Shown here: positions 1-64,000 of the stretch, piece by piece
Layout of the letters: each line of letters begins with the position of its first letter
How positions within the stretch are numbered: the first letter of the stretch is position 1
Source: Octopus vulgaris
Lineage: Eukaryota
Reading direction: 5' to 3'
Assembly (NCBI GenBank): GCA_951406725.2
Contig: OX597819.1
Coordinates: 111,228,001 to 111,292,000, forward strand
Length of the DNA stretch: 64,000 nt
Position numbers and translations under genes: made by a program
The notes under the pieces: generated by a model
What the model was told of the DNA's origin: nothing
Seen by the model: only the letters and a program-made list of their open reading frames with translations
Databases searched by the model: none

Positions 1-319
1 ATAAAGTACTATTAAATAATGGTCGATGTAATCGACTTAGCCCCCACCCACAAAATTTCGGGCTTTGTGCCTCTATTAGGAAGAACTATATTAAAGCAAG
101 ATTAAGTATAACAACGGAATGCATATTGTCGGTGGGGTGGGGAATCAAGAGTTCTCTAATAAATTTATTATATAATTCATGTTCACGTGGACACGGAGAT
201 TCACTTAACGTCTTCTCCAAACGTGTTAAATAAACCATCAGGCAAAATGTTAAGTCCCGTCAACACGAGTTTTAAAAGAGACACCCACACGTTCACACAA
301 TCACACACACACACACACT

Positions 320-352
<33 letters not shown>

Positions 353-665
353 ACACAAACACACACATATAAAGACAGTTATATACATACGTACTCATAT
401 ATATTTCCTTGAAACGTATTTTAGCTACTTCAAAGAGCTAAGAAGCTCCTACGATTCCTGTATTACATCTAAAACAAAAAAGCCTCCATGAAAAAACCTT
501 ACTAAGAAGTACTTGTGTAGCAACATAAAAACACGGCCCAACTCATCAATAAACACACATTACTACATGTGTATATTTGTATGTAGTTGCCTATATAAGC
601 ATTACGTACTTACATTGTTACATGCGTTGGCGATGAACAGAGACCTGTTCATATACATACATACA

Positions 666-726
<61 letters not shown>

Positions 727-727
727 A

Positions 728-789
<62 letters not shown>

Positions 790-861
790 ATATATATTTA
801 TATATACATGTATATATATATATATTTATATATGTATGTGTATATGTATATGTATATTTTG

Positions 862-898
<37 letters not shown>

Positions 899-919
899 GT
901 GTGTGTATGTGTATGTATA

Positions 920-992
<73 letters not shown>

Positions 993-1476
993 AATCACTA
1001 CACACGCAGAGTCACACACACTCATACACGTACACGTATACAACACGCTTACGCATTCCTTGTTATCACTTAAATACTGTTTAGCGTTCTTGCAGAGTAG
1101 ATAACCATAGCATACACTACAAGAAACAACACCAAAAAAACACCAACACAAACAGCAAAAACAACAATTAGAGCAACATTAAGATTGCTGATTTCATTAC
1201 TTAGACTTTCAAAACATAGCCTGATTTTGCGTTTTTTTTTTTGTTTCCTTATTTTTGTGCTTGCTTTTTTTAAATGTTTTGTGGTTGGTGTTTTTTGTTG
1301 ACGTTTTCGATGTTGTTGTTTTTTGTTTTATTTTGGGGTGTTTTTTTTTTTGTTTTTTTTTTTATTTTATGACCTATCGTAAGTTAATTACGGAGGAAAG
1401 TGCAAGTCAGTCGTTCATTTAACTCTCAGACAAACAAACAGGAAGACATAGACACACATACAGACACTTAAGGTGG

Positions 1477-1525
<49 letters not shown>

Positions 1526-1643
1526 CGTGAGCGTGCGTGTGTACGATTTTTTGTGTACCTGTTAGAAAGAGAAATAGATATGTAGATTCCTTGAAAGACG
1601 GAGATATAGATAGACACAAGCATATATATTATATAAAGTTGTA

Positions 1644-1712
<69 letters not shown>

Positions 1713-1987
1713 CTATGCATGTATGTATTTATATGTCTATATATATGTTCGTATTTATATGTATACATATATACGTGTATATATATATATATATATATAG
1801 GTGTGTGTGTGTATGTATATAGACACGTATAACCACAAGCATATATGCAAGTATATATATACGCCACTTCACATGTGCATTTATGGATAAAAGCATATGT
1901 GCATGTATGTTCATATATGTATATGTGATACTGTTTGTGTATATGTGGTATGTATGTGTGTATATATATGTGCATAGATATAAATGA

Positions 1988-2024
<37 letters not shown>

Positions 2025-2219
2025 CAGATACATACATACATACCTGACGACAATGTTGTGCCATCAAAGAGTTGCTTGTTGGATATTATCTAACTTAAGA
2101 AATGTACACTCGTAAGAATACTCAAAAAGTAAATGACAATAAATATGAATGGCTATATATATATATGAACATATATATGTATATATATATACATACATAT
2201 ATATATGAACATATATATG

Positions 2220-2306
<87 letters not shown>

Positions 2307-2960
2307 ATACCTGTGACAACTGTATGTCTATACAAGTATATCTATGCATACATATATGTATGTGTGTATGTGTGTGTTTGTTTGCATGTGTATGTAGGTA
2401 TATGCAAATGTTTGTATACGTTTAGAAAACATTGGCAAAACAACCGCAGCAACACCAACAACAACAGCAGCAACAACAACTATGCCATCATCAGCAAAAT
2501 AATTAAAAGAAATGTTAAAAAAAAAGACACTCACTCACACACACAAACACACACACTCACACACATACGCGCGCACACACACACAAATAGCAAGAATTGC
2601 ACTAACATCGACCTGAAAATTTAAGAAGAAAGAAAAAAAAAAACAGAAAAAAGTAGAAGAAACACACGAAACAATGTCTCTTTCCTGTTATAAAGAAGTA
2701 ACACAGTAAATTTGTATTAAGTAAACAGAAGAAAAGTGTCACCAGTGCAATGTACAACAACAATAACAACAATAAAATCGACAACAACAACAACAGCAAC
2801 AACAAGAGTAGTAACATCATCGAGAAACGCAACATCAATTCCAAGATGTCTTCTACGTGTAGTTTATATAATGTAAAGTGTACAATTATTGGGTGTGTGA
2901 GTTCTTCTTACACCTGTGCTGCGCTGTAGCTGGTTGTGATGTCGCTTTTCCTTTTTTCCC

Positions 2961-3208
2961 CTTTTACTTGTTTCAGTCATTTGACTGTGGCCCATGCTGG
3001 AGCACCGCCTCTAGTCGAGCAAATCGACCCCATGACTTATTCTTTGTAAGCCTAGTATTTATTCTATCGGTCTCTTTGGCCGAACCGCTTAAGTTACGGG
3101 GACGTAAGCACACCAGCATCGGTTGTCAATCGATGTTGGGCGAAAAACACAGACACACAAACATATACACATATACATACAGACATACATCTATATATAC
3201 ATGCATAT

Positions 3209-3256
<48 letters not shown>

Positions 3257-3410
3257 AGACGCAATGGCCCAGTGGTTAGAACAGCGTACTCACGGTCGTA
3301 GGATCGCGAATTCGATTCCCAGACCGGGCGTTGTGAGTGAAAGTGATGCTCATTTGCAGCTATTATTCGTCAAGACAAGGAGACAGTAACACACACACAA
3401 AGACACACTT

Positions 3411-3478
<68 letters not shown>

Positions 3479-3612
3479 GGCAGCCTTCTTTCAGTTTCCA
3501 TCTACCAAATCCATTCACAAGGCTTTGGTCAACCTGGAGCTATACTTGTCCATGTAGTAGGACTGAACCCAGGACCATGAGGTTGGGAAGCAAACTTCTT
3601 ACCACACAGCCA
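2961..3612 (-). mobile_element. tRNA-derived SINE family A (Octopus-type), interrupted by a family C head and microsatellites
   Basis: Reverse complement of the family A tail (ggcggtgctccagcatgg...cagtcaaatgactgaaacaagtaaaag) and head (ggctgtgtggtaagaagtttgc...cctgggttcagtcc), shared with many copies in the window. Confidence 0.8.
3255..3340 (+). mobile_element. SINE family C tRNA-like head (5' fragment)
   Basis: ggagacgcaatggcccagtggttagaacagcg...ttcgattcccagaccgggcg has A-box and B-box-like motifs; matches 35939 and 60926. Confidence 0.7.
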
Positions 3613-3723
3613 TACAGTGAAATCTATACTTCAGAATTAATTAATTAATTACCGCCAAATGCCAAATTATTTTGCACGGAGTGCTAACGACTCTGCTAGC
3701 TCGCCCCCTAACATACACCCTTA

Positions 3724-5156
3724 TATTAGTTTGTAAAGAAAGGCATGTCACAATTTTGACTGATCAATTTGAGGGAACTTTTGCAAAATTATGGTAAAAT
3801 ACGCATTAATTTTTACATTCCAATATTTGGTTTTCTTTGCAGATTACTTTATACCATGGTGGTTAAATTTTAGTTGAGTTTATTCTTTCAAAATGAGTTT
3901 AGATCGGACTCCGAACAAACATTGCATGTTGTACGAATTTAAAGAGTTCTTCAATAATGAAAGCAACAAGAAATATTCTGCCTATGTAAATGAAGCTTTA
4001 AGCATTTGCACATAGCAACGATGATGTGGCCAGTTTCAATTGGGGAATTTACCCTCGCAGACTTCTTTCGATCTGGCCGACCAAGATCTGCCATCACGGG
4101 ACTTCTCCGCCGTATGGGAGGATAATCAAGGGAAGCTGCTCGAGAATAACCAAATGTTGTAGTCAAGTCACGCATTCACGGATTAGGATAATCGTTTAAA
4201 CTTCGTCAGTGAGTCTCTCATCATCTGACTGTTTCTCAGCTTAATAAAAGAGTTGCCCTCTGCTCATCGCCGAAATTTTCCTGGCTAGAATCATTACAAG
4301 TTTTGAAAAATTGATTTTCTATAATTACAACCAATGAAAACGACGATGGTTAGCAAGACTACATCCGAAGAAAAAAAAAAAAAAAAGCCAGCTATGCTTT
4401 GTGTTTGGTACAATATGAAGTGTATTGTCTATAATGAAATATCAAAGGCGGCGAGCTGGCAGAAACGTTAGCGCGCCGGGCGAAATGCTTAGCCGTATTT
4501 CGTCTGCCGTTACGTTCTGGGTTCAAATTCCGCCGAGGTCGACTTTGCCTTTCATCCTTTCGGGGTCGATAAATTAAGTACCAGTTACGCACTGGGGTCG
4601 ATGTAATCGACTTAATCCGTTTGTCTGTCCTTGTTTTTCCCCTCTGTGTTTAGCCCCTTGTGGGTAATAAAGAAATATATAATGAAATATCAAACAAGAC
4701 CAAACAGTTAATTCGGAGAAGTATTGTCTTCAATTAGAAGCATTGCACAAAAAATTGCAGAAAAGTGTCCATCGTTGGTCAGTAATAAAAATGTGTCACT
4801 CTTACACGATAGTCCAAGACCACATAGTGCCCAAGTTGCTTAGTAAAAAAACAGCATTAAATGTTGAAGTTTAGCTTCATCATGGTTACTTTCCTGACTT
4901 TACTCCATCATCTTTCCAGGTCATTTAGAAGGAAAACAGTTTATGAACTGTGAAGAGATTAAAAATTATATTGGGTGTTTCTTTGCTTCGAAACCCGAAA
5001 AATTTATGGGCGGTGGATCAACAGTTTGCCAGATAGATGTGATTATGTTGTCATTAACGGGAGAGGAATATTATCGTGATTAACTATTAAGACCAAAGGA
5101 CCAGCTGTTTCTTTCGCATCTTGAAATGCAGCAGGACTTTCTTTTCAACCTAAAAT
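3724..5156 (+). mobile_element. Full-length decayed Tc1/mariner (mariner-type) transposon with a SINE inserted
   Basis: Imperfect TIRs tattagtttgtaaagaaaggcatg / caggactttcttttcaacctaa. Frameshifted transposase motifs from about 3893: HCMLYEF, RSGRP, (W)VSHHL, FLARIITSFEKLIFY, LHPKK..MLCVW, TVNSEKYCLQL, LLHDSPRPH, HHGYFPDFTPS (YSPDLAPS-like), GINSLPDR. Confidence 0.85.
4447..4677 (+). mobile_element. tRNA-derived SINE family B inserted in the mariner, with TSD
   Basis: ggcggcgagctggcagaaacgttagc...gggttcaaattcc...gcctttcatcctttcggggtcgataaattaagtaccag; flanked by direct repeat ataatgaaatatcaaa. Confidence 0.85.
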
Positions 5157-5498
5157 ATATAGGGAAATGTCATCGGAATTATAAGAGTAGTTTACTCTTT
5201 TGACTGTTCATGTGTAAAATAACACAGGCCAACAAAAAGTGTTTTAATCAGTTATCAAAGAATTTGAACCTGAACTAAGGTTTTCCTTATACACAAAATC
5301 CAAAAATGACATCCATCATGTCAAAATTTTAAGATACTGGAGCCATAGAATTTCATTGTTTTTTTTTTATTTCAATAAAACGGCTTATGAGGAACAAGGC
5401 ATAACGTAACATACAAACTTACATTGGTTTTTCCTGAAAACCAAGATGATTCCTTAAAATTCTACTGAGAAACTAATAAAAGTCTCAAAAATTTCTAC

Positions 5499-5889
5499 AG
5501 GAGCGGCTGTGTGGTAAGTAGCTTGCTTACCAACCACATGGTTCTGGCTTCAGTCCTACTGCGTGGCACCTACTATAGCCTCAGGCCGACCAAAGCCTTG
5601 TGAGTGGATTTGGTAGACAGAAACTGAAAGAAGCCTGTCGTATATATAAATATACATGTATGTATGTATGTGTGTGTATATGTTTGTATCTGTGTTTGTC
5701 ACCCAACATCGCTTGACAACCGATGCTGGCGTGTTTACGTTCCCGTAACTTAGCGGTTCGGCAAAAGAGACCGATAGACTAAGTACTAGGCTTACAAAGA
5801 ATAAGTCCTGGGGGCAATTTGCTCGACTAAAGGCAGTGCTCCAGAATGGCCGCAGTCAAATGACTGAACCAAGTAAAAGAGTAAAAGAG
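5499..5889 (+). mobile_element. SINE family A, near full length
   Basis: Head aggagcggctgtgtggtaagtagcttgc, internal (TA/TG) tract, tail ...gcagtcaaatgactgaaccaagtaaaagagtaaaaga. Confidence 0.85.
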
Positions 5890-6128
5890 ACAAATTACAT
5901 CATTTATGCCTAATTACCCATGAATTTGTTTGGATGATTTTCTTGAGTGCTAAACCTTAGGAAGATCAAGAGCCAAACTCCAGCAATAACCTGCCTCATA
6001 TTCAAGACTTAATACTTTTGTTCCATTGGTATTATGTCTTGTTGGAAACGTGCTCCTGGTTCGACATTTGTGTCAGCAAGATTTTCGAGAACTTTATCAA
6101 GGTGACTGTGGAGATACTTTCTTTTGGT

Positions 6129-6340
6129 CTTTTACTTGTTTCAATCATTTGACTGCGGCCATGCTGGAGCCATGCTGGAGCCATGCTGGAGCACCACATT
6201 TAGTCGAGCAAATCGCCCCCAGGACTTATTCTTTGTAAGCCTAATACTTATTCTATCAGTCTCTTTTGCCGAACCGCTCAGTTACGGGGACGTAAACACA
6301 CCAGCACCGGTTGTCAAGCGATGCTGGGGGGACAAACCCA

Positions 6341-6384
<44 letters not shown>

Positions 6385-6438
6385 GATATATATATATATA
6401 CATATATACTACGGGCTTCTTTCTGTTTCCGTCTACCC
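6129..6438 (-). mobile_element. SINE family A, 5'-truncated, with an internal 11-bp triplication (gccatgctgga)
   Basis: Matches the family A 3' half in reverse. Confidence 0.8.
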
Positions 6439-6613
6439 AATTAGGAGAGATTGTAGATTTACCTGTGTATTTTGAAGGACTTTGAGAGCTAGGGATTGCT
6501 CCAGTTATAAACTGCTTTCTAGTAAATCCAATCCCGTTCTCTCTCTAGCTCTACTTTAAATAACTTGTGGGAGCTGGCTTCAACTCGAGAACACAGTATG
6601 TCTTTCCATGTCC

Positions 6614-6791
6614 GGTAAGTTCACCGTCATCATTTCACCGTTTTTTTTCCATACAATAGTTTCTAACTATTAATGCTGAGGTCTTGCGGATATATTTTTT
6701 GCAGCAAATTTTTTTCGCGATGAATCTTCCTCACAGTGAACTTACCTCATGGTTAACTTCCTTCACGGTGAATTATGGCGGTGAACTTACC
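6614..6791. mobile_element. Putative MITE
   Basis: Terminal inverted repeat ggtaagttcaccg / cggtgaacttacc with degenerate subterminal copies. Confidence 0.4.
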
Positions 6792-7184
6792 TGTAATCGG
6801 GTCTTTCATTGGTTTTTATTTGGCTACGTTCTTGGGCCAGCCGCATAGTTTGCCAGTCCACATGCAGGGTGTTTTCACGAGATACCACACGCGTGGATGC
6901 ACATTTCTTACTTGGTAAATTAGGTAAGGGAGTCGGTTCAGTAGCTGACCCCTTAAACATTTAACAGGTAGTATTGGGTTACCAATTGCAGGATCTTTCT
7001 GACATAAACCAAGGTATATATTATTGGCCCTATATTCAGGGATGGTGTTTATGTCATTGGTTAAATACGTAGCGTTGCTGGCAACTGCAATTCCACAAAC
7101 GTAATATTAGTGACAAAACAACGAACAATGTAAAATGAAGAAAATGAGTTCAATACCTATATATTTACTCTGCAATTATATATT

Positions 7185-7392
7185 GGTTTCAAATTTTGGC
7201 ACAAGGCCAGCAATTATGGAGTAAGGGTAAGTCGATTACATCGACCCCAGTACTTAACTGGCCCTTATTTTATCTATCCCGAAGGGATGAAGGGCAAAAT
7301 CGATCTCATTGGAATTTGAACTCAGAACGTAAAGACGGACGAAATGCCGCTAAGCATTTTGGCCAAGTACTGACGATTCTGCCTTATCGCCA
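7185..7392 (-). mobile_element. SINE family B (diverged)
   Basis: gtcgattacatcgaccccagtac...gaagggatgaagggcaaaatcga...ggaatttgaactcagaacgt. Confidence 0.75.
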
Positions 7393-7629
7393 CTTATCTC
7401 TATAATTATATATTGGAAAGTAGATACGTAAGTTGGTTTCTGTTCAGCTTACCGCACTTAGTTACATAAAGTTTTATGGTATGACAGTTCAAACCTCAAT
7501 TAGATCAACTACCTTTCATCCTTTTGAGGTGAGTGAAAATGTATTAATCCTGAGCGGTGAATTGGCGAAACTGCACACCGAGTTGGGGAAAATGTTTTGT
7601 GGCATCTCTTTCGACTCTGGTTTCTAATA

Positions 7630-7800
7630 GCCAGGCCTGCATCTACACGGGGGCTAAGCTATATCGGCCAAATTCGACAACAGTATTGCCCTAGGACAGA
7701 ATCAGAGGCGTGGACAGTAGAGACCTGCAAGCAAAGACAACTGCAAGTCTTTAGCAACAAATGTCGACTAGGCATGCGTGTGTATGTGCAGATGGACGAT
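7630..7800 (+). pseudogene. RTE-clade LINE ORF2 C-terminal fragment
   Basis: Translation ESEAWTVETCKQRQLQVFSNKC resembles the RTE motif GSETWT...LEVF..RCLR. Confidence 0.45.
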
Positions 7801-8042
7801 CAGCCTTAACCAATCAAGTCTCTTATGGTAGTCATCAGACGAGAATGTGAAGAGATTACGCAAAACATGTATTTGATTGATCGAAACTGCTGAATGTCTC
7901 AAATGTTACACCGAGTTTCTCTCTTTCTGAGTTTGTTAAGGAAACAGGCAACTGAATGCTCCTCTCACCTGCATAGAACAAATATCACAAATCGCCAAAA
8001 GATCCGAGTGTACCGATACGAAAATATTTTACTTTCAAAGAA

Positions 8043-8132
<90 letters not shown>

Positions 8133-8139
8133 ACACACA

Positions 8140-8560
8140 TCTGGAAAATCCTAGAAGGACTTGTCCCAAACATTGGCATCTTAAGTTTCACAAATACTAG
8201 AACTGCGTGCCACTGCATAATGCCAAATACTCCAAATTTGCCATCAAGATGTAGGACAAGATACTGCAATAGCCTAGGCTTCACAACTCTTTAATATCCT
8301 ACCGAAGGACCTGAGAGACTTGCATGGGTGGATGTAGGTGTCTTCAAAATAAAGTTGTACCTCTTCTTGTCAGGTGTCCCAGATGAACCAACTTCGCAGC
8401 AGGAGGTGCAGATGAGGGCAGCTGCATCAAACTCTCTCATGTACCAAATGTCAATCCCTAAAAAGCATTCGTGAAGTATAATTATGTAGCAACACCAAGT
8501 GGCGGTGCCCCAGCATGGCCACAGCTCGTGAGCTGAAACTAGATAAAATAAAAATAAAGA
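8140..8560 (+). mobile_element. CR1/L2-group LINE 3' end
   Basis: Frameshifted WKILEGLVPN..., RTRYCNSLGF, QLFNILPKDLRDLHG, LFLSGVPDEPT, RAAASNSL, then 3' UTR ggcggtgccccagcatggccacagctcgtgagctgaaac and a (TAAAA)n tail. Confidence 0.75.
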
Positions 8561-8580
8561 AATAATAAAAATATATATAC

Positions 8581-8639
<59 letters not shown>

Positions 8640-9588
8640 TATACATACATATATACATATATATATATATGTGTACACACACATATATATTATACAATAT
8701 GTAAATTTATACATATTATATATATGCACTTATATTAATATATACATATATTATGTATATATATGAAGACAGAACGAGATACTCGTTTTCCCTAAGGCCG
8801 TTTCTTCTCCCTTCTCCCAGCAAAATGGAGCATCAAATGGAGAAATGGGAAGATGGAAACAAAAATGAAAAAGAAAAAAAACAAACCCAAACAAGAAGGG
8901 AAAAAAAAGATAAAATAAAGAAAGAAAGGAAATATAAAAAAATTATGGCGATGCAAGCTTCAAAAATAACCCATATACCAAGATCAATCTTGCCATTAAC
9001 ACGTTGAAGTTGTTTGTACTTAGGAAATTCTCAATCTAAAATAGGTTAATAGATTTTACAGTTTTCTTTAATTTGATGTGCATTAATGAGAAACTCTCGT
9101 CAGTCTTTCGTAAAGTCAGTGTTAATGCATGAATGTGTGTGTGTGTGCGTGTTTGTACGTGTATGTGTGTGTGTGATGCGTGAGCGAGTCTGTGGTGAGG
9201 GCGTAAGATGCTTGCTCTCCATCTCTCACCATGCATGTTTGCATCTTCGCATGTGCTAATGTGGATATGTATGTATATGTTAGACGGCAGGTAGGCATGC
9301 ATGTAGGTCAACGAGTGTGTACGTCTTCGTAGAAACAAATAAACACGCGCGCGCGCACACCTCACACATGTATTTCTATATATATTTATATGTATGTATG
9401 TATGAGTGTGTGTGTGTGTGTTGATATATATATACATACATATATAATAATGTACAAACAATTTACGTATTTATACACGAAAGAGGTGACATTTGACAGG
9501 GTACCTTACATGCTAGAAAGAGTAGTGAAAACCCAAACCACTAAATTTTCTACCCTTATTATATACATACCTATATACATACATACAT

Positions 9589-9658
<70 letters not shown>

Positions 9659-9711
9659 GTATATATACATAGATACGCTACATATGTATACATACATTTA
9701 TATGTATATGC

Positions 9712-9745
<34 letters not shown>

Positions 9746-9754
9746 TATATATAC

Positions 9755-9798
<44 letters not shown>

Positions 9799-10276
9799 AA
9801 CTCTACTTATGTACCTGGTGAGATGAACACTTTGTTTGCATATTTTAGAGCATGTGTATACATCGGCAATAAGAAGATAAGAAGAAACATGCTTATATGT
9901 GTGAGTGCATATAAAAATATATGACTCTTTTATACTCTTTACAATTTCACACGCTGCAGTCATTTGACTGCGGCCATGCTGGAGGCTAGAGCACCGCCTT
10001 GAAGGGTTTTAATCGAAAACATCGACCCCGCCAGGACTTATTTCTGAAGCCTTTCCTTTGGCTATCATCAGTGGCGTGGATTGGGGAGTCTAGTTTGCAT
10101 GTGTTACTGCCTTTAGCTTAAGTTCTTCGCCCAGCTGGTTTCCAGTAGTATCGGTGATAATAGGGCGAAACTACTAAAGCATTCCGGACTCCAGCTGAAG
10201 AGGAAATTTAGCTGCGAATGATCCATGTATCTAGCTTTGTCTTTTTTGACGCGCTTTTTTTCTGCAAATATATATT

Positions 10277-10313
<37 letters not shown>

Positions 10314-10799
10314 ATAGATAGACAAGTACATACATACATACATACATACATACATACATACATACATACATACATACATACATAAATATATACATACATA
10401 CATGGGGTGCCGAAATTTCCTTTGCTTTGGGCAAAAGAAAATCCAGGAGAATCAGTTCATTATGACTTTTTATCAGCATATTCCCCACTCAGATTCAGAC
10501 ACTTATTGCAGCGGTCCTACAGTTTCTCTAAGCCCTGTAAAAGGACTCAGAAGGTTGGGCCTCCAACCAGGCCTTTCGCAATACCTTTAAAGCCAAGAAC
10601 TTTTCAGCACCCCTCACCCTCTCGTATATATACATGTATCTATTATATGAATAGACACTAATAAAGCAGTACCGACAATATTGCAAGGTTGCATTTGCAA
10701 AAGTGATTTGTCACTGTAGCAGAAAACACGTGTAGGTCATTATCATATACTGTATAGAACTATAAAAGAAATTTGGTGGATGTACGACTCTCCATACTG

Positions 10800-10834
<35 letters not shown>

Positions 10835-10859
10835 CATTATTATTATTATTATTATTATA

Positions 10860-11021
10860 GGCGCAGGAGTGGCTGTGTGGTAGGTAGCTTGTTTACCGAC
10901 CACATGGTTCCTGGTTCAATCCCACTGCGTGGCACCTTGGGCAAGTGTCTTCTACTATAGCTTCGGGCCGACCAGAGCCTTGTGAGTGGATTTGGTAGAC
11001 GGAAACTGAAAGAAGCCTGTC

Positions 11022-11065
<44 letters not shown>

Positions 11066-11265
11066 TTCAAACTATATATGAACTTTATGATGTCTGACTC
11101 CATTGTGTATTATAAATGAATTTCTTATATTTGATAGCATGAACTATCTTTTTTTATATATAACTTTTTTTGATAAGGTTCATTTCAGGAACTGAAACAT
11201 GTTATAATGTATATATAAAAATAAAAAATTGTATAATATAGCAGCATTTTCGAACTTCATTTTTT

Positions 11266-11329
<64 letters not shown>

Positions 11330-11570
11330 GTATGTATGTATGTATGTGTATGTGTTTGTGTGTCTGTGTTTGTCCCCCTAGCATTGCTTTGACAACCGAT
11401 GCTGGTGTGTTTATGTCCCCGTTACTTAGGGGTTCGGCAAAAGAGACTGATAGAATAAGTACTGGGCTTACAAAAGAATAAGTCCGGGGTCGAGTTGCTC
11501 GATTAAATCGGTGCTCCAGCATGGCCGCAGTCAAATGACTGAAACGAGTAAAAGAGAAAAAGAGAAAAAG
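10860..11570 (+). mobile_element. SINE family A split by a ~300-bp segment in its internal (TA)n tract
   Basis: 5' half at 10860-11025 and 3' half at 11330-11570 both match family A. Confidence 0.75.
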
Positions 11571-11578
11571 AAAAAAAG

Positions 11579-11653
<75 letters not shown>

Positions 11654-12335
11654 AATTAATGAATAAAACATATGCATATATACATACATATATGTACGTA
11701 CCTACCTCTACATGTATATATACATGCATATATGGGTACAGGACATACAAAACAAGGAAAATTCTCCTTCTTCAGTCGCCTTAGTTTCATCTACTCCTTG
11801 TTCGAAGGTCAAGGCGATACATGACTTCAATAAAACTTTCCTTCCCGCGAAAATCAAATTAAATAAAATTTGAAATTTTTTTGCGGAGGGGTAAAATCGG
11901 TAACAAAAACAGGACAGTAACGACAGTACAAAATATAAACAGTAAAAGAGAGGGCACGGAGAATAACAGTAACACAAACAAGAAGGGCTGTTAAGCCAAA
12001 CGAGATAATTTTTTTTTACGAACGCTATTTTTTGAGAACGGCAGAGAGCAACAGATTTTACCGTCTCTACTTGAAGGAAGCCAGGAGAAGAAACATAGTG
12101 GGACCCATCTCATCACGCGACCGCGACGGGAGGGAGGAGGAGGAGTAAGAGAAAGGGAGAGAAAAAGGGAATGATTGTAGAGAAAAGAATGAAGAATGAG
12201 AGAGAGAGGGAGAGGCAGTAAGGTAGAAGAAAAGGAAAGCCAAAAGAATGAAGGCTGAGAAAGGGAGGGGAGAGAAAGGTTAAGAGTGCGCATCAGTATT
12301 AATATTAAGAACAATCTTACTTAGAAATGGATGCA

Positions 12336-13173
12336 TATATATAATAAACCTTTACATAAATAAATAATGTGAAATACACGAAGGGACGAACAAAAAGACA
12401 AACGGGTCATTCAAAGCCTTCGTTCTTCAGTCAGAAACTGATCTCTCATCGCAGATTTCGGCTGTTTAATTCTGAGATCCGCTCTGAATCAATCAGCCAC
12501 AGAAGGAAAGAATGCAACGCAACAGAGACGAACATGAAACGAAAAAATCTTTTTTGGAGACAGTAACGGTTAAAAACATGAATGACACAGGCGCCCTACG
12601 GCTTTGAGACAAAAAGAGACACAAAAACAATATCAGCAAGCGTGGAAAAATAATTATCTTTTCGGTGATGAGACACATGTTGAACAAGCGGCCGATGGCA
12701 ACAGAATGGCTGAGGCAGCAAGTCGCAAGAGGGTGAGAGAGAGAAGGGGGTAAGAGAGAGAGGGGACCAAGGAGGGTGGAAGGCGGGGACAGAAGCAGTG
12801 CCAAGAGAGGGAGGTAGAGAAGGAATCAGAGAAGAAGCAGTGACCAAAAGAGAGAGAGAGAGAGAAGGAATCAGAGAGGCTGGGAGAAAAAGGCGCCAAA
12901 ACAATTTGGCAACGAAGCAATGGCGAAGGAAAGAAAAAGGTTTAAAGACATCGTGCAGGGGTGGTGATACGATAAACATAAAGAAGTTATTATGCACGTA
13001 CGCTGCGAAATATATAATAAACCTTTACATAAATAAATAACGTGAAATACACGAAGGGACGAACAAAAAGACAAACGGGTCATTCAAAGCCTTCGTTCTT
13101 CAGTCAGAAACTGATCCCTCATCGCAGATTTCGGCTGTTTAATTCTGAGATCCGCTCTGAATCAGCCAGCCAC
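12336..13173 (-). mobile_element. Non-coding element with ~165-bp terminal direct repeats (pLTR-like partial tandem, period 673 bp)
   Basis: 12336-12500 is nearly identical to 13009-13173; purine-rich spacer; TA tract at the right end; related sequence at about 59500-59700. Confidence 0.6.
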
Positions 13174-13254
13174 GCATATATATATATATATAATGTAATA
13201 ATTACTGTGAAGCATTGTGTAGAATATATTGTATAAAAGATCGTGGGTAAGGCC

Positions 13255-13430
13255 AAAACAGTGCGAAGTAAATGCAACGTAAATCACAAGAAAGCAAATG
13301 TGAATTGATGTAGACGTCAGTTTCTTGGGGATGGAGTCATAACCCCGAAATATAGAATACAAGGTAAGTCTACATAAATTCACATATTTGTTTTCTTGTG
13401 ATTTACCTTGCATTTACTTCGCATTGTTTT
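13255..13430. repeat. Inverted repeat with ~62-bp arms and a ~50-bp loop containing a degenerate hammerhead-like motif
   Basis: aaaacagtgcgaagtaaatgcaacgtaaatcacaagaaa...gtagac pairs with gtctac...ttcttgtgatttaccttgcatttacttcgcattgtttt. Confidence 0.8.
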
Positions 13431-13668
13431 CAGCTCAGAGCTGCGGCCATGCTGGTGCACCGCCGTTTTGCTACGCTGTTATTACTAAGAACATCCTCTA
13501 ATATGTGGCACTTGGAGAAGAATGGAGTTTGATATAGCTACCCTCATTTGCACCTCTTGCCGTGTTGTAGGTTCATCTGGGACTCTCGACAGGAAGAGGT
13601 CCAACTTTGATTTAAAAAACCCTACATCTAATTTGTGCAGCTCCTCAGACTCTTTGGGAGAATATTAA
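13428..13668 (-). mobile_element. CR1/L2-group LINE 3' end
   Basis: Reverse homolog of 8290-8540 (LDLFLSRVPDEPT...SNS; same 3' tail). Confidence 0.7.
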
Positions 13669-13775
13669 ATATATATATAGAGAGAGAGAGCGAATTCACA
13701 AAAAGACATAAGACAAAGACAGGTGATTTAGACAGCAAACAGATGTATTAGTATAACGCTCGGAAAGTGAAAAAG

Positions 13776-13813
13776 CCTTTAACGTTTCGAGCCTACGCTC
13801 TTCCGCAGAAAGG
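13776..13813 (-). ncRNA. Minimal type I hammerhead-like motif (variant core) in a Penelope pLTR-like fragment (13690-13855)
   Basis: CCUUU-CUGCGGA-A-GAGC(GUAG)GCUC-GAAAC-GUU-AAAGG: 5-bp stem I, 4-bp stem II, palindromic AACGUU; core position A6 is altered. Confidence 0.5.
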
Positions 13814-14075
13814 AACACAGAAAGAAACAAGGAGAGGAAATTAAGAATGTTTAATTTATATATATATATATATATATAAGTATATAAAGGGAGACAGGGA
13901 GTGAGATACGCACATGCAGAATTGCATGTATGCATGCAGAAACAAACGCACACGTGCAGGAACAAATATTTACATACATGAATATCTGCGTGCAAAGATA
14001 CATGCGCACGTTATATATATAGAATTGCATGCGTACATGCTAATCTATAGGTGCGCATCTCTCTCCCTGTCTCCG

Positions 14076-14119
<44 letters not shown>

Positions 14120-14287
14120 TATATATATGCATATATATATAGGTATGTATGTATATATATGCATATAACAAATATTTTCAAGTGAAAAAATTTTCAGATT
14201 TTTTCTCTTATGAGGTTTTTCACGCTAACTACCTGATAATTTCTTGTTAAGATTTCTTATTAAGATTTTATCCTTAATTGTTAAATT

Positions 14288-14335
<48 letters not shown>

Positions 14336-14435
14336 ATCCAAACAAGAAAACACAAAAACAAAAAGACACAACAACGCGAGAACGTGGAACAAATAAAGTA
14401 TTATTGGACGCTCAGGAAAGAAGGGAAGAATGAGG

Positions 14436-14470
14436 GCTTAACGTTTCGAGCGGAGCTCTTCGTCGGAAAC
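14436..14470 (-). ncRNA. Minimal type I hammerhead-like motif in a pLTR-like fragment (14331-14545)
   Basis: GUUU-CCGACGA-A-GAGC(UCC)GCUC-GAAAC-GUU-AAGC. Confidence 0.5.
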
Positions 14471-14628
14471 ATAGGAGAAGGAAAGATCCCGAGAAGGGAA
14501 GACAGAGGAAAAAAATCGCCAGTGGTACTCACGAGGTCACATATTGAAAGACCGGAAGTAGAAAGGTGGAAGAATAATGTTTTTTAAAGACAGGAGAGTT
14601 TTCAAAGACAGTATGGTAAATTCTTTTA

Positions 14629-14958
14629 TTCTTTTACTTCGTTTGACTGCGACCATGCTGGCACACCAACTTTAGTCGAACTTTGTAAGTCTACTCTATC
14701 GGTCTCTTCTGCCGAACTGCTACATTACGGGGACGTCGGTTGTCAGACCGACGTCCCCGTAATGTTTGGGGGGACAAACACAGACATACATTCATATATA
14801 TACATATATACATATATATATCCGACGGGATTTTTTTCAGTTTCCGTCTACAAAATCTACTCACAAGGCTTTGGTTGGCCCTAGGTACCTCGCGGTGGGA
14901 CTGAAACCAGAACTATGTGGTTAGAAAGCAAGCTTCTTACCGCACAGCCACTACTGCG

Positions 14959-14961
<3 letters not shown>
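14629..14961 (-). mobile_element. SINE family A (diverged) containing an internal fold-back at 14722-14765
   Basis: Family A head and tail in reverse; acattacggggacgtcggt-tgtcag-accgacgtccccgtaatgt. Confidence 0.75.
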
Positions 14962-15036
<75 letters not shown>

Positions 15037-15403
15037 CACACCCACACGCTATCATGAATATACGAACACAACCATATATACGTGTCTTTATGCATACATG
15101 CATGTGACGTATGTGATGCATACGGGTATTTTTACTTCGTGTCGGCCTTTCATTTCTTATTTGATTTCTTTCGCTAAATCTGTTTTTTTCTTTTAATTAA
15201 ATTGAAATTTAATTTTGTTTATATGTATTTCTTATTTTTTCTAAATTGTGTATACATGCATATGTACATGTACATATTTGGGTTTGCTTAATATATATAT
15301 ATATATATACATTGGTGTAAACATATGCACACATGTTTATGTAAATAAAATAACTCTAATTCATTTGCCTATATACGCTTTTTATGTTCGTGCTACTTAC
15401 ATG

Positions 15404-15476
<73 letters not shown>

Positions 15477-15490
15477 GTATGTATATATAT

Positions 15491-15594
<104 letters not shown>

Positions 15595-17318
15595 TCCTTA
15601 CTGCTTAAAATTTTTTTTAATGCGAGTTTCATGAAAGTTTCAAGTAATGTTGTATACCTCACTGTTAGACCCTGCATACGTATGTCAGTATAAGTGTATA
15701 TATCTAAATCCTAATATTCACCTGAGTGCCTGCGTTTGTGTCTCTATGTGTGATTTAAAGAACATGTTATTTTATATGCGAAAGAGCAAGCTCTAAATTG
15801 CGAAATAAGAATAGAAAAAAAATTTTAATGCATAAAAATAAAGCAGTGAGTGAGAAACCTGTGTCAATGGCATGTTTTAACGGAACCACATGTGCAGGTT
15901 CATACACACACGTACACACAGAGGCACACACACACAAACAGAACAGTAAAAGCACACATCTGCATCTTAGAATGTTCTTTTTTAACGTACAGTCATGTAA
16001 TGCTGTAGTGATTTACGTACTGAAGTAAGAAGAACGGCGACGTCAGAAACAAACAACAAAATTAGTGGGAAGACACTTCAGCTGTGCTTCATTCGCTGCG
16101 TAGTCAGATGTATTAAGATATGTTGACTAACGAGTTTAAGAGAAACGAAAAGAAACAAGGATAGCGGAAGAGAAATAGAAAGGATAGAATAAAAGCAAAG
16201 AAGAGGAAATGGAAGAAGGTCGACAACGATAGGAAATAGCTCTGTGGCCTGATAGAATAAAGGGAATGAAAGAAATTAATTCTAAAAGAACAGGCGCACA
16301 ACTAGTTACTAACTCTTATATGAGACTATGTATATACATACGCTCATATTTTTTCGCATTGGCTCTCTACGGGCATTCTGTAAATAGTACATACTTTCTA
16401 TAACATACTCAATATATATACATATACATGTATATATATATATACCATCTGGTTACTTATGCTTCAATACATGTATGTATGTGCATACATTCCTACATAC
16501 ATGTGTGTATACACGTACTCAGATAAAGCACATACAAATATATAATAAATTTATATGTATATAAATATTCATACATACGCACATACATGCCTATATACGT
16601 ACACACACACACATATATATATGTATATATATATATACGCTCGTCATATGTGCATACATAAAAACATACGGACATGCATACATGCATAAATACATCCATT
16701 AGTAGAAACATTTATGCTTGCATACAACATGCTTAAATATATACATACACACCATAGACATGCATACATATATAAATACCTACGTACTTACATACATACA
16801 TGATACATGAATACATACATATATATACATACTACTCTCAAATATAACAAAGGAATGTGAGTTTTTAAATAAGGAAAAATCAATAACTCTCAAAAGAAAC
16901 CATGCAATTATAGGCGTAAATATAAATAACTACATCGGGAAGACGACGGCAACCACGACAGCATCAGCGATGACAACGACGACGATGATGATGGTGGTGA
17001 CGACGAGGACAACAACGGCGATGACGATGATGACAGCGACGTCAACGACGATCAGAATAATCCTTTCTACTATAGGCACAAGGCCTGAAACGTTGATAGT
17101 CGATTACGCCGACTGCAGTGTTTCAACGGTGTTTGGTCGCTTGTATAATGAACCAGAATTTGATGATTACTTATTCTATTAACCATGAATCGACCAAAAA
17201 AGAAATTTTTTCTTGACTGCATTTGATCTGTAATCTCATGCTCTATGAATTCTGCTATTTACTGCATAACTCGTGTCAGTTGTTATATTTTCAAATAGTA
17301 ATAATACTGCTATGATGA

Positions 17319-17533
17319 CGGCGGGCTGGCAGAATCGTTAGAACGCCGGGGAGAATGCTTGGCGGCATTTCTCCCGACTTTTAGTTGTGTGTTTAAACTC
17401 TGCCGTGGTCGACTTTGTTTTTCATCTTTTAGGGATCGATTAAAAGAAAGTATCAGTTGAATACTGGGGTCGATGTAATCGACTTATCTCTCTCCTAAAA
17501 ATTGCTAGCCTTGTACCAAAATTTGAAACCAAT
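17319..17533 (+). mobile_element. SINE family B (diverged)
   Basis: gacggcgggctggcagaatcgttag...gtcgactttg...ggggtcgatgtaatcgact. Confidence 0.75.
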
Positions 17534-18242
17534 AATAATTCTATAGAATATCAACGAAAATAATTTCTAAGCTACTTAATAACAGGAATGTATCCTCAAC
17601 TAAAATGAACACGATACTTGACTGGTAATTTGATTCATAATTCTCGGAGTAATGAAAGAAGTTGACCTCGGTAAGATTTGAACTCAGACCCTAGAAATAT
17701 GGAACTAAACACCTTGAAGTATTTTGCTCGACTATGCAACGACTCTGCCACAATCCTAGCAAGTACTTCAGACTTACCAGAATTTTCCACAATGCAACCA
17801 ATTTAACCATAGGATTCAAACTGTAGAAAACTGCCTGCACTTCCGAACCAAAAGACAGCAAAGACACCTCTTCTCTATGAATTCCGCTAATGGACAAATC
17901 AGTCGAACGCGGGACAGAATTTATGCAACATAACTCTACAAGTCAGCAACGTTCAAATACTGAACAAGTGAATGCAGAAGTATTTCGTGTCTCTGCGCCT
18001 ATATCGGAGCCCTGATGGATAGCGCTATCAAGCTTGTAGGGTTAATCCCGAATGGGTAACTTTCCTCATAGTACAATGATGGTTGTGATTTCTAGAAGCT
18101 CTCCTTTGTCGTCGCGTTGAAATCTTTTCGTGATGTTTTCTTACTTGGTCAATTTAGGTGCCAAAGTTTCCGAGAGGGCGTCATCGTCCTTCCCCCTCCC
18201 TTAATGTTATGTACAAGCCAAATTGCACGACTGATAGATTAC

Positions 18243-18695
18243 TATTATACTCTGATATATTCCGGCTACTCTCCTCATCTACATTGCTGTAGTCACAGCG
18301 TTGCGGTCGGTGTACTCAACGGCTTTCATCAGGTACAGCGTAAATATTCTCAGAATTTCGAAGCAGAGACTTTATTACACTTCAGAGGGTGAGGTAGTAT
18401 GTTCGTATTCCACTGATCATACCAGTGATAATCTCCAGTTAGTTACTTTCCTTATTTCTGATTTTTTGCTTTCTTGATCCGCTTCAACTGGAGTTCCGCT
18501 TGAGCGTAAGTTTTCTCACTAAGTCAGTTAATGTAGGGTCTGGTTCATGTAGGATGAAGGAGCAATTTCACAAATAATGTAAATGGCATGCACTTCAAGT
18601 TGGCCGGAGGGTATAACAGCCGAAACATTGGGGTTATGATGAGTCAACCAAATATACCAGTGTATGATAATTCCTCATCTCTGAAATCAAGACAA
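18243..18695. mobile_element. Old Penelope-like fragment with outward-facing degenerate hammerhead-bearing ends
   Basis: Minus strand 18288-18337: CUGAUGA-stem(GCCGUUG/CACCGAC)-GCAAC. Plus strand 18593-18640: ...ggccggagggtataacagccgaaacattg. The two outer ends are imperfect inverted repeats. Confidence 0.4.
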
Positions 18696-18708
18696 AGTAA
18701 TGCATATA

Positions 18709-19055
18709 GGCATGGCTGTGTGGTAAGAAGCTTGCTTCCCCACCACATGGTCCCGGGTTCAGTTCCACTGGATGGCACCTTGGGCAAATGTTTTCTGTTA
18801 TAGCCTCGAGCCTATTAAAGCGTTATGAGAGGATTTGCTAGAGGTAAAGTACAAGAAGCCCTTCGAATATGAGTTCGCGCGCGCGCATTTATCCACTACC
18901 ACCGCTTGGCAATAGGTGCTCTTTGTTTACGTCCCGTAACTTGGCTATTCGGCAAACATGACCCAATAAATACTGGAGTAAATACATTTGATGAAAATTC
19001 TTCAAGGCGGTGCTCCAGCATGGCCGCAGTCTAATGACTGAAACAAATTAAAGAT
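18709..19055 (+). mobile_element. SINE family A (diverged)
   Basis: ggcatggctgtgtggtaagaagcttgc...ggcggtgctccagcatggccgcagtctaatgactgaaac. Confidence 0.75.
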
Positions 19056-19566
19056 AATAGATATATACATACATAATACATGAATACATGTGTGCGTATG
19101 CGTATTTTGACACATACGCATAGTCGGATTAACACTGATTTCATATACGTTAAACAAATCTGCATTTATATTACAGAAAAACAGCTCAGCAAAATGACAA
19201 CGAGACTGTCTCTGACTCAATGACAAAGGTCAATGACCTGAAGCTCCAGATCCGTCATTTTTTCACGGTTATATAACTTATTGAATGAAATTTATATCAA
19301 CTGACAAAATCAAACCACTGATTGGCTGACACAGAAACACACTACTTCCTGTTCTTCAATACACACACACACACACACACACGCACACACACACACACTC
19401 ACGCACACACACACACACACATACAACCATAGTTAATATATTTTTAATATGTGTGTATTTGTGTGAGTGTATGTATATAGGTATGTATAGATAACTATAT
19501 ATATATAACGGCAACGAGAAACTCAGAGTAACAGATTTTGTTGAATTTTCTGCTGCTTTAAATAAA

Positions 19567-19569
<3 letters not shown>

Positions 19570-19616
<47 letters not shown>

Positions 19617-19705
19617 GTTTATCATTTCGTTTTCCAAGATCCCTGATATTTACATATGTGCACATATATGTGTATGAATGTGTGTGTGTGTGTATATATA
19701 TGTAC

Positions 19706-19742
<37 letters not shown>

Positions 19743-19841
19743 GTTTATCATTTCGTTTTCCAAGATCCCTGATATTTACATGTATGTATATGTGCACATA
19801 TATGTGTATGAATGTGTGTGTGTGTGTATATATATGTACAC

Positions 19842-19892
<51 letters not shown>

Positions 19893-19987
19893 GTTTATCA
19901 TTTCGTTTTCCAAGATCCCTGATATTTACATGTATGTATATGTGCACATATATGTGTATGAATGTGTGTGTGTGTGTATATATATGT

Positions 19988-20030
<43 letters not shown>
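19570..20030. repeat. Tandem triplication of a ~130-150 bp unit bounded by (TA)n
   Basis: cacgtttatcatttcgttttccaagatccctgatatttaca... occurs at about 19614, 19740 and 19890. Confidence 0.9.
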
Positions 20031-20032
<2 letters not shown>

Positions 20033-20106
20033 CATGCATAGACATCTACCTAAAGACATGTGCCTGTGTGTGTGTATGTGAGTGTGTGTGTGTATGTATG
20101 TGTGTG

Positions 20107-20139
<33 letters not shown>

Positions 20140-20394
20140 GCCCAGATATGCGGGGGCTGCCTATCTTTCTATTATAGCAAAGAAATACATTTCCATTAGT
20201 ATTTTCCGTTTCAGTTCCTCACACATACCTGCATCATTTTCCTCCCAGCACAACAGTAACAGGAGACTGGTTTTGATCTCAAAGTACCGAAAAAGGGTTG
20301 CGGACCACTACCGTATTTATCGACCCCGAAAGGATGAACAGTAAAGTTGCAATCAGAACGCAGACTCGAAAGAAATACGGATAAGCATATTATC

Positions 20395-21027
20395 CATCAC
20401 CACCACCGCCGCCGCCACCATGTCTCCCCCACTACTACTACTACAACCACAACCACTCTAACCAATGAGCCACGTACCTCTACTACCACCAACAACAACA
20501 ATTGCACCACTGCCAAAACCAGAACAGCGGCACCAACATTATCACCGCCATATTGACAGTAACACTAACCACCACTACCACCACCACCATCATCACTAAC
20601 ACCATCTCCACCACCCCTTCACTAATATCACCACCCCTTCACTAATACCACCACCACTGTCACTACTATTACCACCATCACCGTTACCACCACCAGCAAC
20701 ATCAACCCCACCACTACCACCATAACCATCACCATAACCACCACCATAAACCACCACCATAAACCACTGACACCACAACCACCATCACCACGACAACCAC
20801 AACCACCACAGTCGTCACCACCGCCATCACCACTACCATCACAATCATCACCATCACCACGACCATCATCACCGTTACCACTGCCACCACCACCACCACC
20901 ACCACCACCACAAACCACCACTATCACCACCATCACCACCTTGAACAGTATCACATTATAAATGCATCATCATCATTATAACACATCTCAAAACTAACAT
21001 TACTCCCACTTCTACCCTTGCCACAAC

Positions 21028-21062
<35 letters not shown>

Positions 21063-21534
21063 GCAACAACAACGCCGTCACCATTACCACAACCAACAAC
21101 AATAACAAAAGGAAAATAATCACTTAAAACAATCTCGCGGGATTTCATCGTGAAATTAACAAGAACGATATAAAAGACACCGCCATATTATCATATAGAC
21201 TTGAAGACCCTTAAGTCGTAAAGGGACACGCGGAAGGGGCGGGGAAGGCGTGCTAGGGGAAAGGGGACGAGAAATTAATATTGTAGTTCGGTGACGGTTA
21301 TGATGAAGATGATGGTGGTGATAATGACGACTGCGATGATGATGGTGGTGTTGGTGGTGATGATGATAATGATGAGGATGATGACGATGACGATGATGAG
21401 GAGGAGGAGGGGGATGATGACGATAATGATGACGATGATGAAGGTGATGATGACGATGATGATGACGATGACGATGATGATGATTAGAAGGAAAACGAAG
21501 AGCAAGATAGTTATTATTATTATTATTATTATTA

Positions 21535-21595
<61 letters not shown>

Positions 21596-21660
21596 CGATG
21601 GTGATGATTATGAATGATAATGATCATAATCATGATCATGATAGTGGTGGTGGTGATGAC
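20395..21660. repeat. Degenerate trinucleotide low-complexity blocks: (CAC/ACC)n, (CAA)n, (GAT)n, (TAT)n
   Basis: Direct inspection. Confidence 0.9.
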
Positions 21661-22136
21661 AATTGTGGTGTTGTCGAGTCGGTGTTGGATGGAGGAAGTG
21701 AAATATGACAAACAGAACCGTATTTAGCGAACGGGTGTGTGGGAGAGAGATAGAGGTGGGTGGACAAAGAACGAAGGGTGTCCATTTTGATCGTTAGCAT
21801 ATAATGGCTGACGTGATTTTATTAAGCTCATTATCAAGAAGTTTTCGCTTAATCTTACATTTATTGCACCTCCCGTCAAGGCTAGCGATATGGGCACAGA
21901 ACACGACCCCTCACCGCGCCACACACACCACGTCATATCGCACTACTGTTCCAAGCCACGCTATACTACACTACACCGTAATCGTAACACCCTAACACAG
22001 CTATTCGCTACAGCTATGCACACCATATTACGTTGAATATCAATCTAGAATACAGCCTCATCCTATTCCGTCACACAACTTCTACGCCTTACTAGAAAAC
22101 GTTACACTACACAATGTTAAAACTTATTACATTATG

Positions 22137-22182
<46 letters not shown>

Positions 22183-23389
22183 ATTATAAATAAGGGCAAA
22201 GTGAAAATATTTGGCAAAAGAAAATTTTTCCTTTTTACCCTTATTTATAATTGTATTTATAATTTTCTCCTTAAAAGATATTATTCATATGATTGCCACT
22301 GATAAAATTTTATCCTCATATTAGAAGTATATATATATATATATAAATCGGGCTCCTTTTTGCCTATCAGATCCACTGACGGCCCGAGCGTATAGTAAAA
22401 AATTGCCTTAGGCGCCACGCAGGTGGGACTGAACCTGAGACCATGTGGTTGGAAAACAAATTTCATACAACATAGTCGCTCACACTACTTCAGTCTGTCC
22501 TCTACGATACTATATTACATTTTCTTAATTTACTTGCTTATGACAACCCATCAAAGGTGATAACAGTGTGTATCCAGAACATTCATCCTCTTCCGTCTCC
22601 GGCCTGTTGTTTCTCATGGGTGCGGATGTAGCTGATAAGATCGATACAAATTAGACACATCCTGCGGAAGGGAGGGCACTGGAAGTGACCCACCCTGAAA
22701 AACAGTCAACGCACGAGTTCATATCAAGAATCTTGCAAACCAAATACAAAAGTTCATTGAATTCTTTGATCTAAAACCTTACCCGATGGAACTGAAAATG
22801 TCTTGAAGTCAGTCTCTTTTACTAGATCATACAAATGAATACGTTATACTCTTGGAGACTTCACTCCCTCTACTCCCCACTAAAAAAAATGAGATCCAGA
22901 TTTCGGTTCCAACATAAACTGGTGTTCCATTGACATACAGCACCGACAGATATCCCCCAAAAGATTTTCTGATTTCTAAAATATCTGAATTATTGGTATT
23001 TGTTAGAGGAGGAGAAGAAAAGAGAAACTCCTCATTAATGAATCTGAGTGAACTCATCTTGTAATCAAAGACAATTGGGAACCCAATACCTCATTAGTCA
23101 ATTTGTCAAGATGAATTTACTGAAAATGAACGAAGTGCTGCAGACTTGATCTTATACACAACTTAAGTCATGTTGCTAATCCCATTTCCAACAGTCCTAC
23201 TTAATAGTGAAAATGTTGTAGGTTTTTTTTTCTCCAAATCAGTTTTCGCTGCTTTCTATTCTTTTTCTATTCTTTCTATTCGTTTGTTATTTTATGAACA
23301 AAAATCTATCAGTTTCCTCAGTTGTACGCGTGTTCTATATTTTTTTCTTCTATTTTTAAGACTTCAGTGTTAAGAATCTGCGATAATAT

Positions 23390-23590
23390 TGGTTTGAAAT
23401 TTTGTCACAAGTACAGCTATTTCCAGGGAGGCCGTAAGTCGATTACATCGACCCCAGTGCTCAACTGGTACTTACTTTTTCTGCCCCGAAAGGTCGACCT
23501 AAGTGGAATTCGAATTTAGAGCGTGAAGACGGACAAAATGCTGCTAAACAATTTACCCGGCGTGATAATGATTCTGCCAGCTCGCCGCCC
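23390..23590 (-). mobile_element. SINE family B (diverged)
   Basis: Ends in attctgccagctcgccgcc, the reverse of the family B head. Confidence 0.75.
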
Positions 23591-23853
23591 TAAGAATTCG
23601 CATTAATATTGGGCTCTTTTACTTGGACCGCCCATTCTTCAATTCAGTTTTATATTTTTTATAGTTTTCCCATTACTTTCTAAAAAAAAATTTTCTCTAT
23701 GTCTTCATGTCCTATTTTGAGAATGAATTCTTCAAATGATTCTGAAAAAAAAAAAAACTAACGCAGTTGGTTTTAGCGGATTACTTCAAAAAGATTTATT
23801 ACAAATTGCATTGAGGCCTAATTTCTCTACTGACGATAGGTAAGAATTAATAT

Positions 23854-24251
23854 TCTTTTCTACTCTAGGCAAAGGCCAGAAATTTTTGGGAAGGGGGGCT
23901 AGTCGATTAGATCGACCTCAGTACGCAACTGGTACTTAATTTATCGACCCCGAAAGGATGTAAGGCAAAGTCGACCTCGGCGGAATTTGAACTCGGAACG
24001 TAACAGCAGACAGAATACCTATTTCTTTACTACTCACAAGGGGCTAAACACAGAGGGGACAAACAAGGACAGACAGACGGATTAAGTCGATTATATCGAC
24101 ATCAGTGCGTAACTGGTACTTATTTAATCGACCCCGAAAGGATGAAAGGCAAAGTTGACCTCGGCGGAATTTGAACTCGGAACGTAACGGCAGACGAAAT
24201 ACGGCTACGCATTTCGCCCGGCGTGCTAACGTTTCTGCCAGCTCGCCGCCT
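23854..24251 (-). mobile_element. SINE family B, dimeric form
   Basis: Two tandem bodies (cgaccccgaaaggatg.aaggcaaagt.gacctcggcggaatttgaactc); approximate TSD taagaat(t/c)aatat. Confidence 0.85.
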
Positions 24252-24427
24252 TAATAAGAATCAATATGAAATACATAAAGGATAAGCTCATAGTTCTGTT
24301 AATAAAAGCAAGTTCTACAAATAAAACTGAATATATATTTTTAATTTAGTAAACTTTATAAAATGTGACTTCCTATCCATTTTTTTCTTCACTTCTATTT
24401 ATTTTTATTATCGACTCTGAAGAATAC

Positions 24428-24600
24428 GGGAAGCTGGCAGTAAAACGCTTAGAAGACGTTCTGAGTTCAAATTCCACCGATGTCGACTTTGCCTTTCATC
24501 CTTTCGGAGTCGATAAAATAAATATCAGTTAAACACTGGAGTCGATAAAATTAGCTTTCTCCTCCCCCGAAATTTTTGGCTTTGTGCCAAAATTTGAAAC
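24428..24600 (+). mobile_element. SINE family B (diverged)
   Basis: gttctgagttcaaattccaccgatgtcgactttgcctttcatcctttcggagtcgataaa. Confidence 0.7.
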
Positions 24601-25343
24601 CGTTATTGACGCTCAGGGTGGGCTTGAAATTCTCTCGATAGAAACTCAGGTTCCATCGAATAATAAAAAAGGATGTGAAATATTGATCGTTATTTTTAAT
24701 TTGATAAACCTTAACGAATGCCATAGATTAAATTTTGAAAAGTAACAACAAAATCTACAGATTGTATATACTCTTACTTGAAATCAAATATTATTCAGTA
24801 CCGCTCTCTTTGCCCTGATTCAGACCTAAAAACTATCCGCCGATGATGATAATTCAGTTTCTGGTCTAGGAAGAATCTTGGTCTGAAGTGAGGAAAACTG
24901 ATTCGTTTTAAATCACTTTTACCTCCATCGCAGGCAATTTTATGTGTTAAATTGGCACCAGACGTATTAGAACTCATAAACCGGAAACGGAGATGTGTGA
25001 AAATATGGCCAATGAGAGAAGTTAACAATCTCGAGTGACCTTTAATCCTTATTGAGAACATTAATATTTGAGTCATAGATACACCTCTAGAATTAATTAT
25101 ATGCATATACACACCCACACAACACAAACACACGCACATATACAACACAATCGCATACGCACAACACAAACAAATGCACACGCACACGTACACATACGCG
25201 TGCGCACGCACGCGAAGACTGAGTGATGCATGCACATTATACACATTTAAATATACTGATACAACTCATTTTAAAATATTTTTCTAATCTCCTTTTCATA
25301 CAAACGCGTATATATTCATGAATATATGCATACATTCAGACAG

Positions 25344-25427
<84 letters not shown>

Positions 25428-25475
25428 GTAAATATATATATATATATTTACACATATATACATATGCTCTTACTC

Positions 25476-25679
25476 TTTTATTTGTTTCAGTCATTTGACT
25501 GTGGCCACGCTGGAGCACCGCCTTTAGTCGAACAAATCGACCCCAGGACTTAGTCTTTGTAAGCCTAGTACTTATTCTATCGGTGTCTTTTGCCGAACCG
25601 CTAAGTTACGGTGACGTGAACACACTAGAATCGGTTGTCAAGCGATGTTGGGGGAACAAACACAGACACACAAACAGGT

Positions 25680-25756
<77 letters not shown>

Positions 25757-25933
25757 CACACATATATACGACGGTTTTTTTTCAGTTTCCGTCTCCCAAA
25801 TCCACTCACAAAGCTTTGGTCGGCCCAAGGCTATAGTAGAAGACATTTACCCAAGGTGCTACGCAGTGGGACTGAACCCAGAACTATGTGGTTGGTAAGC
25901 AAGCTACTTACCCCACACCCTCTTCTACGCCTA
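25476..25933 (-). mobile_element. SINE family A, full length
   Basis: Complete head, internal (CA)n(TA)n and tail in reverse. Confidence 0.85.
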
Positions 25934-25948
25934 TATATACACATATAG

Positions 25949-26038
<90 letters not shown>

Positions 26039-26249
26039 GCTTATGTGCACACACATATACACACATGCGCAAGTGCATACACACACATACATACATTCAT
26101 AGTTTACTGTGAGTCAGTATATATGTATGTGTGTGTATGCATTTATCTTAATTTCTCTATACGCGGGGGTGTATGTACACATATTTTCACGTATGTGTAC
26201 ATAAACATATAAACTCTCTCTCTGTTTCTGTCTGTCTGTCTCTCACTAC

Positions 26250-26309
<60 letters not shown>

Positions 26310-26694
26310 TACACACAGAGCCAGTCTTGAAGACTGATATGTACAGACATGCATACATACACACGAATCTTCATATACAAACAGTCTTATATAATGTTTA
26401 AATGTATTTATGCATACAGACGCGTACACGCTCACGCTCACGCACATATATGCGTAGCTGCATACATACACGCATTGGCATACGCACACACACACACACA
26501 CATCGACATATAGGTTGAGAGTGAAGTGGCGAGTAGGAGGAGGAGGGGGAGGAAAGTTGAAGAGGGGGAGGAGAAAAGGCAATGAGACAAAATGGCATTC
26601 AATGAAGTATCGTTAAGTGAATGGAGCGTGAAAGAGTGAGTAGGAGGGAAGGGTCGGAGCAGAAGGAGTGGTTGTTATAAAATGAGAGGGTTTG

Positions 26695-28165
26695 GGTGTG
26701 ATGGTATTGGTAGTGTTGTTGTTGTAGTAGTAGTTATTATTGGTGGTGGTGGTGGTGGTAGTGGTGGTGGTGGTGGTGGTGGTGGTGGTGGTGCTGTTGG
26801 TTTTAGTGATGGTAGCAGTAGTGATAGTAATGGTGGTGGTGGTGGTGGCGGTGGTGGTAGGGGTGATGTTGCTAACGATAGTGGTGATGGTTGTAGTGCT
26901 GGTGGTGATTGTGGTAGTGGTGATGGTGCTCCTGGTTTTAGTGGTGGTGGCAGTGGTGGCAGTGGTGATGGCGCTGGTGATGGCGCTAGCGATAGTCGTG
27001 TTGATGGTAGTGGTGGGGGTGATGGTGGTAGTGGTGGTGGTGATGGTGGTGGTGGTGGTTGTGGTGGATGTGATGGTGGCAGTGGTGGTAGTGGTAGTGG
27101 TAATGGTGCTAACAATAGTGGTGGTGGTGGCGGTTTTTGTGGTGGTAGTGGTGGAGGTGGTGGTGGTGGTGGTGGTGGAGGTAATGGTGGATGTGATAGT
27201 TATGATGGTGCTAACAATAGTGGTGGTGGTTGCAGCAATGGAGGCTGTGGACGTGGCGGTAGATGTCGCTAGTCTTGGTGAAGCTGGTGATAGCGTCGAG
27301 GCGTTAGTATTGGCCTCTGTGGTGGAGGCAATGTTGGTATGGCTACAGTAGCGGTTGTAGTTGTTTCTTGTGATGGTGGTGTTAGTGGTGGTGGTGATGG
27401 TGGCGGCGGCGGCGTTGGTTGCAGGTGATGATGAAGAGGATGATAGTATCGGTTGTAGTGTTGCTGTTGTTGTTGTAGTAGTATATATTCTAAGCTGTTT
27501 TTGCTGTAGCTGTGATTGTAATTATTTTGTAGCGTATAGGTGCTAGTACTTGCGGTTATAGCTATAGTATTGCTTGTAGTTGTGGTGGAGGTGTTGTTAG
27601 AGGTGCTATTGGTGTCGAGGAAGATGGCATTGGTGGTAATCCCTGGGGCTATTTGTATCGGTTGAGGCGTCGGTAGTGGTTGTTGCAGTGGTGATGATGG
27701 ATGTAGCGGCTGTTGTGATGTTGGTGATGAAAGCGATGATGGTGATGGGGATGGTGGTCATGACTGCATTGGTAGTATTGGCAGCAGTTGTAGTGGTGAT
27801 ACGGGTAAGGTTAGCGTTATCGCATGTGTTAAGGCATGGAAATGATAGTGTTGATGGGGGGTCTGGTGGTGGCAGTTGTATATGTGGTAGTGTTGGTGGT
27901 AGTGGTGGTAGTGAGTGGTCAAGATTCCGATGGTGGTTGTAGTAGTGGTGATTGTGTTGGTAGAAGTTGGTGTGGGCGGTGGTTGCTGAGATGACGGCGG
28001 TGGGGGTGGCAGTCGCGGTGGTGGTGGTGATGGCAGTAGTGATTGTGGTGGTGGCAGTGGTGATTGCGGTGATGGTAGTGATGATTGCGGTTGTAGTGGT
28101 GATTGTGAAGGTGGTAGTTGTGGTGGTAGTGATTTTGGTGGAGGTGATGGCAGTGACAATACAGA
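26695..28165. repeat. Long degenerate (GGT)n low-complexity tract
   Basis: G/T-rich trinucleotide mosaic that gives spurious Gly, Val and Pro-rich ORFs in several frames. Confidence 0.9.
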
Positions 28166-28379
28166 TAGTACCACATCACATGTGCATCTAAAATTTTTTT
28201 GAATTATGTACGCATCAACGCACTCAAAGAAATTTCCTTGTGGTCAGTCAATACGCAAGACATAGCAGCCAAAATCGCTCTCAAACCGCACATGTATGAT
28301 CTTTAGAAAGAGAGGATCTTTTAGAGACTGTAAAACTATCAGATACACTGTTTATGAAGGCGTGGGCTGGTAAGAGAAA

Positions 28380-28427
<48 letters not shown>

Positions 28428-28632
28428 GAAAGAAAGAAAGAAAGAAGGAAAGAAAGATGGAAAGAAGGAAGAAAGGAAGGAAGGAAGAAAGAATATGATC
28501 ATGGCTGAAATATCTTTGACCATAGGGCTGCTCGATCAGGCCGACTCAGGGCTAAACAACAGCAACATCAATGATCACAAACACGCAGAAATATCTGTAC
28601 GCTTCATTTCACATATCCAGCAACACATAAAT

Positions 28633-28667
<35 letters not shown>

Positions 28668-29269
28668 TTCACACACACAAACAGCGATACACACATGTAC
28701 ACATGCACGCACGCGCAGGCCCACATACATTGTCTAGCTCGATAGCTGACCTTATCTTAATTACGAAGAACGATCACGTGATTTACCCATAATCCACAGC
28801 GTTCATCATTGATGGCTCGCCATTTTTCATTTAATCATTTTATTTGTTAAATTGAGGAAATGCCCAAGGTTCTATGTGTGTGTGTGTGTGTGTGTTTCTG
28901 TGTATTTATATACGAACGTGTATGTTTTTATATAGCTGTGTAAGCCACAAGGTCCTTTTTTTCCATAAAGGTAGAACCTAGCTGTTTGGTAAATAAAAAT
29001 CGATAAAATTGTGCTAAACTGTAATAAATACTGGGTCGATGCGATCGATTAAACTACTTTTGAAGACGTTTCTCTGGCATGGCCGCACTTCGATGACGGG
29101 AGTCAATCAAAGAATAAAAAAATATTGTTAAAACATATTGAACGAAAATACATATTAATAATTAAAATCTACATTGGATTAGAAGAGGGGGAGAAAAGCT
29201 TCTTATATTTGTTTCAGTCATTTGACTGCGGCCATGCAGGAGGATTAATATATGTATATATTAGTTATT

Positions 29270-29464
29270 TCTACTATAGGCACAATTTATAGGAAATTTG
29301 GAGGAGGGGGACAGTCGATTACATCAACCCAAGTACTCAACTAACCCCGAAAAAATGAAAGGCAAAGTCAACCTCGGCGGAATTTGAACTCAGAATGTAG
29401 CGATAGACGAAGTACCACTAGGCATTTCGCTCGGCGCTGTAACGATTCTGCCAGCTCGCCGCCT
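29270..29464 (-). mobile_element. SINE family B
   Basis: gaaaggcaaagtcaacctcggcggaatttgaactcagaa...ttctgccagctcgccgcc. Confidence 0.75.
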
Positions 29465-30023
29465 TGTATATATATATATTTTAATGGTAAAAGGAGAGTC
29501 GAGTAAAGTCATCAGGGAATATAACAATATAGTCAACAGCGATTGCTAAATTCTGGTATTTGGAACATAAATTACTCTTTTACTCGTTTCTGTCATTTGA
29601 CTGCGGCCATGCTGGTGCACCGCCTCTAGTCGAGCAAAAAAAGCAATAAACACGAAGCTTTAGCGAAAGCTTTATTAACGACATTCAATGAATGAGTGGA
29701 GACAAGAATCTAAAATTCATTTCTTTTAGAAACGATGTCATCTGAAAATTATAGATCATTGGTTTGAGACTTACGTGTTTCTTCTTACCTCTATCTTCTA
29801 CGTTTTAATGGTTTCAGCAAACATGGTGGGGCACACCTTCAAAGGTTTATTCAAACTAATCGACCCCAGTATTTATTTTAAGGCTGGTACATATTCAAAA
29901 GTTTTATTTTACCGAATAGCTTTGTTTTATGGATGTAAAGAAACAAACACCGGTTGTCAAGTTGTCGAGTGAGAACAAAAACAGAGACACACACGCTTAT
30001 GCATACATACATACACACATACG

Positions 30024-30097
<74 letters not shown>

Positions 30098-30286
30098 TGT
30101 ATGTATGTATGTATTATGTATGTTTATAATTTTAATAATATAGGGTAAAAGTGCCTCGCCACGTACTGAATTAGAAATATACGCTAGAGACGTCTTTACT
30201 ACCATAAAAAGTCTTCGAGAAATAACACACTTTTAACGTAAGCAATAGAGAAATAATGAATGAACAAGGCATGGTTAGTTATCTAT

Positions 30287-30335
<49 letters not shown>

Positions 30336-30341
<6 letters not shown>

Positions 30342-30480
30342 GTCATCCTTTAAATAATGTGTTGTTTTTTTTTCAATTGCATGAACCAAAAGTTTGAGGG
30401 GGAGGGATAAACTACCTGCATGAACTTGCTATAAAAGAAGGTATTAATCTTACCTTGTACTTATTCTCAGCGCAAGTTTG
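30336..30480 (+). mobile_element. Tc1/mariner left-end fragment
   Basis: TA followed by ttgggtcat...aaataatgtg, a mariner-like terminus; homologous to 47863-48075. Confidence 0.6.
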
Positions 30481-30517
30481 TCGTCGGGCGAGTTAAAGCG
30501 TAGCTGAAGTGTGATTA

Positions 30518-32562
30518 TTGATTGATGTTGTCATTCGAATTATTGTTGCTCTCTATCGAGAGATAGCTATGGCTAAAAGTTATTTTTATTCGGACCTTAG
30601 TGGTTCCGAATTGTCCTCTTCGGAGGAGAAAATGGTTCTCACAATCGAAAAGATGGATAAATTACTGAAAAAGAAGAGCTTCGCTGAAGCGGCAGAAGTA
30701 AAGAAGAAAGACCTGAACCTGGCAAATATCAAAAGAGACGAAAAAATGGTGATTTTAGGCTGTCACCACCCCAGAAGAAATTAATAGAAAAACCATGATA
30801 TACAAAGTCTACTCGATACAGAAAAGAAAAATCGACCACATGGAAGAAGGAATTTTAGAAAATGTATTATATTTAGTCTGGCCTGACATTACTTACTTGG
30901 TCAGAGGGAATAAATACGGAACTATCATATTCCACTACAAAACAGAAGAAAAAGCAAGAGAATACGCGGTAAAAACAATAAAGACGGATAAGGTGGTCCT
31001 TCTACCAACTTATATGGGAAGAAGGACGTCAAAGATAAAGGTGGAAGGAATTCCACCGGAAATTAATTTGGCTTGGGTCGTGGCAGCTGTTCTCCTGGGA
31101 AGAGGAGAAGTAGCCGTCCTCAAACCCAAAAACCGTCGGCTCGGTTTGGAGAAGCCAAATGTTGGAACTAATCGTACAGGCAGAAGGAAAGGCACTAGAA
31201 AATTCTTCAGAGACGGTATGAATAGGAGACCTGGGGTTGAAAGTGTGTGTGTGGGGGGGGGGGCAGGGCTCCGCGTTGTTTTAAATGTGGCCTAAATGGC
31301 CACATTACAGCACACTGCCCTCAGCAGAAGCAGACAGAAGAAAGGATACCGGAAAAGAAGCAAGAAGTGGAAAAAGAAAAAAAGAAAGAAGACGAATGGA
31401 AGATTGCTGAAGAAAAAGGAAGAGAAAAAAGAAACAGTATATTGTGGAACCCCAAACACTGGCAGGTCCATATAGGCTGGAATTTCTGAACGCTCAATTG
31501 TGGATATGGTCAAGCAGCGACGGATCTTCCAGGTCGTTCTTAGATAGGGTGTTAATTAGAAAAGCAGATACAAATATAGCTAGGTGTCCACAGTTTCATT
31601 CGGTCAGCTACAGTGATCATAAAATGCTCACCTGTAAGCTTGACATAGATAAGCTATATAATAGATGTCCCGGCTACTAGAAACTTTGGCGATTAAGGAG
31701 TACAAAGACCAGATTAAGTTATTGATCTAGAGGACATTAACCGGTTCCATTATTAATAATAGACGGTGGCATGCCCTCAAGCGAGCCATTAAATGTAAGT
31801 CTAGGTTTAGTGGATAGAGAGGCTAGGAGGGAATCAGCTTTAGTTAAGGATTTAGAGGAAAGAACGGAAACTGGCTCTGCGGCTCAGGTGAAGGCTAAGA
31901 GACTGGCATTAAACCAGCACCTCGATTCCAAACACATGGGTTGCATTGTCAGGGCTAGGCTTCGTGCAGTGGGTTGTGACGGAATCAAGGCCGCGGGATG
32001 GGCCCGAGTGGTGAAAGCCCAACGTGGTAATGATGCCACAATCCGATCTTTGTCGAACCAACAAGGTAAGTTGATAGATGAACCCGAGGAGATGTGTGAG
32101 GCTTTTCAGAAGCACTTCGCCCAGCTTTTCGGTGGGGGCGACGGACTGGATAGTTGGAGGGACCTAATGGACTTCCTCGCCGGGATGCCGCGCCTGTCGG
32201 GGCGGAACGCGGATTGCTGTGAAAGGCCAATCACGCCTGAGAAGGTAATTGAGGTTACGGCAGACTGCGGCGCTTTTAAGGCACCAGGACTGGATGGCCT
32301 ACCCTATGAGTTGTATAATAGTATGCCAGACTTGTTCGGGCACCTTCTGGCGAATATCTACACGAACTGCCAGCAGAACGGATTTATTCCCAGATCTGTG
32401 CGCCGGGGAGTAGTGACGCTTGTCAGAAAGGACCCGGACAAGGGGGATTCCGTTGATAATTTTCGGCCTATCACTCTGCTAAACGCAGAGTTGAAGATTT
32501 TGGCCAAAGTGTTATCGAAAAGATTGGCGCGTGTCGCGGATAGTTCTATCGGGGAGGCATAG
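30518..32562 (+). mobile_element. Tx1/L1-group LINE, decayed: ORF1 with zinc knuckle, internally deleted APE endonuclease, N-terminal RT, 3'-truncated
   Basis: CCHC knuckle CFKCGLNGHITAHC (31247 ORF); APE C-terminal motifs LDRVL and SDHKML (31444 ORF); RT N-terminal motifs KAPGLDGLPYELY and NFRPITLLNAELKILAKVLSKRL (31771-32562 ORF). Confidence 0.9.
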
Positions 32563-32889
32563 TTTGTTCTTTCCAAGGGATATTTATCCAAGTGTACACC
32601 CTTTTAATGCCATGTCAATTAACGATACTGGGAATTTATATGTTCATATGTATTAGTGTGTATCGCTGGTTCTTCTCCGATAATTAGTACCTTACGCTCT
32701 TGAAATCACAGTTTTCGCTGTAGATATTTTCATCTTTTCGATATAGGAGAAAATTTTTAACAATTCAAAGAAAATGGACAATGTGTACACAGAATAATCA
32801 ATATATTTATTGATCAATAATCAATATATTAATCAATATAATAATATATATAATAATAGAATAATCAATATATTAATAGCTAATTCATA

Positions 32890-32985
32890 TTGCCTACGTG
32901 CGTTTCGGTTTCAATCACTTAAATCCATATCATGCAATTAAATTGCATTATGAATTTTAAAAAGCAAAAACCTTCGCCAGGACAA
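32890..32985 (-). ncRNA. Type I hammerhead-like motif with long stem II insertion (Penelope pLTR-like)
   Basis: UUGUC-CUGGCGA-A-GGUUU...AAACC-GAAAC-GCAC-GUA-GGCAA: 5-bp stem I with one G.U pair, 5-bp stem II, A6G change in the core. Confidence 0.5.
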
Positions 32986-34353
32986 GTATTTATCGAAGTA
33001 AAAATTTTTTTCCATACATCCTCAACGGCTGGAGAATTCATTTTAATTGAATTGTAATCTGTGCATCTTGAATTCAGTTCTAAAAATAGCTAGAGGCTGA
33101 TTTTTACCCCACCGGACATGGGATAGGTATAGTTCAGCAGAAGTAGGTCATATTACTACCCACTCTTTTTAGTGGCACACTAAAGACGGCGTTTTACAAG
33201 CTGGTCATTTATCATTATCTCTAAAACGCATTCCTCATTAACTCATTAACCCTAACTGTACAGGTTTATATACCGCCCATTTCTAATTTGTACTATCTAT
33301 CATGTTCACAATATATCTAAAGTTTCTCATTTATAGGTAAAATATAAATCTAAGTATGTACTTATTTGTTATCAATTATTTTTTGTTTATACTTATTGTA
33401 AGAAGTGGTTACTAATATAAATTATTTATTTAGATATATTACTTCATAGTTTACTTTCGTACCTATACTTGTCAATTTAATTAATGGTATAGATGTATGA
33501 TTCTTATTTACTATGGACAGAGTGTTTATTTCTATCTAAATTTACTTAATTACAAAGAAATACCTTTAAGGAACTTAGGTATTGTATTATTCATACAGTG
33601 TTTATTTAGATTAAATTTATTTAAAATCAATAAATATAAATATAAAGTTTTTAACTTTATGAATAGACAAGAAATCCTTTTCCCTCTTATTAATAGTATA
33701 ATTAATTTAGATATATTAGTTGATAGGCTGGGTTCCTACATTATTCTTCAATTTAATTAATAGTGTAGAGGTAAAATTCTTAGGTAGCATATACATGGTG
33801 TATAATTCTTTAATTAAAACTCTTTAAAAACCACGAAAGTATATTTAGCTTTAATAATAATTCTAATGTATAATTGTATTATTCACTCAGCTTCTATTTA
33901 GTTATTTACATTTGAATTTATTTAAATTTAGTAAGTGTATATTTAACCCTATGCACAGAATAAAAACCACTTTCTCTCTTATTGTTTAATAATAATTTGT
34001 GTTTTTGGTGTAAGAATTTGATATATGCATATATACCTCACAAGGTATTGTTTGGCCTAGGGTTTATAGTAGAAGAGACTTGCCCAAAGTACTGTGCAGT
34101 GGGACTGAACTCAAAACCGAGTGGTCTAAAGTGAATTTCAGACAGACGGATATGTTCCCATGTATGTTTTATATCCTCCATATCTGGCGAGGCGGACGTG
34201 GCTCATCTTCATTGATAACTACTGGAAAGGAATCTCAGATGTTTATTGTTATCGGGGAGGAAGATTTGGTTTTAATTATCATTGTGAGAATCACGGAAAT
34301 AAGTATAAAGTTTAAATGAAGAGAGGAAGAAAGAGTAGAGGGAAGGGAAGAGT

Positions 34354-34396
<43 letters not shown>

Positions 34397-34809
34397 AGGG
34401 AAACAGAAAAGAAGAGAGAAATAGAGAGAGAGAATCGAGTGTTTTAGGTAGACTTGTGTGAAGCTAGTATGTAATTAGCTGTTCTTTTTTCGTCACAATT
34501 TTGTCCTTCTACTGTCAAATATAGCGTATAGCAAATTAAAGAATTTATTTGATAAATATCGCAGAATTGTAGAATTGATATTGTTGTTCGTTAATAAATA
34601 AATAAATAAATAAATATATGATTTCATTATTGATAATGACATATATAGAGACTGCAAATTACCCCACCAAATTAACTCATCTTTCACATCAGACAAACTA
34701 CATTACTAGTGTGTTAGCAATGTTTACTATCAGACCATGTGGTTCGATTTAAGCTGTCAGAAAGACTAAATCGTCGCTCAAATTTTGCTATGCTTACTAT
34801 GAGTATCAG

Positions 34810-35000
34810 TTTTTACGTTCTGAGTTCAAGTTCCACCGAGGTCGACTTTGTCGTTTATCCTTTCGGCGTCGATAAATGAAGTACCACTTGCATAGTATGT
34901 TCGATCCCCCAAAAGTCGAGCCTTGTGCCTAGAATAGAAAAGAGTATATGTACATGTATATATGTACATATATAAAGAAAAGAATATATGTATATTGAAC
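34810..35000 (+). mobile_element. SINE family B 3' part plus a flank shared with 40720-40928
   Basis: Family B body; the same ~60-bp downstream flank follows the copy at 40662. Confidence 0.7.
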
Positions 35001-35370
35001 ACATTCGACAGTAAGTATATCAAACAAAGTATATAAGACAGAACAGTACATCAGGCAAAATACATTAGACAAGATATCAGAGGGAGTGCATCAGACAAGT
35101 ACATCGTGTGTAGAGATGATTATGCTGGGAGGATGAAGATGACGACGACGATGATCGTGACACTGACAATAATGAGGTGCCTATGTTGATGATGATGGAA
35201 ACGAGGAGGAGGAAGATTAGTACCAGTTTTCACTAGTTGGCGTCGAAATTTGCAAAGGAAGGACATACGTACAAATCAATTGCAACCAAGGAACTTGTGG
35301 CCCATGGTGGGGAAAATTAGAAAATTGGAAAGGGTGGGAGTTTCAGCTGAGAAATTAAGAAGAATTTGAA

Positions 35371-35682
35371 GGCACATGACTCAATGATTAGAGCATCGGG
35401 CTCTCAATCATGAGGTAGTGAGTTCGATTCTTGGACCGGGTTGTGTGTTATGCTCTTGGGCAAGACACTTTATTTCACCCTGCCCCAGTTCACTCAGCTG
35501 TAGAAATGACTTGCGACGTCTCCGGTGCCAAGCTGAATCAGGCTTTCCCTTTCCCTTGGATAACATCAGAGGCGTGGAGATGAGAGGCTGGCATGCATAG
35601 GCGACTGCTGGTCTTCCATAAACAACCTTGGTTGGACATGTGCAAAGGAAGGTAACCTTCTAGGTGCAATCCCATGGTCATT
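35371..35682 (+). mobile_element. tRNA-derived SINE family C, CORE-like variant
   Basis: tRNA-like head followed by CORE-like cttgggcaagacactttatttcac...cagttcactcagctgtagaaatg. Confidence 0.7.
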
Positions 35683-35938
35683 ATATATATATACATAGGT
35701 ATTCTCCATTATAGTATGGATAGAATAAGCAAAAAAAAAAAAGATTTAGGGATGCAACACAAAACAAAAATGGGTAAAGCGAAGGAGAAATGAAAAACTG
35801 TCCTAAAAGACTATATTAACGGAAGGGGTAACTTAACCATTATGCTCACCATTGAAAGCAGCAGAGCCCGAATCATTAGCGTGTCGAACAAAATATTTGG
35901 CAGCATTTTTTCCAGCTCTTTACTCTCTGATAAGTGAA

Positions 35939-36238
35939 GGCACATGGCCTAGTGGTTAGAGCAGCAGACTCGCGGTCGAGGGATCGCGGGTTCGAATCTC
36001 AGACCGGGCGATGTGTGTGTTTATGAGCGAAACACCTAACCTCTACGCGGCTCCGGCACAAGGTAATGGCGAACTTCTACTGACACTTTCGCCACAACTT
36101 TCTCTCACTCTTTCCTCCTGCATCTTGCAGCTCACCTGCGATGGACCGGCGTCCCGTCCAGGTGGGGAACCTATACGCCACGAAACCGGGAAACCGGCCC
36201 TAATGAGCCAGGTGTGGCTCGAGAAGGAACAAACAACC
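35939..36238 (+). mobile_element. tRNA-derived SINE family C, full length, nested in an old family B copy
   Basis: ggcacatggcctagtggttagagcagc...gggttcgaatctc (A and B boxes); tail cctgcgatggaccggcgtcccgtccagg...gaaaccggga; flanking tctgataa repeats. Confidence 0.8.
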
Positions 36239-36439
36239 TTCTGATAAAAAAAAAAGAACAAATACATAACTTCTGTTATATTTTTCTCCCTGAGTTAAAA
36301 TTCCACTTCGGTCGACTTTGTTTTTTATCCTTTCAGTGTCGATAAACTAAGTACTAGTTTAGCACTGGGGTCTAAGGTGGGGACTAGCCCCATGCTCCAA
36401 AATTGCCGGCCTTGAGCCACTATGACAACGACCACTGTC

Positions 36440-36870
36440 GATAACAACCATCATCATTATCATCATCATCATCATCATCATCGTCATAGCTACTATCAAC
36501 ATCAGGAGTGCTACCACCGTCAACACTACTACCAAGAAGGACACTATTTCCGCCACTGCCACCACCTCTATAACTATCATCACACCACCACACCACCGCA
36601 AATATGCTCACCATCACTCACATAAACACCAACATAACCACCTTCAGTACCACTACCACCACAAATACCACCACCACCACCATCTCAACCTTAGCCGCCG
36701 CCACCACCTCCACCACCACCACCATCTCAACCTTCGCCGCCGCCACCACCACCACCACCACCACCACCACCACCTCCTCCACCACCACCTCCTCCTCCTC
36801 CTCCACCACCACCACCTCCACCACCACCACCACCACCACCACCACCACCACCACCACCACCACCACCACC
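36440..36870. repeat. (CAT)n / (CAC)n trinucleotide tracts
   Basis: Direct inspection. Confidence 0.9.
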
Positions 36871-37379
36871 AAAAACAAAATAACACACACACGTCTGAAG
36901 GTTATTTTGGAACATCTTTGCCTAACTAGTAAATAGGTGAGGTATGGTGGTAGGAGTAATAACGCAGAGGTGGCAGGAGGTGCAGGCTTGCACTCATCAG
37001 GTAGCCATGACAACATGGCTTTCAAAATGGCGGGGAATACTCACAGAGATGACATGTGATGTCAGGCGTAACGACATCGATCCGGTTTCGAGTCTTGCTA
37101 AGAGATCACAGAGTACGAACACGTCACAATGCGACAACATCACAGCGGTAGTGTTCGTGTATATGACTGTATATATGTCGATAGGTTTGTGTGTGTGTGT
37201 CTCTATGTGTGTGTGTATTTGTGTTTATGTTTGTGTTCTCCACTATGTTACTGCGTGTATGTCAATGTGTGCGTGTATGCGTGTGTTTGTGTTCGTAAGT
37301 GTATGTACATGTATCTGTGTTTGTATTTGCACATACATTATGAGAGGCATTTTGTGTATGTGTGCGTGTGTTTGTGTGC

Positions 37380-37429
<50 letters not shown>

Positions 37430-37652
37430 ACGTGTATTTATGTTTATTTGTGCTTATGCGTTTTGTGTGTATGTGTTTGTGTGTGCTTCTATGCATATTT
37501 GTGTTCAAGTGTGTACTAGTCTACGTATGTCTGCGTCTATACTTGTATTTGTGATTATGAGTATGTTTTTATGCGTATATTGACGTATGTATAAATGGGT
37601 GTGTTTTGCGTACGCATGTGTGTGTATGTGTACACCAGCGTGCATATATGTA

Positions 37653-37721
<69 letters not shown>

Positions 37722-37987
37722 TTCTGTATGTATCTCTGTTTGTGTGTGTTTTGTATGTGGCCATGTTTGTGTGTTTGTATGTGTGTGATTGCGTGCACAG
37801 AGTTACGTTTAAGAATGTGTTTGTGCCCCTGTTAGTGTGCTTGGGTATAAATATGTTTTCGTGTGTATGTATGTGTTCCTGTATGTGTGTACATACGTGT
37901 TTATAATTTTTCTGATTGTATGATGTGATGTCATGTCGTATGGTACACTAGAATGTATGTTTAGAGTGGTGTGGCCATTGCGGTAAT

Positions 37988-38000
37988 ATGATGGTGATAG

Positions 38001-38057
<57 letters not shown>

Positions 38058-38470
38058 CAGTAGCAGCAGTAGTAGTAGTAGTAGTAGTAGTAGTAATAGT
38101 AGTTGTGGTGGTGGTAGCAGTGGTATTAGTAGTAGTAGTAGTAGCAGCAGCAGCAGTGGTAGTGATAGCAGTGGTAGTCCTTGTAGTGATGTTGGTGGCG
38201 ATGTTAATTCTTGTGGTTGTCGTGTTGATGATTGTGGTGGTGGTGTTGGCGTTGGAGGTGATGAAGTGATGGTAGGAGTAATAATGGTGATGGTGGAAGA
38301 TGGTGGTGTTGGTGTTTGGAGTGATGATTTTGGTTTTGGTGGTTCCTGTCGTAACTGTTTAGGTGGTTGTTGTTGTAGTTGTTGTTGTTTCGGTTGTATT
38401 TGTAGTAACGGTAGTAGTGGTGATGGTTGTGTTGGTGATTACGTGGTTGGTAGTGGTAGCCATGGTGATG
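37988..38470. repeat. (GTA)n / (GGT)n low-complexity tract
   Basis: Direct inspection. Confidence 0.9.
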
Positions 38471-38997
38471 GAAATAAAATGGCTGTTCAAGTAAAAACCT
38501 CACATGGTTACTAATTACGCCAAAACAATCGATGTTGGCATTGCTGTTGTTGATGTTGTTGCCGCTGCTGTTACTGCTACCGATTAACCCCTAAACATCC
38601 TCGATCAAATGGAACACCTAATAACTGGCATCGCGGTCATGACCATCCCATCGGTTTTTCAATCAACTGTATGTCCCAGAAATACACTATCCCAACTCTT
38701 CTTAAATTTCTACGAGAATAAGACACAAATCGGGAGAGATACGACTGTTATTTTTAAGAATTCGGGTGAACAGGTACAGAGTGAATTACTGGTACGACAT
38801 GCTAATAATTAAGCAACGCGTTAATGACAAATGAAATAAGAACTACATAGTAGTGTTTCGCTAACTTTTAATCGGGCTAACCGATAAAACAGTATTTATT
38901 CTAGTTTTATTTACACCAGAATATATTTAAGATATTTCGTGTTTTACAAGATTATATACGTATATTTATTTATTTAATTATTTTATTGTTTTTGTCT

Positions 38998-39082
38998 TGG
39001 ACCTGAAGAATGGTTATATTTAAAATGAATTGATTTTACTGTTATCTGTTTATTAAATATAGCCACGAAACACGTTTAGTCA
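38998..39082 (+). ncRNA. Degenerate hammerhead-like motif
   Basis: GAC-CUGAAGA-A-UGGUUAUAUUUA...UAAAUAUAGCCA-C-GAAAC-ACGUUUA-GUC: strong stem II, weak stems I and III. Confidence 0.4.
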
Positions 39083-39237
39083 TTTTACCAATTATATATT
39101 TTTTATTTATTATTTTGCACATTACTTAATCATAGGTATATGTTTTTATCTATCTTATATTTAATTTTTTTCTATATGGTATAATTTAATTATTTCATTG
39201 TTTAATTGATAAAAGGCGTTTTTTTCTAATACATATA

Positions 39238-39337
<100 letters not shown>

Positions 39338-39344
39338 ATATATA

Positions 39345-39868
39345 CGAATATAAACAAGAAGGGTAGTAATAATTAGTTACTACCAGGTGCCCAGCACAAA
39401 AGACGAATTAGTCATAAGACAAGATATTAATCATAAAGCTTTATGATTAATAGTTTGTCTTATGACTAATTCGTCTTTTGTGCTGGGCACCTGGTAGTAA
39501 CTAATTATTACTACCCTTCTTGTTTATATTCGCATATTACTTGATGAATTTATTCGTAAAATTCTTCCCGGCATGCCCTATACTGCCGTGTAAGTTTTGC
39601 GTCTGCGCAGAGATTTGAAAAGTTAAGATCTGCTAGTAGTCGAGTTCAACACATGGTCTCACATTGCTGCAGACCTCGATTCAATTTAGGCCACTTGTTG
39701 ATGAAGCCAACCTTAGCAAACATATTCTGTGTTTTGCTAGAAAGAGGCAGAAACTGATCAGTCCGAGGTGTAAGGTTATCGGTAAACGTTTTTGATTTTC
39801 ACTCTTGATAAATTAATCTCCCTTTTGTGTTCCCAGTACTCGGCATCCTAATTTAGGAGCTTAATTTA
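39345..39868 (+). mobile_element. Retrozyme-like / Penelope-mobilised non-coding element with a 5' fold-back palindrome, inserted in (TA)n
   Basis: 94-bp-arm palindrome 39345-39532 centred at 39438/39439 with 2 mismatches; hammerhead at 39692-39770; (TA)n on both sides. Confidence 0.75.
39692..39770 (+). ncRNA. Type I hammerhead ribozyme (C3U variant)
   Basis: CACUUG-UUGAUGA-A-GCC...(UAGCAAA/UUUGCUA)...GGC-A-GAAAC-UGAUCA-GUC^-CGAGGUG; palindromic stem III ACUGAUCAGU; predicted cut after 39763. Confidence 0.7.
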
Positions 39869-39882
39869 TATATATATATATA

Positions 39883-39934
<52 letters not shown>

Positions 39935-40189
39935 TGCATGTATATAAGCAAATAACAAAACAACAAAAGTCAATAGGACGTGCACACATGTATATAATGT
40001 CTCCGATTAAAACAGTAACTAGAGTTGAAACCGGTCAGTTCGAAACTTCTTTTCCTGTCTAAAGGGAAATAAAAAGCAAACATTATATATGTATGTATCT
40101 ATATGTATGTTCGTATGTATGTATGTATTATGTATATATGTATACTTGTATGTATATATATACAATATAAACATACACACACACACATA

Positions 40190-40353
40190 GGCGCAGGAGT
40201 GGCTCTATGGTAAATAGCTTGCTTACCAAGTACATGGTTTCGGTTTGAATCCCAGTGCATGGCATCTTGGGCAAGTGTCTACTGCTATAGCCTCGGCCCA
40301 ATCAAAGCATTGTGAGTGCATTTGATAGATGGAAACTGAAAGGAGCCTGTAGG

Positions 40354-40397
<44 letters not shown>

Positions 40398-40593
40398 TTG
40401 TCCCTCCAACATCGCTTGACATCCGTTGCTGGTGTGTTTACGTTCCCGTAATCTAGGGATTCAGCAAACGTTACCGATAGAATAAGTACTAGGCTTACAA
40501 AGAATAAGTCCTGGGTTCGATTTGCTCGACAAAAAGGCGGTGCTCCGACAAAATGGCATGGCCGCACTCAAATGACTGACACAAATAAAAGAA
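40190..40593 (+). mobile_element. SINE family A, full length
   Basis: ggcgcaggagtggctctatggtaaatagcttgc...gcactcaaatgactgacacaaataaaaga. Confidence 0.85.
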
Positions 40594-40661
40594 TAACAGA
40601 ATGCAGTATGCATATACGTGTGTGCGTGCGCGCGCGCGCGCGTGTGTGTGTGTGTATAAAG

Positions 40662-40873
40662 CGGCTAGCTGGCAGAAACATCAGCACGCCGGATGCGATG
40701 CTTAGTGGTATTTCGTCTGTTTTTACGTTCTGAGTTCAAGTTCCGCCAAGGTCGACTTTGCCGTTTATCCTTCGGCATCGATAAATGAAGTACCAGTTGC
40801 GTACTAGGGTCGATCTAATCGACTGGCCGCCACTCCCCAAAATTTCGAGCCTTGTGCCTAGAGTGGAAAAGAA
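40662..40873 (+). mobile_element. SINE family B
   Basis: gcggctagctggcagaaac...gttctgagttcaagttccgcc...gccttgtgcctagagtggaaaagaat. Confidence 0.8.
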
Positions 40874-41414
40874 TATATTTACATGTATATATGTACATAT
40901 ATAAAGAAAAGAATATATGTACATTGAAGAATGATGAAGAAAGAGGAATTCGGTAATAACCTTCATTAGCTTACAGATTCTGCTAATGAAATTGATTCTG
41001 TGATTCATGTTAATGATAATATTACGCTCTGCTTTCACTGAATATTTAACTCAAAATGCATATTCATATTGAATACTGAAAACTGGTTATTTGAATCGTT
41101 ATGCCAAAGCGAAATCATAACACACGGATACACACATATATGCATATACGTGTGCATTTTTATGAGTTTGTACATATATACATATTTATAGACGTATATG
41201 CATATATATCTGCTTGGTTACATGAGTGTGTATTGGGATATATGCAAAAATGTACATATGCATATATACACACATATATATATATACATATATACACATA
41301 TACATAGAGATACATACGCAGCATTTATTATATATTATGTATATATGAATATGTATATTTATACGTATATATATATACACGCGCATGCATGCATATACAT
41401 ATACATATACATAT

Positions 41415-41498
<84 letters not shown>

Positions 41499-41588
41499 CC
41501 TAATAACAATAACCAATGAAAAGCAATAATATGGAGAAGACAAGATTTAACAAATCTGTCATCTTAATGCTCTAAAAAAATGAAAGTG

Positions 41589-41624
41589 TCTTAATGTTTC
41601 GAATATTAATCTTTCATCAGAAGA
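41589..41624 (-). ncRNA. Degenerate minimal hammerhead-like motif in a pLTR-like fragment
   Basis: UCUU-CUGAUGA-AAGAUUAAUAUUC-GAAAC-AUU-AAGA; same layout as the motif at 14436. Confidence 0.4.
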
Positions 41625-42060
41625 AATTAAGATGGATAGAAGACATGAGAAAAAGCAACTGCTGGGTGGGGGGGGGGGGGAGAAAAGACTGAGAGAGAAG
41701 AGAGGGAAGGAGAGAGCGAGAGAATATAAAGTTGGCACATTGTGTTAAACACTAATGACGAAATAAATAAAAATTTACAGCAAACTTATAAAATCCAATA
41801 CAAATCGTAAGGTATCATACTTATAGAAGTTTGAAGAGAAATCACTTCGCGGTTACATACGGAGTGGTTCATCCGTAAACAACAGACCAGTGGAGAAGAA
41901 GAAGAAGAAGAAGAAGAAGAAGAAGAAGAAGAAAAAGAAGAGAACACGGAGTGATAAAAAGAAATAATAAGTTCAAAAGCCACGTGAAGCACAAGTCAAT
42001 GCTAACTTCAATGCACACAGACTTATATATATATATATTTATATATATATATATATATAT

Positions 42061-42695
42061 ATAACATAAGGGACTAAAGCCATCTGAATATGGCTAGGGA
42101 CAGGGCAGGGTGGTGGGGGTGTTACTGTTGCATTTAGCCCCAGGCGAACATCGACGTCGCTAGATAGGCTTGACACCGTCACGGTGTCCTTTAACCTGCA
42201 AAGGGAGATAATTCCCCGATGAAGCGGAAACCACACACGGACCATGGTTTCAAGGTGTATTGCCTATCGTCAACGTGTGGTAGGCCTCCGCTTCCTCGAC
42301 GAAATCTCACTCTGCAGGTTATTCATATATAGATTTTCAAGCAAAATACATTTGCTGATTTCGAAAATCTGTTCGACAGCAATAATAATTCTCTAAAAGA
42401 GATATAGACAGTAACTGCTCGATAACATAAGGGACTAAAGCCATCTGAATATGGCTAGGGACAGGGCAGGGTGGTGGGGGTGTTACTGTTGCATTTAGCC
42501 CCAGGCGAACATCGACGTCGCTAGATAGGCTTGACACCGTCGGTGTCAAGCCTATCTAGCGACGTCGATGTTCGCCTGGGGCTAAATGCAACAGTAACAC
42601 CCCCACCACCCTGCCCTGTCCCTAGCCATATTCAGATGGCTTTAGTCCCTTATGTTATCGAGCAGTTACTGTCTATATCTCTTTTAGAGAATTAT
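42061..42695 (-). mobile_element. Retrozyme-like element: 361-bp monomer in partial tandem plus a 155-bp inverted 5' copy, inserted in (TA)n
   Basis: 42061-42180 is repeated at 42422-42541; palindrome 42385-42695 centred at 42540; hammerhead at 42234-42279; no credible ORF; (TA)n on both sides. Confidence 0.85.
42234..42279 (-). ncRNA. Type I hammerhead ribozyme (C3U variant)
   Basis: CACACG-UUGACGA-U-AGG(CAAUACA)CCU-U-GAAAC-CAUG-GUC^-CGUGUG; 6-bp stem I; palindromic stem III ACCAUGGU; predicted cut between 42240 and 42239. Confidence 0.8.
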
Positions 42696-42864
42696 ATATA
42701 TATATATATATATATAAGGGCAAAAGAAAAATTCTTATGCCAAATATGCCGAAAAAAAGACAAAAATTGTCAGTGAGAGAGAGAGATATATATATAGATA
42801 GATATATACATATATATGTATGTGTATATATATATATACACATATATATATATAAATATATATA

Positions 42865-42897
<33 letters not shown>

Positions 42898-42961
42898 ATG
42901 TATGTATGTATGTATGTATGTATGTATGTATGTATGTATGAGTGTAGGCGGGAAAGATATG

Positions 42962-43715
42962 CTGTAATATACATCTAGGGAATAGAATCTCAATCTCTTG
43001 AGTCATTCCCAGTAGCTTATAAGCTGCATAGAGTGTATCTTCCTCGTGTATCTTCATTGTATTGCCTCAAGTTCTGCAACTAACTTTACACTGGTTGGTG
43101 ACCATAGCTGAGAGCAATAGTCAAAGTGGCTTAGGACAAGTGTCCTCCAGAGGACCATCGAAATTTCTGATCTCTTATTTTAAAATCTCTAAGAATCCAT
43201 CCAGTCAGCGCCTGCATTTCATTGCCAACTTAGCAGCACGACTCATGTAAATGACAAGGTCTCGCACTGACTGTGTCACTGTGTCACTTGGTAGTGCATT
43301 TAGATTTGCATGCTTGATAGCATAGCGCTTGAAACTTTTCAGCATTAAACTGCATGCTATTCTTCTTAGCCCACTTCAAGTGCATAGCGTCTTCAGGGTT
43401 CTGTATCAGCTGTGAGACTTTCGTATCATCTGCATAACTTGTGATTGTGGCTCTCTAGATGGCTGAGGGTATATCTGAGAGGGCCATTATGAACCATAGT
43501 GGTTCCAAAACAGTGCCTTGCGGAACACCACTCACTATTTTGGAGGTGGTTCCATTGACCACTACTGCTTGACGTCTACCTTCAAGAAAGTCATGCAGCT
43601 ATTCTCCCAATTTCCCGACTAAGCCAAGATCACGCAGTTTGTGACATATCATTCCATGATCGAGTTTGTGGAAAGCCTTTGCAAAGTCGAGATATATCAC
43701 ATCCACATTTGAGTG
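42962..43715 (-). pseudogene. CR1-group LINE reverse transcriptase fragment
   Basis: VDVIYLDFAKAFHKLDHG...RRQAVVVNG...SGVPQGTVL.PL...SYADDTK...MQFNAEKF...SYWE*LKRL, with stops and frameshifts. Confidence 0.9.
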
Positions 43716-43719
43716 GATG

Positions 43720-43751
<32 letters not shown>

Positions 43752-43794
43752 TGTATGTATGTATGTATGTATGTATGTATGTATGTATGTATCG

Positions 43795-43965
43795 CTATCC
43801 ACTACACATTCTTTATATTCTCTCCTTGTTTCTTTCTGTGTTCCATTCTGTGGAAGAGCGTAGGGTCGAAACGTTAAAGACTTTTTCACTTCCCGAGCGT
43901 TATACTAATACAACTGTTTGTTGTCTACGCCATCTGTCTTGTTTTTTTTTGTGAATTCTCCTTAT
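43795..43965 (+). mobile_element. Penelope pLTR-like fragment with a hammerhead-like motif (43844-43879)
   Basis: Reverse homolog of 13690-13855; cattctgtggaagagcgtagggtcgaaacgttaaag. Confidence 0.55.
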
Positions 43966-43983
43966 ATATATTATACATATATG

Positions 43984-44031
<48 letters not shown>

Positions 44032-44906
44032 GTATGAATATATGTATATATGAGTATATATATGTATATATATGTATATATGTCTGTGTGTGTATGCCTG
44101 ACATTAGAAAATATTTATTAAATTCATTAAAATATTTATTAAATTTGTCTATTTTTTATAAACATAATATTATATAACCAGGTGTACACACATACACTCA
44201 TGCGCGCGCACGTATATAGCATATACATACACGCACACAAATATGCTTTGCACATGCGTTCAGGTATCCAATTCCATGAACACCGACTTTGCATCAAACC
44301 TCATACTTCTCTATCTCGTTATGTGTATGTATGTATAAGCTTATACTTGAGCATAAATACGTGCGTGTGTGTGTATGCATGTATGTATATATAATTAATA
44401 CTTATATATATGTATATATATGAATGTATACCTATACATACATAGATAGATAGATACATACATACATACATATATATATATATAAATATATATATAATAT
44501 ATATACATATGTATGTATGTATATGTATATGTATTTATATTTATATATTTGCATGCATAAATATATACATGTGAATGCATGCGTGGAAGTGCATCTAAGT
44601 ATGAGAATCCGTCGATATTTGCACATGCATCTGCATACGCATTTGGTGTTCCTTGATTTAGGAAAAATAAATAAGAAAAAATACAGGAATATATGTGCCA
44701 TACACAGAAATACCTACACGTATTCATATGCGTATGCACAGACATTAAACAATTTACATATACATTAATAAACATACGTGTTTATATAAATATCTACATG
44801 CAAGATGCATACTCCCATATATATTTGTACATAGATATATGAACAGAGATACACACACAGGTGTTACGTCTCTCTCTCTCTCTATATATATATATGTGTG
44901 TGTGTA

Positions 44907-44937
<31 letters not shown>

Positions 44938-45416
44938 GTGCACACACACACGTTTAAATAGGAGAGGTGTTGAGTAAAAAGGTGAGGAGAGAGCGGGAGT
45001 TCGTTAAAGAAATAGAAAGTATTTTGAAGTTTATAAATAAGGAACAAATATAAATGAAATAAAATCTATACTGCACTTCCTTTTTTCATTTTGAAGCACA
45101 CCACTGTGTTTATCCGACTCTGTGTATATATATGCATGTATGTATGTGTGTTTGTGTGTTTGTGTGTGTGTGTGTGTTGTATGTGTGTTGTGTGTGTGTA
45201 GATGGGTTTTTTTTATTTGTTTCTGTGTACGTACGTGTCTATTAGTGTTCAGTGCGTGTTTTGTGTGTGACAGAAAGTTGCGGGGGTTGTAAATGTCTTA
45301 TATCATGTCATTGCAGTCATGCAGTCTGTCTGTCTATCTGTCTATCTATTTATCCATCCATCCATCTATCTAGTTGTCTGTCTTTCTGTCTGTCTTTCTG
45401 TCTGTCTGTCTGTGTG

Positions 45417-45476
<60 letters not shown>

Positions 45477-45495
45477 ACTACACGCAGACACACAC

Positions 45496-45567
<72 letters not shown>

Positions 45568-45873
45568 TCATACATACATATATATATATATACAGATATA
45601 TACACACAATATGTGTATATATACATATATATATGAATATACGTACACGTATATGTATGTATGCACGTATGTCTTTGCATATATCTATATCTATATCTTT
45701 CTCTTTATCTATCTATATATGTATGTGTGTATGTATGTATGCGTGTGTGTATTTGTGTCGCCCTCTAGCAGCCTACCTATATATCTGTGTCTGCATCCCT
45801 TTATTTTTATGCCTCACCATGCCTGTCTCTCTGTCTTTCATTCTGGCTCTCCCTCGCTCTATCTATCTATCTG

Positions 45874-45928
<55 letters not shown>

Positions 45929-46734
45929 ATCTATCTACTTCCTATATTTATCACTATATTCCCCTCGCCCCACATCTGCCATTCCTCGCACGAATTTGTC
46001 TGCACATCTCTTTCCGTTTGTCCCGCTGTGTGTCGTAACACCCCTCCCATCTCACCTTCTTCCAACCTCTGTCAATCAGTGGAAATCTGTCAGTATGTCT
46101 GTCTGACTGTCAAATTGACATCCCTGATGCGTTTAAAAAGGATCTGATTCCCTTTTCTCCTACCTGGTCGAGGAGCTGCTCCCTATTTTTGGTTCTTATT
46201 TTCTTGTTTTACCATAGATTTTTCTGATATCAACGTCTCTGTAATCACTTGGCACTATTTCTTAATATATTATATTATTACGCAGTTAATGTTTCCAATT
46301 ATAGATTACTTAAGTCTGATAGTAAAGTGGCGAATTGGCGGTGTCGTTTAGTACCTGATTGAATTCTGAATTTCGTCTCTTAGTTCGAACTCCGCGGAGA
46401 TCAAGTCCGTCTTTTTTTTTTTTATCATTTCGAGAAATTTAAAGAAGTACCAATCCAAAGCAATTGATTAGCGAAATTGTAACAATATCGGGTCAGGTGT
46501 TTTGTTATATTTCTTCCAGTATTTGACGTCTTGATCTCAAATCCAGCATTAGCATACTTTGGTTATAGACTTAACCCGTATCCCGGAATAACTACCGTGG
46601 GTACCTTTCGCAAGTTTTATTCTGCTGCAAGTATTTCAGGCCGGATCAACGGTTTGATGAAACCTCATCGTTCTTCTCACCAGTCATGCAGATCCTGTGA
46701 ATGATACAGGCACTGACTGAAAGATAAGAAAAAA

Positions 46735-47124
46735 TCTCTATATATAAAGCTGAAGTTGTCTGTGTATGACAGGTTTGGTAGCCTTCAACTAACACTATCT
46801 CCTCCGAAACCCTGCGGTGTAAGTTGACCAAAATTGAGAGTATGTTAGAAGAAGGCTTCCTCTTCCTTCCGTAGAAGAAAAAATTAAAATGGGACCGTGT
46901 TAATGCCAAAAACTTTTTACATCAAAAAGGTGCTTTTTTTCTATGAAAATCCCTATTTTTTTACAATTTTTTGATTGCTGTGTCGCCATTTTCGGTGTAG
47001 TTCAACCAGAAAAATGTTCACTTAAAGAGAATAACAAGCTACATGATCCAAAACTCTTACTTTGCAAAAATTCCAATTCTAAAGGGTCGAAACAAACCCG
47101 AGTAACGCCGGGCGATACAGCTAG
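46735..47124 (+). mobile_element. Non-autonomous Helitron
   Basis: 5' TC start (tctctatatataaa), 3' hairpin cccgagtaacgccggg then CTAG, inserted between A and T; termini shared with 60115-60510. Confidence 0.8.
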
Positions 47125-47410
47125 TTCTTGATACATCGAAGATCCCCTAAAAAGAACGATAGATGTTAGAACAGTGATTCTCATGTATATTTTACCTTTG
47201 GACATCCTTGATTACTATTTCACACTGGTGGAGCCCCATAGCCATTCAACGTTTAAAAGCTAGTTTTACAGAAACGTCTTTCAAAATTCCTATTTTGTTT
47301 TTCAAACATTTACTTGTGTGAGTTGAATTACGTAAGATGTTTGAGGAAGAAATCTTGCTGTTTCTTGCAATTAATACATCTAAAGCAAAATTTTGTCATA
47401 GATCATTAAT

Positions 47411-47795
47411 TGTGTGGTAAGTAGCTTGCTAACCAACCACATGGTTCCGGGTTCAGTCCCACTGCATGGCATCTTGGGCAAGTGTCTTCTGCTATAGCCC
47501 CGGGCCGACCAATGCCTTGTGAGTGGATTTGGTAGACGGAAACTGAAAGAATCCTGTCGGATATATGTCTATATATATGTATGTGTGTGTATATTTGTGT
47601 GTCTGTGTTTGTCCCCCTAGCATTGCTTGACAACCGATGCTGGTGTGTCTATGTCCCCGTCACTAAGCGGTTCGGCAAAAGAGACCGATAGAATAAGTAC
47701 TGGGCTTACAACGAATAAGTCCCGGGGTCGATTTGCTCGACTAAAGGCGGTGCTCCAGCTTGGCCGTAGTCAAATGACTGAAACAAGTAAAAGAG
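47411..47795 (+). mobile_element. SINE family A
   Basis: tgtgtggtaagtagcttgc...gtcaaatgactgaaacaagtaaaagagt. Confidence 0.85.
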
Positions 47796-47862
47796 TATAC
47801 TACTGTGTGTGCCAAACTTACTATTTCGCTTGCGTGAACCCCATTTTCCTCATTTAACATAC

Positions 47863-48075
47863 TATTGGGTCATGCCATAAATAATGTGTTTTTTTTTTTC
47901 AATTGCATGAACCAAAAGTCGGAGGGGGATGGGATAAACTACCTGCATCAATTTCCTGTAAAAGCAGGTTTATTTTACCTTGTTCTTATTCTTACTGCAA
48001 GTTTTGAAGAGTGCAGTTCGATTTTAACAGTTAATTTTTTCAAACCTATATTCACTTTGTGAGTTCAGTAAGGAC
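47863..48075 (+). mobile_element. Tc1/mariner left-end fragment
   Basis: Homologous to 30336-30480; begins tattgggtcat. Confidence 0.6.
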
Positions 48076-48322
48076 AACAAAGCAACGGAAAGTGCGAGGA
48101 ATATTATTGCAGTATCGTCAGCCACCAAGCGCATATCGTCAGCCACCAAGCGACATGCTCTGCTGGTTGGAGTCAAACAACTGATTCGCAAATCTGTGGT
48201 ATTGAGTAGAATATTTTCTGTAATCCATCTTTTATACCAAGACAAAACAATGTACATGATAACATCTCCAATCAGTTAAGATCAGAAGCCATGAGAGCAA
48301 CTACCTGGTACTATATCAGGGC

Positions 48323-48353
<31 letters not shown>

Positions 48354-48439
48354 TGTATGTATGTATGTATGTATGTATGTTTATAAGTATTTATGCACAT
48401 GGGGACACAAAAGAAATAATAGTAATTATATCATGAAGT

Positions 48440-48830
48440 ACTCAGTTCGATTCCCGGTAGCGCGTTGTGTCCTTGAGCAAGACACTTTACTTCATGTTGC
48501 TCCAGCCCACTCAGATGACAAAAATTAATAACATCTACATTTCAAAGGGCCAATCTTGACACATTCTGTTACGCTAAATCTCCTTAAGAATCTCCTTAAG
48601 AACAAATACGGATGTCTGTGGATCACTCAGTCACTTGCTCGTTAATTAATCTACATTTCAAAGGGCCAATCTTGACACATTCTGTTACGCTAAATCTCCT
48701 TAAGAATCTCCTTAAGAACAAATACGGATGTCTGTGGATCACTCAGTCACTTGCTCGTTAATTTCAGGAGCAGGGTCTTCTGTTGATCGGAACAGCTGGA
48801 AAATTCGTCGTCGTAACCGACGGAGTGCCA
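48440..48830 (+). mobile_element. CORE-like SINE (family C variant) with an internal 116-bp tandem duplication (48533-48763)
   Basis: gttcgattcc...gtccttgagcaagacacttta; the unit atctacatttcaaagggcc...tcgttaatt is present twice. Confidence 0.65.
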
Positions 48831-49474
48831 GCTTAATTTATTTGTCTTTTCTTAATTATACCTGTGTATGTGTGTCTATATGTATGTGTGTGCATCCTTG
48901 TGCACGGTTTTGTGTATGTAAGCATATGTGCTTGTTTCTATTTGATCGTCATTAGTTGACAACCACTCTTGGTTTATTTGCGTCCCATTTGCCAATTCTG
49001 CAAAAAAGGGATCGACAGAATATATATAATACTTAAAGGTATGTACTGAATTAGGATAAAATTTATAAATACAAAGTACAGGAAATCGCACGGAGAAGTA
49101 CATACATAAGATTCGGTGCTCTAAACCGTCCAAGACGATGCTTCCGTATGGCCAAAGTCCTATGTCCGAACCAAATGATATGTCTACAACGAGCCGAAGA
49201 AACTTTGCAAATGGCGAACAGAAACACATATTTCTAATGGTGCTACAGAAGGTGGTGGCGGTGGCGGCGGGCGGCGATGAGGTAGCGCCGGCGGAGATGG
49301 CAACGGCAGAGGTGGCGGCGGTAGTAGTGGTGGTGGCGGCGGTAGTAGTGGTGGCGGCGGCGGCTATACAGTTGGGTGTGTTGTTGGTGGTTCTGGTGGT
49401 GCTGTTTGCGGTGATGGCTAAATGGGATTTTATATCGATTATCTTATCGCTGTTCTTGTTTAGGTTGTGGGTTC

Positions 49475-49516
<42 letters not shown>

Positions 49517-50210
49517 CATACATTCAAAAGCACACATATATATATATATACAGACACACTTAAAAACACGAACTCGTAAATTACTCAACGAAATAAAAAA
49601 CGAAAATTACTGTTTATACTTAACGCATTCTTTCGTAATATACACACATCTGTTCTTACATACATTCATACACGTACATACATACATGCATTTATACATG
49701 TATGCATACATACATGCATACATGCATACGTACATGCATAAATATACATAAATATATATATGTGTATGCATATATATATACACATATATACATATGTACG
49801 CATGTATATATACATATGTACACATATATACATATGTACACATATATACATATATACGCATGGCGCGCTGTTAGTTGGGGCATTTGAATTATAACGTCGG
49901 ATGTAATCAATTGAACCACACGTGTATTTATCGTTATGGTAAAATCTGGCGTGTGATTGAGTGGATTTCATCCAGATAGTTTTGGCTGACGAGCTACAAG
50001 TGGATTTTTTTTTAAGTAAAATTACATTTAATTCATTAATAGCGAAACAATTGTCCCAAAATAATCTGTATTTTTGTTATTTTTTATTTGCCCTGTCCGT
50101 GTGAGCTAACAATCGTACTGACTTTCATGGGAAACATGTATTTTTGTGGTTGAAACCTTTTGGATTAACTAGTGCTAGAGTGAGCCATATAGTGACCACT
50201 CTCTTATATT

Positions 50211-50267
<57 letters not shown>

Positions 50268-50279
50268 AATATACATACA

Positions 50280-50331
50280 CAGTAGTACCTTGGTTTTTGA
50301 ATAACACTGATTGCGAATAAATCGTGCTATT

Positions 50332-50426
<95 letters not shown>

Positions 50427-50434
50427 CTGATATA

Positions 50435-50501
<67 letters not shown>

Positions 50502-50578
50502 TATATATATACATATATATATATATATATAAAACACGATGCATTCGTGATCAGAGATGTTAATAAACCGAGGTTCTA

Positions 50579-50581
<3 letters not shown>
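50280..50581. mobile_element. pogo/Tigger-like MITE filled with microsatellites
   Basis: TIRs cagtagtaccttggttt / aaaccgaggttctactg, followed by TA. Confidence 0.6.
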
Positions 50582-50630
<49 letters not shown>

Positions 50631-50989
50631 CTGCACATATGGGTACAGGAGTCACCAACTGTAAACAACATGAAGTACGAAAACGAGCGAGTTAAATACG
50701 CAAACAACGAACGAAAAGCAGCATGGAGTGTATTTCGAGCAGAACGAGGGGGAAATATTTTCTTTGAAGAGAAAAGATAAAAGCGAGAGATACAAGACTC
50801 CAGTCCCTAGAACGTCGTGTAGGAAAATAAATATGATCATATAAGGAAAAGAAAGATGGACAATGGTCACGTGTGAGCTATGAGAGAGAGAAACTGAGAA
50901 AGAGGAGAGAGAGAGACAGATAGAAAATAGTGAAGGAGAGAAAACGGGAATTAGAGAAAGATGGGGAAACAGTATAGTGTCATTCATTT

Positions 50990-51327
50990 ATTCTTTTACT
51001 TGTTTCAGTCGACCCCAATATTTATTCTTTAAGCCTAGTATGCATTCTATCGGTCTCTTATAGCCGAACCGCGAAGTTACGGTGACGTAAACACGTCAGC
51101 ATCAGTTGTCAAGCGATGGAGGGAAGGACAAACACAGACACAAATAACAAATATATACATACATACGAATACATACGAATACATACATACATACATACAT
51201 ACATACATACAGGCATACATACAGGCATACATACAGGCATACATACATACATACATACATATATAGGAACCCGGAACCCTGTGGCTGGAAAGCAAGCGTC
51301 TTACCACACAGCCATTCTTGCTCCTGC
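50990..51327 (-). mobile_element. SINE family A (diverged, internally deleted)
   Basis: Tail and head remnants in reverse. Confidence 0.7.
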
Positions 51328-51347
51328 ATATATTGTGAGTGTGTGTG

Positions 51348-51481
<134 letters not shown>

Positions 51482-51798
51482 GTGTGTGTGTGTGTGTGTT
51501 GTATCTATGTTTTCATTGCTGCATTATTTTTGTCTTTTTTCAAGGTTTGTTCCTTTCCTTTTTTTACATCTTTTGCAGAGTTTTTCCGAGAGATTGCTAT
51601 TTATTTATTTTTTCTTATTGTAACATACCTTTTTCTTGTATTCTCTAAAAGTACAGGTAAGTACTAAAGAAGGTTTTCAAAGACAACTCACACACTTATA
51701 CACAAATACACACGTATATACCGAATGTGTGAGTGTCTATATGTGTATGTGTGTATACGTGTGCGAGTGTGTTTGCATGTGTGAACGTGTATATATTT

Positions 51799-51843
<45 letters not shown>

Positions 51844-52072
51844 AATGTGAAATCTGAAGAAAAAGAACCGATAGAATTGCGGAAGAATTACAGATAACGA
51901 AAGAAGGTTATAAGGAGTAAACCTGAATGATAAGAAGAAGATTGAGGAGGAGAAAAAAAAACTAAAATAACGAAGGATACAATGGAACGAAAGAAGATAA
52001 AGAAAGATAAAGAAAAGATAAAGAAAAATATTGAAACAAAACGAAGTTTGTGAAAGAAGTTAAGTAAAGAGT

Positions 52073-52495
52073 GGCGCAGGAGTGGCTGTGTGGTAAGTAG
52101 CTTGTTTACCAACCACATGGTTCTGGGTTCAGTCCCACTGCGTGGCACCTTGGGCAAGTGTCTTCTACTATAGCCTCGGGCCGACCAAAGCTTTGTGAGT
52201 GGATTTGGTAGACGGAAACTGAAAGAAGCCCGTCGTATATATGTATATATATGTATATGTATGTGTGTGTGTTTGTGTGTCTGTGTTTGTCCCCCTAGCA
52301 TTGCTTGACAACCGATGCTGGTGTGTTTATGTCCCTGTCACCTAGCGGTTCGGCAAAACAGACCGATAGAATAAGTACTGGGCTTACAAAGAATAAGTGC
52401 CGGGGTCGAGTTGCTCGATTAAAGGCGGTGCTCCAGCATGGCCGCAGTCAAATGACTGAAACGAATAAAAGAGTAAAAGAGTAAAAGAGTAAAGA
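52073..52495 (+). mobile_element. SINE family A, full length, young
   Basis: Complete head to tail; flanking direct repeat agtaaagag. Confidence 0.9.
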
Positions 52496-52775
52496 GATTA
52501 CGGAGACTCGAAAAGAGGAAATATAGAGAGGAAGGAGGATGAAAGATAGGATAATAAGAGAGAGGAGGATGAGAGAGAGAGAAAGAGTTAGTTGAAGGAA
52601 TAAAAGAAGAAATATATGTAAGTTCCGAAGTAGACATTGTCTTTCATTCTTTCGGGATGGATAAAATAAGGACCTGTTGAGTACAGGGGTCGTTGTAATC
52701 GACTTACGCCCTCCCCCGATGTTACTGGCCTTGTCCCAAATGTTGGAACTAATATGTCTGTGTAACTAGGAGCGA

Positions 52776-52820
52776 ATACATACATACTTACATACATACA
52801 TATATACATACATACATATA

Positions 52821-52856
<36 letters not shown>

Positions 52857-53040
52857 CATACATACATGCATACATACATACATATATACGTACGTACATA
52901 TATACATACATACATGCATACATATATATGCATACATACATGCATATATACATACATATATACATACATACATATATACATACATACATGCATGTATACA
53001 TACATACATATTTACATATACATACATACATACATACATG

Positions 53041-53072
<32 letters not shown>

Positions 53073-53344
53073 CGTACATACATATATACATACATATATG
53101 CATACATATATATGCATACCTACATGCATATATACATATATATACACATACATATATACATACATACGTGCATGTATACATACATACTTATATATATATA
53201 CATACATGCATACATACATATATACATACATACATATATACATACATAAATACATGCATACATACATATATACATACATATATACATACATATATACATA
53301 CATGCATACATACATACACACACATATATATATACATATATACT

Positions 53345-53376
<32 letters not shown>

Positions 53377-53480
53377 CATACATACATATATACATACATA
53401 TATACATACATATATACATACATATATACATACATGTATGTATACATATATACATACATGCATACATACATGCATTCATA
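52776..53480. repeat. Degenerate (TACA)n/(TA)n microsatellite block
   Basis: Direct inspection. Confidence 0.9.
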
Positions 53481-53546
53481 CATAGATATAAACACCCACA
53501 AACACATACACATATACCAGAGAGAGAGATATAGAAAAGTGAGAGT

Positions 53547-53598
<52 letters not shown>

Positions 53599-54038
53599 AA
53601 TCCAGGTTTAAAGAAATGAATTTAAGAATAAATCTATCGAAAGAAATGTTTGTAGATATGCACACACACACACGCATACACAGACACATGTATCTGTGTG
53701 CATGTGTGTACATAATATACGAGTATACGTATAGATATATGTATGTATACATGTATGTATATGTGTATATATGTGTGTGTGTATATGTGTGTATTTATGC
53801 AAATAACGTGTGATTTGAGGGAGTTTTGTCTGTTATTTTTTGTCATGTAAACTATATGTGGACTGTTTCCGTTATCAGAATATATCTCAATACTACACTA
53901 AGACACTTGCAGATCATTGTGCATGTCAGGAAGGCCCTCCTTTTAACAAGAGTATTTACTGAACGAGTGATTTGAATATCATGAATAATTTTAAAGTTGT
54001 CGAAACGTGTGCTGTTAAACTTGGTCCTGCTTGAAGAA

Positions 54039-54184
54039 GTTTCTATTGTGAGCATGTACAGAAATGACGGTTCTATGTTTCTATTGTAAGCATGTACAGA
54101 GATGACGGTTCTATGTTTCTATTGTAAGCATGTACAGAGATGACGGTTCTATGTTTCTATTGTAAGCATGTACAGAGATGACGG
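54039..54184. repeat. 38-bp minisatellite, about 3.8 copies
   Basis: Unit tttctattgtaagcatgtacagagatgacggttctatg. Confidence 0.9.
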
Positions 54185-54696
54185 GTCATGAATTTTAACG
54201 GCTCGAAATAACGCGCAACGAGTGTCCCCAGCAAACCATTAATTAGAACATATAACAAATTTGGTCTGAGGTAAACATCACAATAGTAAACTTCTTAAAT
54301 GTCATCCTTAGGGTAAGCTAGATACAAACGTAAAGCATATAGCAATAGCCATCAGCAAGAGGTTAAATGCATTATCGTCCGATGGACAACTAGGCGGCAG
54401 AGTACACAGCAAGTTTGTAACAGGTAATTGATATCTGGAGGCAACCGAGGACTCATCATCATCATATAACAATCATTCTGTTAACGCCAGGGAAACAAAT
54501 GTATAAAACACAGCGCAACATTGCTGTCGGAAATAGTACTGCAAAATAGTTCTTAACCATAATTGGAGTGGGGTGTGTATTCCGAGGGATCACATATTCG
54601 ATCAACAGGTCACCAAAAACAACATTAAGTTGAACTACTTCTGCGTATAAAATCGTAACTTCAGTCACTAAGATTGACAGTACAAAATATTGTAAA

Positions 54697-55092
54697 GCTT
54701 GCTTACGAACGAGATAGTTCCGGGTTCAGTCCCACCGCGTGGCACCTTGGGCAAGTGTCTTCTACCATAGCCTCAAGCCGACAAAAGCCTTGTGAGTGGG
54801 TTTGGTTAGACGGAAACTGAAAGAAGCCCGTAGTATATATGTATAAATATGTATATGTATGTGTGTGTGTATATATGTTTGTGTCTGTGTTTGTCCCCCC
54901 CAACATCGCTTACCAACTGATGTTGGTGTGTTTACGTCCCCGTAACTAGCGGTTCGGCATAGAAGACCGATAGAACAAGTACTAGGCTTACAAAGAATAC
55001 ATCCTGGGGTCGATTTGCTCAACTAAAGGCAGTGCACCAGCATGGCCGCAGTCAAATGACTGAAACTAATAAAAGAGCAAAAGAGTAAAAGA
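54697..55092 (+). mobile_element. SINE family A
   Basis: ...ccgggttcagtcccaccgcgtggcaccttgggcaagtg...cagtcaaatgactgaaac. Confidence 0.85.
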
Positions 55093-55648
55093 TTGTGAAT
55101 TGAAGTGACAAAAGCCTCCTGAAAAGCATTTCAACTGGATTAGTTAGCTTCCCTCAGTAACATGTCAAGGGTCAGCCTAGGACTTAGAAAAATACTCCTT
55201 TAATATTCACCTGTACTAGAGCATTACGTTTTTGCGACTTGGAAAACACAACAAAGCTATCGAAGCATAAGTGATGATCAAAAGACGAAAAGAAAACACG
55301 AATATGACATGGGTAATGATAGACTGACTTCTGTCTCATAGAGGATTTCCACATTGCCCGAATTTAAATATTAAGCTATAAAAATAGTAATTTCAATTCG
55401 CCGACACATATCAAAATTTTTCTTCCTAAATTTCAAGGTTAACAGACTCCAACGGTTTTTATCGCTTCACTGGTTGCAAAGTTTACATCGCTTGCAGTGC
55501 ATCCATTCCGTTACCGTTCAACTCAGTTATGCACGCAGTCTACTAATGGCCCGACTGAAAGAAACCCTGCCAGGAATATAAACCCAGCTTATCTCATGCA
55601 TAAAAATAAATATATATTCTTTATTTTTTCCTGCTTTTCAGTCTATCC

Positions 55649-55711
<63 letters not shown>

Positions 55712-55719
55712 CCCCCTTT

Positions 55720-55798
<79 letters not shown>

Positions 55799-55878
55799 TA
55801 CTGTCTCGGTCCCTCGGTCTCTCAGTGTATAACGCACAAGCGCAAGCACATATTCCTCTTTCCCTTTCCTCATTCCTC

Positions 55879-56006
<128 letters not shown>

Positions 56007-57225
56007 AGATAGATAGACAGATAGTTTATGTATATATATATGTGTGTATATGTGTGTGTATGTGTGCATGCATGTTATGCATGTATGCATGTATGTATAT
56101 ATGTGTGCATATGTGTACATATTATTGTATGTGTGCATCAGTGAGCGTACATTAGTGTTTCTATTTTCTTCCGCTGAATGCGCATGTGTAAAATGACATT
56201 TGCATATCTTCAAGCTAATGGGAAATGTTTTTTGTTAATTCTGTTATCTATGTGGCAGTAGTAGTAGTAGTAGTAGTAGTAGTAGTTAGTAGTAGTAGTA
56301 GTAGTAGTAGCAGCAGCAGCACTAGCAGCGGCAGTAGTAGTTGTTGTTTGCTGTGTTGTTTTTTTTGTTTATTTTTTTTTTACTGTTGTTGTTTACATCA
56401 ACGTTGTCTATGTGGTTGCTATTGACGGTTTTTTGTTGTTGTTTACGAATGTTGTTTGCTGTCGATTATCATTTTTGTTGTTGTTGTTGTTGATGATGTT
56501 GTTTTTCTTCCTCTTCTCCTTCTTCTTCTTCTTCTTCTTCCTCTGTCAGCACTATGCATGCAACAGCAGTGACGATGAAGAATGAGGGTGACAATGGCGA
56601 GTATGGTGGTGGTGGTAGTGGTGGTGGCAAAGTTGATGACGATGACACTGACGATAACGATGAAGATGATGATGATGATGATGATGTTGATGATGCGGAG
56701 GAGGGTGGTGAGGATGATGCTGTTGTTATTGTTGTTGTGAATGTCATCACAGCTGAACGTGCGCAGGAAATTCAAGATGGCGATGCATTTTTAAGAGTAA
56801 TGCAAATCCGTGGCAAAATCAGTAGCTAGTAGCTATGTGTCTCTGCGGTATGTATCTGAAGCACCCGCCATGGGGTACGTACATCATCCCCAGCGCCACT
56901 CCACCAATAATCTAAACATTGCCACCACCACCATCACCACCACCACCACCACCACCACCACCACCACCACCATCACCATCAACAATAACAATGAGCCAAT
57001 GACTGATCGTTTCAAAAGCTTCTCGACCAGCTAGAAATAGCACTCAATCATCGTTTAAAGTACGACATATTGTCATCATGAATGAAGTACTGGAAAATAT
57101 AATTAGCAGTATTACTCTTGACAAACCAGCGTGGTAGTCATGTCGGGAAGGTATCTGGTTAACCAATATATAATCTGCTAAACCAATACCAACAACCCCA
57201 AGAACAACAAAAAAAAACAATACTG

Positions 57226-57595
57226 TAGCTTGCTAACCAACCACATGGTTCCGGGTTCAGTCCCACTGCGTGGCATCTTGGGCAAGTGTCTTCTGCTATA
57301 GCCCCGGGCCGACCAATGCCTTGTGAGTGGATTTGGTAGACGGAAACTGAAAGAAGCCTGTCGTATATATGTATATATATATAAGTGTGTGTGAATATGT
57401 TTGTGTGTCTGTGTTTGTTCCCCTAGCATTGCTTGACAACCGATGCTGGTGTGTTTACGTCCCCGTCACTTAGCGGTTCGGCAAAAGAGACCGATAGAAT
57501 AAGTACTGGGCTTACAAACAATAAGTCCCGGGGTCGATTTGCTCGACTAAAGGCGGTGCTCCAGCATGGCCGCAGTCAAATGACTGAAACAAGAA
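57226..57595 (+). mobile_element. SINE family A, 5'-clipped
   Basis: Close match to the copies at 47411 and 52073. Confidence 0.85.
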
Positions 57596-57696
57596 AAAAG
57601 AGTAAAAAAAAAAAGAGTATAATGACAATATTAAAAACAGCAACATCATTAAAGGCACCGCAAGAATGTAATGCGTAGGAACCTAAGATATACAAA

Positions 57697-57897
57697 GGCA
57701 GCGAGCTGGCAGAAACGAAATGCTTCGCGGTATTTCGTCTGCCGCTACGTTCTGAGTTCAAATTCCACCGAGGTCGACTTTGCCTTTCATCCTTTCGGAG
57801 TCGATTAAATAAGTACCAGTTACGCACTTGGGTCGGTATAATCGACTTAATCTGTTTGTCCTCTCTGTGTTTAGCCCTTGTGGGCAGTAAAGAAATA
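57697..57897 (+). mobile_element. SINE family B
   Basis: ggcagcgagctggcagaaacg...gcccttgtgggcagtaaagaaata; approximate TSD ctaagatata. Confidence 0.85.
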
Positions 57898-58187
57898 AAG
57901 AATCTAAGATATAAAATTTTCGTTTCTTGCTCTGCTTCCTAAGATTCTACAGTTGTTAACCACGTGACTATGTTGCATCATCACATCAACTTAAAGATGA
58001 TACCATGTAGGGATAGAAATGTTAGTGAAAGAATTGTAAATTTTAGAACTTTATTGTTCCCCTAACATCAAAATCTTGTTGCAAAATTTAGTTGGCTAAA
58101 ACGATGAAGATTATTTTCAATACTCGTTTAAAGGAAAAGATGTTCCATGTATAATATACATATATTATACATACATAAATACATACA

Positions 58188-58279
<92 letters not shown>

Positions 58280-58422
58280 GATATGAGGTAATCAGAAGAT
58301 CGGATGGTTCATATTTACAGATATTTATTTATATATTACATTTTTTACATATATATATCATAACATTCATATCATATCATTCAGATCATTAGTGAGGTTT
58401 TCAAATCAATATATATATATAT

Positions 58423-58674
58423 ATTGTGAAATATATTTGTCACTTAAATGTGGCTAACCCTTAAGAGTGGATGCTGCCGTAGCTTGTAGCCCAAGCAAGA
58501 CAACTCCTCCAGCTGGCTATTGACACGCTTTCTGTCCTCTATCAGTATTTGCAAAGGGAAGCCATCCTTCCCATCTCCAACCTGACGTGAAACACACGGA
58601 CTCGAGTTTCTGGGTACTGACTCGTCATCAGCGTGTGACAATCACCGGTTGTCGATATCAAGTGGTTCCCAATG

Positions 58675-58678
<4 letters not shown>
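58423..58678 (-). mobile_element. Retrozyme-like element, diverged homolog of 42061-42320, inserted in (TA)n
   Basis: Collinear motifs tggcta...tagccc...ttgacac...tgtcct...tgcaaaggga...cacacggac; the enclosing long stem is conserved. Confidence 0.75.
58593..58637 (-). ncRNA. Type I hammerhead ribozyme, canonical core
   Basis: CACACG-CUGAUGA-C-GAGU(CAGU)ACCC-A-GAAAC-UCGA-GUC^-CGUGUG; palindromic stem III ACUCGAGU; predicted cut between 58599 and 58598. Confidence 0.85.
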
Positions 58679-58737
<59 letters not shown>

Positions 58738-58738
<1 letters not shown>

Positions 58739-59095
58739 TTTCCCAGTTTTAGTCACTTGACTACAGTCATGCTGGAGCACCGCCTTTTAGTCGAAGAAAT
58801 CGACTCCAGGACTTATTCTTTGTAAACCTAATATTTATTCTATCGGTCACTTAGGTTGAACCGCTTAGTTACGGGGATATAAAAGCACCAGCATCGGTTG
58901 TCAAGCGATGGTGGAGGGACAAACGCAGACACACAAACATATATAAATATACGTCAGGCTTCTGTCAGTTTCCGTCTAACAAATCCACTCACAAAGCTTT
59001 GGTCGGCCCAAGGCTATAGTAGAAAACCCTTGCCTAAGGTGCCACGCAGTGGGACTGAACTCGGAAACATGTGATTGGTATGCAAGCTACTTAAC
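58738..59095 (-). mobile_element. SINE family A
   Basis: Tail to head in reverse. Confidence 0.8.
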
Positions 59096-59279
59096 ACACA
59101 CACACACACACACACATACACACACACACACACATACACGCACACACACATACACACACACAAACACACACACATACATATATATATAATAAGTCTTGAG
59201 GTTGATTTATCCAACCAAAATTTTGTGCTCCAGCATGGTTGCAATCACGTGACTGAAGCAAGCAAAAGCATAAAAGAGT

Positions 59280-59352
<73 letters not shown>

Positions 59353-59494
59353 CATATAGTTAACTCGTTTGTTTGTGCACTTCATGTTGTGTACAGTTGG
59401 TGACGTCCTGTACACATACATGCATATATATATTATTTATATTATCAATTAATTGAACGCCACGCATCCATTTCCAAGTAATATATATATATAA

Positions 59495-59990
59495 TTCTAA
59501 ACGGGACAAGAACGCAAAACATCCGGACAACTTGGTGATACAAAAAGGGACAACAAAACATCCCGATAGATTATACAAAAAAACAAGGATGTATCATTCG
59601 AAGCTTTCTATCGTCAGTCAAGAACTAGATCATACTCGCAATTTCGGCTGATTGATCTTCAGATTGCTCCAATCTGGCCAACCCCAAGTTATATAAAACT
59701 AAGCTAAGAGCATTAGATTCCTTGGAAGGAAGCACCGAATGTATACAAAAATACAAGGACGGAAAAACAGACAATGTTACCCTAATATAAATAAAATAAA
59801 AATACAATAAAAATAATAAGGAAAAATAAAATAAGAGCATTAGATTCCTAGGAAGAAAGCAGTGAATATATACGAAAGCAAGGACAGAAAAAAAAAAAAC
59901 AGAGCAATGTTACACAAATACAAATGCAATTAGCAGGACATCACAACAGGTGTCTTTCGACCAGGAACGAATTGAATTAAGCTGGCGTAT
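59495..59990 (-). mobile_element. pLTR-like non-coding repeat related to 12336-12500, with an internal ~75-bp duplication
   Basis: Shared tcattc.aagc...tcagtca.....gatc...cgca.atttcggctg; aagagcattagattcc... occurs twice. Confidence 0.45.
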
Positions 59991-60114
59991 ATATGTTGTA
60001 TCTTTCAATTTCCGTCACCGAAATTCACTCAGAAGTCTCTGGTCGACCCGAAACTATAGTAGAAGGCACTTCGCCAAAGTCTCACACAAAAGAACTGAAC
60101 TCCGAATCATGTAA

Positions 60115-60510
60115 TCTTTATATATAAAAGAGAAGTTGTGTGTCTCTCTCCTACGATTTAGATTCCTAACTACTCCTACATTTTGCAGTGCAGTTTAACC
60201 AAAATCGGGTATCTTATAGTCGTGATTCATATCGAGCCCTTCTGGGTATTAGCGCGCGTCTACGATGAGTCTACGATTTAAAAAAAAATGTACCATCATT
60301 TTTTTCCATTTTAATGCATTTTTTTCGCTGTTATATAAGGGAAGTAACTCTCTAAAAATGTCTACGATGAGTCAATGATTTAAAAAAAATTTACATAATT
60401 TTTTTCCCATTTTTAATGCATTTTTTGCTATATTTTGGCTATAACTCTCTAAAAATGCTTATATAGTTATTTCCCTTACAAACCCGAGCAACGCCGGGCG
60501 ATACTGCTAG
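60115..60510 (+). mobile_element. Non-autonomous Helitron
   Basis: 5' TC (tctttatatataaaa), 3' hairpin cccgagcaacgccggg plus CTAG, A|T insertion site. Confidence 0.8.
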
Positions 60511-60925
60511 TATTTATATATACTGAAAGATCAGCCTGAAAAAGTACGAAAAAATCTCCTTCTTCATTGAATCAGCTGTTAGATACTAATATTTATTTTC
60601 CCTCATATTGAGGAAAATTGCTGACTAACCTGACTAGTGTATGCATCAGTGTTTGTACGTAGGCGTGTGTGTGTGTATGTATAATAGTATGTGAATATAT
60701 GCCTACGAGAGTGTGCTTGTGTGTGTGTTTGTGTCTATGAGATTTTATGCCTCTGAATATTCGTTTAATTATGTTCATCGTACGTGTTCTTATGTGCGTT
60801 CGTATATTATGTATACGCGCTGACGAGGCAAGAGTCTTCTGTATCAGCCCGGTGTTGTTCAGTACCTAAAAGTAGAATTTGGTTGGCGCAAACTGTGTAG
60901 AAAAAACATCGTATATAATCTATGT

Positions 60926-61250
60926 GGAGGCGCAATGACACAGTGGTTAGGGCAGCAGACTCGCGGTCGTGGGATCGTGGTTTCTATTCCCAGACCGGGC
61001 GTTGTGAGTGTTTATTGAACGAAAACACCTAAAGTTCCACGAGGAATCGACAGGGGGCGGTGGAAAACCTTGCTGTACTCTTTCACCACAACTTTCTCCC
61101 ACTCTTTCTTCCTGTTCCTGTTGTTGTACCTGTATTTCAAAGGGTCAGCCTTGTCACACTCTGTGTCACGCTGAATCGCCTCGAGAACTACGTTAAGGGT
61201 ACACGCATCTGTTGAGTGTTCAGTCACACGTTAATTTCACAAGCAGATTT
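60926..61250 (+). mobile_element. tRNA-derived SINE family C
   Basis: ggaggcgcaatgacacagtggttagggcagcagactcgcggtcg...cccagaccgggcg. Confidence 0.75.
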
Positions 61251-61297
61251 TTTTGATCTACGTCCTAAGACTTTATTGTTAATATCTCACCTATAGA

Positions 61298-61716
61298 GGA
61301 CAACGAGCTGGCAGAATCGTTAAGCACGCCGGGCGAAATGCTTAGCGGTATTTCGTCTGCCGCTACGTTCTGAGTTCAAATTCCGCCGATGTCAACTTTG
61401 CCTTTCATCCTTTCGGAGTCGATAAATTAAGTACCAGTTACGCACTAGGGTCCATATAATCGACTTAATCCGTTTGTCCGTCCTTGTTTGTTCTCTCTGT
61501 GTTTAGCCCCTTGTGGGTAGTAAAGAAATAGGTATTTCGTCTGCCGTTGCGTTCTGAGTTTAAATTCCGCCGAGGTCGACTTTGCCTTTCACCCTTTTGG
61601 GGTCTAAAAATTAAGTACCAGTTACGCACTGGGGTCGATGTAAGTGACTTAATCCGTTTGTCTGTCATTATTTGTCCCGTCTACGTTTAGCCCCTTGTGG
61701 GCAATAAAGAAATAAG
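61298..61716 (+). mobile_element. SINE family B, dimeric form
   Basis: Two tandem bodies, each ending gccccttgtggg..taaagaaata. Confidence 0.85.
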
Positions 61717-61752
61717 AAACTGTTTGGAAACCTGATATATATATATATATAT

Positions 61753-61908
61753 CTTTTGTTTCAGACATTAGACTGCGGCCATGCTGGGGCACCGCCTTGA
61801 AGGGTTTAAGTCGAACAAGTCGACCCAAAGATGTATTCCTTTGAAAGGAACCAACACCGGTTGTCAAGAAGTTGGTGGGGGCACAAACACAAAAACAAAG
61901 ACACACAG

Positions 61909-61976
<68 letters not shown>

Positions 61977-62123
61977 ATCGGGCGTCTTCCAGTCTTCCAG
62001 TTTCCGTCTACCAAATCCACTCACAACAGCCTGAGGCTATAGTAGAAGACATTTGCTCAATGTGCCATGCAGAGGGAGTGAGTCTGGAGCCATGAGGTTG
62101 GGAAACAAGATTCTTACCACACA
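61753..62123 (-). mobile_element. SINE family A (diverged)
   Basis: gactgcggccatgctggggcaccgcc...gtttccgtctaccaaatccactcacaa. Confidence 0.7.
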
Positions 62124-62500
62124 GTGGTTGTATACGTATTTTTTCTGTTTTTCTCGCCACCACTAAACAGTGTCGGTTTGTTTACGTCTCCCGTAACTTA
62201 GTAGACCGTTAAAAAAACAAAACGGGTCAATTCAATGAAATTGTTTAAGAAATGTACCAGAAAAGATTCGACAGGCTAAACCTTTGAAAGCGGTGCACCA
62301 GTATGGTCGCAATCTAATGAGAGACACAAGTAAAAGATAAAAAGGATCTCAAAAATATACCTCTGTGTGCGCATAATATTTTATGTACATAGTCACATGC
62401 ATATACATACAAACATGTACCTAAACACGCATACATGTACACTTGTATGGGTGAGTGTATATTTGTGGATATAGTTTACACACACGCACACACACATTTT

Positions 62501-62531
<31 letters not shown>

Positions 62532-62673
62532 TCCAGTCTATGTGTATATATATATATATTTATTTGTACACACATACATACACACATATTAATATATATA
62601 TATATATATATATGTACGTACATGTGTGTATATATATGTGTGTGTATGTATATATATATATATATATTATATA

Positions 62674-62732
<59 letters not shown>

Positions 62733-63413
62733 GTATATATATGTATATTTGTACACACACACACATATTATATATCTGTGTACGTAGATTGATGTACATA
62801 AGTATGACTTTATTGATTAGCATTTGTCCCGCCCATTTTTCTTTTGCTCTAAAGAAGTAAAACGAAATTTAAATTACATGGAACTTAATTTCAATAAACT
62901 TTCACCAAAGAACAATGCACCCAAAAACCATATATTTAAATATAGAGACCTGACCATGCATGAACTGCAAACTAACTATCATGAAATGTGAAGGTTAAAC
63001 GAGAAGGACTTTGACACGGAGGCGAATAGTGTGAGAGGGGTATTTGAGAACAATTATCAGTATATAGTTTTTTTTAAAAAAGTAACTGGAAGTATTTTTC
63101 TATTATTTTCCTATCCCCAATGGCAAATAAAACGCTAATACAAAAGACTAAAAGAAATGCAGTCATGTAGCCACATGTGCAGGGCATAGCGGCTTGGAAT
63201 TTTCCAGCTTTCTAAATATTTCCAGATCTTTTGTATACAATGTTTGGATGGAATTGTCTGAAATGAATAAGGATCATTTAGAACAGGTATGTTAAACATT
63301 CCGGCCCCGCATTGAAGTCCTCGAAGGTGAAGGTCGATTCAGAGAATAATATTATCAGAAAGCTTATGGAGAATATGTGCAAACATTTTTAATAAATTAC
63401 ATTCGGTTCTCAA

Positions 63414-63802
63414 GGCGGCGAGCTGCCAGAATCGTTAGCACGCCGGGCGAAATGCTTAGCGGTATTTCGTCAGCTGCTACGCTCTGAGTTCGAATTCCGC
63501 CGACGTCGACTTTGCCTTTCATCCTTTCGGGGTCGATTAAATAAGTACCAGTTACGCACTGGGGTCGATATAATCGACTTAATCCGTTTATCTGTCCTTG
63601 TTTGTCTTCTCTGTGTTTAGCCCCTTGTGGGTAGTAAAGAAATAGGTATTTTGTCTGTCTTTATGTTCTGAGTTCAAATTCCGCCGAGATCGACTTGGCC
63701 TTTCGGGATCGATAAATTAAGTACCAGTCACGTATCAGAGTCGATCTAATCGACTGGGTCCCTCCCCCAAAATTTCGGGCCTTTTGCCTGGAGGAGATAA
63801 GA
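63414..63802 (+). mobile_element. SINE family B, dimeric form
   Basis: Head plus two bodies; flanking repeat tacattcggt. Confidence 0.85.
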
Positions 63803-63941
63803 ATACATTCGGTATTTGCAAGTTTAAAGATTTTTAATTAAATTACCAAGATATGCTCTTAGATACTCTCACCCATTGTATAAGAGACAAAATAAGGATT
63901 AAAAACGGAAAAAGATTTAAAAGAAAATATAAACTAAATAG

Positions 63942-64000
63942 ACGTAGGCGTGGCTGTAGTAAGGGGCATACTTCCAAATCACATGGTTCCGGGCTCAGTT
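63942..64000 (+). mobile_element. SINE family A head (runs off the window)
   Basis: gacgtaggcgtggctgtag...cacatggttccgggctcagtt. Confidence 0.6.

What the first reader, a model, noticed from the sequence alone, without database searches (positions are those of the whole stretch)
39345..39868. Third element: 94-bp-arm palindrome upstream of a hammerhead with extended stem II
Seen: near-perfect loopless palindrome 39345-39532, then hairpin-rich sequence and a plus-strand hammerhead (UUGAUGA, GCC/GGC stem II with an inserted hairpin, GAAAC-UGAUCA-GUC). Motifs flanking the ribozyme (ctgc..agagattt upstream, aatt.atctccc.ttt downstream) echo the 42-kb element read on its sense strand. An upstream acctcg (about 39673) could pair with the stem I 3' strand cgaggt as an alternative fold. 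Inference: a distant subfamily with the same inverted-5'-end architecture and (TA)n targeting.
Basis: partly seen in the sequence, partly recalled or inferred. Interest (0 to 1): 0.75.

Follow-up and report, generated by a model that had tools for sequence, protein, structure and literature searches.

The report
Penelope-pasted hammerhead retrozyme, inverted copy
This is one worn, cut-short copy of a 455-letter protein-less repeat with hundreds of copies in this animal genome; it carries a predicted self-cutting RNA fold, and its mirror-image end was likely made when a Penelope-type retrotransposon enzyme copied it from both ends of a DNA break, so it is a new family of a known kind of element.

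Summary
Palindrome (94-bp arms, no loop, 2 mismatches) and type I hammerhead motif are real. The locus is one insertion of a non-coding 445-457-nt repeat (230 and 308 exact motif matches in the genome; head-to-tail arrays of up to about 10 units), almost always in (TA)n. Hammerhead stems and the 3-8 core pair covary across 97 distinct copies; Rfam misses it. Copies end at two fixed sites about 115 nt apart, and two-ended insertions use one of each (28 AB, 1 BB, 0 AA). That is the Penelope footprint (5' inverted copy, tail at one end), with an unusually long tail. No ORF adjoins any copy; intact GIY-YIG/RT Penelope-like elements exist in the genome, but no partner was identified. The 42-kb element is a separate family with the same architecture, not a subfamily. 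Cleavage and circles are not shown. Earlier notes of this scan report the same kind and end rule for other families in this genome. New member of a known kind.

The parts
39229..39344 (.). (TA)n microsatellite, left part of the target
   Evidence: TRF period 2, 58.5 copies
39345..39438 (-). 5'-inverted arm: antisense copy of unit positions ~131-226; its outer end is the family's fixed long end (site B)
39439..39866 (+). sense part, 428 nt (0.94 unit): unit positions 131-455, across the predicted cut, then 1-105; ends at the family's fixed short end (site A)
   Evidence: 96-97% identical to nearest copies
39493..39532 (+). site B region: hairpin 39493-39515, then CCCTT-pyrimidine stretch up to the long end
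   Evidence: sequence; 76 of 139 family 3' ends fall at unit 215-235; local fold of a sister copy
39673..39678 (+). decoy strand that can pair with 39764-39769 instead of stem I (predicted off-fold)
39694..39767 (+). type I hammerhead motif: U3-G8 core, extra A on both sides of stem II, palindromic stem III, GUC triplet; predicted cut after 39763
39714..39739 (+). hairpin inserted in stem II (near-invariant in the family)
   Evidence: 99.1% of cells paired, no double-sided change
39842..39866 (+). site A region: hairpin 39842-39860 and short end (this copy lacks 2 C of the family's CCCTT)
   Evidence: 43 of 139 family 3' ends fall at unit 100-118
39867..39929 (.). (TA)n microsatellite, right part of the target
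   Evidence: TRF period 2, 31.5 copies

Best explanation
This is a truncated, 5'-inverted insertion of a non-coding 445-457-nt hammerhead repeat (a non-LTR retrozyme family) in a (TA)n tract, likely pasted in trans by a GIY-YIG Penelope-like retrotransposon enzyme. Shown: the repeat family, its head-to-tail arrays, two fixed 3' ends, the one-of-each end rule, shared haplotype of the two arms, read-through across the cut site, covarying hammerhead stems. Inferred steps: the repeat is transcribed; the hammerhead, probably as a dimer through its palindromic stem III and only in a transient fold, cuts multimers into units that may close into circles; the Penelope protein cuts both strands of (TA)n; each strand primes reverse transcription on the same uncut or circular RNA, one at site A and one at site B; the two cDNAs are joined head to head. 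In this copy one cDNA ran 428 nt from A, the other 94 nt from B, and both stopped at unit position 131, which gives the loopless palindrome. This copy's single ribozyme is likely weak or off.
For: Family: 841 candidates, 40 scored, full-length hits 91-100%; 230 and 308 exact matches of two 29-mers, controls 0; 40 full units of 425-457 nt, 38 of them 443-457; about 10-unit array L061. 94 loci, 96 insertions: 43 two-ended; 119 of 139 3' ends at two sites; 129 of 139 next to (TA)4+. Two-ended insertions: AB 28, BB 1, AA 0, 14 with an off-site end; P about 5e-8 for the 29. In 18 of 24 with arm overlap >=80 nt no arm of another locus is closer than the partner arm. 91 of 100 sense runs cross the cut site. 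54 of 96 insertions have a run longer than one unit, and these run into another unit; no Penelope-type ORF beside a copy in the 78 loci scanned. Hammerhead: 96.8% cells paired, double-sided changes in stems I, II, III and at the 3-8 pair (C-G 76, U-G 12, U-A 7 of 97). Intact 781-aa RT+GIY-YIG elements ending in (TA)n are in the genome. Papers: PMC8557442 (5' inverted copy, tail often at one end, TA bias), PMC11167929 (both strands cut and extended, two internal starts, unprocessed RNA as main substrate), PMC4209133 (PLE hammerhead traits), PMC7229834 and bioRxiv 10.64898/2026.07.22.740005 (retrozymes).
Against: No cleavage, circle or transcript shown. No autonomous partner found: no homology to the 453-nt pseudo-LTR of the 781-aa element (score 27 vs shuffles 30.8 +/- 4.0), best hit in 50 GIY-YIG loci E 0.008 over 28 AT-rich nt. 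The tail is 111-119 nt against the 30-40 bp in print, and the ends share 3-5 nt with (TA)n, whereas PAc starts at a non-homologous site. Covariation cells reflect few events on a ladder-like tree; only 101 of 500 shuffles fell at or above the pair count, so that measure is not significant. Rfam finds no hammerhead. Array L061 has variants shared by non-adjacent units, which a single round-the-circle copy does not explain without later changes. Loci were chosen by likeness to the window copy or exact motifs, which favours long, young copies.
Confidence: 0.8

Rival explanations
1. The unit is the pseudo-LTR of an autonomous Penelope-like element, and the window copy is just its 5'-truncated 3' end.
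For: All Penelope marks are present; the 781-aa element has a pseudo-LTR of similar length, 453 nt. Only part of the family was inspected (94 plus 27 older loci of several hundred).
Against: 54 of 96 insertions extend past one unit, into another unit rather than into unique 3' UTR or ORF; no Penelope ORF adjoining; no homology with the sampled elements.
Confidence: 0.08
2. Same element and enzyme, but the inverted arm arises by fold-back self-priming or a template switch onto the first cDNA, not by priming from the second DNA strand.
For: This junction is loopless; junctions with spacer <=20 nt are in excess (11 of 44 by script, 13 with two missed by it, about 4 expected). PMC3846280 reads junction palindromes as self-priming.
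Against: Most junctions have long spacers; the inverted arm's outer end falls on a fixed priming site and is always the other site, which fold-back does not predict; the family sequence has no palindrome at the window's centre.
Confidence: 0.08
3. The palindrome is an amplification or assembly chimera.
For: Loopless mirror next to (TA)n; no contig of 4 runs bridges this exact junction.
Against: The arms differ at two positions, the outer end sits at the family's site B, and 43 insertions share the layout with a strict end rule. A joint matching the inversion of another copy appears in two non-RNA runs.
Confidence: 0.02
4. A SINE-like or MITE-like repeat in which the hammerhead is a dead relic, spread by another route.
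For: Window subfamily has U3-G8, a 4-bp stem I and a dominant off-fold, yet spread to at least 12 places; Rfam is silent.
Against: Stem III stays self-complementary at lengths 6, 8 and 10, the triplet stays GUH, and stems change on both sides; inverted arms vary in length, so they are not terminal inverted repeats.
Confidence: 0.02

Closest known systems
Metazoan non-LTR retrozymes (Cervera and de la Pena 2020, PMC7229834, passages read; Li, Clavereau and Pollet 2026, bioRxiv 10.64898/2026.07.22.740005, main text parts 1-3 of 5 read)
   Same: Non-coding units of a few hundred nt, GC 38%, one type I hammerhead per unit, monomers to multimers, proposed dependence on Penelope-like elements.
   Different: Unit at the upper edge of the 150-450 bp range; stem II about 43 nt with an inserted hairpin; insertion ends, inversions and (TA)n targeting are not described in the passages I read; no pseudo-LTR homology found here; circles not shown.
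EN+ Penelope-like elements, Neptune type (Craig et al. 2021, PMC8557442, passages; Arkhipova et al. 2013, PMC3846280, passages)
   Same: 5' truncation, head-to-head inverted copy, tail at one end only, (TA)n bias; non-autonomous head-to-tail copies are described for Chlamys.
   Different: No ORF; the whole unit repeats; tail 111-119 nt instead of 30-40 bp.
Poseidon PAc of Anolis in vitro (Frangieh et al. 2024, PMC11167929, parts 1-2 of 4 read)
   Same: Both strands cut and extended; two internal start sites that bound the tail; unprocessed RNA is the main template; AT-rich targets; protein-assisted ribozyme.
   Different: PAc starts are adjacent and non-homologous to the target, with no strand difference reported; here the sites are about 115 nt apart, end in TA microhomology and are paired one per end.
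PLE-type hammerheads (Cervera and de la Pena 2014, PMC4209133, passages)
   Same: Extra nucleotide between 9 and 10.1, G10.1-C11.1 in most copies, palindromic stem III, U3-A8 covariant.
   Different: Branched-looking long stem II, a second extra A before G12, whole subfamilies with the U3-G8 wobble, and an upstream decoy for stem I.

Membership tests
metazoan non-LTR retrozyme | type I hammerhead motif in each unit | tested here: met
   core and three stems in 97 distinct copies, 96.8% cells paired; no Rfam hit
metazoan non-LTR retrozyme | head-to-tail units of a few hundred bp, dimers to multimers | tested here: met
   units 443-457 nt in 38 of 40; arrays up to about 10. The window copy itself is 0.94 unit with one ribozyme, so it fails the two-ribozyme 'active' definition of Li 2026
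metazoan non-LTR retrozyme | GC below 45%, no protein | tested here: met
   GC 0.38-0.39 in 3 units; no ORF over the element in window or 78 loci
metazoan non-LTR retrozyme | self-cleavage of the RNA | not testable with these tools
   only an indirect hint: 9 of 100 runs stop in the 13 nt after the cut, 2 of them at positions 1-2
metazoan non-LTR retrozyme | expressed as linear and circular monomers | tested here: inconclusive
   only contigs of runs guessed to be RNA; cannot tell circle from tandem or DNA
autonomous EN+ Penelope-like element | RT plus GIY-YIG ORF | tested here: not met
   none in or adjoining the element
autonomous EN+ Penelope-like element | 5' inverted truncated copy, tail at one end, microsatellite target (works-like features) | tested here: met
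   43 of 96 two-ended; AB 28, BB 1, AA 0; 129 of 139 ends at (TA)n
autonomous EN+ Penelope-like element | unit homologous to the pseudo-LTR of an element in the same genome | tested here: inconclusive
   no homology in 50 loci drawn from 150 scored of 6136 GIY-YIG candidates
PLE-type hammerhead | extra nucleotide 9/10.1, paired 10.1-11.1, palindromic stem III | tested here: met
   against PMC4209133 passages
42-kb (361-nt) hammerhead family of this window | sequence homology over the unit | tested here: not met
   score 25 vs shuffles 25.2 +/- 3.5; one short motif at 6 of 1000 in one of six tests
MITE / foldback DNA transposon | fixed terminal inverted repeats | tested here: not met
   arm lengths 26-1846 nt, 53 of 96 insertions one-sided; target duplications cannot be read in (TA)n

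The most novel reading that the evidence does not exclude
Two reverse transcriptases of one Penelope dimer load on a single circular retrozyme RNA at two fixed sites about 115 nt apart, one for each cut DNA strand, and chase each other round it; where one overtakes the other the cDNAs are joined, which gives loopless palindromes whose arms differ by whole turns, as here. The ribozyme is kept off by an upstream decoy strand and tolerates a U3-G8 core, so whole lineages spread with a damped ribozyme.
Probability: 0.3. Interest if true: 0.65.

Novelty: new member of a known kind. Interest (0 to 1): 0.36.

Why it matters
That animal retrozymes ride on Penelope-like elements rests in print on co-occurrence and terminal homology; here the insertions themselves carry the Penelope footprint. 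The strict one-short-end, one-long-end rule, with a 115-nt tail, makes a clear prediction for the open question of how Penelope inversions and tails form (one start site per DNA strand, one RNA). The C3-G8, U3-G8, U3-A8 series in one family is a natural test set for the 3-8 core pair. The window copy itself is an ordinary decayed member, and the scan has noted the same kind for other families in this genome.

Tried and rejected
Rfam at E<=10 on the finding, on a C3-G8 copy and on the 42-kb ribozyme: no hammerhead hit; whole-window Rfam shows only microRNA-like hits on simple repeats among the 150 of 353 rows listed. No RNA holder listed on record. Contigs of runs only guessed to be RNA hold relatives: 29-30 of 30 bins of one unit covered in 4 runs of 4 studies, with a head-to-tail joint of 445 in 3, and patchy cover of the window copy; no silent control was laid, so this is not used as evidence. 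Search for the partner: a Pfam accession recalled from memory is not in the library; GIY-YIG search and 20 extended loci gave Neptune-type elements without homology to the unit. A shared 'CCCTT..TGT.AT' end motif at site A, site B and the 42-kb short end is visible by eye but not above shuffles (419, 779, 465 of 1000): kept as a lead only. Excess of 5' ends exactly at the cut: weak, mostly 6-7 nt downstream. Excess of strictly loopless junctions: 3 of 44 by script (P 0.13), 5 with the window's and L186's that the script missed; in the 42-kb family 5 of 23 within 20 nt (P 0.11). Decoy pairing as a conserved switch: broken at one pair in 53 of 97 copies, so lineage-dependent. Predicted circular folds are branched, 59-65% paired, without the hammerhead formed; no viroid-like rod, and no antisense hammerhead found by the scanner in the window copy. 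Lunse et al. 2017 is not held. A paper search for natural C3U variants returned 0, too narrow to show absence. Supplements of the cited papers were not read; those of Craig 2021 and Cervera 2020 may list cephalopod families.

Full report
Observation. The palindrome is as described: 94-bp arms about 39438/39439, no loop, two adjacent mismatches, between two (TA)n tracts. A type I hammerhead motif lies at 39694-39767 with a predicted cut after 39763; my scanner found it as 1 of 3 such motifs in the window. Rfam gives no hammerhead hit and the region folds no better than shuffles, so the single copy is not proof.

The family. The window lies in a 2.8-Gb genome of 227 contigs; earlier scan notes call it an octopus, which I did not check. 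A search with 39533-39866 gave 841 candidates, 40 scored, full-length hits 91-100% identical. Two exact 29-mers match 230 and 308 times, controls 0. Copies are circular permutations of one unit; 38 of 40 full units are 443-457 nt, GC 38-39% in the three checked, with head-to-tail runs up to about 10 units. Of 150 family loci fetched I dropped 55 as overlapping and one (L082) by mistake, leaving 94 loci with 96 insertions. 54 have a run longer than one unit, continuing into another unit. In the 78 loci scanned for ORFs none of Penelope type adjoins a copy. The unit is therefore non-coding and self-contained. The sample was picked by likeness or exact motifs and favours long, young copies.

Insertion footprint. 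Numbering the unit from the predicted cut, 43 of 139 3' ends fall at 100-118 (site A), 76 at 215-235 (site B), 20 elsewhere; 129 of 139 abut (TA)4 or more. Other TA-like spots of the unit are used rarely or not at all. 43 of 96 insertions are two-ended, head to head. Of these 28 are AB, 1 BB, 0 AA and 14 have an off-site end; independent choice gives P about 5e-8 for the 29. In 18 of 24 insertions whose arms overlap by 80 nt or more, no arm elsewhere is closer than the partner arm; the window copy has one closer. The window copy is an AB insertion: inverted arm from B back to 131, sense part from 131 round to A. Junction spacers of 20 nt or less occur in 11 of 44 by script, 13 with two it missed, against about 4 expected; strictly loopless ones are few. 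91 of 100 sense runs cross the cut site, so the template was mostly uncut multimer or a circle; 9 stop in the first 13 nt, six of them at 7-8. Units in an array are close (mean 3.7 differences within loci, 24.1 between); L062 and L061 share variants across all their units, but L061 also has variants shared by non-adjacent units.

The ribozyme. In 97 distinct sequences (153 copies) the active fold has 96.8% of cells paired, against 25-40% for slid controls, with changes on both sides in stem I (A-U 52, U-A 27, unpaired 18), stem II (G-C 68, A-U 25; C-G 42, U-A 28, unpaired 24), stem III (C-G 50, U-A 42) and the 3-8 pair (C-G 76, U-G 12, U-A 7). The count of such pairs is not above the shuffle control (101 of 500), and the tree of 88 rows is a ladder, so these are few events. 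Stem III stays self-complementary at 6, 8 or 10 nt and the triplet is GUA, GUU or GUC. Extra nucleotide after A9, palindromic stem III and U3-A8 are listed traits of Penelope hammerheads (PMC4209133, passages); dimer cleavage is discussed in PMC6765202 (passages). The U3 copies sit between an older and a younger C3-G8 group on the tree. The decoy pair changes on both sides once (U-A 27, C-G 17) but is broken in 53 of 97. The window copy also has its own changes in stem I and stem II against its nearest sister. It is likely a weak or silent ribozyme, and with one ribozyme it cannot release a unit.

The 42-kb element. It is a separate, younger family (361 nt, best hits 95-100% identical). In 24 of 30 loci (6 overlapping dropped), 18 of 22 two-ended insertions pair an end at 176-179 with one at 216-224, two more are slightly short, none has two alike. 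All 40 ribozymes read have U3. It has no homology with the present unit above shuffles; one short motif echo reaches 6 of 1000 in one of six tests. Same architecture, not a subfamily.

Likely mobiliser. The genome holds many GIY-YIG matches (6136 candidates, 150 scored), including repeated 781-aa open frames with RT and GIY-YIG domains, a CX4CxxC linker of Neptune type (compared with PMC8557442), a 453-nt pseudo-LTR with a U3-A8 hammerhead, and 3' ends in (TA)n. No sampled element shares sequence with the unit, so the partner is unidentified.

Mechanism. Shown are the family, ends, pairing rule and covariation. Inferred, using PMC11167929 (both strands cut and extended, two internal starts, unprocessed RNA preferred, predicted dimer): the enzyme cuts both strands of (TA)n, one strand primes at A and the other at B on one RNA, and the cDNAs are joined head to head. 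The tail 'often at one end' of PMC8557442 is then a rule. Fold-back priming (PMC3846280) explains loopless junctions but not the pairing of sites. Circle versus linear multimer is not settled.

Known and new. Retrozymes as non-autonomous Penelope derivatives are in print (PMC7229834; bioRxiv 10.64898/2026.07.22.740005). Searches for octopus with hammerhead, retrozyme or Penelope, and for retrozyme with inversion and target priming, showed no paper on such a family in their listings; the library is partial and supplements were not read. Earlier notes of this scan describe the same kind and end rule for other families of this genome, none for this sequence; I saw them after my own counts and treat them as unchecked. 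Verdict: a new family of a known kind, interest 0.36.

Noticed in passing
window 42064-42695: Young 361-nt hammerhead family (1386 candidates; best hits 95-100%); all 40 ribozymes read have U3, 39 with G8; same one-short, one-long end rule with a tail of about 44 nt.
   Followed up: yes
window 49856-50210: A third type I hammerhead on + at 49986 with canonical core, 7-bp stem I, palindromic stem III and a long AT-rich stem II, in a stretch of about 350 nt between TA-rich tracts; probably another family.
   Followed up: no
L161, L162, L177, L178 (781-aa element): Intact-looking Neptune-type Penelope element in many copies, with a separate upstream open frame of 359-479 aa that overlaps the RT frame in L177, a repeat-rich 3' UTR and a U3-A8 hammerhead in its pseudo-LTR.
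   Followed up: partly
L172 and L176: Other hammerheads with long, hairpin-bearing stem II near GIY-YIG loci, so an extended stem II is not special to this family in this genome.
   Followed up: no
L210, L215, L217 (5' ends): Short reiterations of the first 7-20 nt after the predicted cut at 5' ends, as if the enzyme slipped repeatedly at an RNA end or a stable helix.
   Followed up: partly
window 13255-13430: Degenerate inverted repeat of about 180 nt (77% self-match) with a long spacer; not examined.
   Followed up: no
window 31741-32559: 273-aa open frame that looks like a non-LTR retrotransposon fragment (resemblance recalled, not tested).
   Followed up: no
flanks of L010, L016, L027, L030: Several other repeats with hammerhead-like cores sit in the same (TA)n tracts beside family copies, suggesting shared targets and nested insertion.
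   Followed up: no
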